Shown piece by piece: positions 1 to 64,000 of a stretch of DNA of 64,000 bases (positions within the stretch are counted from its first letter, which is position 1; the number at the start of each line of letters is the position of its first letter). The notes beneath the pieces are model-generated. The model was not told the origin of the DNA. It worked only from the letters and a program-made list of their open reading frames with translations, and ran no database searches. The position numbers and the translations under genes were made by a program. This DNA comes from Laetmonice hystrix (Eukaryota), in the NCBI GenBank assembly GCA_965235115.1, contig OZ249436.1, forward strand, positions 33,358,001 through 33,422,000, in the 5' to 3' direction.

Positions 1-160
1 ACAAAAAACTTTTTCAGTCCAGGAATGGGTCTGATTTATTGCATTCTTAGAGGAAGTAGAAAATCAGATTGCTGAATTCAATCATTAGTATACATCTGCA
101 TTACAAAGATCTAAAAATATTCTCATTGTAGAATTTGTACATCAGGAATAATATACAAAC

Positions 161-388
161 CTTTTTCTCTTCCTGCTGGACAACAAGTTCATGGTAGCGA
201 GGAATGCGTGCATCAAACCGTACTCTGTCCACTTCCCTCATATTGGCGTGCTCCACCTTTAACTGGGATTCCCTGTATGGCTCATATTCCCCAGGCCCTG
301 GACCACCTTTACCACTGAAGTCCATACGTTTGGATGTTAACCGGCTGAAGTGAACCCCTTTGTATGTCTCTGCTGCTTTCAGTTTCAC
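161..388 (-). CDS. STPG2: STPG2 coding exon 5 (VKLK...YKGVHF...GPGPGEY...QEEKK); gene continues beyond left edge
   Basis: TAG/GT boundaries, 228 nt phase 0; YKGV.F, GPGPG.Y and EEKK motifs. Confidence 0.92.
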
Positions 389-652
389 CTATAACAAAGA
401 AATGAAGATAAAAAACCACTGATCAGCAGATTTATCCAGGAAAAAAAACTCAGGCTATTTCAGCTCATTTTGCATCTCTATAAAGACATGTATTGTCTCA
501 GTTGTCAGTTGAGCTTTTTAACTTTAAGTAAAACCTGAAATTCTCTATACATACTGTTCTTAAATAAACTCAAGAATCTTTAATGAACAGTTCTGAGCAA
601 TTTTTTTCTTCATACATAAAGGCTTACTGCATAGGTTGTGGTGATTCCTACT

Positions 653-1446
653 CAGGCCTTGCAGTTTGAAAAATGGTGGAGAGCTATTAACAGTCCTCCT
701 AAAAATGCCCAGGAGAGTGATTTGCTCTCCTGTCTAAAATGACACTTTGTTACATCAATTAAATGTTCCATGTTTATAATACATTGACTGGTGAATTATA
801 TTTCAGAAACTGATACCATAAGATAATTTAAACAATATAAAAGTCCTGAATCCAGCAGTATGAATTCCTTTCTTGAACCGTAATCTTCCGTGTACAAGCC
901 GCACTTTTTTCCTTCTCAAACTACTCATAGATTGGGGGTGCGGCAAGGATGAGGTGAGGTGAGGATGGTCAAGAAGTTAGTTTAGTATATTATCCCTGGG
1001 TCTCTGGGTTCCCAGTGGGAACTGGCCTGATATACCAAAAGCTGCATGGTGTGCCCCTATTGTTTTACGTGTGAATATGTGATGGATTCCCAAAATAAAG
1101 GTGTGCCCTATTGTTTTCAATGCCCAGGAAAAGTAACAGCCCGATTAACAATGGGAGGTGATGGTGACCCTGGCATCTGGACAGCGAGTTTTCACACTAG
1201 CCTTAAGCCTATGACCAGGCTGGTGAAGCATCTAGCTGATACACGTCTCAGCATGTTTCATAGGGTTGACGGTTGGGGCCCAACTTTGCTGTCACTGGCG
1301 TCATTAGCCCACCTCCCCTTGTGTAGCGCCTACAGTTGTAGTTCATTTTCCTAAGCCATGGAGCGCGAAAATACACGCGCCAAAAAGAGAATTTAGGTGC
1401 GCGATGGTGCGCAAGAGCGATCGCGCACCTCAAAACGCAAGGCCTG
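653..1446. mobile_element. Non-autonomous hAT-like DNA transposon with 6-bp TSD, in STPG2 intron
   Basis: TIR CAGGCCTTGC at both ends; TSD CCTACT at 647-652 and 1447-1452. Confidence 0.8.
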
Positions 1447-1514
1447 CCTACTCTATGTCTACATTGTAGTAGAGAAAGCAGGGAATAATTGGTACAAATA
1501 CAGGATTTCCTTAC

Positions 1515-1676
1515 GTCAGGGTTGTAAAAGGCTGGTCCCATTGATTGGTCTGTATCGGGGGCGTCCTGCTTCTTTAATGTTCCATCATCGTTCTCTTCAT
1601 ATCCATAAGCTTTCCCAGGGCTGGGGATAGAGGGTGCCTCAGCCTTACGGTGAAACTTTATTCGACTCGCCAAAAG
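1515..1676 (-). CDS. STPG2: STPG2 coding exon 4 (LLASRIKF...PSIPSPGKAYGYEENDDG...MGPAFYNPD)
   Basis: TAG/GTAAG boundaries, 162 nt phase 0; PSIPS..GY...DDG...GPA.YNP conserved in STPG2. Confidence 0.92.
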
Positions 1677-1961
1677 CTACAAAGATCAAATTAAGATATT
1701 TAAAGAGCTGGCAATGTTGGCTTTCTTAGCAGTGAACTGTGTTCTTTGCCTTTGCATTGATATTACAGGTCTGTGAAAGTCTTCTTGCAAAAGTTAACAG
1801 AAACATAAATACTGGTACATTTTGCAATTGTAGGATTTTTTATTCTGTACGTGTTTACTAGTATAATTAATCAAGTTTAATCAGTTATAATCATTCTTAC
1901 TTTGCATGTAAAGTTATTCAAACCATCAACACAATGCTTGTATCCATCATTATTTCATTAC

Positions 1962-2129
1962 CTGTCCCTTGCCAGCATCCATGTCAACTGGCACTGATGC
2001 ATTTCGGTTCATTTCTTTGATCCAGTCCGACCGTTTTGAGAGGTTGTATGCTCCAGGACCTGGCGTCTCCTTATCCTCAACCAAGGCCTCCTTGAAACGT
2101 TTGCCTTTGTTGGCCAGAGTTTTACCACC
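1962..2129 (-). CDS. STPG2: STPG2 coding exon 3 (GGKTLANKGKRFK...TPGPGAYNL...KGQ)
   Basis: CAG/GT boundaries, 168 nt phase 0, PGPGAY repeat. Confidence 0.92.
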
Positions 2130-2343
2130 CTGGATGTAAGATATTATTGGTACAATATAGCAACTTTTTATACCGTTCACTGCTGACAATTAACCATTGA
2201 ACCCTAACTCACTGACTTTACACTGTTTTTCACAAGAACTAACTCTTCCTGTCTTTAGGTCCCAATAGAGCATTTATTAATAATAACATGTCTTTTAGTT
2301 TTAGTCACGTGTACTCAGTCTGACTTAAACACATGGAACTGAC

Positions 2344-2465
2344 CTTGATGATATCTTGTGGATATGCAGGATCATACTGGCCTGGGCCTGGAGCTGCAAT
2401 GACACTGTCTCCAGGGTTGAGGAAAGAAGTTCGACTGGTCATGGACAAAAACGGTGCATATCCAT
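2344..2465 (-). CDS. STPG2: STPG2 coding exon 2 (DGYAPFLSMTSRTSFLNPGDSVIAAPGPGQYDPAYPQDIIK)
   Basis: Polypyrimidine+CAG acceptor, GTCAGT donor, 122 nt keeps frame; YAPFLS and PGPGxY motifs. Confidence 0.92.
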
Positions 2466-2640
2466 CTGAAAAAAGAAACATTTAATGAACCATGCAATTT
2501 GTCCTAAACTAGTAAAAGGTCTATCAACCATGAGTGGCACTGGCAATCCTCGGCTCAAACTGTAAAAAAATATTTTATTTCTATGATTTATGGTTTAGAT
2601 CTATATTGAAGAATTTAAAACCAAAAGTGAAATGGTTAAA

Positions 2641-3029
2641 CAGGCCTCGAATTAGAAGTTAAAAGGGGCACGGTAAAAAATGGCTGTCGAGGGCCTTGTT
2701 TAAAGGAGGGCACCACAGCATTTTCAATAAGTTTGGAAGGGCACCACGGCAAATTTACTTCACCAAAACCAAACCTCGCATGTCTGGCTTAACAGTAAAA
2801 CAAGGAATCTTCAAACTTTAGGTTAGTGAGTGTTGGTGATCACTAGGGGATCGATGTCGGGGATGATCTGTGGATGGCTGATTACAGCTGGAGGGCACAT
2901 CACAGCAAGGGAAAGGGGCACCAAGGCACTGGACTGCCGTCGATGGGGCAAAAAATAGGGGGGCACCACGGCAAATCGAAGGGCCACGATGGCAATTGCC
3001 GTCGATGCCGTCGTGTAATTTGAGGCCTG
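2641..3029. mobile_element. hAT-like MITE with 6-bp TSD
   Basis: TIR CAGGCCTCRAATTA; TSD GTTAAA at 2635-2640 and 3030-3035; internal GGGCAC repeats. Confidence 0.8.
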
Positions 3030-3141
3030 GTTAAAATAGTATCTTTAATCCTTTATCCAAACAAGCTCTGGCATTTGGTAAAGAATAATAGACTACATGT
3101 ACATGGTAAATATTCATTAATCTGATGAGTAGCTCACTTAC

Positions 3142-3253
3142 CATTGGCCAGTTTCTTGCTATCTGCAGGGCCTGCATCATACGTGCCAGGGCCCACATGT
3201 TCAGCAGTGTTACCTGTGGTCTGATGGACCACACGTGGTGCACGATCATACAT
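3142..3253 (-). CDS. STPG2: Sperm-tail PG-rich repeat protein 2, coding exon 1 (MYDRAPRVVHQTTGNTAEHVGPGTYDAGPADSKKLAN)
   Basis: ATG at 3253; MYDRAPR...EHVGPGTY matches the vertebrate STPG2 N-terminus as I recall it; GTAAGT donor at 3141; phase 1 joins exon 2 in frame. Confidence 0.92.
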
Positions 3254-3789
3254 GATGATGAGTGGCTAAACTCACAGTCATCTGCAATGAAGTATTATTG
3301 AATGTTTATTTTTAAATCGAGGTTTAAATCTTAGTAACTAACTAGTGTAAACAGGCCACCCAAATTGAAAATTTAACCAGAACTGGCAGTAGCCCCTCGA
3401 CACAAGCCCTTAAGGTAGACACTGATAGCCTGCCTGGAGAATTCAGCAGCCCAAGGCGTCAGGCTATTCACGTTAGAAATTTTAACACGAGTGTCACTAC
3501 TTTTTTGTACCTCTGCATCCTGCTTCTGAGAAAAAATATGCTGTATTGCATCAAGTTCGATGCATAATGTTGATGGACTACATATCAAGGGAACTAGCCA
3601 GCCAGGCTAGTAAAGTAAAAAATCAACCAGCCCTGATGAAAAAAATACTACTACTACTAGTACTAGCCATATGGCTGAGCGGAATGTATAATACGGTGGA
3701 CGATACAGTCCGCCACACCTGGCAAGCGACTCGAGTCCGACTCCCGAGACGAGGTCGAGGACTCTTCTTATTTCTAGCCAACAACAACG

Positions 3790-4230
3790 TTCTCACCTAA
3801 TTTGCCCCTTCCTGGTGAAACACTGCGCCTAACACCGTTTTGGTATTGCAAAGCTAGTAGATAATCTCCATATGTACGTTACTCGGAACCCGGCAATGAG
3901 ACCAAAACAACAAGATCCCGGACGGGTGGCCTTCGTTGTTTTCAGTTGCCAAGGGGAGTTAAACATGGCGGCGAGTACCGTAAATAGGTTCTATCAATCT
4001 ATGTACTATATCGTAATCAATGTAAATATACAAAATTAGAAGATATAGTGCAAATCTTAGCTTCAAAATCTTGAGACAGAGGAAATAATCAATATGTTGT
4101 TTCCTTCCATTCTATAGTGTTACTGTCATTCTCAAAATGAGTTTTTAACGGAAACCGACTCCTTGGGGTCATGGCTCTCGGGTCATTTCCGGTCAGGCAG
4201 CAGACGAAGGTTTTTCGCGCAAGGTGAGTA
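3790..4230. promoter_or_regulatory. Putative bidirectional promoter and non-coding first exons of STPG2 (-) and SDR42E1-like (+)
   Basis: Minus-strand donor GTGAG at 3796; plus-strand donor AAG/GTGAGT at 4224; YY1-type AAACATGGCGGC 3961-3972; ETS-type TTCCGG 4187-4192; degenerate X-box GTTGCCAAGG at 3945. Confidence 0.55.
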
Positions 4231-4456
4231 AAAAACACACATTTTGGGCCCACATTTTAACCTTTCAGTTTGTGTTAATAGTGTATCATATTGGCATATA
4301 AATAACTGTTGATTTGAGTACTAAATGCTGTTTCATTCATGATAGAGGCGACCACATTTTCCCTTATGCAACCACTGTAAACATGCTGAACCAGTCCACA
4401 CTCACCACAGTCCACACTGCCACTGACTGGCACAGCCACAGCATAGGCACAGACTC

Positions 4457-4872
4457 GGTGTCTGGACGTATCGAGCGCGAACCAGTTCGAGCGCCGGCCA
4501 CTTCGAGCGCCGACGCCGACCACTTCGAGCGCGACTATTTCACAACTCGGCCTGTATTTCACAAGTTCCGTTCTCAGAAGTCAGCAAGAATTGTATCCCT
4601 ATCTTTCGTATGATGATATTACTAATGGCTATTAGTCATATTGCGACACTGACAGTGACAGTGTCCTCCCTACGGCCCGCTCGAACGGGGCCGCGCTCAA
4701 CTGGCCGCGCTCAGCGGTCTCGATCGAAATCTACCCCCGACGAGCGGGCGTAGCACGCGGGCGGCTCCGCCGACGGAGGCCCGCTCAACTGGTCGGTGCT
4801 CAAACTGGTTCGCGCTCGAACTGGCAATGGAGCGGCGCTCGAACTGGTACGCGCTCGAAACGTCCTGGGACC
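4457..4872. mobile_element. Foldback-type MITE (MULE/Merlin-like) with modular TIRs
   Basis: Inverted arms built from ~15-bp CCASTTCGAGCGC subrepeats; 8-bp TSD ACAGACTC at 4449-4456 and 4873-4880. Confidence 0.8.
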
Positions 4873-5575
4873 ACAGACTCCACCACATACCACAGACACA
4901 CGTTGACTGTCACATACTGACATAGTCATAGTGCAGTGCCAGGGCAGTGGCCAGTGGTGTCAGTGCAGTGGCACTGCTGAAGTCTACTCTAGACTGTCTA
5001 TGTGGCGACCCTCTTATCGCTATGGCGTGGAAAATAATGTGCTGATGACCTTAGCTTAGGTTAGGAAAACCACGAAACGTCGCACATCTATCGTTTCAAT
5101 TTCAGTGCCACTTTCAAATTTAGACATGACCACCCGTAATCCGTATTGAATTCTCTGCGTTAAAGATACTGTGGGAGAGCACATAGGGAATTTATCAAAT
5201 AGGATGGTTCGCTTGGTTTCAATGCTGATTTCACACCTTGTCGTGATTTCTACTTACAAGGAAATGTCCCTGTTAATGTGCATAGCTTTCGCTAAATCCT
5301 CTATTCATAACTTCACATAAGGTGATTTTGACTGTTGGCCTTTTGTTGTAAGTTGAAGCCGACTTTTTAAACCACTCCATCACCATTTTAGAAGAAAGCC
5401 CTACTGTACTGACCTGGACAGGACAACAAAAACAACGGCGGACAGGCGAGCATGGACCAAAGTACCACAACTTGTTCACAAAACCGGCCATAATATATTA
5501 CACTTACAGAAGGAATGCATCACTTCCAAAATTGTGTGCAACACTCCAACAGGTGTTAAGGGAAGTGATCATGTA

Positions 5576-5865
5576 GGGTAGCTTAACCTCGAGTCGCCCA
5601 CCCACCTTGAGTCACCGACCCCATTAAAGGCCCAGCCCCATATGCCCGATTCCCTCCGACTCGATGGGGTCGGAGGGAATTGGGTATATGGGGCCAGGCC
5701 TTTACTCTGCATTGGTTATGGCCAACCCATTACAACTAACGTTATCTGAAAGCCCATATTTTACTCTTTCTTGTAGTTTTAGTATTATCCACCAGAGGTC
5801 AGATGGTTTTTATTTAGGGTGGGTGGGCAACTCAAGGTGGTAGGCGCCTTGAGGTGAATCTACCC
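5576..5865. mobile_element. TA-flanked MITE (Tc1/mariner-pogo-like)
   Basis: Imperfect ~45-bp TIR GGGTAG.TT.ACCTC...CCACCTTGAGT; TA on both sides. Confidence 0.65.
5628..5701. mobile_element. 74-bp hairpin MITE (Harbinger-like) nested in the previous MITE
   Basis: Near-perfect hairpin AGGCC...GGCCT flanked by TAA/TTA. Confidence 0.6.
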
Positions 5866-7483
5866 TAGATCTATTGGTACAGATAAGAATTGGTGCTGTT
5901 TCTTTATTTGAATATTTCTCTACAAGTCATCCACATTAACCCAGTAATGATAGTGCATTGGGGAGAGACATTAGCTCATATTTATGTGCTGTTCTGCTGT
6001 CTATGGGCTACATACTTACAAATAAAATAATGTCAATAAAATCAAGTGTCCCTATTATTTTACAGAGGCATAGCTTGCGTTAAATCATAATACTATGATA
6101 ATAGTAAATCCATGTGCAGCCATTCTTTAACTACTCATGCTGCAGTGCAGTGCACATGTCCTATAGAGACATAATCCAGTAAATTATATGGCAATATTGA
6201 CTTTGGATTCACAGGATACTGAAAAGTTCCTGATTTCATTATGAAGTTGGCTGTAACTTATTACAGAAGATGTGCCTCCTAATCTGAATTATGTACCGGT
6301 AGTCTGCAGTAGATTATTTTGACAGTGAGCATGAGCAGACTCTGTGCGTTGGTTCCCAGATTCGGCGATGTACTAGGTGGATAAAGACGGGGCTGTGTCC
6401 TTCTATATCTCTGACATCTGTCCAGGTTATGGCCCAATATGGAGGTTAGAACACCATTTTTCACTTATATACATTATGGCAAGGATGTTTTTAATCTTTG
6501 GATTAAACTGTTCTAGAGACCAAGTTGTAAAACTCGAATATATTGCAAGGGTGTGCTTTTCTTTGGTTTAAACCTATGAATTTAATCCTACTACGTGGAA
6601 GGTTTAGGTTTAGGTTTCTGAGGTGACGGGTCCCAAACAGCAAAATCATCTGACCCAGGTGACTTGTCTTGTGTGATGCGCCAGTCATAGACGGTTCTGG
6701 TGTCACAATCATACAGGAACTTGCTGACCCAGTTGGATTGTCGTGTGTGACACGGTGTGTCATTAGACCCATTTGACTGGCCGTTTTAGTAAAGTAAATT
6801 TTCACTTTCGCAGTGGCCTAATTTCTGAAAGGTAACTTAATGCATGACCAGCATAGCATAGTTCTGTCAAAATGTTCTGGCCATTTTTGCCTCTCTGCAT
6901 CGACTGTTGAAAGTCTTCTGTCCAAGACGAGACCCCACAGGAATAATTTTACTGATGTAAAATGTGGTTTACCAATAACAACAATTTTTAAAAGGGCCTT
7001 TGTAGCAGTGGCAGTTTGATGGTGAGTCATGCCACAGTTACTACTAGGTGTCAGCACTGCATCAGTAGGATCGTTACCAGAGCAGCTCTGTTCAGTTTCA
7101 GGTATCCATATTAATTAATATTATTAATATAATGTTTGAAATGTTATCATATGAAGTAACCCGTTTAAATTTCACATAGATCCAACTGAATTTGAGCAAA
7201 TTGAAGTTTAGAGCATGTGTACTCTAGTCTAGACGTCAAGCACTTACTGAGTGAGTTTCCAGTGTGCCACACGCTCACTTGGTCACTTTGGTCTTGTAGC
7301 CAAGGATTTGGCTTTACTAAATCTTTTATATCTCTGGTTACATTCAAAGGATTACAATTTAGTAACCAGTTTTGGAAATTTCGGGTCATGGGCTATCAAG
7401 TGAATATAAAATCTCAAAATCGATTTTTTGACAGGATAGGCTGGAAATCGCGTGTGCTGTCACATATGATGTGTATGTTGTTC

Positions 7484-7576
7484 CACTAAGTATATTGTTG
7501 AAAAGAATGGTTTAGGAGACTAAAGTAAACTTTACTTTAGTCTCCTAAACCATTCTTTTCAACAATATACTTAGTG
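7484..7576. repeat. Perfect palindrome, 46-bp arms with 1-nt spacer
   Basis: 7484-7529 is the exact reverse complement of 7531-7576. Confidence 0.95.
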
Positions 7577-7947
7577 TAAAGGTCCCTTTTACTATGCAGT
7601 ATTCTAACATTGTTTTTGCAGTAAAGATGGCTTGAGATGCTGACCACTATGATGTAAAACCACCATTACTCACTCATTTTCTCATTTAAAAAAAATATTT
7701 TCAGAAATTATCTAAGTTTGAAGGATAATGTTTAAGTCTTGTTAAAAGAATTAACTTTTGAGAATTTTACACTTACCTTTCTTTGTCAAACCGTCAGTAG
7801 AAGTTGAGTGCGCATAACATGGTCCTGACGACTCTTTCACTCAGTGGAAAAATGGACGGTCTTTCAAGGGAAAGCTTTAGAATAGGTACGATTCCATCAG
7901 ACCTTGATAGGGCCCAGTGGGCCATTATGATAGATATTACTGGTGCC

Positions 7948-8034
7948 CAAAGATTTATGGGCCGATGCTAAAGAGACAAAGATTTATGGGCCGATGCTAA
8001 AGAGACAAAGATTTATGGGTCGATGCTAAAGAGA
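7948..8034. repeat. 29-bp tandem repeat, 3 copies
   Basis: Unit CAAAGATTTATGGGCCGATGCTAAAGAGA. Confidence 0.9.
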
Positions 8035-9871
8035 AAGAGTGAATATAGTGTCTTTGCCTGCAGACCCAGTAGGATTTCTAATTTTCTTACTGGCCGAGTC
8101 AGGCCGGTCTTTCACAAAGTTATCAGTTCTTTGTACATCTGCAGTGTTCATGTGCACTTGAAAACCAAAAACATTAATTAAGGGTAGTAGGTTAATTCTG
8201 CACAGAAGTGTCAAGTTCCAACCCCCACCCTGGAGGTCATAATCCTCTGTTGTCTGTGGTGTGCTTCTCAATGTTTCCAAGTGGCTGCAATTGACTTATT
8301 GTATTCAGACATAAGACAGTTTTCATGTTAAGTAGATTTTTTTTTATTCATACCATCAATATTTCATTAGAGAGGGCTGTCTTTAACATAAAACGCGTCT
8401 TTGTGTTCCGAGAAAACGTGTAGAAATTCTCTTATCATTACAATTTACACAAAAAGGACCTTATAGATCGAGGGGTCGGATGTGGTGAAATATGGTAATG
8501 GCCGATAGAAAGTTGACATATCGGTGAGAAACGATACGTTGCCAGGCTGTGGCATGTGCGGCAAACATGTAGATGGCACGAGGACCAATGATAGCATCTA
8601 ATTGGATTAATAAAGGATGGTAAATCATAGTCGGTGTCTGTTTTTATTGTCCGGCTTCACACCCTCTGAAGCAGCTGACAAACATAAGTGAGCTCTTGCT
8701 GCGGGGACCTCTTCAATTTATGTGCTACATGCAAGAGTTTTATATGCGTGTCGCTGAGCGACTATAAGTAATGTGTGTGAAGATTATTACATTATTGATT
8801 CCGGTGGAAATCATCAAAGCATCATGTTAAATCATACATATGTCATGCGCAATCTCTCTTGCCACGTGGCCAAAAATGCAGTAATGGAAATTTCTTTGGT
8901 GAAATGTTGTCAGCAGGAGAGAAACTTCAATTTGTTTATCAGTATTTTGATCCTCTGGGCCTCAAAAGTCGTGAAACGTAAAAAATTAAAAAGGTAACTC
9001 TGTAAATATATTGCTTCACATTTTTGGCCACCAATTGGAGTAACCTATTGAAAGGTTTATCGGTATATTATAACAAATGCCCCTGATCCATTAATATAGT
9101 GGGGTCCATCAGTCAAATAAAGAAAGCAATTAAAATAACAATACGGTTTTATTGAGACAAACTCTAAATTACAAGAATTTTTACAGGTTAATATATGATA
9201 AATCAATATGAAGATAGATAAAATGAAGACCTTACCTGACATGAAGGAGCAGATCATGCCATGCATGTTTGCGGCCTGCGGTGATCAAATGAATTGGTAA
9301 GACTTAGACTGACCAGTCGCATCACTGATGTTTCACAAAGCTGTGCCATAACTTGGATACGCCACCGTTCACCTATGATACCAGTAAAACTGGTATCGGT
9401 CTGAGATGACGGGACGGAGCTCCGAGTCGTCACGTTCATGATGGTTGTACGTCACTACCCGTCAGCGCCGGTTCGGCGGTCCCCGTGTCCATAGGCCTGT
9501 CAGGGGGTTGAGAGCCGTGGAGAGCAGCCCAGCTAGGATTCTTGGCAGTTTGTTACTAACTGACATCCTTTGGTCAGGAAGTGGTTGATGGTCCACGTCC
9601 TCCTCAGTGGGGTCCTCATGCACGCAGAGATTTCCTGTCAGGAGAGTTCAGAGCAAATGACAGGAATATGAGGAGCCCGCTTCATCAGGCAACACAGATC
9701 CAGCAGAGATTAGATAATACAAATATCTTACTCATTCAGCAATGTTAGGCTACTATCAGCGGTTCTCTCTTCCAAAAATGAATTCGCGGAAGTACCTGTT
9801 CCATTGTTATTGCATGGGTCGGTGATGGTTACGTAACACCTTTAGATCGACACTTTTTTTCCAGAGCAGAC

Positions 9872-10048
9872 ATGGACGCTTCAAAAAGGGATGCGGGACC
9901 GCCACAGGAGAGACACCTAGTGACAGGTGGGGGAGGCTATGTCGGACTCCGCCTCGCTAAAGCCCTTCTTAAAGAGGGTCATGAGGTGACCCTGTTTGAT
10001 GTTCGGGAGCCGTCTGAGGACATACCTGAGGGTATCAGATTCGTGAAG
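9872..10048 (+). CDS. SDR42E1: Short-chain dehydrogenase/reductase family 42E member 1-like, coding exon 1 (Rossmann TGxxGxxG)
   Basis: Acceptor TTTTTTTCCAG at 9864, ATG 9872; LVTGGGGYVGLRL...LFDV...IPEGIRFVK resembles SDR42E1 (LITGGSGYFGFRL...IPEGIKFIQ); GTAGGT donor at 10049. Confidence 0.88.
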
Positions 10049-12576
10049 GTAGGTACCACTACCCCCGGTAACTGAAGCAGTGTTTGCTGAGATTAGAATT
10101 TTAGCAATAACTGAATTTCTTCTCCACTACGAGAACCACTAGTCCGTATAAACATTATTACATAGACCCGTTTTTTATGTAGCAAGTACTGCTCCTCATC
10201 ACATGGATGCCTGTCAGTTCAAATCGGGGAATTGATATGTCAAATTAACATTTTCTTGACAGTTTCAGTTCATAGGCTACATTTGGCCTTTTAATTTTGT
10301 GAACTAATGGCATCTGTTGTAATTCGTTGTTCTTTTGATCTTGGGAGTAAAGTATTAAAATAGTGTGCCGACATCCTTCATAGTGATTAAAAACTAATTA
10401 ATTAATTTTTTATATATAAAAACCTTGATTTAGAACGCTTTATGTGTACTGGTTGGACAGGATTCAAAACCAATCTTGAAACTGATCGGAACCAGGAGAA
10501 AGAAAAAACAGTGGTTTAGCTGAAAATGACGAGCAAACATTACTGCATTTACACAAAGGATTCTTGAAGGCTTTGTTGTTCATTAGTCTGGAATTTGACT
10601 TGTGTTGTGAGGGAAAATAGGGCTTAGTTTTTTAAGGGTCGCAGGGTCTGCTGATCACACTGTCTGATGGACTGGCTTTCAGAGACATACAGTTCGTTGT
10701 CGTTGAAGGGATTATCCTGGTGTAAATCCGGATAAAAGAAAGGTAATCGGAGATCAGAGACTAACTGGATGGCTTGCTAAGATCTGGTATTAAGCACATT
10801 AATGTACGCACTTCAGTATTTTACTCATATTATAAAACTGATTAACTGTTTTAAGTATGAGCTTCTGCATTTGATGCACTTATCCTGAATTACCGTATAG
10901 CACAGCATCTACCCGGAAAATGCATCAGTGTGGCCTCATTTTAACAAATCCAGGTGTAAGTTTGTGAAACAGATTTTTAGGTTTAGTACTATTAGATAGG
11001 GGACCTAGCCATCCAGGCAGATCATTAAACAAAACCCCCGTATGCCCTGGGTGTGAAGTAAAAAAAAGGGCGGCCTTTTGATGTGCATTTTTAATTGGAG
11101 CTGGCTGATAATCTGAATGTCCAAATAGACTGTTGTGTCGGTTTCTTCCAGTGGGAATGCTAGGTTTAAATTTGTGTACGATAATGTAATTTAAGGACAA
11201 ATTCAGTCCCACGCCAGTCGCTATAAGTGTCTGAACAGAATGGACTGTCGTTTCATATAGTAAATGGGCCTGACCTGTTTTTAAATACCGTGGAATTGAT
11301 ACGTGCAGACCCAAATTAGTTTTCAGTAGAAATAAGAAAGTATAGAACGTATGTAATTGCTGACAGAATATGTCAATGATAGTAACTTTAAGAAAATGCC
11401 AATGCCTTTGGGTTGTATTTGGAAGATTCTTTTCATTGCCTTGTTTTGCAAGATCTCGAAAACTTTGTATTCTTCTCTTTACCCAAACCAAACCTCAAAC
11501 AGTTATTTTTTTCACTTTTTATGTGAACCTGGATATATGGTACCACATAAATCTAAAAAAAATGAATTTGGATCGATTGGAATTCAGCTAGACTTTTGTT
11601 TCACGGATTGATATGCACAGGTCCTCGCGATGAAAGCTCTCAAAGAGCAATATTTATCTATCTGTCATTCTGAACTTGTGAGAACGTTTGATAAATCTTA
11701 CGTTCTACCCAGTACACGGAGAGACGGTGTTAGAAAAGGAATACATGTACATGTAGATAGAAATGGTCTGACTCGTCGAGTCACATGTTATTGACCAGAC
11801 GGTTCCAATTCTAGACAAACAACCCAGAAAGATCCTAAATCAACAAAAAACTGAGCATTCCCCCAGGCGTAAAAAGAATCATTCTAATTTAGAATTTCCA
11901 TTAAGTGAGCATTCCATATCATACTATGTCCACAGTCGTTTTCTCTTGGGTGGTCTGCAGTACGCATGGCTCTAATAGATCATTTTGAACCCGTGAAAAA
12001 CAGTGGCGGAAAATACCGACGATTGCTGCAGTTATTAGGGCCAGGATCATACAGTTTGTTTATTACGTTTCTATGCCAAATGAAAGTCATTTAAATTTAC
12101 ACGGAAGCTTTCATGTAAAGAGTATTTTTGTTATTATAGCATCAGCCCATGGGTACGATTCTCGCCATATAATAACGGCTAGCTTGATTTATGTGGGAAA
12201 AGGTATTTGATTTCAAAAAACGAAAACTGAAATGATTATATTGGAGAAACCAAGGTTATCATTTCCGGAAATGGAAGCGTATGTCACCGACATAGATCGG
12301 ATAAGAACTCTATAAGGCAATCTCTATTTATTAAACTTTGAAGTTGATCATTGTTTATTGTGTCACTGAATAACTACTTCACCGATATGTTAAAATGTAA
12401 GAGCTACTTTAATCCAGTTATAAATCAGAATATCATAATATCGTAATCATAATTGAATTGGTTATATTTATACCATTAAGCCAGAGCTTTCTTATCAAAA
12501 CATTTCCTCGGGTGAAATGTAATTGTGACTTTATTAAAAACCTTGATCCTGTGTATTGAGTTTGGTTCTGTTGTAG

Positions 12577-12672
12577 GGTGACGTTCGCAGTGCGGACCAG
12601 GTGAGAGAAGCTCTGCAAGGAGTCTCATGCGTCTACCACCTGGCCTCCTACGGAATGTCAGGCCGCGAACAG
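12577..12672 (+). CDS. SDR42E1: SDR42E1-like coding exon 2 (GDVRSADQVREALQGVSCVYHLASYGMSGREQ)
   Basis: TAG acceptor, GTAGGT donor, 96 nt in frame with exon 1; HxASYGMSGREQ is characteristic of SDR42E proteins. Confidence 0.9.
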
Positions 12673-15600
12673 GTAGGTCACCTTTCCATCGTCTACAGTC
12701 CCTGGGATTCCACTGGGTGTAGGGGGCTCTTGACTGAGGGGAATTGTCAACCCTCATCAAAATACTTGTAGGAGTCTCTGGGTGGATGCATAAGTGGGCT
12801 TGCAATGTTTGTAGGCACACTATCTTGCAATTTTACAAATGATAGTGACGCTCACTATTCAACAATCATGAGAAGAAAGGCAATGAAGGGTGTAAGGACC
12901 ATGTGAGGTCGCACAGGTTTCAAACCAGTTGAGTAGAGAGTAATAATTTTAGAAAATTCTGAATAACTTCTGTTCATCTCCGGCAGGAGGGCGGAAGTGG
13001 GAACAAAAACAAGTGTTCTCTGGGACAGGCAGGGGGAGAACAAATCCACACCAGGATCCACACATCAGTGGGCAGCCTGTGTAAAAGATTTAAGGCTTAT
13101 GTTTTAAATATACATGTATTGTAATTTGTTGAATGACAAAAGACTACGGTATTTTTGACCTGATAACAAGCAGCACCTGATGTGGCATGCACCAGAAGTA
13201 GTCAAACGATGGTGGTGGGTAGACGACAGGAAAGACTGTAACTAATTACAATACTGAGAGCTACGGACCAGGTTATAACCAGTTTGTTGATAGCGTGCGA
13301 ACCGGCAGCCACAGTCAGGCGACGCCTGATGGACCGTTTCCCGCGACCAGTCCTCTCTTTCCCTATTTCCTTCACTGACCGACCCGGCGATTGTGAACAG
13401 TAAAAACGAGCCCAAGCCCCGCCCGTCCCCAGCGTGGGTCTATTCCATGTGACTTTTGACGATTGAGTGAGACAGCGGGACGACGATGATTGAAATGGGT
13501 GCGGGCCTCATCGGATGAAGTCTAGTGGTGGGCGGCACGCGGCCTGGCAGCCTCCTGCACGGATATATGGAGATAAAGCCGTCTAGACATGGACGGCGAC
13601 GTTCCGGAGACAAGCTAACTCCACAGCTCGACGAGGAGATAATCACACGGGACCTTGTTGAGGCAGACACCGTCAGTGGTCGTCAGCTCGGCTTCAATCC
13701 CTCAATTACTGACGTAATCTTCTCCAAAGAGACGCTAATGAAATTGAAAGTATTTCTAGTCACTTTGAGATGTAGAGTCAAGAGTAAAGAAGACATTTCA
13801 AGATAGCCTCGAGTATGAATTTGAGGTTTGACGTTTTACAAACTATTCTATCTCTGTAGTCGGTATTCTATATCTTTTTTTTCATAACCTACCTGAAGAC
13901 AAAGGAAGGTTTAGGTAGTGGTATTGCTAATTGTTTAACCTTTTGTCATAAACATTGACATAAATGCCCTTGCTGTTGACCTTTCAGTTTAATCTATGAG
14001 ATAAGTCTTGGAAGTTCTCATGAATGAGATCCGATGTGAGATGTCATTTAACAGTTTACCGGCGTCGTCGTTAGGTGACTTTTAAAGGTCAAGTGAATGT
14101 CACAAACGTTCCAACGCGCTGACCAGGGAAACCGTAAAGCTACTTCCTTTTATAAGTCATAAACATAGATCAAATACCGTTCATTTACTCCGGACACTAC
14201 TTCCTGTTGACCCGCAGACAAAAAATAAATTGCCACGTCTCCTCGTTTTATCATACGCATACTACAATGAGTGACACTTCATACGGCGGGAAGCTGCCCT
14301 AGCCGTAGTCGGAACCAGCCATCTACCCCCATTACGGCGGCAAATTTACACTCCCGCCGACTCTACTCCGCCGTCTATTTAGATACCCGTGGTCATGCCT
14401 CGCAGTCTCATCTGTCCAGATTACGTCTCTGATGTCTACTTCATTTTCACTGCGAAGTGGTGAATAGGGAGTAGTTTTCCCGAAAGTTCCTGGCATCATC
14501 CAGGCACATTATTTTATAATTGTCTTCAGGCTTTGCTGCTGAGGTAGTTTAATCATTACCGTCGTAATGTTTAATAATGACCAGAATTTGTCGTCTTCCA
14601 TTACTGTTGTAATGTAACTTATTATGGCCAGGGTCAGTGTGTATACGTTATTCGTACATACTGGTAGTATATGTAATACATAGTCACAAATTGTCAAGCA
14701 TGCATGTTGGTATCAACAAATGCCTTTCTTGTTCATTCTGTTAAACATCTTCTTTTATGAAGTATTTTCAATCTTCATAAAATTGCATATTCTGTTATAA
14801 AAAAGGGGCTCGTTAGATACTTTGGTATATTTAAATGTTGAGGCATTATTGACCTTCAGTATGGGGTTATCTAGCCCGCCATGACCACCCCATACCCTTC
14901 ACTATTAGTGTCATATTGACCCAGTAGATGATGGATATGGTGCACTCTTAACTGTCCAGAAAACATACATAGACTCATGATCATGCATATTTCAGAAGGG
15001 CCGGAGGACACAGTAGCTTTATGCTGCATACTCTGGCCCTCGAGATTTGCAGGCGACCAGCCACCTCTCTTGTCTGCTCTCAATGCCGACAAAAAAACTT
15101 TCCCTTTTGGGGGGGTTGGGGGGTTGCTGTAAATGTAACCGACCCGTGTGTGTGTGAGGGGATGAGGAGGGGATAGGCCAGGACGTGGTCAGTGAAAGAC
15201 TCCAATTCCCCAGGGAACTGCCATGAATAGTCGGCTGCCTTGACGTGGGCTCCGAAGGAATCGCTGAAATGTTGTATATGCATCAGCTTTCGGGTGGATA
15301 TAGAGAGGTGTACCGAACACCCACCCTCTGATTGAGTGTTGTAGGAGCAGCCAGGGCAGCCTGGCCGTGAAAACTACAGTGTCCCGTAAGGACAATTTCC
15401 ATCGGTCGTTTTGGTGAGTAAATTGGACAGAGAAGGAGGGGGGTGTGACTGGATCAAAGAACCCTCGATCCAGAACATTATGGATTTTTGTGGGTCATCC
15501 TATTTGCCTGGTACTCACAAGGGCAACGAAGTATCCGAACGGCCAAGGGAGTAGGTTTTACCTGCATATGGAAATGGGATGTAAACGTGAGATTATATGA

Positions 15601-18001
15601 CGAGTAGAATATTGCATGCGATAGTTAAGATGGCTGTAAAATTGAATGCACTTCCTCAAAATGGAACGGTTAAAGTGAACTTGTGGCCCTCAATTGCGTG
15701 TTCCCTTAAAATAATACATAAATGGTACAGAAGTAGTACAAAAGCCGGACAAAGAAACAAAAAATCGTTGTCACTGGAGATAGGTATTCATTGAGAAAGC
15801 ATTTCAGGAAGGCCTTCTGTTACTCAAATATTCACTTCAGTTACCCCCAACAGAAGCACCGATGAGCACAAAATACTCAGTCTGGTTTTCACCATCGTAT
15901 TTGAATACGTGCACCGCCCTTTCATTCCTTCCTCAGATCCCAGTCAATCTGACAGAGGCAAACTGACTCTTGTTATCCTTGCTACCCCTGAGTTTACAGA
16001 CGGGCAACAAGAAGTTTCACTAGTAGTCGGAGCCCCAGACCCCAAAAATGGCATTTTTTCGACACGGAATGGTAGAAAATTTCCAATGGTACTAGATCAA
16101 AGAGAAACCCATGGGGGTTTATGCATCAGGGTCAAAAAGGTCCAGATGTGTTGCCGTTGCCATGGAAACGGTTTAGAACTTGGTTTTGGGCCAAATTTTA
16201 CTAAATTCACTTTTTATTAAATAATTCTGGAACAAAGATTCACATTTTAACCAAACCTTGTAGGATGCTGGTTAGAGAAATGCTCCTTCAGAATGTTCTT
16301 GCTTTTGACCTTTGACCCCAAGGTCAAGGTCACCGGAACTCAAAGAATGGCTAAAAATGGGGTATTTTAAACATATGACTTAGGACAGTTTCAAAATGAG
16401 ATAGAAAAAAATGACAGAGACTATTTTGGTGTATGCCATTGGAAAGAGGAGACGATTCTGCTTTAGTGTACCAAATATTATCCAGATCTGTGCATATTTA
16501 CCTCTGTTACCAGTTGTTTCATTACATAGCTGCATAGTGCCCATATCATCATTATGCCTATATCGTCCAGGTTTTGCATGGATCTAGTGTGGAGGGTAAG
16601 TCCACTCAGACCAAAGAATCGTTCATTTTGTGATAAAGTCATGAAATTTGGCATGTGTATGTATACATTAACATGTGCTTAAAAAACCTAGACCAATTGG
16701 CATCCAAAACAAAATAAAATTGGGGCTGTTTTGGGTTTCTGTTGCCTAGCAACAGTAGCATGCTTAGCAACCAGCTTTTTATATGGCTCCATGGAGAAAA
16801 GAAAACACTTATCTTGACTAAAGTGATATTAGGGGTTCCTGTGGTCACATCAGTCATTTCGTAATACCAGCCCGTTGCCTAGCAACAGACATGAATATTG
16901 AAATTTCCGTAGCAACCGGCTGCTCCAACCTAATATATATATAGATTTAAGAAGAAAAACCAGCACAAATCAGTGTCCAACATATCATTGTATATATTAT
17001 ATAGTCAGGTAGAATGTTACTGTTGCCTAGCAATAGAGTTTGATGCCCCACCTGAGATTTTTAGCCCCCACAACGGGGGGCTTATAATTCGCCCTCCGTC
17101 CGTACGTACGTACATGTGTACATGTACGTGTCCGTAGACAGCGATTTCTCAGAAGTGTATAGGTCGATTAACGATCGGGGATGATCTGAGTATGATGCAC
17201 GTCAAAGAGATCTTTTATATCATTCACATTCACATAATTTACATCCAAGATGGCCGCCTTGGCTTGGATGTAAACACATTTTGAGTAATAACTCAGCCAA
17301 AACAATCACGATTTCTTTCAAACCTGGTACAGGATGGACGCATAATCATGGCCAATAATGCATCGCAATGTAATCTCAATTCAGATCCAAAATGGCCACA
17401 TGGCGGCCATATTTGTTTTTTGACCCCACAATGACACTGTTTTGGCTTATATCTCGAAAACGGTGCAAGATGACGCAATAGTTACTATTATTGATAGATA
17501 GGAAGTCATATATGAAGTTTCATTTGGCATCATTTGCCATGACCTTGAGCGACCTTGAAAGGTCAATCAAGGTCATGCATATTTAATGGCCTGTACCTCC
17601 AAACCAGTTGAAGATAACAACATGTAATCTTGCATGAAACATGACATAATAACCTGGGACAGTCTAAGGAGGACACATGTCAAACATATCATTAAAAATG
17701 GCTGCTTGGTGGCCATCTTGGCTATAAAGAAATTCGAAGCAATAACTCTGACATTTTCTGGATTTCGTTTTTGGTGACAGAAGGCGTGAGGGGCAACAAC
17801 CGTGCCAAAAGTACGCATAGTTCCTGGACCCACAGATATTAGACCGTTTCCAAGTAACTTCCAAGACGCCCGGTTGTTGCTAGGTCTGTGAAACGCACCC
17901 TAACAACGCGTTCTTACTGTGTGTGTCAGTTAGACTTATTGTCCAGATTAAGTACAGATTTTGTTGGCTTTTGTGCATTGTGAGATACAATCTTAAGCCA
18001 A

Positions 18002-18500
18002 ATGGATAAGTTCGATAAATGGACTCTCCCTGGGTTGAAAAAGTACCTACAGGAGCGTAGAGTTGCCGTCACAGGGAACAAGAACTTGAAGAAGGGAACT
18101 TTAGTTTCTCTTTGCAAGAGTTTTTCAGAACAGAACTTGGACGTGCATGGCCGTGCCCAAGGGGGGTTTTGGGTGTCTGTAACCCCCCTGGGACCCCCCC
18201 CCCCGCACCAATCTCTGGGCACGGGCCTGACGTGGATCCAGACTTCAGTACTTCCAATGTGGCTGATGAGATATCCAAAAGGTTGAGTTCACTGGGGATC
18301 AAGGTGATTTGTTTACTCTACAAGGATTCAAGGATTCACGGATGACCTCAGCAGTGCGCCACTACTCACAGTTCGTGATATTTTTAATTATCTGATCTGC
18401 AGTCTGGCTGATCACTATGATGGAGAGAACTTGAATGCCTATCAAAAGAGCTTCGGTGATCGCTGTCTGACAGTTGATGGGCACGTTTGCGGACTAGAGT
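18002..18500 (+). pseudogene. Degenerate transposon accessory ORF (SAP-like N-terminus; IFNYLI..YD.ENL.AY motif)
   Basis: WTLPGLKKYLQERRVAVTG..K..LVSLC; removing the 18146-18229 MITE and one TSD copy restores the frame (..QNLDVDPDF..); later stops and frameshifts. Confidence 0.55.
18146..18229. mobile_element. 84-bp MITE with 5-bp TSD
   Basis: Imperfect TIR CATGGCCGTGCCCA / TGGGCACGGGCCTG; TSD ACGTG at 18141-18145 and 18230-18234. Confidence 0.75.
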
Positions 18501-19735
18501 AATGGTACTCTTTCATGGTATTTAAAGAAAATAACAGATGAATCAGAGAAACTGTGTCCTAGTTGCATTCAGATATCCCAGTCATGCTTGATGTCTAGAG
18601 GGGAGACAGATCAACCCAGAGAGGCACTGGAAGCAGACCTTTAAAGTTATAACATCACTTCATTCTGTTGAGACAGGGTGTGGCGTCTATATAGTTGTTG
18701 TTAAAAGAACATTACTGTTTGGTTATTACTAAAATGAGCTCCCTGAGCCAAACAATGAGGGTAGGTGTGAACCCTACAAAGAGGAGGGTCGGGTGCGTGC
18801 ATGACTTGTTAAGTGTGGCGCACACAATGACACATTGAGATGTGTCACAAGATTGACTCAACACAGCGAACAGTACCAGAACAGAGAAAAATCCTTCTTT
18901 TGGAGGGCATTCTGTTATTATTTATTTCCTCCCGTGGCCGCTTTTCTTGTGGCCCATATCGTAGGCCTACTGTTGCAAAGTCCCCACAAACACGTTGACA
19001 TGTTCTGCTATTGTCGCCCGCTGTTTGTCTCATACATTGGACAAAACGTGGTAATTTTCTCCTCGGCTGTATGCAAACCTCTGTTCTAACAAATTGTACT
19101 TGTTCCTGGAGTATAATCCTTGACCTGTTGGTGATAGTGGTTGTGTTTTATACAGAAGCTACCTTGTACAATTTTAAGGTTGTCCGTGCCGTAGCGTGTA
19201 ATGCTAGTTAATGGGCATAGGCTGCTTGCTTCATAGACCTCGGCTGGTTGCTAGGCGTTGCGGGGGCCGGGGGCCAATCTTGGAAATAGTCTAGTCCCTA
19301 CTCAGTTGGTGGCCTGTGACTCTATAAGCTTCACAAGCTTGTTTAGATGGTGGACATCATGCTAAGCCGTCTCTTTGAGTGGAGCTTCTGGGGAGGACTT
19401 AAGGCGGGGCAGACAACCAAACCAATTGTACAGCTCATAATAAACACATAATATTTTTTGCTTAGCGCAACCTGGGACCATCATCTTTATTTTAAGATAA
19501 GAAAACATTCTGAATCCTTCCTGGCATGGCTGGTTTAGGATCATGTTGCTTAGCAATATTATGCTTAGCAACCAGTTTCATATGGTCCCTACCCCCCCCC
19601 CCCCCCGCTAAAGTGCTATCAGAGATTAACATGGTAACATCAGTTATTTCGTAGCACTAGCCTGCTGCCTAGCAATAGATATGCAGTCTGAAATTCCCTT
19701 AGCAACGGTCTGCTCTAACCTCATATAGGCTGTAG

Positions 19736-20529
19736 CAGGGTGCCAAGTGCCCCTAAAATTCGTAAAATTCCTAAAAGAATTTTGCTCAGCCCTAAAAATT
19801 CCTAATCTGAGCCATTTTTTCCTAAATTCCTAAATTTGTCTGTTTCAAATGGGTGTCCGACCACAAACGTGAGTGCCATTCAAAGTTTACGTGCAACAGA
19901 GCCATGCCTTTAGACCTAGCATCAGGTCAGAATGGCATAGTGCTTTGATGGTCAGTTCATGGAAGGTATTGTGCACGTCAACTTTGCTGATGGTCGTTTA
20001 ATGACTGTATCCTTTATAGTCTGTTCCAGAGGGGTCAGGTAAGACTGGATGTCTGGCGTATTTGGTATGCATTTGACACTCCAACTACGTTGCTACGCTC
20101 ATATCCTACACACAAAACCTCTAGAGATGGCTGTTTACCGTAAAAATCACCTTTTCACCTATGTTAGGCATCACTTTCTGCTCAAAATACATCTGAAATA
20201 ACCCTTAATTTCATTTTTTTCGGGGGTGGCTCCCCATATCCCCCAGCAGAAGGGGGATATCCCCCTCCTGTACCTTACCCTGCGTCCTGGCACGCGACAC
20301 GTGCCCTGACTGTGCCACTTTGGGGCATGGGGCTGAATGTTGCTACGCAAAAAAAAGGTAATGTTGGCAGGTCTGGTAACTTACTGAATTCATATCAATT
20401 CTCCAGAAATTTGGCTACGATAGGTTGTAACTAGTTCCTAAAAATTCCTAAACCTATGGGAAAATCCCCTAATTCCTAAGGGTGAGCCAAAATCTCCTAA
20501 AAAGTTCTCTGAGGTGGCTTTACACCCTG
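19736..20529. mobile_element. hAT-like non-autonomous element inside the Academ-like element
   Basis: CAGGGTG...CACCCTG ends, subterminal CCTAAAA repeats at both ends, flanks CTGTAG/CTGTAT. Confidence 0.65.
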
Positions 20530-20604
20530 CTGTATTTTTCTCTTTTTTTTTAAATGCACGGGCATCAGGGGTAACCCAATTACTTTGACAATGTCCCTAA
20601 AGAG

Positions 20605-20710
20605 AAAAGTTGTATAGTCCTCTACAGGAATCGAACCCCGGCCCCAAGATTACTGCACCCATTCGCATAGCATAAGGTGTCGACACCCATGCCCACTCGG
20701 CCACCGCCAC
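20605..20710 (-). ncRNA. tRNA-derived Pol III-type unit (SINE head or pseudo-tRNA), copy 1
   Basis: A box TGGCCGAGTGG (20703-20693), B box GGTTCGATTCC (20637-20627), TTTT downstream; no acceptor stem. Confidence 0.55.
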
Positions 20711-20937
20711 TCCCCTATAAAAAGGAGCTTTTGTGGTCGAGCAGGACAATGGACCCTCCCCCCTACACACATCTTCCGAAATGAGACGGAATCCATATTT
20801 TCCTAGATAGAGCTACACATGATTTCTACGAACATTCACTGTTAAGGTCATCCTGGCACTGGCGTAGACTGTGTTTTTCTTTTGAAATGCACGGGCATCA
20901 GGCGTAACCCAGTTACTTTGACAATGTCCCTAAAGAG

Positions 20938-21043
20938 AAAAGTCGTATAGTCCTCTATAGGAATCGAACCCCGGCCCCAAGATTACTGCACCTATTCGCA
21001 TAGCATAAGGTATCGACGCCCATGCCCACTCGGCCACCGCCAC
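20938..21043 (-). ncRNA. tRNA-derived Pol III-type unit, copy 2 (333 bp from copy 1)
   Basis: A box 21036-21026, B box 20970-20960; part of a direct duplication 20530-20755 / 20869-21085. Confidence 0.55.
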
Positions 21044-21239
21044 CTCCCTAAAAAAGGAAGCTTTGGTGGTCGAGCAGGACAATGGATGATTAGGCCCCAC
21101 CTGCCATTTATAACTTTGAAGTCGGGTAAGTATGCTTTTACATTTCCACTCTGTTAATTGTAGCCATTTCCATAGAAAACCCAGGAGCAACTTTTTTAAG
21201 TGACTTTTTAAAGAGGTAAAGGAGTAAAGTAAAGAAGTA

Positions 21240-21435
21240 ACAGTCAGGTGGGGTATATAGGTTCCTAATCATTACACGCAGGTCGCGTATATTTAGGGGC
21301 CTAATGACTACAGTCAGGTAAGGTCCTAATCACTAGTCAGGTGGGGTATATAGGGGCCTAATCACTACAGGCAGCTGGGGTATAGTTCCTAATCACTACA
21401 GTCAGGTGGGGTATATAGTGGCCTAATCACTACAG
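21240..21435. repeat. Degenerate ~33-bp tandem repeat
   Basis: Unit approximately CAGTCAGGTGGGGTATATAGGGGCCTAATCACTA, ~6 copies. Confidence 0.8.
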
Positions 21436-23329
21436 CCTATTAGGTTAGAGCAGACCGTTGCTAAGGAAATTTCAGACTGCATATCTATTGCTGGGCAACA
21501 GGCTAGTGCTACAAAATAACTGATGTTACCATGTTAATCTCTGATTTGGGGGGGGGGGGGTAGGTGCCATTGTTTTTATTTCCTGGGACCATATTATGAA
21601 ACTGGTTGCTAAGCATACTACTGTTGCTAATCAACATGATCCTAAACCAGCCATGTGTTAATTATGAGCTGTACAATTGGTTTGGTTGTCTGCCCCACCT
21701 TAAGTCCACCCCAAAAGCTCCACTCAAAGAGACGGCTTAGCTTGATGTCCACCATCTAAAAAATCCCAGCTGCAGCTTCATACTCTATTGCTAGGCAACA
21801 GTAACATTCTACCTGACTATATATATATACAATAAAATGTTGGACACTGAGTTGTGCTGGTTTTTCTTCTTAAATCTATATATATTAGGTTGGAGCAGCC
21901 GGTTGCTAAGGAAATTTCAATATTCATGTCTGTTGCTAGGCAACGGGCTGGTATTACGAAATGACTGATGTGACCACAGGAACCCCTAATATCACTTTAG
22001 TCAAGATAAGTGTTTTCTTTTCTCCATGGAGCCATATAAAAAGCTGGTTGCTAAGCATGCTACTGTTGCTAGGCAACAGAAACCCAAAACAGCCCCAATT
22101 TTATTTTTTTTGGATGCCAATTGGTCTAGGTTTTTTAAGCACATGTTAATGTATACATACACATGCCAAATTTCATGACTTTATCACAAAATGAACGATT
22201 CTTTGGTCTGAGTGGACTTACCCTCCACACTAGATCCATGCAAAACCTGGACGATATAGGCATAATGATGACATGGGCACTATGCAGCTATGTAATGAAA
22301 CAACTGGTAACAGAGGTAAATATGCACAGATCTGGAAAATATTTGGTACACTAAAGCAGAATCGTCTCCTCTTTCCAATGGCATACACCAAAATAGTCTC
22401 TGTCATTTTTTTCTATCTCATTTTGAAACTGTCCTAAGTCATATGTTTAAAATACCCCATTTTTAGCCATTCTTTGAGTTCCGGTGACCTTGACCTTGGG
22501 GTCAAAGGTCAAAAGCAAGAACATTCTGAAGGAGCATTTCTCTAACCAGCATCCTACAAGGTTTCGTTAAAATGTGAATCTTTTTTCCAGAATTATTTAA
22601 TAAAAAGTGAATTTAGTAAAATTTGACCCAAAACCAAGTTCTAAACCGTTTCCATGGCAACGGCAACACATCTGGACCTTTTTAACCCTGATGCATAAAC
22701 CCCCATGGGTTTCTCTTTGATCTAGTACCATTGGAAATTTTCTACCATTCCGTGTCGAAAAAATGCCATTTTTGGGGTCTGGGGCTCCGACTATAGTCAA
22801 TATATTCATTCCCAGACACTGCAACAAAGTGCAGAACATATTCTATAGCATATATTTTCTTTTCATTTTGTCTAACAAAAGTTAATTTTTTTCATGAACC
22901 CGCTGCCAACATATTTTATGTGACTCTATAATGCTCCACAGATTGCTTCGTTCAGCAGGGCCTGGGTAAAGTGAGTCTGTTGTGGGACATTAAGGGGCGG
23001 GCAGTCTGGCTGATGGTTGGGTTTGGTGTGTGCCGTCGGGTGACACAGGCGGCAGTCTGTGTGAGGGGACACGAGCTGTCTGACGGCCGTCACTTCGCTT
23101 TCATCCCGGGGCCGGAGTGGCCAGGCCTGATAGTGACCGGTGTATAGCAAGCCGCACAGAGCAGGGATAAAGCCCCACAAAGGCGTTATCTGACCCAGGC
23201 TGACGCTCCTCTGACATGTCTGACCTCCGCCTTTTGAGGGTCACTTGTCAGCAGGCTCCGGGTGACTGGCACCTATAGACAGGGTCTGAGGCTGGCAGGG
23301 TGCTCCGGTCGGTCCGTACCTCAGAAAGT

Positions 23330-23430
23330 AACTGCCAGCCGCGCCCAACCTTGAGTATGTACTGCCAGCATCTCACAGGGCAAAAGCAGATATTCTACCA
23401 AGGTCCAAAAGTAGCGACCGCTTATCAGAA
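23330..23430 (+). mobile_element. Possible CR1-type LINE RT C-terminal scrap
   Basis: PNLEYVLPA...DIL then frameshifted KVQK*RPLI, resembling RPHLEYA..W...LEKVQRRATRLI. Confidence 0.3.
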
Positions 23431-26400
23431 CGTAGCAGCAGTGCGGATCCTGTCAAAGACATAACACTCTAATGTCGCCAAAGAATAAACGGAATGTCTC
23501 TGTTCCACGAAGGGAAGTTTCATATCCTTTGACTGCTTGACGATTTAAAAGGTATCATTAGTTCTGGGTGGCAAGGAGATAACTGTCGTGTTGACAGAGC
23601 GGCACAGTATTAACGGTAAAAGCTTGACAAATGAATGATCGTCTTCAAAGTATTCTAAATGTAGATGATAGTGCCACAGTACATTGTTGAAAGTCAGGAA
23701 CCAACAGGTCGGGTGCTACCTTTGAGGTACATTTTGTATTTCATAGTTGGCTACTTATCCAGTGATAGGTACAGGTGCTGTTAGGAGCATGGTCTTACTG
23801 AAGTAAGTGTTCAGAGTAAGTTGGTAATGTATAGTTACCAAGATAGAACCTGCCTACTTGATTAAACTGATGAGATGCCAGGTACACGTGAAGTGGGGTG
23901 CTGATGGTATCTCTTGTGCCTGAGTCAAACTCCCAATTCGGTATACTACTACTATTGAAGAGCGTTTCGATGTTGAACTCAGCGACAGTGAAACGCGTGT
24001 AATATATAACTTGCCAGTACGATGGACGACTCTAATGACCTTCTAGTGTAGATAATGAATGCAAACATATTCTTGATACCTTTCTACCGAACTGTACGTC
24101 ACATTAATGTAATATATAAAAGACTGATCTTGTAAATACCGAATACGCCCATGTAGTTATGGGATAAAGGGATAGCTTTCAGTGATATTGAGCGGATTTT
24201 AAGTTAGTGTTACTAATGGTACGCTTAATGTGGTAATCTGAGGACAGGTTGTCTGTTGTAACCTGAGGAGAGGTTGGCGAGTGGGTCCCTACCTGTTGAT
24301 GTGACAGGTATGCCAGGTACGGAGATAAATGTGTGAAGGTTCTTTGCGTGTACGCCTGAACTAGTCGGGCAGCCGAACTACAGTATACAGCTCTCAGTCT
24401 TGTCACGCATGACGTGGAATTAGCTTGTTGGAGGGCTGTGCCTAGCCGGGATAGACGTGATTACGGAGAAAGTGCCCAAAGTAGGTTCCCATTTTTGATT
24501 CATAGAAATGTGCACCTCAAATAAAGACAGTTGACCCTGCGAAACAAGATTTACTCCCATGCAATTTCCCCTGCGTGCTGCCCTCACGTGTTGAGGTTGA
24601 GGAGTAGAGAAAGTTGTGCTGGTATATAGCATCATTCAGATTAAGGCTGGCAGGTGTTGTGTCAGAAGATATGTGAACAAGACCTGAGTGGTATAATCCT
24701 AAGCCACTTTACGGAGATGGCGGAGTTTAGGGAGGCTAAGCCTGTCAGTATTGATGATGTGATGGCCAAACGATGTGACAACACGACTTAAAGGCTCATC
24801 AGGGAGGGGAATGGACGGAGGTGGGTGTACAGGGAGGTGGGTACTCACTGTCAGGTGCGCCGAGGGCGGCCCATCTGGCTGGACTTACCGCCAGCTGGTC
24901 TCTGGCCAACCCAGATCATCCTTGACAATTGACAACCTGGGATATCTGCCCTCTACCTCTCTCGGAAATAACAAACAACAATCTATTGAATTCGTTTGGG
25001 TGCAGATGCCTTATTATGATAGTATCGCATTTAGGTTTATTTGTACAATAATTATGTTAGATAATGCTTTACAAAGCAGACTTCACAAAGTCCACTTCAT
25101 TGATATCACACGTTTACATTATTGATCCCCATTGACTGGAGTTTCAGGACGTACCAGAGAGGTTGACACAATCAGGTCAAGGCTGCCTGTAAGTGGAACC
25201 TAGAGAAGACAAAAGTGGTCTTAGTGGCTGGTCATAATGCTGCCGCATTATATTTTGATTAAAAAAATTACATATAACTAAAAATCAGCACAACATATTA
25301 TGTATCTTTTTCGGCACTTGCAATCAATCAGCGCTACTGGGACAGAATATTTTGCACAATATGTATTAGATTTTGTTGGAGAGAGGAGAATGACGGGAAT
25401 GAAGTGTTTTCCTCTATCCAGATTATAAAAGGATATATCAATGACAAGATCAAATGATGGTTTCACTATTACCGATAATGGAACATAATATTTTACCTTA
25501 AATAGAGCAAATCAAGGGCTAAAAATTAAGGGCAAATTTAAGTCACATTTGACCAATGTGGCCCACCTGATAGGGAAGGAATGCCATGATGGAGAAGGTT
25601 AGCCACTTGTTTCCTGTTTATTCACTGATATTAAGCCACCCTTGATCTGTCCAGCGTGACACGGGATGCAGAGAACTGACAGCGTTAGGTAGCAAGGCGG
25701 GAAATCAGCTCATGTCTTCAATTAAACCATTATCAGTGGTGCCTAACAATCTTTTCACCAGCTCAGCTTCGAGCCTGATGCTGTGTGTATACATTGGGCG
25801 CAGAGCAGGTCTCCACGGAGCAGGTCTGCGCGGTGCCCATTGTCTGCAATGCCTTGAATTATCACTCAGATAAATCCTGATCCCAGGGTTAATTGGTGGG
25901 ACTAATCGGGATGTGTTCGTTAAGGACCTGGCGGCAGGGAGAGTTAGACCTAGCGGTGAGTGATGGTTTGGCACGGCTCTAGACGGGGACAGTGTGACTG
26001 ACGCTGGCTACATAAAGAGAAAGCCCCTGTTGTTGAACCCGAAACTTGACCTGAGCTCCAGACAATGCCGCTTGAAACGGCGCTCTAATCCGACTTGATG
26101 GGCAACCCTTAGAGACATTTTCTAGGAGGAAACAGGATTTTGCGCTTTCTGAGGAGCCATAGTTGAGGACTTTGTGGACCGATGAAGGCTGCATTGTGCC
26201 CGTCATGAAGCGCACATTTCGGACCATCTTGCACGTGGGAACGTTAATGGGCATGTGTTTCTCTATGGGATCCATGGCTTTGTCCAGTTGTTTGCAGCTT
26301 GGCGCCAAGAACTGGGTCACAGCAAACCGTGACGTCTTGGATCCTGTATTGATACACATGGGCTCCAAAACTGGTCTCTGTGAATCTCCTCCATTGATCT

Positions 26401-28985
26401 TGAATTGCTCTTGTCCTTTCCCGTGAAGAAATAATACACATATAGACCTCAGTTAGGAATAAAATCAACAAACCTCAATTGTATTTTTGCTCGACATGAT
26501 CTATATAGCTGCATATGGATATATCTAATTAGAATATATGTATTATTCCGTGAGGCGCTAACCGTTTCCAACGATGACCAAACAGAACACTCCACTGTTC
26601 CGTGAGTGCCACAATGCTGTGCTGTGATCTGAAACGTCTCACCGGCAGGAGAAATACCGACAGAAATGTTACAGAGGTACCCCAGGCTAACTATATAGTC
26701 GGATTGGAGTTTGGTTAGTGCAGTCAGGTCCCAAGTGTCCCTCTTTCGTTACTCCAGCAAGCCGAACCCCACACAACCTCACTATATCTGACACTGATAC
26801 AGCATGTCCAATCCTTAGGACTAATTGGTGTAATCTTAGATCGGGGCTGATTAGAACGCCAACAATGATATATGACATTTTCCTTAATGAATAGAACCTT
26901 GGGCCATTCCAACGGCCTCAGACGGTGCTAGTAAAACAGCCAAAAGAAAACTTTACTTTAAGGATTCCTTATAGTGTTTGACGTATATTCCTCTGGTGGC
27001 CAAGGATTTTTTTGAACTTTTAACTTTCTTGCAAGTCATTCCTATTACAGCATATTCATTTTTTTCATCTTGGGGCGGCAATAGGAGTTCTTTGATTTGG
27101 TATGACCATGGAGGGAAAAATATTTTCGTGGTTGCCCAGGCACTTTCCAATTAACTGCTTGTGCCTTTCATCTCTAGTGAGGTATTGTGTGGGTAGCTGA
27201 AGTGGTCTGCTGATTTATCCATATTGTCTGGCTATGTCACATCTTTACATCCATCAAAGCTAAGGTAATGATGCCTGCTGTCTGAGGACTGTGCTTTTTG
27301 TGGCGTTATGTGTAGCCAGCAGTTCTTCCTTGACTGGCCTTGCTTTCTCCAATCACATGGGACCGTTTGAAGTTGGCTGCCGCCTACCCACGCCTGGTTA
27401 TGATTGTGCGTGATATAAATGTGCCCTGTGTGCAGTGTTGCCAACGGGGGAAGTTAATCTGCCGCCTGATTTCAAGCTGCGGTTACTCTCCACTAAATCT
27501 TAGGTTTTAAGACATGGGGGTTTTATCCCTTGAATCTCCCGGAATGGCTTTGCAAGATGGGTCTTCAGGGACTAGTGGTGCTTTGCTAACAACGTAGCAA
27601 ACACGAATTTTATGGGAAATATTGGTTTCCAACATTTACAGAAGGTATCGTGTTTGGTGGTGTTGAGGTGGTGGTGTATTCGTCAGGGCGGTGGATCCAC
27701 AGGCTATGTTCATATACCCCCGCGAGTTCATATCCCCACCCTTTATACCCGGGTAATTCATATGTTATTTGCAACCTGAGAATACATATGGTAGCAGACA
27801 TTTTGCTGTGACTGCTGAAATAATGAGGCAGCAACATTTTTGACGGACAGTTCAGTGACAAGCGTTAGAACCATTCATAGAGGCATCTCTTATATTACTA
27901 AAGTAAAAAATCAATGACGACACCGGAGCCATCTTTTACATTTAAACTACAAAGCACAATTGATATATCAAAGACCATGTACTGGGCCAAAGAAGCTTTT
28001 AGGAGCACAGGTGAAATATCTGGTACTGACGTGGCGTGTTCTTTATTGACCAGCATTCCATCAACAGTTCCCGTTTCCAAATAAATATTTTGCTCCACAT
28101 CTGGCGTAGGCCTTGTATATAAACGTATAACGTTACTTTTTAGAAATCTGTTTGGAGTCGCATTCGTAAATATTAACTCTGGAATAAGTCCTTGCCTGGC
28201 TGACTATCGATCTTGAGTAAACGAAAATAGAAGACCATTTTTTTTAATCCATAATTTTAGACGCGGCTGTGGTATGGCCAGTCAGAACAAAAACTGGTGT
28301 TTATTTGTTATTCTTCTTACCAAGTTGATGTGCGTGTGTTAGCCTATAGGTCGTTTTTCCCTTTGGTCTATGTTTGTTATTTAAACTGAAGTCCACATAA
28401 TTCCCATTCCCTGCTATCGCCTCCCATGGTTCCCACCAGGCGCCGCTTTCACATGCCAATTAACACTTTGTTTACTGTAAACCAATTTCCTGATGTTCCT
28501 AGGAAACCAGACCCCGTATTAGAATCCTGTGAGGCCGGTGTTTGAGGTTGACTGCAGCAGATCCAGCAGAGATCCAGAATTCTCCAATCCTCCCTCTCCC
28601 TCTACACCCGTCACCGTCACGTCGGTATTAGATGTCGGCAGACCGTTTGATCTGGCCTGGTGCTGGGATCAGCCACCCGTAGTTGGCAGAGTCGGTCTAT
28701 CAAACAATGATTACTCTTTGACAGCGGGTTTTGTTTTGTTTATCGCCATTTGTTGGTTCGATGTATTGTCCTAAGAGACAATAAGATGACAGGCTCTTGT
28801 TTTCCCCTGATTGACTGTACATGTTGAGCGTTCACAGGACAACAGAACGCTGGGGCTTGATCCACCAGCTGCTGTCCGCCATCGTTTAAAACATGACATA
28901 CCCGGCCAGTCACGTCTTCATCTGCCCATCATAGCAGCTGGTGGAAATATCAATAAACAACTGAAGAGACAGCCATACCGTATCT

Positions 28986-28986
<1 letters not shown>

Positions 28987-29061
<75 letters not shown>
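28987..29061. repeat. (AGC)25 trinucleotide microsatellite
   Basis: Uninterrupted CAG/CTG run. Confidence 0.97.
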
Positions 29062-30351
29062 TGTACTGTCGTGAAAATACCTGTTCTGTGTAGAGAACGT
29101 GGATGTCAAAAGTTTTACCTGGATTCTCGTGGGATCGGATATAGCTTTCCTTTTCAGACTCAATGCATCATTTTCTTTCGTGAGCCGAGGGATGGGTTCA
29201 GTTGTGAGAAGTGAAAATCTTTCACGAAAAGAATATCAGGCTAAGTTTGTTTCCATTCATTGTGAAATGATCTGATTAGTTTCCTCTTGCCAAGTGTGAA
29301 CAGTGTGAACAGGTATCCCGACATAGAGCTAGAGAGTTATTGTCAATGTTGGCGGCCGGTTACCATGTGTTCCGGTATAGGAGCGAAGAATTCAATGTGA
29401 AGCTGCTCCTCTGCTGTAGTCGAACACATGTCACTTAGACACTCCTTAGCTAAATTTTCACAGAGAAGGTAGGATTAGTAGTACGTACAATTTACAGTAT
29501 TATTGCAGTACGGTATATATTGCCACTTAGGCTGCACCGGTTGTATATGGAAATATCGATCAGAGATGCAGGCAGGCAGGTTTTGCGTAATGCATGTACA
29601 CTGTTGGACTTATATTTTCCGTTCTGCCGCATTGAGTACAATACCAGTGAAGGCAGTTGTCATCAGGATCTTCTGGTATTGTAGAAACCTGTGATATGGA
29701 AAATTTTACCATGCTTCACAAGCAGGAGTTATTTTGTATTGATTGTTATTTAGTTTTTCCTACTGACAAACAATGGCATATATTTGACCCCCAGTGATTC
29801 TTTTTGTTATAATTAAAGAAAAAGGAAAATAAATATTATGCCCTTGAGGTGTTGCTTGAAGGAGAATAAAAAGATATTATTTTATATGGAACGAGCCAAA
29901 ACAAAACAACCGCAGATGGGAAATATTGATCCTCATCTCACAAAGTGCTGTAGAAGCTGATTCGTATTATCTGCAACTGGTCTGGCTAACTTGGCTGCTC
30001 CATCTTCCCGCTCCGTATCTTGTTATTCCGCACAGTTTGAATGTAGTTAATTTTGTGTGCCGTGGCTGGCAGCAGGTATTTCCTCTGAGATTACCTCTTG
30101 TTTGAAATCACGGCCCTGCGATGAGAAACATGCCACGTGCAATTTCTTGGCCGCCAAATAGGATAACCGTATGTGTACGTGGTGGTGGCCCTGGGTGGTG
30201 TGTTTTCGACAGGTGGTCCTGCTTAGGTAAATAGATGCGCGCTAAGAATCGGAGGTAACAATCCCAGGGAGGGGGTAATCTGGGCTGTGGATGAAGCAGA
30301 TGCTTAGAAGGAGGAGAGATTTTGAGAAGAGGTGAGGTATTGTTAACAGTG

Positions 30352-30800
30352 AAAGGGGGGAGTGTGAAGGGTCACACTGTCAGTGTCTGAAGGGGGGAGT
30401 GTGAAGGGTCACACTGTCAGTGTCTGAAGGGGGGAGTGTGAAGGGTCACACTGTCAGTGTCTGAAGGGGGGAGTGTGAAGGGTCACACTGTCAGTGTCTG
30501 AAGGGGGGAGTGTGAAGGGTCACACTGTCAGTGTCTGAAGGGGGGAGTGTGAAGGGTCACACTGTCAGTGTCTGAAGGGGGGAGTGTGAAGGGTCACACT
30601 GTCAGTGTCTGAAGGGGGGAGTGTGAAGGGTCACACTGTCAGTGTCTGAAGGGGGGAGTGTGAAGGGTCACACTGTCAGTGTCTGAAGGGGGGAGTGTGA
30701 AGGGTCTCACTGTCAGTGTCTGAAGGGGGGAGTGTGAAGGGTCACACTGTCAGTGTCTGAAGGGGGGAGTGTGAAGGGTCACACTGTCAGTGTCTGAAGG
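30352..30800. repeat. 37-bp minisatellite, ~12 near-identical copies
   Basis: Unit AGTGTGAAGGGTCACACTGTCAGTGTCTGAAGGGGGG. Confidence 0.97.
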
Positions 30801-31410
30801 TGTTAAAGATGTGAGGGATTTGTTTTTATTACAGTCATCTTCAGTGTTGAGGTCAGCAGAAAAGGATCTTTGCATGATAAGCACCCACTTCAATATCCTC
30901 CATCGCCATAACGACGGAAATATGTTTCCTTATTTCCTTATAACTGAGATTATCAATGTTAAATGTGATTCGCCGATGGCAATGCCGTCAGTTGAAACTG
31001 ATAATAAACTTTTGTTACGCTTCAATAGTTCCGTACTTTCGCCGTATTGGTGCTGGTATCATCAGATACTTGGCAGGGAAGGTTAAATGGGATTGGTGCT
31101 GCGAAAAAAACAATATAAATCTCATTGTTTAAGGCCTCGTATATAGGTAATCTCCGCAGGGGAAAGGGTGGGGGAGCCCCGGACCCTCGTAATGGTTGGT
31201 AAATTGTATGTGGGCAATGCTTGCCTAATGTTGCGTCTTGGGCCAAGCAGCCTAATGGTCCGGCAATCAATGGTAACTCGCTTAGTGCCTCGACGCTTCC
31301 TGACATCTCCGGGTGAGCTAGGACGAAGACGTGCTCAGCCATTTGGCTCACAGTCAAATTGATGTGAAATTGATGGTTGTGGGATGGAAGGAGGCGTGAA
31401 TGGTGGAGTA

Positions 31411-31691
31411 ACAGACCCGGGCGGTCAGGGTTTGGGTGGGGAGTACGGGAGACAGACCCGGACGGTGAGGGTTTGGGTGGGGAGTACGGGAGACAGACCC
31501 GGACGGTGAGGGTTTGGGTGGGGAGTACAGGAGACAGACCCGGACGGTGAGGGTTTGGGTGGGGAGTACGGGAGACAGACCCGGACGGTGAGGGTTTGGG
31601 TGGGGAGTACGGGAGACAGACCCGGACGGTCAGGGTTTGGGTGGGGAGTACGGGAGACAGACCCGGACGGTCAGGGTTTGGGTGGGGAGTA
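31411..31691. repeat. 41-bp G-rich minisatellite, ~7 copies
   Basis: Unit ACAGACCCGGACGGTSAGGGTTTGGGTGGGGAGTACGGGAG. Confidence 0.97.
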
Positions 31692-31704
31692 TACGGCGGT
31701 GGGG

Positions 31705-31890
31705 GATGTGGTGTAAGTAGTATATAAAAATACGGATCTGTGGTGTAAGTACGGTATTATATAGTGGAGCTTTAGTGTAAGTAGTATATGAAAATAGGGA
31801 ATTGTACAGTAAGTAGTATGTAAAAATAGGGGCCTTGGTGTAAACAGTATTATAAAAATAGGGAGTTGCGGTGTAAGTAGTATGTAAAAA
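31705..31890. repeat. Degenerate ~30-35-bp tandem repeat
   Basis: Recurrent GTGTAAGTAGTAT.TAAAAATAGGG. Confidence 0.65.
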
Positions 31891-33712
31891 TGACGATCGA
31901 GGGTTCTCGATCGAGGGTTCTCGGCCGTGGTGGTGTAATTTAATACATTACCACTTACTCATCTACACTTTGCAATGTTCGAAGTGGGAATAAGTTGAGT
32001 GGTAGGCAGCCACTGAGATACAGATGCACTGGAAGCACATTTTATATCATTATTAAGTTTATAATTCGAGGATGGTAATAGAACGAATAAATATCTACAT
32101 TTAAAGTTACAACAGTAGGATTCGAATTTTCGAGGGTGCAACCTGTTGCTCTATTTGTGCACGCCGCAGCAATATTTGATATAGTGATGAAGATTTGGAA
32201 CGCCTTTCCTTTTCTTATCATTGCCTGCTCTATGTCTGCCTTGGTTTTAAATATATCACAATCTCAGAAGTGTAAGTGAATTTCATTTGTGATTACTGAA
32301 ATCCTGTCATTCAGAGGTTGGACGTAGGGAACACATTTCTCATGTTAAGACGGTAGCAAGATGTGAATCGTTAGCTCGTTAAGTTAATTTGGTAACACGG
32401 TCGCACCAATCGTTCCTCTCTTCGGTATAAGGAGGTCAGGATGGTGAAATAGTGGGCACAGTTTTTCTTTTCTGGGTCAGCTAAAGCGAATCACACCATT
32501 TGCCATCTGTTGCTGGCACACCCATTATTTATATGGGCAGTGACTTGGGTGGTTGCTCTGCAGTGTTGACCCACATCTGGTCAGTCGGGTGGACGTTGGG
32601 TCGTTATGCCGCTAAGGCTCAGTGTATATTGACAGTTAGGCACGGCCTATCAGCACAATCTGATTACCTTCAGTCTATAGTCGGTGTATCGACAGCAACG
32701 TTATCAGGCCTGGCGCATCAGGCCTGAAGCTGTATCGAGCAGAGACCCAGCATGGTCAGGAGACCGTCCATCCTTCTCCCGTCTCCTCCTCATCCTCGTG
32801 TATAGATAGACCAGTAGCCGGCGGGGCTGTGCTCGGATGGTTGTAAGGGGGAAGGGTGACGGATATTCGGGGGGACTATGAGGTAGGGGTTCTTTCATCA
32901 GGAATGTCCTCAGGGTACGCATCTAGCAGGAATCATTTGTTGGCTCTTTATCTCTGCCTTGTCCTTCTGTGTGCGGTTTGTATGCAGTGGCTTTATGCAT
33001 TTTATACTGCTGCCGCATGCGTGTGTGTGTTTGTCTGTGGCGGGTGGTGTGGGTGTGTGCACAAGGGCATTGCCGGAGGACAAAAAGAAGATGTATGGAA
33101 ATATTGAGTGTCAGTTTGAATTACGGATACCAATCTGTTATTTTTGTACAAGGGGTATAACTCTAAAGACTTCATTTCATTTCGCGAAGTCCGGGTGACA
33201 TTAACACAAATAATATTGTAGCTGTATGAAACGCCACATATGAATGTGATGGGGATGACATGACTTTTCACAATGGTCAAATGTGCTTCTAGATTCCTTG
33301 ACGAATGAAAGCAATGAGCCGATCATTCCAAACTTAACTATATCACATATTTATTACGACCAGTATTACGTTCTAAGATATCATCTACTCGTATGTGTGC
33401 TGTCAATAAATCTGGTTCGAATTTAGTTTTAATTTTACACTCACGTTGTCTTGGGATGACATTTCTTCAGGCATGACCGGTATATTTACACGTGAGCAAC
33501 GTTGATATGGAAACGTAAGAATGTACCATGATGGCCAGGAATTCCCCATTTAGATTCATCACAGCAATGTCAAGTGGTTTTGATGGTCATTAATTTACAA
33601 TTTGAATAACATTGACAAGTTTTCATCGGATCGATTTCCAAATAATCGACTTGACCGTAAGTAGGCCATGTAAATGGCTCGGACAGAGTTTCTTCTTAAT
33701 TGGCTCTGGTTT

Positions 33713-33937
33713 GTGTCATAGTCATCCTTCAAACACAAGTAACTAAGGAGGACAGAGTGTCATAGTCATCCTTCAAACACATGTAACTAAGGAGGACAGA
33801 GTGTCATAGTCATCCTTCAAACACAAGTAACTATATAAGGAGGACATAGTGTCATAGTCATCTTTCAAACACATGTAACTAAGGAGGACAGAGTGTCATA
33901 GTCATTCTTCAAACACAAGTAACTAAGGAGGACAGAG
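33713..33937. repeat. 44-bp minisatellite, ~5 copies
   Basis: Unit GTGTCATAGTCATCCTTCAAACACAWGTAACTAAGGAGGACAGA. Confidence 0.95.
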
Positions 33938-36092
33938 AGGAAACAGATATCTAGTATAAACTTACATCGCATCCATTGATACGAGAGGCTCACGTCTATT
34001 GTTTTCCTGCATATTTTTTTTGTCATTTGGTACTGCACAAGAATTATTAGCATCCCTTTGTCTCCGCCATCCTAATGACAGTTGTTCCCATAACTTAGGG
34101 TTTTTTCTGTAACAATGGCGATAACTGATGATAGGTTTGACGTTGTGCAAAAACACTTTCACGTCTGCTGTCAAGATGTGTCCAGTATAATACATGTACA
34201 TTGAACTCTCTCAAATGATTCATGAAGTTTGTCAGATATAAATGGAAGTAGTTTATAAAAAAATCCACTTTCATTTCATATCTCATATATATCATTATCT
34301 CCTCGTGCTCTAATGAAGCGGAATTGACGGTTAAAGCAGCAGAAATGTCACAATATTTGACTGGCGCCAGTGGGGACTACGTCACTTAGTGTGCTTTGAC
34401 TTGCACTAGTGGGTACCTGAGTAAAGAATGATATTAGCCCTAGTGTAATATGATGGGTTTATTAAGGGGTCGTCCCATGAGGGATATTTGATATGCACAA
34501 TAACTTATAAGCCTCACCAGGCTTCAGTTCAAGGCAGCATTTTTAAGAAAGCAACGGTGGTGAATCTTTGATGCCTACTGGTTGTTGGCAACTGGTTGAG
34601 CCATTTGACAGAATCATTTCTTCACATATGCCATTTTTCAAATCAAATCGTTGAACAGTCCACTAGTGTATCAATGCTGTGGTAATGCATAATGTTGTCG
34701 GCCATACTTGACCGGGAGAGTTTCTACCCTGTCATTTAATTTCTGTCATATAGGCAGAATATTCGATGTCATCTACATTACAATGGAACTCAGTAATGAT
34801 ATTACCATTGTGGATAGCTGGTCGTATTAAATGTAAATCGAAATTGCAATAAAGAGATTTTTTATGGGTGATATTATGTTGCTAGGTTTCGATGTTGTAC
34901 GGGCCTGTAATTGGAAATGTCTGGGGTAGTTGTCTCCTAGGCCTGACTGATACAGAACTGTGTACCTTGGGGAAACACATATATTTTCCTACTTGTAGAA
35001 ATAATTATGTATGCGGCAATAGAAGGCCTCCATATGTACAGCTCGTAAAGACGGTACCCGGTACTTGTAGAAATGACAGGAATTCATATATGGCACCATG
35101 GTGTCTGGTCGCATAACAAGTCACAGTCTATGGAGACGCAAAACTCCCTGGTGCCCAACTTTGTAAAGTATAATGAAATCTGTAGTGAAGATTAATATGG
35201 GGGGGGGGGGGGTTGACAAAGGCTAAGGTTTTCTCGGGAAATAAAGAAGGTTTACTGTATGAACCCACGACTTGGGGCAGTAAGTGTGATTTTTACCTTC
35301 CACGGCCACCTTTACTAGGTGAAGGAAACCTCCAAATAATATATGAACAGAACTGTGCTATGGTAGTAATGCGTATTGGAGCAATACAGTGGAATTTGAT
35401 GGAGTGTATAGTGTAACGGTAGGAGGTGGACAATGCTCACTATTAGTGCAAATCTGTGCTTCACTTCACCGACATGGTGGAGGCTGGGGCTGGTTACAGC
35501 AGCTTGTGGCTGTCATATTGGTTTATCTGAGACTGACTCCTAATGCAAGTGTTATGTTCACACACACTGTGAAGTCGGCGGTGTGGCAGACCAGATTAGC
35601 CATAGCTGAAGTATTGATGTTGGAGGTACCGTACGCACCCGTATACAATGTTTGCTGGTAGTGGAGCCACGCATTGATCATATATAGGTGACTTTTGCAC
35701 GACGTTGATGATGCCATATATCTAGGGGACCATTGGTACCGTTTCTTACAGAGACGACCGGGAGGTAGGGCAGTATGGTTTTAGGGAAGCGCTAATTGTC
35801 AAAGAAAAACAAATATTATTACGGTATGTAAAATTGTGTATTGTTCCCGTTGTCTGATCAGCCTTTGAATGACCGCCTCGAAATGCCCCCAGGTGTTGCT
35901 GAGAGGTAATAGCCCCAATCCCATCTCGTCCCATCCAAGTGCGGAAAATGCACTTAGGAGTACCAGAATTTGCCGGACATTTTACATATAGTACTGTGTT
36001 CTTCCCCATACTGTACGTATCGATCCCCACACATATTTTTCATTCCCCACCCAGTTTAATGAATAAACTGTATCGTTGTGTGCAATACCAGA

Positions 36093-36444
36093 GACCGGGA
36101 CGCGAAAGTTTTTTTCCCACATTAGTTCTGGACCCCCCATTATCATACAGCCAATCAGACACAGGCACACATATGGCTATGGAATACCGGCGACGACATG
36201 CGAGATGCGAGACAGTGTGTTTGGGTTAGGGTAAAGGTTAGGCCTAGGGTTAGTGTTAGTTTTCATAGCCCAAAATTATTGTTAAATAGGCACTAATTGA
36301 TGAGCAGGGGATGTGTCAATAAGAAACATTCACTGACACTGTTCGGTCCCATATCGCGAGCGATAGAGTCTGGCGTTCACTGATTGGCTGAAGCTAGAAT
36401 GGGGTCCGGAACTAATGTGGGAAAAAAAATTTCGCGACCGGGAC
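36093..36444. mobile_element. MITE with ~60-bp TIRs and internal GGTTAG telomere-like repeats
   Basis: CGCGAAA.TTTTTTTCCCACATTAGTTCYGGACCCC...CAGCCAATCAG mirrored at both ends; TSD not clear. Confidence 0.7.
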
Positions 36445-37180
36445 AGCAAAGTGTGTAAGGATTTAAATTCATTGCATTTCCATTATTATTTCACATTAGG
36501 CCTAAGTAATCCATGATACCAGTGGTCATCCCATTTAAATGCAAGATATTTAGCATTTTTCTTCGGTATAAGATGCAGACCCTTATTATCGGCAGTATAT
36601 GTAACGCAGACTTGATGAATTAGTTCTAGCTTTAAGATTCTTGTCTAGTTTATCCGTTTGTAGAAGTCTAGAAAACCAGTATGAAGGCCAGTTGTCGGGA
36701 TGTACGTTGACCTGTACATATGCTACAATTTTAGGGGAAGGTGTGACGCTCACAGATTGACATGGTCACAGGAGAATCGTCTCATTTAAATTTACCATTG
36801 GGAACGTTTCAGTAATTTCTCCATTGTGAAATACAAATTTCATTAATAAATTTAACCGTCTTGAAAGGAAATCCCAGTAAAAAAAACGCTTCCAGTCATC
36901 TCGGGTATATCGTTAGGCAGGGAGAGCGAATTATGTCACTTGGCAAGGAATTAATCACTGAAGAATGTGACAATGCTCTCGCGTTGGTAATTCATATAGT
37001 GTAAATTACAATGATGAATAGGAGAAAATGGTAGGAGTGGAAATTCAGTCAACATTTAATCCCATATAGTAGTGAATTAATGAAAGTCTTTAATAGCACA
37101 GGGAAAGAAGTTTCTGACTACTGCGCGCATGAATGAGCTTAACGATTTCTATTCTTAGCACTCCGATTATGCATTAGTGG

Positions 37181-40100
37181 TATAGAATAAACACAGATGG
37201 GTTATTTTACTGCTATTAATCTTATGGGTTGACGGTAAATAATCAGATCTTTATATAAAATTTAAATCAAGAGTGGTGTGGTATTGGTAGGCATTGGTCC
37301 GTATTGCAGTGGGGAGTACCCTTCGTCAGAGATAATAGATTTTCAGCATGTGCACGAGCAAAAGCGAAACCAGGTTGCAAATGTACTTGATTATTATGAC
37401 ATGCATTGCAATTGTGCATGAATGAATGCATTACAGATGAGGAGTGGGGAGTTATCTATTTCAAGAGTCGGAATAGAATCACTGTTTTTCAATAGATTCA
37501 CAACTGTGTAAACTTCCTTACAACTGCATGCAGTAGTGCTCCTATTTGATTGACGACAGCCTCGAAATTTGCCCCCTAATATATACTTATCTCTAAGAAT
37601 TTTCCCCCTTAAGCTACGATATAGGAAATGTCCCGGGTTTCAAATCCCATTAAATACAGTTTTAACTCTATAGTATTTAGAATGTTAACGACATCCATGT
37701 TATGGCAAAGCAGTAGGACAGATGCAACAGGCGTTTATTTATACCTCCATTTTATAATTTATCAGAATTTAATTTGAGAAAATGTTGCCTTGGACAACGT
37801 GTCTCCTGAAGAACGTCCTACGTCCTACGTCCCACTCCAAGGCCACGGACAGAGGAAATGGGACCATGCAGCCAATGGAAGCCCGGTTGACAGGGAGACA
37901 CTATACCAGCAGCTAATATGAGAGTGTCAACATTCCTGAACGATACTTGTAATCTATCAGCGTCCTCAGTGGGGTTCGGGGTTCGGTCCCGGATGACGTC
38001 ACCTCCCTGCAGGTCGTCGTGTCCGTACCTCCCGCCAGGGGTCGGAGCCGGACAAAGTGCGGGGAGGATTCAGACGGTAACGCGATCACTCCCAACTTAG
38101 CCATCCCCTACCCCTCGCCGGACAACGCTCAGTCAACACTAGATAGACTTATGATGACTGATAAGAGGACCGGGCTTTCAATTAGATGGCAGTATAGCGT
38201 GGTCAGCGAGAGGTATTACGATTGATTGCCGACTTGACGACGGCTAGGATTTCACCGACCACAATGTGATGTATGTCTGACTGCAGCAATCGGATCCAAT
38301 AATCTTGCTTGCTGAATTCATCACGTGGGACATCTAAACTACGCCAGGAGTTGGAGGGGGAGCCTTGGGTTGTCAATAAACATACGTGAGCTCAGCGGAT
38401 GTGCAACTATGAAAGGCGTTGATCTAGAACAGGGTGCAGTTTATCTAAACTTAGGTTATTAAAGGAATAATGTCAATTATTTCATATAGATTTTACAAAT
38501 TGGGGAAAATACTGCTTGTATATAGTCTGGTAATTATGTTCCATAGCACTGCTTACTTGCCTGATTGGATTTCGTGAATATGTTTTTAAAATATTTAAAA
38601 AAACAGCAAATTTGGAATGACGCGTGTCTTTTTAGCTGGGCGACTTTACACCCTTTTCACAGAACGCGATAGTCGCAATCACGTGATCATCTCACCCGTT
38701 GCAACGCTATGTCTGCAGGTCAGACATTCCATGGCGGAAAGTAGCGTTGTTTTTGAGTGTTCCCGACAAGAAATGTGGAATGTGAAGATGACAGTGCATG
38801 TCGCTGCTGTCTGTTTACAATACATACGTATATTAAACCTAGGAAGTATCCTCGGGACAGAAGGTGCATAGATTTTGACGAGGTAAGCGTGAAACCAGGT
38901 CGAACTGGCTTCCCGGAACGCTCAACCAGGGTGACATGATTCCTTTAAGCTTATGAAGTTTCCCACTATTGATTGGTTGGTCTGAAGTCTAAAGTTCCGA
39001 TTAGATGCTCTCCGATTGTTACTGTTGGGATTAATCTCACTGGTGTCTCAGGACGAAGGAATCCATGTTAAGAATGTCACTTTTATCGGTATTAGATATC
39101 GATATCGGATAGAGTTTCTGATCCCGAAGGAAATAACTAAAACTTTGTCGCTGTGTCAGCGTCATATCCCACTCCACACATGAATGAAGCATACACAGAT
39201 ATGTTAGAGCTATGAGATTGAATCAAAATGCAGATTTCTTAGCATCTTACAGCTGCCTAGGATTTAGTGATAGTGCATAGCCAGAATTCGGGCAATAAAT
39301 TGACACGATGCCTGTTTTGTTGTAAGCCTGGTCCTCTGAAGCAGTATCAGAAGTAGATCGTACTGAACTGTTGGGTACTTATCCTTTCACTTTGATAAAA
39401 TTTCAGTCACTGCTTCAAAGGAGAATGGTATAGAAAAGTGATGGAGATATGTTGGAATAGACGAGGTATATTTATGTTGGTCTCAGGGCCTGAGGGCCAC
39501 TGACACTGCCTGCTCAGGCCATGCCCCATTTATTCTGCCAGGAACGATCATGGGGAAGAAGGGGTATATAATTATACTGTACAGCCTTTTCACAGAACTG
39601 ATCACAACCAGCAAGAGAAACATTGTGCGTGTCGTATAAGTGAGTTAGCCAAAGTGCGCCCATAAAGTGTACACGGAGCAACAGGATTACATGTTATCGG
39701 CGGGAAGTTGACTTGGCAGAATTTAAACAGCAGTCGTTATGCTGCATGTTGAATGTGTGCCTGGGGCTGGTACACACGGGACGGGGGCGTGAGAAAGACG
39801 CTTGATGGCGCCCAGCCGGGATGGCTGCCGGCCGCGGGGATTTGTATCTTCTGATGTGATAGTCTCGGCAGCATACTGGGAGACCGTAATCACCAGCCTA
39901 CTGTGGTCACTTGTGGGCCATCGTCGGCCATGTTTACATATCTGTGTCCTAATAACAGGCTGGATCAGAGGACAGCAATGACTTGCAGGGAGAGGTGGGG
40001 AGGGACATGTTGGGGAATCATCGAAACTAAGGGGTTCTCAGTGTCTTGGGTAGATTTCTTAAATCAAGGGCAGGGGTTTCCCTTAAAGATTTTTTAAAAC

Positions 40101-43100
40101 TCGGTGCTATATATAAGAGTTGCTCGGATCATAGCCTTAACAAAATGTCTGCGTTGTTAGGCTTCCTGGCGCTGTTAGGACTTATTTGTAAGTGTGATGC
40201 TCTGTGGCTTGAGCACCTTGACTTCTTTCATTGATCATGCGAGGTGAGGGTATAGCATTGACTGCTGATGGGAGTGGTCTTTTATTTCTTTATTCAACCC
40301 ATTCCGCATTAATAGGAAGGTTTGGGAATCTTGTCTCACTGGATTCTGTTTTCTATATAAGAAACATGGCTGGCTACGGTTCCTCTGCTGGAGGTACCAT
40401 AAGGCGTAAGTTAGCTCGGGTTCTTTTATCAGAATAATGAAGAATATCTGAACGCCACAGCTGATCATTCGTAAGAATATCAAAAAGGCACTAGGTGATG
40501 ATCAATCGTAATATATCGGATCAACTTAAATTATGTTGTTCTTGTTGGTGAAGAAATACCAGACTCATTAGGTTTTTCTACCAGAGCCTAGAGAACAAAG
40601 CATTCCACGGTGGTTGTCAGTGTCAACTATGAAACGAGTCATTAGTAATAATGTTATCCAACATATATGGATTTCGTGTTCTGTTAATGCCTGTTGGCCC
40701 CACGGAGTTAGACAGACGACGGTTTTCATTCATGTCACACAGATGAATATAACCCAGTGGGATATTCTATCGATTGCAGCTGGAATAGCAGGAGCTTTGG
40801 TATAGTTACCAGCTTTCTTGCTGGTCCATGAGACAGAAACAGTCGGAGAAACAGGAAACCAAACCACTTAGCAGGAATTCAAACGTGCATAATTAGCGGG
40901 GACTATTGTAAAGAAGTTGGAATATCATGTGCAATACACCTAAGATGCTAGTCTTAACATTTCGTTGTGCCCCATTCAATAGAAGGGGGCGTTTTCAAGT
41001 GGATATTATGATGGCCCAAAAGAGCAAACGATCAAAAAGAACAAGCTGATTTGAGCCAGTGACATGGCATGTCGCCCGAGTCTAGTTGTCCGCAAATGCT
41101 TCCATTCAAAAAGGTAAAGGATTACACAAAGAATAGTCTTAAAGAGGGGCACATTCTGAATCCTTTAAATTTAAATTTTGCGAATAGGTCCATTAGAGCC
41201 ATCGTACAGAAGTGCGTTCGCTACCCTTCGCTGAGCCCTGTGCTCAACCCTGGGAGAGAGAGAGAGTGGTTGCGATGATAATGGGAATCTCCAACATGGG
41301 ATTGGTAACGTCAGAAATAATGCTCTTAAGCTATTTAAAACCCCCGTTTTATAATGTTGGACCGATGATGGCATTTCATTACTAATTATGATTTATTTCA
41401 ATGTTATCGACATGCCCCAAAATGTGCACATCCCCTAAGGAACAGAGCATCCTAACCTCAACATCAGGGTTACATACATAGCAATGTATGATAGCAGTTC
41501 CATCCGTATGAAACAAACACGGTCACATAGTCCCAACTAAATGTTTATTCGTGATATAAAAGGAGAACAGAACAGAGCAAAACTCTAAATAAGCCTACTA
41601 ATAATAAATAATTTCCCATTATTTCCGATTTCAGTCTGCAGTCCTTTGATCTGGAGTACCGTTAGCGTCTCAGAATTCCTCAGAATTTTTTCAAAGCCAG
41701 AGAAGAATTTGGTGTCCCCAGGTGTCTAACTTTTAATGCTAAAAGGGTGTGCAACTCACTTTGCAACTACTGTACCAGGTTACTTTTTGAATCATTGTTC
41801 TACACATCCGGAAGCTAGATGTATGTTATTGAAGTGTAGAGAGACTCAGGAATAAATGTGATTCAGTAAATCCGGGTCAGCTATCCGCTAGGGAAAGCTC
41901 CGTCCCGAAATGGATAATGGCACTGTCTTTGACTCATTGACGGAGGCCGGCAAGAGGCATTAGCATCCTCCAACAATTTTACCTGCTCAGCATCCCGAGT
42001 GATGGCTAGACACCTAAGCAGAGTAAAATTAATGTTCGATTGTCTAAAGTCGTGTCTTAAGTTTATTTTTATTTTCTCGATCCCAACCAGAGATGACGGG
42101 ACGTTAAAAAAAGAATTTTTATAGATTCTACGACACATGTAAAACACGTATAAACTTGTCGAGAATGTTCCTTGTATAGACACACCGTTTGTCAAGATTA
42201 CATTTTGTTGTTTAGTTTGGTGTATTACCAGGGGTAGTGTATTGATTAAACTTCCCATGCTGTCTGCCCTCCAACCTCCGAGACCATACGTCGGAGTCGA
42301 CGTGTCAGGACAGTGACGTAGGTAGAGACCGGTGACGTTGCGTCTTTGACGCATCCTCTATCATGTACGCCCTGCGCCGTACGGGTCAAGGCCTGCCCCA
42401 CCCCCTCACCTGCCACTGCTGGCCGCTCAAAACGGACTCGGAGGCATTTATTGACGGACAACGTCAAATCAAGGCTGAGGTCGGGACGTGTCGTTGCCAC
42501 AATAGGGGGAGTGAATCGAAGAAATGCAAAGAAAAAAAGGGTGCTAGCATCTAATTTTGAATTCCAACCAGTTATGCTGATCTAAGTTCGAGGGATGAGA
42601 GTAGCATTGTAATGAATTTGTTTTCTCTTTATTTATCTCTAAAGAACGATGATTGCAAACTAAATAAAATAATAACTTTTTCGTGAGGCATTGCCAGGGT
42701 TGGGGTCGAATACAACTTTTCAGATACAAATCAATACAAATACAGTATTTATTTAAAATTCCAAATAAGGCAAATATTGTATTTAAATGCTCAAATACAA
42801 TTATTTTGTCTTAAAATACAAATAAATACAAATATTTTAGGTTTTGGTCGCCAACAATAAAATATTGTACAAATATTTTCGTCCATTTTTGTTTCAAAAA
42901 ATCGAATGTTAAACATCAAGTTTTAAATTCATATAGCTGCCGACTAAGTGACAGCTAGTTTGAAGATCTTATGTTTTTAAGATGCAATAACGCTAAGATA
43001 TGTGATATACCACTACGTCAAGTGTACCTTAGAAGACAACCTTGTGTGATTTTATATAAAGGTAGCCATTATTTATTTAAGTCGTTTGAGACAATACCAT

Positions 43101-43374
43101 TATTTATGTGATTGTTAAAGACCATCTACTTATACTGGAAGATGGCTATTTAATGCCAAATACAAGGACAATTATACGTATTTAACCCGAACCCTGGGCA
43201 TTGCGTGATGTTTTTTCCTGGTATGTTTAATATTTTCACATTGTTGCAGTCAGGATGATTCGTTAAACCAAGGTTATCCGTGACATCATAAGTTTACAAG
43301 GAGAGCGAGTGAAGGGTTATCGAGGAAAACGAGGCGGATACGCCATCATAATCAGCCAGCCTACAGTAACACAA
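37181..43374 (+). repeat. Tandem segmental duplication, copy 1 (6.2 kb)
   Basis: Near-identical to 43378-48794; the same ORFs recur at offset ~6198 in the track. Confidence 0.95.
42695..43196. mobile_element. hAT MITE with 8-bp TSD (copy 1)
   Basis: TIR CAGGGTTSGG; TSD GGCATTGC on both sides; AAATAC subrepeats. Confidence 0.85.
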
Positions 43375-43377
43375 GAA

Positions 43378-46300
43378 TATAGAATAAACACAGATGGGTT
43401 ATTTTACTGCTATTAATCTTATGGGTTGACGGTAAATAATCAGATCTTTATATAAAATTTAAATCAAGAGTGGTGTGGTATTGGTAGGCATTGGTCCGTA
43501 TTGCAGTGGGGAGTACCCTATCGTCAGAGATAATAGATTTTCAGCATGTGCACGAGCAAAAGCGAAACCAGGTTGCAAATGTACTTGATTATTATGACAT
43601 GCATTGCAATTGTGCATGAATGAATGCATTACAGATGAGGAGTGGGGAGTTATCTATTTCAAGAGTCGGAATAGAATCACTGTTTTTCAATAGATTCGCA
43701 ACTGTGTAAACTTCCTTACAACTGCATGCAGTAGTGCTCCTATTTGATTGACGACAGCCTCGAAATTTGCCCCCTAATATATACTTATCTCTAAGAATTT
43801 TCCCCCTTAAGCTACGATATAGGAAATGTCCCGGGTTTCAAATCCCATTAAATACAGTTTTAACTCTATAGTATTTAGAATGTTAACGACATCCATGTTA
43901 TGGCAAAGCAGTAGGACAGATGCAACAGGCGTTTATTTATACCTCCATTTTATAATTTATCAGAATTTAATTTGAGAAAATGTTGCCTTGGACAACGTGT
44001 CTCCTGAAGAACGTCCTACGTCCTACGTCCCACTCCAAGGCCACGGACAGAGGAAATGGGACCATGCAGCTAATGGAAGCCCGGTTGACAGGGAGACACT
44101 ATACCAGCAGCTAATATGAGAGTGTCAACATTCCTAAACGATACTTGTAATCTATCAGCGTCCTCAGTGGGGTTCGGGGTTCGGTCCCGGATGACGTCAC
44201 CTCCCTGCAGGTCGTCGTGTCCGTACCTCCCGCCAGGGGTCGGAGCCGGACAAAGTGCGGGGAGGATTCAGACGGTAACGCGATCACTCCCAACTTAGCT
44301 ATCCCCTACCCCTCGCCGGACAACGCTCAGTCAACACTAGATAGACTTATGATGACTGATAAGAGGACCGGGCTTTCAATTAGATGGCAGTATAGCGTGG
44401 TCAGCGAGAGGTATTACGATTGATTGCCGACTTGACGACGGCTAGGATTTCACCGACCACAATGTGATGTATGTCTGACTGCAGCAATCGGATCCAATAA
44501 TCTTGCTTGCTGAATTCATCACGTGGGACATCTAAACTACGCCAGGAGTTGGAGGGGGAGCCTTGGGTTGTCAATAAACATACGTGAGCTCAGCGGATGT
44601 GCAACTATGAAAGGCGTTGATCTAGAACAGGGTGCAGTTTATCTAAACTTAGGTTATTAAAGGAATAATGTCAATTATTTCATATAGATTTTACAAATTG
44701 GGGAAAATACTGCTTGTATATAGTCTGGTAATTATGTTCCATAGCACTGCTTACTTGCCTGATTGGATTTCGTGAATATGTTTTTAAAATATTTAAAAAA
44801 ACAGCAAATTTGGAATGACGCGTGTCTTTTTAGCTGGGCGACTTTACACCCTTTTCACAGAACGCGATAGTCGCAATCACGTGATCATCTCACCCGTTGC
44901 AACGCTATGTCTGCAGGTCAGACATTCCATGGCGGAAAGTAGCGTTGTTTTTGAGTGTTCCCGACAAGAAATGTGGAATGTGAAGATGACAGTGCATGTC
45001 GCTGCTGTCTGTTTACAATACATACGTATATTAAACCTAGGAAGTATCCTCGGGACAGAAGGTGCATAGATTTTGACGAGGTAAGCGTGAAACCAGGTCG
45101 AACTGGCTTCCCGGAACGCTCAACCAGGGTGACATGATTCCTTTAAGCTTATGAAGTTTCCCACTATTGATTGGTTGGTCTGAAGTCTAAAGTTCCGATT
45201 AGATGCTCTCCGATTGTTACTGTTGGGATTAATCTCACTGGTGTCTCAGGACGAAGGAATCCATGTTAAGAATGTCACTTTTATCGGTATTAGATATCGA
45301 TATCGGATAGAGTTTCTGATCCCGAAGGAAATAACTAAAACTTTGTCGCTGTGTCAGCGTCATATCCCACTCCACACATGAATGAAGCATACACAATTAT
45401 GTTAGAGCTATGAGATTGAATCAAAATGCAGATTTCTTAGCATCTTACAGCTGCCTAGGATTTAGTGATAGTGCGTAGCCAGAATTCGGGCAATAAATTG
45501 ATACGATGCCTGTTTTGTTGTAAGCCTGGTCCCCTGAAGCAGTATCAGAAGTAGATCGTACTGAACTGTTGGGTACTTATCCTTTCACTTTGATAAAATT
45601 TCAGTCACTGCTTCAAAGGAGAATGGTATAGAAAAGTGATGGAGATATGTTGGAATAGACGAGGTGTATTTATGTTGGTCTCAGGGCCTGAGGGCCACTG
45701 ACACTGCCTGCTCAGGCCATGCCCCATTTATTCTCCCAGGAACGATCATGGGGAAGAAGGGGTATATAATTATACTGTACAGCCTTTTCACAGAACTGAT
45801 CACGACCAGCAAGAGAAACATTGTGCGTGTCGTATAAGTGAGTTAGCCAAAGTGCGCCCATAAAGTGTACACGGAGCAACAGGATTACATGTTATCGGCG
45901 GGAAGTTGACTTGGCAGAATTTAAACAGCAGTCGTTATGCTGCATGTTGAATGTGTGCCTGGGGCTGGTACACACGGGACGGGGGCGTGAGAAAGACGCT
46001 TGATGGCGTGAATACAAAGTATTCACCGGTGGTTGTCAGTGTCAACTATGAAACGAGTCATTAGTAATAATGTTATCCAACATATATGGATTTCGTGTTC
46101 TGTTAATGCCTGTTGGCCCCACCGAGTTAGACAGACGACGGTTTTATTCATGTCACACAGATGAATATAACCCAGTGGGATATTCTATCGATTGCAGCTG
46201 GAATAGCAGGAGCTTTGGTATAGTTACCAGCTTTCTTGCTGGTCCATGAGACAGAAACAGTCGGAGAAACAGGAAACCAAACCACTTAGCAGGAATTCAA

Positions 46301-48794
46301 ACGTGCATAATTAGCGGGGACTATTGTAAAGAAGTTGGAATATCATGTGCAATACACCTAAGATGCTAGTCTTAACATTTCGTTGTGCCCCATTCAATAG
46401 AAGGGGGCGTTTTCAAGTGGATATTATGATGGCCCAAAAGAGCAAACGATCAAAAAGAACAAGCTGATTTGAGCCAGTGACATGGCATGTTGCCCGAGTC
46501 TAGTTGTCCGCAAATGCTTCCATTCAAAAAGGTAAAGGATTACACAAAGAATAGTCTTAAAGAGGGGCACATTCTGAATCCTTTAAATTTAAATTTTGCG
46601 AATAGGTCCATTAGAGCCATCGTACAGAAGTGCGTTCGCTACCCTTCGCTGAGCCCCGTGCTCAACCCTGGGAGAGAGAGAGTGGTTGCGATGATAATGG
46701 GAATCTCCAACATGGGATTGGTAACGTCAGAAATAATGCTCTTAAGCTATTTAAAACCCCCGTTTTATAATGTTGGACGGATGATGGCATTTCATTACTA
46801 ATTATGATTTATTTCAATGTTATCGACATGCCCCAAAATGTGCACATCCCCTAAGGAACAGAGCATCCTAACCTCAACATCAGGGTTACATACATAGCAA
46901 TGTATGATAGCAGTTCCATCCGTATGAAACAAACACGGTCACATAGTCCCAACTAAATGTTTCTTCGTGATATAAAAGGAGAACAGAACAGAGCCAAACT
47001 CTAAATAAGCCTACTAATAATAAATAATTTCCCATTATTTCCGATTTCAGTCTGCAGTCCTTTGATCTGGAGTACCGTTAGCGTCTCAGAATTCCTCAGA
47101 ATTTTTTCAAAGCCAGAGAAGAATTTGGTGTCCCCAGGTGTCTAACTTTTAATGCTAAAAGGGTGTGCAACTCACTTTGCAACTACTGTACCAGGTTACT
47201 TTTTGAATCATTGTTCTACACATCCGGAAGCTAGATGTATGTTATTGAAGTGTAGAGAGACTCAGGAATAAATGTGATTCAGTAAATCCGGGTCAGCTAT
47301 CCGCTAGGGAAAGCTCCGTCCCGAAATGGATAATGGCACTGTCTTTGACTCATTGACGGAGGCCGGCAAGAGGCATTAGCATCCTCCAACAATTTTACCT
47401 GCTCAGCATCTCAAGTGACGGCTAGACACCTAAGCAGAGTAAAATTAATGTTCGATTGTCTAAAGTCGTGTCTTAAGTTTATTTTTATTTTCTCGATCCC
47501 AACCAGAGATGACGGGACGTTAAAAGAAGAATTTTTATAGATTCTACGACACATGTAAAACACGTATAAACTTGTCTAGAATGTTCCTTTTATAGACACA
47601 CCGTTTGTCAAGATTCCATTTTGTTGTTTAGTTTGGTGTATTACCAGGGGTAGTGTATTGATTAAACTTCCCATGCTGTCTGCCCTCCAACCTCCGAGAC
47701 CATACGTCGGAGTCGACGTGTCAGGACAGTGACGTAGGTAGAGACCGGTGACGTTGCGTCTTTGACGCGTCCTCTATCATGTACGCCCTGCGCCGTACGG
47801 GTCAAGGCCTGCCCCACCTCCTCACCTGCCACTGCTGGCCGCTCAAAACGGACTCGGAGGCATTTATTGACGGACAACGTCAAATCAAGGCTGAGGTCGG
47901 GACGTGTCGTTGCCACAATAGGGGGAGTGAATCGAAGAAATGCAAAAAAAAAGGGGTGCTAGCATCTAATTTTGAATTCCAACCAGTTATGCTGATCTAA
48001 GTTCGAGGGATGAGAGTAGCATTGTAATGAATTTGTTTTCTCTTTATTCATCTCTAAAGAATGATGATTGTACATGCAAACTAAATTTAAGATAATAACT
48101 TCATTTTCGGGAGGCATTGCCAGGGTTGGGGTGGAATACAACTTTTCAGATACAAATCAATATACAAATGTACAGTATTTATTTAAAATTCCAAATAAGG
48201 CAAATATTGTATTTCAATTTTCAAATACAAATATTTTGTCTTCAAATACAAATAAATACAAATATTTTAGGTTTTGGTCGCCAACAATAAAATATTGTAC
48301 AAATATTTTCGCCTATTTTTGTTTAAAAAAATCGAATGATAAACATCAAGTTTTAAATTCATATAGCTGCCGACTAAGTGACAGCTAGTTTGAGCATCTT
48401 ATGTTTTGAAGGTGCAATAACGCTAAGATATGTGATGTACCACTACGTCAAGTGTGCCTAAGACAACCTTGTGTGATTTTATGTAAAGGTAGCCATTAAA
48501 AGTCGTTTGAGACAATACCATTATTTATGTTATCGTTAAAGACCATCTACTTATACTGGTTGATAGCGTATTTAATGCCAAATACAAAGACAGTTACGTA
48601 TTTGACCCGAACCCTGGGTATTGCGTGATGTTTTTTCCTGGTATGTTTAATATTTTCACATTGTTGCAGTCAGGATGATTCGTTAAACCAAGGTTATCCG
48701 TGACATCATAAGTTTACAAGGAGAGCGAGTGAAGGGTTATCGAGGAAAACGAGGCGGGTACGCCATCATAATCAGCCAGCCTACAGTAACACAA
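43378..48794 (+). repeat. Tandem segmental duplication, copy 2 (5.4 kb; lacks ~39811-40590 of copy 1)
   Basis: Head-to-tail junction ...TAACACAA-GAA-TATAGAATAA...; indel junction near 46008. Confidence 0.95.
48121..48616. mobile_element. hAT MITE with 8-bp TSD (duplicated copy)
   Basis: Same TIR; TSD GGCATTGC / GGTATTGC. Confidence 0.85.
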
Positions 48795-49445
48795 AAACTC
48801 CGCTCCTTGTCAAGGGAAACTTTAATTTATGTGATCTAGCATGTGCATGATTGAGATAAGAAAGTATCTGGTTGAAATTAGGTGATACGGAGTCTCGCCG
48901 TTCTTGGAAGTGTGCGAATTACTTCGATATACGATATGGCAATAGAGGGCTACTCGGTGTGCACAGGGATAATAGCATAGGCCACATGCCATGTGGCCCC
49001 ATTGTCACTTCAGTAAAGTGGTAAACTATGTTTATTAGCTGCTTGCGAGATATGGCTAGTGATAAAATGTATGGAAAGCCAAATACCATGTATATTTCCA
49101 GCATGATTTTAAATTATCTGGCGTTCTTTGTAGTTCTCATTAAAGATAAAATTAATTCAACACAACCATTTTCATCTTTGATAATAATTGAGTAATGAGG
49201 ACATTTCTTCAAAGATCTTTTTGTGACAATTAATTTGAGAATACAGAATTTATTGTGAGGAAATAACTAAGGGCATTGCGCTGCTTTCGTAATGTTAGTA
49301 AGATCGAGGCAACACTGAATTCCTTTTAGGTAAAATTTTAAAAAAGAGAACGCACAGATGTGTGTTGTTAATAAAATCGATCCTTGTAATGTACCCTCGA
49401 TACTGACTAAAATGGATGACCTTTTATTATAAGTTTGAGGGTGCC

Positions 49446-50864
49446 TTTTTATTACCCCTTTGAGGTGAACGGAGCAATCTGATTGGCTGAAGCTACTGTG
49501 CTGATCAATCTCTCCCAGGGTTCACCGCGCGGGCGGATTTCACCTCTGTGGACATCTAAACAAAATGCACAAAATTTGAACATTCGATGTTCCCACCAAT
49601 ATCATCTAGAAATTAGTATCAGTCATTTTTCTGTTTGTCCCCGACTTTACAGAGCAATGACACACATGTCATGTCATGGACTCTTTGCATGGAATTTTGA
49701 CTGATAACTGAGGAACTCTATCTTCGGACGGGTATTACTGGGGTATGTAATAAGGTCAGTGAACAAGTCGTGTAAATATACATTCGCCGGTTGTCAAGAT
49801 TACGAGGGTACGAAATTGTAACGTCACAAACTTTGCCGATCTCCGGCGATGACAGTGCTTGGTTACGAAAGGAGGGACCTTCCTAAACAATTCTAAGTCT
49901 GTGACATTGTTTGGTTCAATATTTTATTCCCTTATGTCAAGTTTCGACGTCCGTCCTTGTGTATTTTAGGAGTTAGGGGCGTTTGAACTGCCAAAGCGAA
50001 GCACCGTCCGCCATTATATTTAGGCCCCGTTATGATCACATTCCATTGTGACCCATTGTGACGTAGCGCTATTGTGAATTGTTCCTGACGTCGCTGACAT
50101 TGACAACGTGCCACACGTGCTCGTTGTTGCCCTGGTTATTGTCTAAAAAGATAGTCCCGGTTAGATGTCAACAGAGGTGAAATCCGCGCCATCGTCCCCG
50201 GCGCGGTGAACCCTGGGAGAGATTGCTGTGCTGATACGGAATCCGTATCAGCACAGTTCTAAATGAAGCACATTGATTGGTTAGGGAGGCGTGTGATACG
50301 GATATTCGAAATCCTGTATCAGTCGCCTTCACTGACCCAGATACACCTTGACCGAGTTTTATGACCAATCAGTGGCGAGTATTTCATTGAGGGGGCGTGG
50401 CCTAATTCAGACCGTCTTCGCCGAAAACTGGGCCAGCACCTCGATAATTCTCAAGAACACTGAATTAAACTGACTCAGCAGTCCTCGGAACTCTGACTCA
50501 ACTCGTTCTCAACGTTTTTTATGCATAATTCAAAAGTTCTCAAGCTTAGCAAACTTTCGTACGTCTTGAAATACATGTTTTAGTCGATCTAGCGGAGCAG
50601 CTCGGTGGACAGTTTCCTCTCTACAAAGTTTAAGTTACGTCACTGATAACAAACGACGACGTCACAAATAACAAACGATGATGACATTTGTTGCCTAGCG
50701 CATAGATCGATTTTGAACAAACGACGACGTCACAAATAACAAACAACGGTCACGTTTGTTGCTTCAAGTAGATCGTAGACCTAGTATGGTTTTTCCTCTT
50801 GATCGTGCCAAAATGTTATTTCTTAGATGCATAATATCCGTTACATTGTAGAAAGGGGTAATAA
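49446..50864 (-). mobile_element. Inverted, diverged copy of the core of the palindromic-TIR element, interrupted by a 720-bp insertion
   Basis: 50226-50864 and 49446-49505 are reverse complements of ~51034-51709; both ends are TTTATTACCCCTT. Confidence 0.85.
49506..50225. mobile_element. 720-bp non-autonomous TIR element with 10-bp TSD
   Basis: TIR CAATCTCTCCCAGGGTTCACCGCGC...GATTTCACCTCTGT.GACATCTAA; TSD CTGTGCTGAT at 49496-49505 and 50226-50235. Confidence 0.85.
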
Positions 50865-51876
50865 ATAGACAGGAACGACCGAGTGTGCTGATACGGAAAG
50901 CTGTATCGGACGAGGCGGCAAGCGCGGAGTAATATCAGCACGAGCCCGATAGGGCGAGTGCTGATGTAAAACTCCGCGCTTGCCGCCGAGTCCGATACAG
51001 CTTTCCGTATCAGCACACGAGTTTGTTCCTGTTTTTATTACCCCTTTCTACAATGTAACGGATATTATGTGACTAAGAAATAACATTTTAACAAGATCAA
51101 GAGGAAAAACCATCCTAGGTCTATGATCTATATACTTGAAGCAACAAACGTCACCGTCCTTTGTTATTTGTGACGTCGTCGTTTGTTCAAAATCGATCTA
51201 TGCGCTAGGCAACAAACGTCATCATCGTTTGTTATTTGTGACGTCGTCGTTTGTTATCAGTGACGTAACTTAAACTTTGTAGAGGGGAAACTGTCCACCG
51301 ACTCCTCCGCTAGATCGACTAAATCATGTATTTCAAGACGTCCGAAAGTTTGCTAAGCTTGAGAACTTTTGAATTATGCACAAAAAACGTAGAGAACGAG
51401 TTCAGTAAGAGTTCTGAGGACTGCTGAGTCAGTTTAATTCAGTATTGTCTGTCCCAGTTTTCGGCGAAGACGGTCTAAATTAGGCCACGCCCCCTCAATG
51501 AAATACTCACCACTGATTGGTCATAAAACTCGGTCAAGGTGTATCTGGGTCAGTGAAGGCGACTGATACAGGATTTCGAATATCTGTATCACACGCCTCC
51601 CTAACCAATCAGTGAGCTTCGTTTAGAACTGTGCTGATACAGATTCCGTATCAGCACAGTAGCTTTAGCCAATCAGATTGCTCCGTTCACCCCAAAGGGG
51701 GAATAAAAACAGGAACAAACTCGTGTGCTGATACGGAAAGCTGTATCGGACTCGGCGGCAAGCGCGGAGTTTTACATCAGCACTCGCCCTATCGGGCTCG
51801 TGCTGATATTACTCCGCGCTTGCCGCCTCGTCCGATACAGCTTTCCGTATCAGCACACTCGGTCGTTCCTGTCTAT
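50865..51876. mobile_element. 1012-bp non-coding element with identical 175-bp TIRs that are themselves quasi-palindromes (possibly Crypton-associated)
   Basis: 50865-51039 is the exact reverse complement of 51702-51876; each folds on itself around GCCC-GATA-GGGC; AT-rich flanks, no clear TSD. Confidence 0.85.
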
Positions 51877-52379
51877 ATATCGGTGCTATTATGCAGCTAT
51901 AATGGCCAGGGTAAGTTATAGTATGGTCTGGGCATAGGTGAACCGGATTACATCCATCTCTTGGTTGATACTCTTCTATATGATGCGACACAAGTTGTCT
52001 TTGAAGTCATCAACATATGATATTGTGGCTCTATACGTGTTTCTCGAAAGTGGTCCTTTATCTGTTAAAACCTGAGGCAGAAAGCCGAAAAATTAATTTA
52101 CGTATCATTTAATGTATTGTCCAGAGTGCTTTTGACTCCTGTGAGCCCATTTGATGTGGCGCAGCTCCGGTAAGGCACCCAGGAAATATTTGTGATCGCT
52201 ATCTGTCATTTGCGAGCTGTCATTTGCGAGATGATGACTTCCGAGGGCGGCGATTCTGTATTGTAATGACTTTATTGTCACTCTGGCTTATGCCTCTGTA
52301 TAAAAGTGTACCTTCTTCTAGGATAGTATAGAGTACAACAGGGAAAAAACTCCCAAATCAATGCGAATGGTATTAACGC

Positions 52380-52820
52380 ACCTTGAACTGGAAGGACATG
52401 GCGCAGCAAGAGAGGTAGGCTGTTCAAGGTTGAAGGAAAGTATGCGGCAACCGAAGGGTATAGTTTAAGCCTTCTTTTTCTATCAATATGCTTAGTCAGA
52501 TGTCTGTAGCCTATACTCAAAGTCGGTGGGTGAAGGTGACAAGGGCCCCTTCCTGATTTTAGTTCAGGGGCTTGTCATTGAGTGCAGCGATAAGTTGTAA
52601 AGTCGCCATTGCTTCACGTAAACCCATTGGTTCTGGTAACTTTCAGACCTTTTTTTTATATGGTGCGTTGCAGTATCCAGGTATTAAACCTGCGGCTTTG
52701 CGTAATGATGAGAGGGCATTGATGTGTTGAGAATGTGAAGCTTGGTTCGTGGTGCGGCCAGGAGGAACAATTGATGATGACCTTCAATAGAGACCGCTCG
52801 GGTTTGGGGATATGGGATGA
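52380..52820 (-). mobile_element. Scraps of L2/CR1-type LINE ORF2 3' end
   Basis: Frameshifted LIPYP..R..LRSSS..LLAAPRTKL and SVAA....LNSLPLLLRH resemble the L2/CR1 C-terminal consensus. Confidence 0.4.
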
Positions 52821-55800
52821 GCTTACAGAACCTGGCGCCCGCCACATCCGAGCGCAGCGGCTGCCACCACACACCGCTCAGGGTTAGCCCTGGCCAGATG
52901 CCAGGGGTCGGGCAACGGGGCGCGATGGCTTTAATGACACCTCAATGGCAAGGCATCTCCAATCTCGATTGATGAAAGAGACAGCCATTGTTGTCTGTGG
53001 TGCATTGTTTCATAACGTATAGTCCGGGAGAGCACCGCCCAGTGATCCTGTTATCGCCGGCCAAAGATGATGTTGAGAGGATAAATGAACCTGTTCAGCT
53101 GGGATTCCCGAATGATTAAACCATGGTGTGTAATGGGAGGCCAGGTGAAAGCTACGATCTTACTGCCATGGATCATAATGCAGGGAGACTATCTGCCAAT
53201 AGGAATCGGTACGTTGTCGCTATCATTATTTCTGCCCGCTGAATTGGGCAAGTCGAGAGGTTGCTGGAACCGAGCACACAGCTAAAGGTCAGCTTGCAGT
53301 GGGTGGAGTACTTATTGCTTGATGTGGAATGTGACACTGGCCCAACAATCCGATTGTGGTGCAAGATATAAATGCTTGGATATGCGGAGGTCAGCATCAT
53401 ATGAGAGTTTTTATTTCCGTCCATTTCACATATGTACTATATATGATGCATGAAAAAAGAAGTTATATAAAGACTGTACAATATTATTTAATAAGAGAGA
53501 TGCCATATGTAAGGCCAATAGGAAGAGGAATTGCTCGGTCATCCGTGGCAATAATTTCGAACTCAAACTCTTATTTTAAAGAGGACATCTTGGATTTACA
53601 AATAGTATTTTGTTAATTTAAAAGGTATTCTGTAGTTTTCAGATATATTATAGCAAACAGGTATCCTTTTGTATACACTGATAATGTATAATGCGCGCAA
53701 GTCTTCCGATTCAATTCTGTAAAACTTCTCAACGGGTCAACGTTTTCAGTAGAGTTGCTTACAGTGCCTTATATTGACCTAAAAACTTGTGTCGAGCTGA
53801 ATGATATGTCCTATAGGTTCCAGAGTTATATCTGACATTACCCTTCAATATGTCATCTATATATAATAAGAACAGGGAGAGCTAGAGGATAGACTCCATT
53901 CCTATCGACTCGGGGCCCATGTACCTAAACTTACTGGTACTTAGAAAAACATTAAGCAGTGTATCTGTCGGTGCCGAGCTAGCGATCCATTGGAGGGAGA
54001 CAGAGCTAAGCTTTTAATTGCTGCAGCTCTCGCTGTTGATACGAGTCTATGATGTTCAGCTTTACCCGATATATCCAACAGTATACGCAGGGTAGCGTTG
54101 GTAGTCGGCGATAACGCTGGAACATACATGGAATGCGGCAAGAATTTTGAGGGGCCATATGATGTCATCTACAGGCTAAAAAACAGTTTATTGTGGTGAT
54201 GAATACAGGCGCGGTGAATGCCCGCCATTTATAAGGAGTTATGAATGTATGTATGTATATGGCTTTATTCATCTCCTGAATGATGGTGTGTCATGGTTAT
54301 AACTAGGAATAAATTTCAGGATATCGGTAGTTCTTGGCATACGTGTGGAATTGGTGAGATGTGGCACAGAGACAGACACTGCAGTGGAACGTAAGCTTGA
54401 AACTCGCACACCAAGGCGACCCGACAGCCACTCGACGGCGACCCGACCTGACCCGACTACCCGAAAACCATCCCGATATATTATATCAACGTCCTATTTT
54501 ACTTTTTTGCGTTTAAATATATATGTAGAAAACCTATATTCACCTGAAACTCTATTTTGCCTTGTTTTAAGGGTGCACTAAAGCATATTCCTGGGGCCTT
54601 TATTTATATAATCTCTTTGACAGTAATCCAATGTTAATACTGCCCTCTATTACCCTTCTCGAGGCTAGAACTAACCCTGTGAACAAACCTTTTATTTCAC
54701 TCCCCAGCCTCAAGGCCGCCTCTTGATGATCGTTTTAATGGCAGTATTAACCCAACATGTGCTCGGTCGTCGAAAGTAAAAGCATCTGGTGAATGTTTGG
54801 CCGTAATTGAGAACTCGGTATACATCAATTTGCTACTAGGATAACGTTACTGAATCATGAGGGATTTGAATGCTTCTACAACATGCCAGCCTTATATAAC
54901 TCCGCAACACTCTGGGGGCTCACGTACATCACTACAACAATGAGTGCCGTGCTGTTAGGAGCGGAAAAGACACGGACATTAACAACTGCGAAATTGGAAT
55001 GAGACTTGCATGACCAGACGCCGAATACGTCATCCTCATCCTCAGTACATATCATATAATTAATCAGTTTAGAAATGGTGGTAGCATTCTCTACCGCAGT
55101 TCTTTTAAAAATTTCTGACAAAAGCACTGTTCAAGGCAGCATATTCATCTAGGTATTTCATTGAGGATAATTGCTCTTTTTATTATCTTTCATTCCGCCA
55201 GCCATTGTAGTTGAGTGTAATGTTGAGTAGAGAGTGCGTTTTTATTCGGTAAAAGTTATCAAAACGAAATAAAAGAGTGAATTGTGATGTGACAGCTGGT
55301 ATCTGTAATTGTTTCGCCCCCATTTTGAACGTGTCGTATATATCCTTTCATTACTCGATATAAGTATACTGAAATAGTTAAATTATTGCTGTATTCATAT
55401 AAGCAAAGTCCTCAGGAAAAAGAAAATGCAATATAATTATGTTGGATGGAAACATCCACATCAAACAGCATTTGTGGCCGTGCAGTATAGCGTTAATACC
55501 ATTTGAGATCGACATGATAATCTACAAGTAGTGAAGGATATGCAATTATGTTGCTTTCAATTATTTAAACATTTTAAGTCTTTGTCCTAATTAAAAATGA
55601 TGAAATCTTATCACGTGTTGTCGATCGATTCGCCTGTTTAGTGACACCGAATCCACTAATGTGCAAATATTTAATCAGATTGTAGGGGATGTAAAATGTG
55701 GAAAAAATTATCAACAAAGCTGTGCAAACTTTGTGCTGGCTGGCGGCCGTGGAAACTCATGGCGTGTGATAGGATGGAGTGTGTGTGGGGGTTGGGTGAG

Positions 55801-58774
55801 GGCTGTAACAGGGGGGAGCTGTTCCCTGAACAGTGGCATGATAAACCCTCGCCGGTTATTGACCTACCTTCTAGTCACGAGCTCAATGTCAGTCCTCCTA
55901 CTGGTAGTCCAAAGTGATGTGGCCTGCTAGATTTCAGCTAAAATAAAGTCAAGGACTTTCTCTATTATAGCCTGGCCTATGTGTGTGGAGGTCACGGCAG
56001 GCTCTGATGAGCTTTGTATCGGTGGTTCCGCACTATTCTGGTGGAGAGCCATACTTTTAGGTAGATATTCTCTTTACAGTTGTTTCTTCATATCAACAGT
56101 ACGGTTCCCCTTTGAAGAATTGTTTTTCCTGATGAATTCTGGTAATTTCTTCTATATTGTGTTGTGAGGGCTCCATGCAGTGTTGTCACTTGTTGATTTA
56201 GTATCGGTCACATTACTTCGAGCGATAAGAAATTCCACTGGATAAATAACTCTTCAGCCGGTAAGGTATGCTCCTTGCTTTATCAAGTTAACAGCACAGT
56301 GCCCGATACCACGGGTACTTTCCCTATACTACTATCCTGATCACGCCTGCCGTAAAATATCGAGTCTGTGCTGATAGAGGCCCTCGGCCGACCGTGAGAG
56401 ATCTTGCATAGTGACAGCCAGCCTGAAGAGAGCTTAGAGGGTCTACTTCTTGATGGCACCTATCAAAACTCCGCTTCAGGTCAAAGCCTCGCCGTTTTAA
56501 ATCACAAAGTCCATAGCTTTGTGTTGAGTGTGAGCCTGGAAGTGTTCAGACATGACTGGATGGCGCTCCTGGGTGCTGTAGCAGTGACAGAGGGACGTAC
56601 GTATACGTAAGAGGGGCCAATCGGTTGTGACCACCCCCACTAGCGGGCCCCTGGCTGTCCGCGGCCCACTGACCGACCGCCCGGTGTGCCAAGCTCCGCA
56701 CTTACTCTACTACTATCACTTTCTCCTATTATATATCACACACTGCTCTTCTCCATAGTTATGTCGTAATGCCTGGCTGGCTGGCAGGGGCAATGTTTCT
56801 TATAGCGCCTCTGGTTGCACACTGCCGCCGTGCTTGGCGCTCCTGCTCTTGGTCGAAGCGAGACGGGCGGATTGAGGAGCAGCGGTCCGGCAACACGTGT
56901 TGCCACTGGACTGTGTTGTTGCCTCTTGGGCAGCATCAGGAGAAGTACCCGTGCAGCGTTGACCTCACTGAAGTCAATGTAAGGGATGGGGGTGTGAGAG
57001 ACGGGGACGGGAGGAGAGTGGAGGGATGGATAGCTCTTGTTCTGTACACAGTCCACAGTAGTCACCACAGTGATGTCCAGTCAAGTCTAGATTGTTCCTT
57101 TCACAGCCAGGCTCGCACCAGCCGGGTTGGAACCAGTTTGGATACGTAGCCGTACTTAGTCGCCTGACATAGTTCTCCCTATCTCTCCCCTTCTGTCCAC
57201 ATGGCCGCGCGTTGAGTAGTCGTTTGATGGTGGCTGTCGTACGCACAGGGGCAAACTTTGCTGGAAAACATTCCCAGATCAATCAAGTGGCTGGGACATT
57301 CCACAGGAGCATGTGTGGGCTTCCAGTCAATCCCAGCCACAGGCGTCGTCGTCGTCGTCGTTTGCCAACGTCGTCGTCGTCGATCAAATATTGCAATCAA
57401 TGAAAGCAAGCAGCAGGAATGGCCACAAACACAGGCAATATCATGACCGTGTTTGAATGTGACGAATACAACTATTGCTTAGCATGTAATTACTCCTTGC
57501 CTCTGCCGACGATATGGTTTCGGTCAATGGTATACATTATGTAGTCAGCATCCACTTGTATAGAAGGTGTCGGCCAAGTGCTCTGTGTGAATGAGATTAT
57601 AGAACCGTACTATTGTCTCGTAGAAGCATACATATTGTGATGATTCACAATATGCCAGCATCCAGTGGTTGGTTGCGTCCGTTTTTTTTATAATTGCTAA
57701 ACGTGCGAATGGGGGCACATGAAAAGAAGTGGTTCCAGACATCGGCCTTTACGATTCTTCTCGAAAACGATTGCACAACGGTCTTGCACACCTTGACCTT
57801 TTAATTAGTTGGATTCGTGAATTGTCTCAAGAATGTTTACAAGAGTGTTTTCTTTCTATCGACGTTTATAGAAAACTTTATAGACAGTACTCAGGCCACG
57901 GCCAAGGAACCAAAAGAGAGCTCTCGCTTCAGGCCTCTGTTAGATTTCAAAACGGATCGCACCACGAGTTTTCTTTGACCTCGACACGTCGTGACCGGGC
58001 TCCTTTTAAAGAGTAGTATTTCAACCCTGTCTATGGGATAGCCCGTACTTGGAAGCATGATGCTGTTAATGCCTTGTCGTCCTGTCAGAGAAGCAGTACT
58101 CCTGTTCGGAAGCACTAAGAGGTCCCGATCAGCTGTTTGCCGCTGGCGATTGTATTAAAGTAACGTGGCTGTCGTCCCTGTAATGGCCATTGGCCAGACA
58201 CCTGCCACCACCAGATCTACGTGGTTCACATTTCAGAGTGCATCATTCCGCACTCGGATCCTTCCCTCATGTACCAGTGCTGCCACCTCTAGGCCATCGA
58301 AGACGACTAGATCCCTAAAGCCAATCTTCTCAGTGGCCTCTATCCTGGCAAGCTGTTTGGGCATGAAACGCTCAATTGATTTTGCGTGGATGACTGTATC
58401 ATACTGAGCATGTTCAACATATTGTTCTTTCTGTCAAATAAAATAAGGGGGCTCCTAGTTCTTCCGTTGTGGTCAAGTGCATTCTTGAAGTAGACCGGTG
58501 TCAGATGCCATATGGTCCCCCGTGCAAAATGGCCCTAGCGGACCTTTCTGCACTGTGCAAAAGGGTCCCCCATCGTCCAGTTTGGTCCCCATATAAGTAA
58601 CTAAGGTCGTGCTATAGATCTATGAATGTATTAGGATAAATCAGGGGCTTTATTCAGGTGTCTGTGCATAAATACAAATTAAAGTTTGAGTGACCTTTAA
58701 TGCGTTTTTTTTGGCGTAGCGGAGTAGTGTACATAATTAACGAAGGAACAGAACAAAGGCTGATTATAAGACAG

Positions 58775-59075
58775 GGTTGGGGACCAAAATACATGTGCAA
58801 TGTGGCCCGCTAATCATGCGTCAATGCAAGGGATGGGGGACCAATATGCATGTGCAATGTGCCCCCCCCCCCCCGCCGCGCATGTCTCCATGCAAGGGAT
58901 GGGGGAACCAAAATGCATGTGCAATGTGCCCCCTATTCATATGTCCATGCAAGGGATGCAGGACCAAATCCATGTGCAATGTTCCCCCTAACCTTGTTTC
59001 CATACAAGAGATGCGGGACCAAGATGCTTGTGCAATGTGGTACCATGTGTCCGTGGGAGGGATGGGGACCAAAGT
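58775..59075. repeat. Degenerate 50-66-bp tandem array, ~5 units (probably a transposon subterminal array)
   Basis: Recurrent GGGACCAAA.TGCATGTGCAATGTG...CCATGCAAGGGATG; inverted GGTCCCC motifs at 58510-58590. Confidence 0.75.
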
Positions 59076-59319
59076 GTGTTCCCACTTATCGCCAGGCCGC
59101 ATTTTTTCGTTTATCTCTGCGAGTATTAGCGCTGCATGACATCATGGCACACGGGCATCCAGACAAGCGCGGGAGGTGGGTGGGTAGGGGTGTTACCAAG
59201 TAGAAAGGGCATGTCAATGTGGCACACCCGCCACTCTCTAATACTGGCAGATAATTTTCCAGACTGCAGTGCGCATTAAAGAGACCCATTGCGAACAATA
59301 TTAAAATGTACAAAATGCA

Positions 59320-59320
<1 letters not shown>

Positions 59321-59366
<46 letters not shown>

Positions 59367-59388
59367 GCAACAACAACAACAACAACAA
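59321..59388. repeat. (AAC)n microsatellite with one interruption
   Basis: Directly visible. Confidence 0.97.
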
Positions 59389-62300
59389 AACACCCTCAAA
59401 CCTCAACCTTGGCCGTATAGTGGATTAAATGAAGACATAAATAAAAGTATTTGAAATGTCAGCATAATAGACAAATATCAAGAATGAATTTTTCTCTACT
59501 TACATCTTTAACTACGACCAACCGTGCACCACGTCAAAATCCATAAGGTCCTTATACCATACCTGGGGATTTAGCCTCTGTTTCTAACCCTTATGGCCTG
59601 TACTTCAACCCCCCTTTTCTGAGTAGATGTCGGAGGTGTTGGGAGCAGCTGCATTTGTTGCATTGCTCTAAGGCCGGTCGATATGATAAAGCCTGCTGTG
59701 GAACTTTAACAAAGAGAGAAACTTTGCCCGAAAGTTTGTCATCGCTAATCAGCTGTTGCCACCTGTAAAGCGAACATAGACTAACACCTGTAGTACAGAC
59801 AACGCCTCCAGGGCGACATGCCATATACAAGTAGTGCCCGGAAAGTTTACTATATAGACCTCAAGACGTAGCGCTGTCTGGTTCGGTTGGGTACGGTTTA
59901 AGGTGAGGAGAATGAGGCAGGCGCTGCCTGTGATCAGCATCCGTAAGTCGCCAAGTGTCTCGGTGTACAGTTGTGTACATCACACACTTGGAGCTTGACG
60001 TCACTGGTTCAGTGCACGAAGAACGTAACAACGTGGAGGTGTTGCTTAAAGCGTTAAAGGCACGGGCGTATAGGCATAGTAGAGGTCGTAGATGTCAGGA
60101 CTGGGACTGTTACCATGATTAAAGCCGGTGCTCTATACGGTGTGCGAATACTTGGTGCTCACCGGAGTGGGGAAGTCGGTGAAGACGAGGGCGGAGATGT
60201 GTCTCTTTTTGAGTTGGTACTGATGAGGCATTTGGTGGTTTAACGGCCAGTCGGCAGTGTTTTAGCCATATTCAGGGCAGGAATGTAGTGTTTTAACTTT
60301 TATTAAGTTGGTCGGTGTTACCTATTTTTACTCTGCATCCGAGGAAGTAAGAAAAAAACATGTCACCAGAGGCAGTCCCCAGTAATAATTGGTACTCGAA
60401 TTACGCAGTGCTGCATCCGCCACTCCACTACTTCGCAACACCAGCCGTCGCCCCATTCATCCCCTCTTTCGAAGAGCAAGGGAGTGCTGGCCGTTCTGAT
60501 ACCAAGTACCCACGGAAATAGCATTGATAACATTCATATCATTTGCCATTTGGATACACTATGGGTACACTGGTGTACTGTGTATCATGAATGGGTAATA
60601 ATCCTGCACCATGTGTGGCTATAGCGTGGCTAGATTTGATCATATCATACTTACGATGGTATATGGCTGGGCGTTAAGGTGTGTAGGCTGGTAGCCTCAA
60701 CCCCAGCTAGCAGCATCAGGTGTCAGGTATTTATTACCTAAGTCCCGGGACACCTGTCGCCTCAAGTGTCTCTGAGGTGAGAGGTAGTAGTCGTGAGTGG
60801 TGGCCAGTGCCAGTGTGGAGGAGGGGGGGGGGGGGGGTGATGCAAGGGGAGGGGTGGTGGGGGTGGTGGTGGTGTAGGGGCCGAGGAGAGTTGGGGGTTT
60901 ACGTGGAGGATATATCAGGGGCAGGGTGTGTAAGGCATACACTGTTGGACAGGCTGTCCTGGGGACGTTGTTGTATCCACACTACTAATGGTATTAGCCT
61001 GCCGCCTGACTATAGTCCCGGCCCCGTCTCCCCTTGCCCGCCGGCCGTAAGGTGGGCGCCCCGTCATTGACCACCACACCCCCCAACCACCACCATCCCA
61101 TTAACGTTACCTGCTCGGGGAGTGCCCAACACAGCCAAACCGTCGCTTATATGGTCCAGCATTTCCCGTGGCTGCTTTATGGATAAATCCGTACGAATTT
61201 CCAAGTTCATTTTTCCGTTCATGTCATAGTGAGCCATTCAAAGTTCGTGGCCTTTTGATGAAGCTCAAAACGAATAATTATCGGGTTACGTTTGAATTTA
61301 TTTTGCAAGAAATATGCCATATCGGCATTCAGTGCGGCAAGAAGATAGCAGTTTGCACTATTTTTTAATGTATTTTTTACTGACCAATCGAAGTAATCCA
61401 GCGGGACATTTTTGATAAAAAAAAAGACAATAAATCTATGAAAAATGTTGAGGCGACTACTGCACTCGCCAAACCTTTGAGTCTACTTGCTATATTGACA
61501 GGGAACTGGTCATGTACCATTCATATAATGGAGGCCGATAATGATTTTTTCAAAATGTACTGTAGTACTTCTCATCATCGTGGTCTAATTCGTATATATT
61601 TATAACGATATTCGAGCAAAGTCACAGAACTGTACACGCAACAGTAAATTGAAAAAACAAATTACCAACAATGCATCACGTATCGTTGGCGCACATATTG
61701 ATGACCCTAGTTGGGGCAGAATTTTTCTATAAAAGTTCTAATTTTAACTAGTTTTCCTGATGTCGTTGGTGAGTAACAGCACTACGGCGGAAGTTAACTT
61801 ACTGTGACGGGAGAAATAGACCACACCCTGTCCCTCCCATATATGTGTTGATGGATTATACCCAATGGTAAAATGATCTATGGCATACCCCTCGGATTAA
61901 GGGATGAGCATCCCACCACCAACACCCCGGTACATGGCTTCATGATTACAATCGATAGGCAAGCTAGAGTCGCACTGTTGTCTTGTTTACTTTCTCGACA
62001 AACTTGTGCTTCTCTGCACGTTTAAGTATGTGTTCTTGGTGAGCGGGGCGTGCCAGGTTACTGTGGGTATGTGCCGGACGGATCCATACTTACTGGCCAG
62101 GTATTGCGCGCTCAGCCAGGTATTGACGGTTTACTGGCACAGTGGGTAAACAATAGGGCTTGCGGTCAGTGAAGCCCATGACAGGACGTAGGGCTGAGGC
62201 ACGGAACTGAGATGAGCTGCCTTCCATCGCATAAAACCCACCCAAACAATGATGTTAGTGATATTAAAATCATATAATTAAAAGCTGACAAGAAGAAGAA

Positions 62301-63244
62301 TAAGAAGGGGGAAATCCGTGAACTAGTGTTATTTTTTTATGTATTTTTTTTTTTTTACCAGTTTGAGGTTTATAATATAATTGAAGTTGGTGGGGGGAGG
62401 GGGGGGGGGGGGGGTTACACAAACCCGAAAGGAAGACAGTTACTTGAGAGGTTTGAATTTTTTATTTAAGTTGGCCTACATGTTTCGGATCTGTACGGAA
62501 TCAGTAGGCCCTATATTATTCTTCGCAAGATTAGCAATATGTTTCAGGTTAATTGAAGTTGTAGGGAAAGTCGTAATTCATACCTGCTGCATGGCTTTCG
62601 TCCTCAGGGCCGCCAATTCCAATATGTAATTGGTCGGAGAATATCGATGGTCAGTCGACCAGTGTGTGGGTGGCAGACACGCAGGAGTGGGCGTGCCAGT
62701 TCTTATTTTTTAAATTCTGTAATAATGATTAAAAAAAATGACCAAAGCGTGGCTATCCTTTTTTCCAACATCAGGGCTTTTTTTGTGTGTCGCAAAAAAA
62801 AACCCCAAAACAAAACAAACAAATTTATAAACAAAACCATACATCCACCATTAAAGGAAATATCTCACGAATTTCAAGTCCTACGTGGCGTTTCAACAAA
62901 AGTATGTCTTCAATGTGGTCTCCGATATGATCCAAATCTTCCCTACCTTTCTCTGTTGGATGACGGGTATTATGTACAAAAAATTCTAAAAGTCGCCAAA
63001 TCTTATTTCAGTCATTGAAAATGACCTATTTTGCTTCTAAGACCCCGGGAGTTGTTTTTCATACTCCTACGCACATGGCAAATTATGGTCTGTGCAAATT
63101 AGAAGCTCTTCTGTCAGTATTTGCAATATAGATGTTCGATTTGTACTAGCGAAAATAGATTTTGAATATTGTCAGCATTATTCTCGGAAAATTACGGATA
63201 CTTTTTTCAAGAATTCTGTCACTACATTCGTTGCAAATGGTTAC

Positions 63245-64000
63245 CAGGGCTGGAATTTCCCACTCGTCCGGCTGCCCGAGACGAGTAAGTTTCGGTCCGG
63301 ACGAGTAAGTCTAGCCCAGTATCTCGTCCGCCGGCCGAGTAACTATTTTGGTTACTGTTGTTTAAAGGGGGTGACCTTTTGGCGGCTCAATCTTTCTCCA
63401 GTGCAGTAACAACAGCGGGGGTCATTTGGCTGGCTCAGCTGACCCCGGCCGTGTGTTTCAACTGGCCACCTGTGTGTCGCCAGAGTGCTCCTTTTGTTCA
63501 CGTGTTTTTGTTTGTTCAGTGTGTGTCCTGAGTGGCTGTCGCAGCATCAGCGTGGCCCCGCTACACTAATCTCTGAGCCAGGTAATCTGCCGACATGCAT
63601 CAACTGGAAACACGTGCCTCCCCCACCAACCAGCATCGTCCCCAAAGCGCTGATTGAATGATGAAAAAAGACGTGATCATGACAGGGACGCCTGTGGAAT
63701 CAGCATGGCCGCAGGAGGCCAGACACAAGGCCTTATGGCCCACGTCATAGAGAAATTCAAAGTCCTGAAAACAACCCCTGTTCTTCTCTGGTGGAGACAA
63801 ATAGCGACTTTTTTGGAAAACCTTGAGAGGGACTTTGACATGTGATTCAATTTGCTGTCCTGATTAACTGAAGCCCAAATCTGAAAAGCATTCAGTGGTC
63901 CATGAAGCCCATAGATCTATATGCTCAAGTTTATTGAACGTTTTTATGTATGACAGAGGTATATGAGGCAAATAACTTGACTGGCTGGTAAATTACGACT
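63245..64000 (+). mobile_element. Left end of a probable hAT-like element, running toward or off the window edge
   Basis: Starts CAGGGCTGGAATTT followed by clustered CTCGTCC/GACGAGT subterminal repeats; no right TIR seen. Confidence 0.45.

Follow-up and report, generated by a model that had tools for sequence, protein, structure and literature searches.

What produced the large hairpin-centred structure at 49446-51876 of the window, the 64,000-nucleotide stretch of Laetmonice hystrix DNA analysed here? The original prediction took 50865-51876 for an element with two identical terminal inverted repeats (TIRs), each a long imperfect hairpin in flip/flop orientation, fused to an inverted copy of its own core. 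Hairpin-ended intermediates, of the rolling-hairpin or protelomerase kind, or site-specific integration of a mobile family at its own termini were put forward as the cause, with a Crypton tyrosine recombinase as a conceivable partner. The repeats themselves were confirmed by self-comparison: the inverted arms 50861-51047 and 51694-51880, of 187 nt each, are 99% complementary, and each arm by itself forms an extended imperfect hairpin of -83.5 kcal/mol (z = -20.7), a stability equalled in 0/200 shuffles. The region between them, however, is not one two-TIR element.

A young copy inside an older one

An inverted copy of the core does lie left of the hairpin, and the resulting palindrome of about 1.4 kb (50226-51659) is 90.5% self-complementary. 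The left core picks up again at 49446-49505, past a 720-bp insertion whose read depth in same-sample contigs is several hundred times that of its flanks. The mini-palindrome described as reusing the motif of the TIR arm is present twice (50226-50257 and 51629-51660), and this structure with its GTGCTGATAC motif is a candidate recombinase-binding repeat. No long coding frame was found at the locus in the window, an Rfam search of 49000-52500 gave 0 matches, and no RNA data set was listed as carrying the locus. The features are listed in Table 1, where A and B denote the two copies.

Excision in silico of 50865-51706 leaves a normal unit of the family, exact to the base. The core of the excised copy differs by 3 mismatches from its nearest relatives, which are three dispersed copies, while the left core, predicted to be the more diverged one and the one carrying an insertion, differs by 18. 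Since the core of A is the closer to its relatives and B is restored without A, A landed in the inner repeat of B and is the later arrival; as had been supposed, the old copy served as target for a young one. The inner repeat of B, read on the opposite strand, resembles the element's own start. Judged from these comparisons, the locus is a nested self-insertion, in which the young copy A lies inverted inside the inner repeat of the older copy B, with no base gained or lost. The stem of the A hairpin is lengthened by 14 pairs (50852-50865 with 51034-51047) because the repeat of B pairs with the inner repeat of A. The palindrome is thus a by-product of self-targeting and no new replication intermediate.

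Table 1. Features assigned at the locus (window coordinates).
Feature	Position	Strand	Basis
Old host copy B, part 1: outer short repeat, core (with the 720-bp insertion inside it), greater part of the inner repeat	49449..50864	+	ends from 38 full family units; core 18 mismatches off nearest relative
Outer asymmetric inverted repeat of B, TTATTACCCCTTT, hairpin-free end	49449..49461	+	TTATT in 43/43 distinct N1 ends
Unrelated non-coding 720-bp element with its own terminal inverted repeats	49506..50225	.	10-bp duplication CTGTGCTGAT at 49496-49505 and 50226-50235
Mini-palindrome in B core, reuses hairpin-arm motif GTGCTGATAC	50226..50256	.	sequence self-comparison
Inner inverted repeat of B, AAAGGGGTAATAA, where copy A landed	50852..50864	+	50864 joined to 51707 gives the exact family sequence
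Young copy A, complete unit, 842 bp, inverse orientation	50865..51706	-	both family ends; core 3 mismatches from three dispersed relatives
Terminal hairpin of A	50869..51032	+	two C[GA]G/C[GA]G loops and C(GATA)G tip on + strand
Inner inverted repeat of A	51035..51047	+	family comparison
Mini-palindrome in A core	51629..51659	.	sequence self-comparison
Outer inverted repeat of A	51694..51706	-	one substitution vs family
Old host copy B, part 2: remainder of inner repeat, terminal hairpin, family end CTGTCTAT	51707..51876	+	empty allele joins flanks around 49449-51876

The one-hairpin unit, its sister family and its landing sites

The family to which both copies belong, named N1 here, is very probably a non-autonomous DNA transposon of Crypton type. 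Its unit of about 860 bp follows a T and consists of the outer repeat TTATTACCCC, the core, the inverted inner repeat AAAGGGGTAATAA and a 170-bp hairpin that ends in CTAT at the insertion point; a small 5' hairpin is also present. The family is mobile, as originally predicted. An exact-pattern search of the 627-Mb host genome recovered 47 hairpin and 52 hairpin-free (outer) N1 ends, mostly paired about 860 bp apart. Mapping of hairpin and core on 30 loci gave one hairpin per unit, in fixed orientation relative to the core, and a unit with two hairpins (two TIRs) is ruled out. Longer hairpin-bounded coding copies were absent from 20 regions around unpaired ends, the longer copies there being N1 with insertions. 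A sister family, N2, is 646 bp long and has 118 exact hairpin ends; its hairpin is 88% identical to that of N1, it has its own repeat pair of 13-14 bp, and its core is different.

The single hairpin bears directly on the possibility that the locus is a dimer with inverted halves, which passed through a hairpin-ended intermediate by rolling-hairpin replication or protelomerase resolution before it was integrated. Such an origin would suit a palindrome of 1.4 kb with an imperfect hairpin at its centre, and one arm-converted copy in the genome indicates that template switching in the hairpin can occur. The two cores, however, show just 90.5% identity, and the nearest relatives of one are not those of the other, so that they are not products of one replication; removal of A, moreover, restores B to the base. 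Nor is there a flip/flop balance. The inner repeat leads into the normal arm in 49 rows, into a flipped arm in 0 and into another sequence in 1 (rows may recur across overlapping loci), and the flipped-end pattern has 2 matches in the genome vs 167 for the normal inner arm, both of them representing one duplicated, truncated copy with a converted outer arm. Flip/flop isomers are thereby ruled out, and with a single hairpin per unit and diverged cores the dimer, together with the rolling-hairpin and protelomerase intermediates of the original prediction, is very hard to credit.

How the family chooses its sites could be read from both empty and filled positions. An allele lacking B, A and any target duplication was found in same-sample contigs (3/4 runs, one sample): 49452 is joined to 51896 with four letters between, and nearby indels are present. 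At the first position past the element, T in this empty allele stands against A in the filled one, which is likelier a plain polymorphism than an excision footprint, since the haplotypes differ at many neighbouring sites. Paralogous empty sites, again with no target-site duplication (TSD), were found in tandem repeats at L051 and L030, and at L078 within a further copy of the 720-bp element, and only T is shared between the N1/N2 ends and the target. Past the hairpin end of N1 (37 distinct flanks outside resident copies), position +1 is never C, +2 is T in 34, +3 is A in 27 and +4 is T in 27, and the same bias is present in 28 N2 flanks; the base preceding the N1 element is T in 40/43. Insertion thus takes place, without target duplication, between a T and D-T-(A>C)-(T>C), a motif that matches the element's own first bases.

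Integration of the element at its own termini, as had been proposed, is borne out by 20 exact junctions between a hairpin end and a family repeat genome-wide, vs 0.002-0.07 expected by chance for about 165 ends with the target frequency measured in the window. They comprise 6 N1-N1, 9 N2-N2 and 3 mixed N1/N2 junctions (these 18 head-to-tail), the inverted nest described here and 1 further junction. In 5/5 N1 tandem pairs the partners differ by 15-38 mismatches and at least one of them has a relative elsewhere at 0-4, and arrays therefore grow by separate insertions; replication concatemers as the source of the tandems are ruled out by this divergence and by the mixing of N1 with N2. N1 and N2 strongly prefer the short repeats of resident copies as landing sites. 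Landing in the outer repeat gives head-to-tail arrays, and landing in the inner repeat gives the order core'-hairpin-core-hairpin', since the inner repeat faces the opposite way.

A second inverted nest is present in N2 at L149, where a one-base variant end had escaped the genome-wide junction pattern. An assembly artefact joining repeat copies is the least credible of all the explanations that we considered. No listed same-sample contig spans the whole stretch or bridges the inner A/B junctions, as such an artefact would have it, yet these junctions coincide exactly with family ends and the target motif, the outer limits agree with the empty allele, and the nest recurs at L149. Against the original prediction had been set the case of simple monomers with ordinary TSDs, a DDE partner and a one-off junction; what was found is a family with no TSD, a second nest and, as described below, a tyrosine-recombinase partner.

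A DUF3504 recombinase gene between N2 ends

At 1/30 phage-integrase loci of the genome (L121, copy C5), an N2 hairpin end lies behind a broken tyrosine-recombinase gene; no match to the family hairpin was found at the remaining 29. The recombinase pieces of C5 match Pfam DUF3504 (PF12012) at E 4e-16, above the cut-off, and Phage_integrase (PF00589) at E 1e-10, and the R, HxxR, H and Y motifs are discernible in them. This copy of about 2.3 kb consists of a 5' region, the gene and the hairpin end, the recombinase being its sole gene. A second copy, C4, runs from N2 base 1 to N2 base 646 around the recombinase gene and shares both ends with N2 (81-86%); its gene is split by insertions, and its other frames sit in insertions missing from C5 and from a third copy, C3, which has lost both ends. 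In none of the three copies is there a reverse transcriptase or DDE gene that is part of the recombinase element itself. All three partner copies are broken, and an intact recombinase gene of an N1/N2-type element was not found.

The bracketing of the gene by exact N2 ends points to a DUF3504 tyrosine recombinase as the mover of N2, which by its sequence is shown to be a deletion derivative of a DUF3504 (CryptonA-type) recombinase element. N1 has the hairpin (88-90%), the layout and the target in common with this element, its core giving short matches only, and is not itself such a deletion derivative. Because N1 shares hairpin, layout and target with N2 and is interleaved with it in arrays, we infer that N1 is moved by the same enzyme. 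The Crypton-type partner named at the outset is thus found directly for N2 and is probable for N1, and we consider it highly probable that a Crypton-type recombinase is the mover of the whole family.

The end layout would also fit a non-autonomous element of Helentron type (Helitron2), moved by RepHel and with the recombinase gene as captured cargo. Asymmetric 13-bp repeats, a 3' hairpin, a T-flanked target and the lack of a TSD all agree with HINE/Helitron2, as does the small 5' hairpin of N1, and the genome contains 125 Rep matches, most of them with long open frames. When the distances were counted with exact end patterns (147/165 ends listed), though, a family hairpin end lay within 3 kb of 2/29 DUF3504 loci (0.04 expected) vs 0/125 Helitron Rep matches. 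The 2 hairpin ends within 15 kb of Rep matches (0.88 expected) are complete short N2 units, and two 20-kb RepHel regions, whose elements are longer and have their ends outside these regions, contain no N1/N2 similarity. Further, the layout is common to unrelated DUF3504 families, and the hairpin of 170 bp stands against palindromes of 5-10 bp in HINEs. A Helentron-type mover is for these reasons improbable.

These unrelated families were met at other DUF3504 loci. L203 and L204 have long open frames and the same hairpin-plus-repeat layout in unrelated sequence, with the hairpin and TTAGCACAC at one end and GTGTGCTAA at the other. L197 has a long open frame and the same layout, with a 12-bp repeat pair of which the second repeat directly precedes the hairpin (a single copy, with putative ends). 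Long open DUF3504 frames of 413 aa (C1:45631775 / C8:29416065) and 427 aa (C2:39211700) are present in families with defined ends. The flanks of 20 further DUF3504 loci were covered to about 1.5 kb, nine stretches slightly more.

The structure of a related frame, L188 (37-43% identical to the recombinase pieces), was predicted from a 23-row alignment (pLDDT 81). In fold ranking, QRICH1 was the best match, followed by Cre, the Tn1549 integrase and Xer (XerH), with IntI (2a3v) at rank 38. According to this model, the DUF3504 enzyme has no special likeness to IntI.

Strand asymmetry of the hairpin and comparison with known systems

The imperfect palindrome of the hairpin leaves different bases unpaired on its two strands, a structural analogy to the attC sites of integrons. 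The hairpin of A has, on the + strand of the window, two C[GA]G/C[GA]G loops with C(GATA)G at its tip; in N2 there are again two GA/GA loops, and the tip is C(GAA)G. Between the two families both arms of the stem have changed (AAGC/GCTT to ATTC/GAAT, GCCC/GGGC to GTGC/GCAC) and the GA/GA loops are kept. Folded DNA is made more stable by G.A pairs in tandem and by loops of the GNA type. Among 14 hairpins chosen by hand at DUF3504 loci and in N1 and N2, GA/GA loops are present in 10, always on the strand with the G-started tip, and absent from 4. An unbiased scan for the tip motif gave 8/30 among the genome's own DUF3504 loci (some of one family), 0/30 among Helitron loci (Rep region only) and none in shuffles, and 2/30 among other integrase loci, both of which are DUF3504 loci. 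In metagenome loci, many of them on short contigs, the signature is weak, with 1/45 in each of two strict scans (1/46 loops in the second) and 4/45 by eye; assemblies from short reads are often interrupted at long hairpins. Where two ends are naturally joined, pairing of the outer with the inner repeat lengthens the stem by about 14 pairs, across the crossover, and leaves two unpaired bases beside it.

In the mechanism that we propose, the element would leave as a circle with its ends joined; the end-to-end junction of such a circle is the same sequence as the junction in the genomic tandems. Within the circle the outer repeat would pair with the inner repeat, and a long bulged stem would be completed around the end-to-end junction. 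The recombinase would act on the folded GA strand, and one strand would be exchanged with a duplex target, replication completing the reaction as in integron attC x attI. Exchange of a single strand is favoured because 38/38 full N1 units begin with TTATT, though the first target base is A or G in 16. N1 and N2 may accordingly represent an animal branch of DUF3504 Cryptons with integron-like chemistry, in which the site would exist only on one folded strand after end joining, GA/GA loops and a GNA-type tip would mark that strand, a single strand would be exchanged, and resident ends would serve as landing sites so that cassette-like arrays arise. We hold this reading tentatively, at a probability of roughly 0.4.

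The same element and recombinase could instead use ordinary duplex recombination through a Cre- or Tn916-like circle. The hairpin would then provide additional binding sites in an array or act as a signal for transcription or replication, and protein bound to the short repeat would account for self-targeting. This alternative is a serious contender: the classical Crypton model, in the available part of PMC3212892, is a duplex circle, Cre provides the best enzyme matches of the L188 model, and GTGCTGATAC recurs in hairpin and core as inverted pairs with 7-16 bp spacers, like duplex binding sites. On the other hand, unrelated families have conserved GA/GA loops and GNA tips on one particular strand, which would be meaningless in duplex DNA, and target bases are copied into the element's own end in 0/16 informative units, where heteroduplex overlap might have left them.

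If the folded-strand reading is true, a eukaryotic tyrosine recombinase acts on folded single-stranded DNA. N1 and N2 open end recognition by animal Cryptons to a short biochemical test, since they have termini mapped to single bases, a target motif, a site found both filled and empty, and a specific candidate substrate. The family also calls for caution, in that an element with such ends can be driven by a recombinase, though structure alone would class it as Helentron-type.

Among known systems, CryptonA was defined, and non-autonomous derivatives of it reported, in PMC3212892, which in the part available states that terminal repeats were not found in animal Cryptons, has 'n.d.' in the terminal column of two CryptonA rows, and traces the domains of human ZMYM, QRICH1 and KCTD1 to a Crypton recombinase. 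Features in common with CryptonA are a single DUF3504 R-H-R-Y gene, abundant non-autonomous derivatives that keep both ends, as seen here for N2, and the lack of a TSD. In contrast to CryptonA as described, the ends of N1/N2 are known to the base; they comprise 13-bp repeats that are asymmetric and a hairpin of 170 bp whose two strands differ, and the families have a target motif and a strong tendency to insert into their own copies. We read the lack of terminal repeats in PMC3212892 as a description and not as a defining rule, and it is exactly there that N1/N2 depart. In the sections available, PMC8969392 names only short direct repeats for Cryptons, PMC5753468 links the Eulor5/6 termini to salmon Cryptons with no description of the termini, and PMC4455052 lists Crypton groups. 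The literature that was searched holds no description of hairpin-plus-asymmetric-repeat ends or of self-targeting in Cryptons; one may exist outside it, in Repbase Reports, in Dfam entries, in reviews behind subscription or in supplements beyond those of PMC3212892.

The ends most similar in layout are those of Helentron/Helitron2, given in the available text of PMC4067079 and PMC3627910 as asymmetric short inverted repeats (8-15 bp) with the 3' repeat before a hairpin, a 5' T and no TSD; for HINEs, the accessible descriptions give a 3' palindrome of 5-10 bp and a 3' repeat 20-60 bp from the end. Helitron2/HINE and N1/N2 share asymmetric repeats, a 3' repeat directly before the terminal hairpin, the 5' T, T-adjacent insertion and the absence of a TSD. 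N1/N2 differ in having a tyrosine-recombinase partner and not RepHel, a hairpin about 10 times longer, a four-base target bias and a repeat about 170 bp from the end. CryptonV, cited as microsatellite-specific in the part of PMC8869645 at hand, resembles N1/N2 as a tyrosine-recombinase element with target specificity, on the strength of that citation.

The bacterial SE elements, for which the available part of PMC9345347 reports strand-biased, one-strand circle formation by tyrosine recombinases, would be alike in one-strand copy-out by such enzymes if the proposal holds; in contrast to N1/N2, they belong to bacteria, carry four genes and lack an attC-like hairpin. In integrons, the substrate used in attC x attI recombination is a bottom strand that has folded with some bases left unpaired, and the first exchange is resolved by replication (PMC2727003, available part). 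The likeness that we infer between attC and N1/N2 comprises a tyrosine recombinase, a strand-asymmetric imperfect palindrome, unpaired bases near the crossover, a single sharp crossover, a site completed by end joining, and growth of arrays through successive insertions at the same site. Unlike integrons, N1/N2 are eukaryotic, have no attI platform and no gene cassettes, and are served by a DUF3504 enzyme that is not of the IntI family, with the strand choice being the one that their sequence suggests.

Repeats in and around the nested N1 copies

The mini-palindrome of N1, the non-autonomous hairpin-ended family, holds at the studied locus a non-coding element of 720 bp, which is present in the genome at very high copy number. 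This element is bounded by split terminal inverted repeats and an exact target duplication; duplications of 9–10 bp point to a Mutator-like family. The reverse nesting was observed at locus L078, where another copy of the 720-bp element hosts N1. Immediately to the left of the studied locus lies a recent tandem segmental duplication of ~6 kb, and elsewhere in the window a pair of foldback-like inverted repeats encloses ~4.7 kb containing additional internal repeats.

Coordinates of further repeats in the window
Feature	Position	Characteristics
720-bp non-coding element	49506-50225	split terminal inverted repeats CAATCTCTCCC...; exact 10-bp target duplication
~6-kb tandem duplication, first paired segments	37181-39810 / 43378-46008	97-99.5% identical
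~6-kb tandem duplication, second paired segments	40595-43377 / 46014-48797	97-99.5% identical
1-kb inverted repeats	16016-17062 / 21759-22800	98%; foldback-like
Short palindrome	7481-7579	near-perfect
Short palindrome	5625-5704	near-perfect

Unusual arrangements of N1 and its sister family N2

At L076 (contig C3:10804309-10806892 of the host assembly, G000), two N1 units lie start to start with their outer repeats 12 bases apart, and a third unit follows one of them. At C21:9355816-9355846, the repeat next to an N1-type hairpin end (TTATTATCCCTTT...) resembles the family repeat but is not the same, and it may mark a third sister family. A truncated N2 copy is duplicated (L228 and L229, C3:19965 and C22:444465) and its outer hairpin arm carries the letters of the inner arm, through a local template switch or conversion inside the hairpin.

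Rep elements and tyrosine-recombinase loci

Helitron-type Rep matches were found at 125 places in G000, more than 100 of them in open frames of 2,000-3,600 aa. The group looks recently active, judging from two copies (among L277-L280) longer than 18 kb and 96% alike. A multi-copy family (L111, L116-L120, L122, L123 and others) comprises a tyrosine-recombinase frame of 401 aa followed by a pair of perfect inverted repeats of 92-96 bp and a hairpin, a layout from which we infer a DIRS-like element. In a metagenome locus (L238), a hairpin at 309-366, upstream of a related recombinase, matches the arm of the N1 hairpin over 16 bp (E 0.09); this shared stretch may be a conserved binding motif or a chance match.
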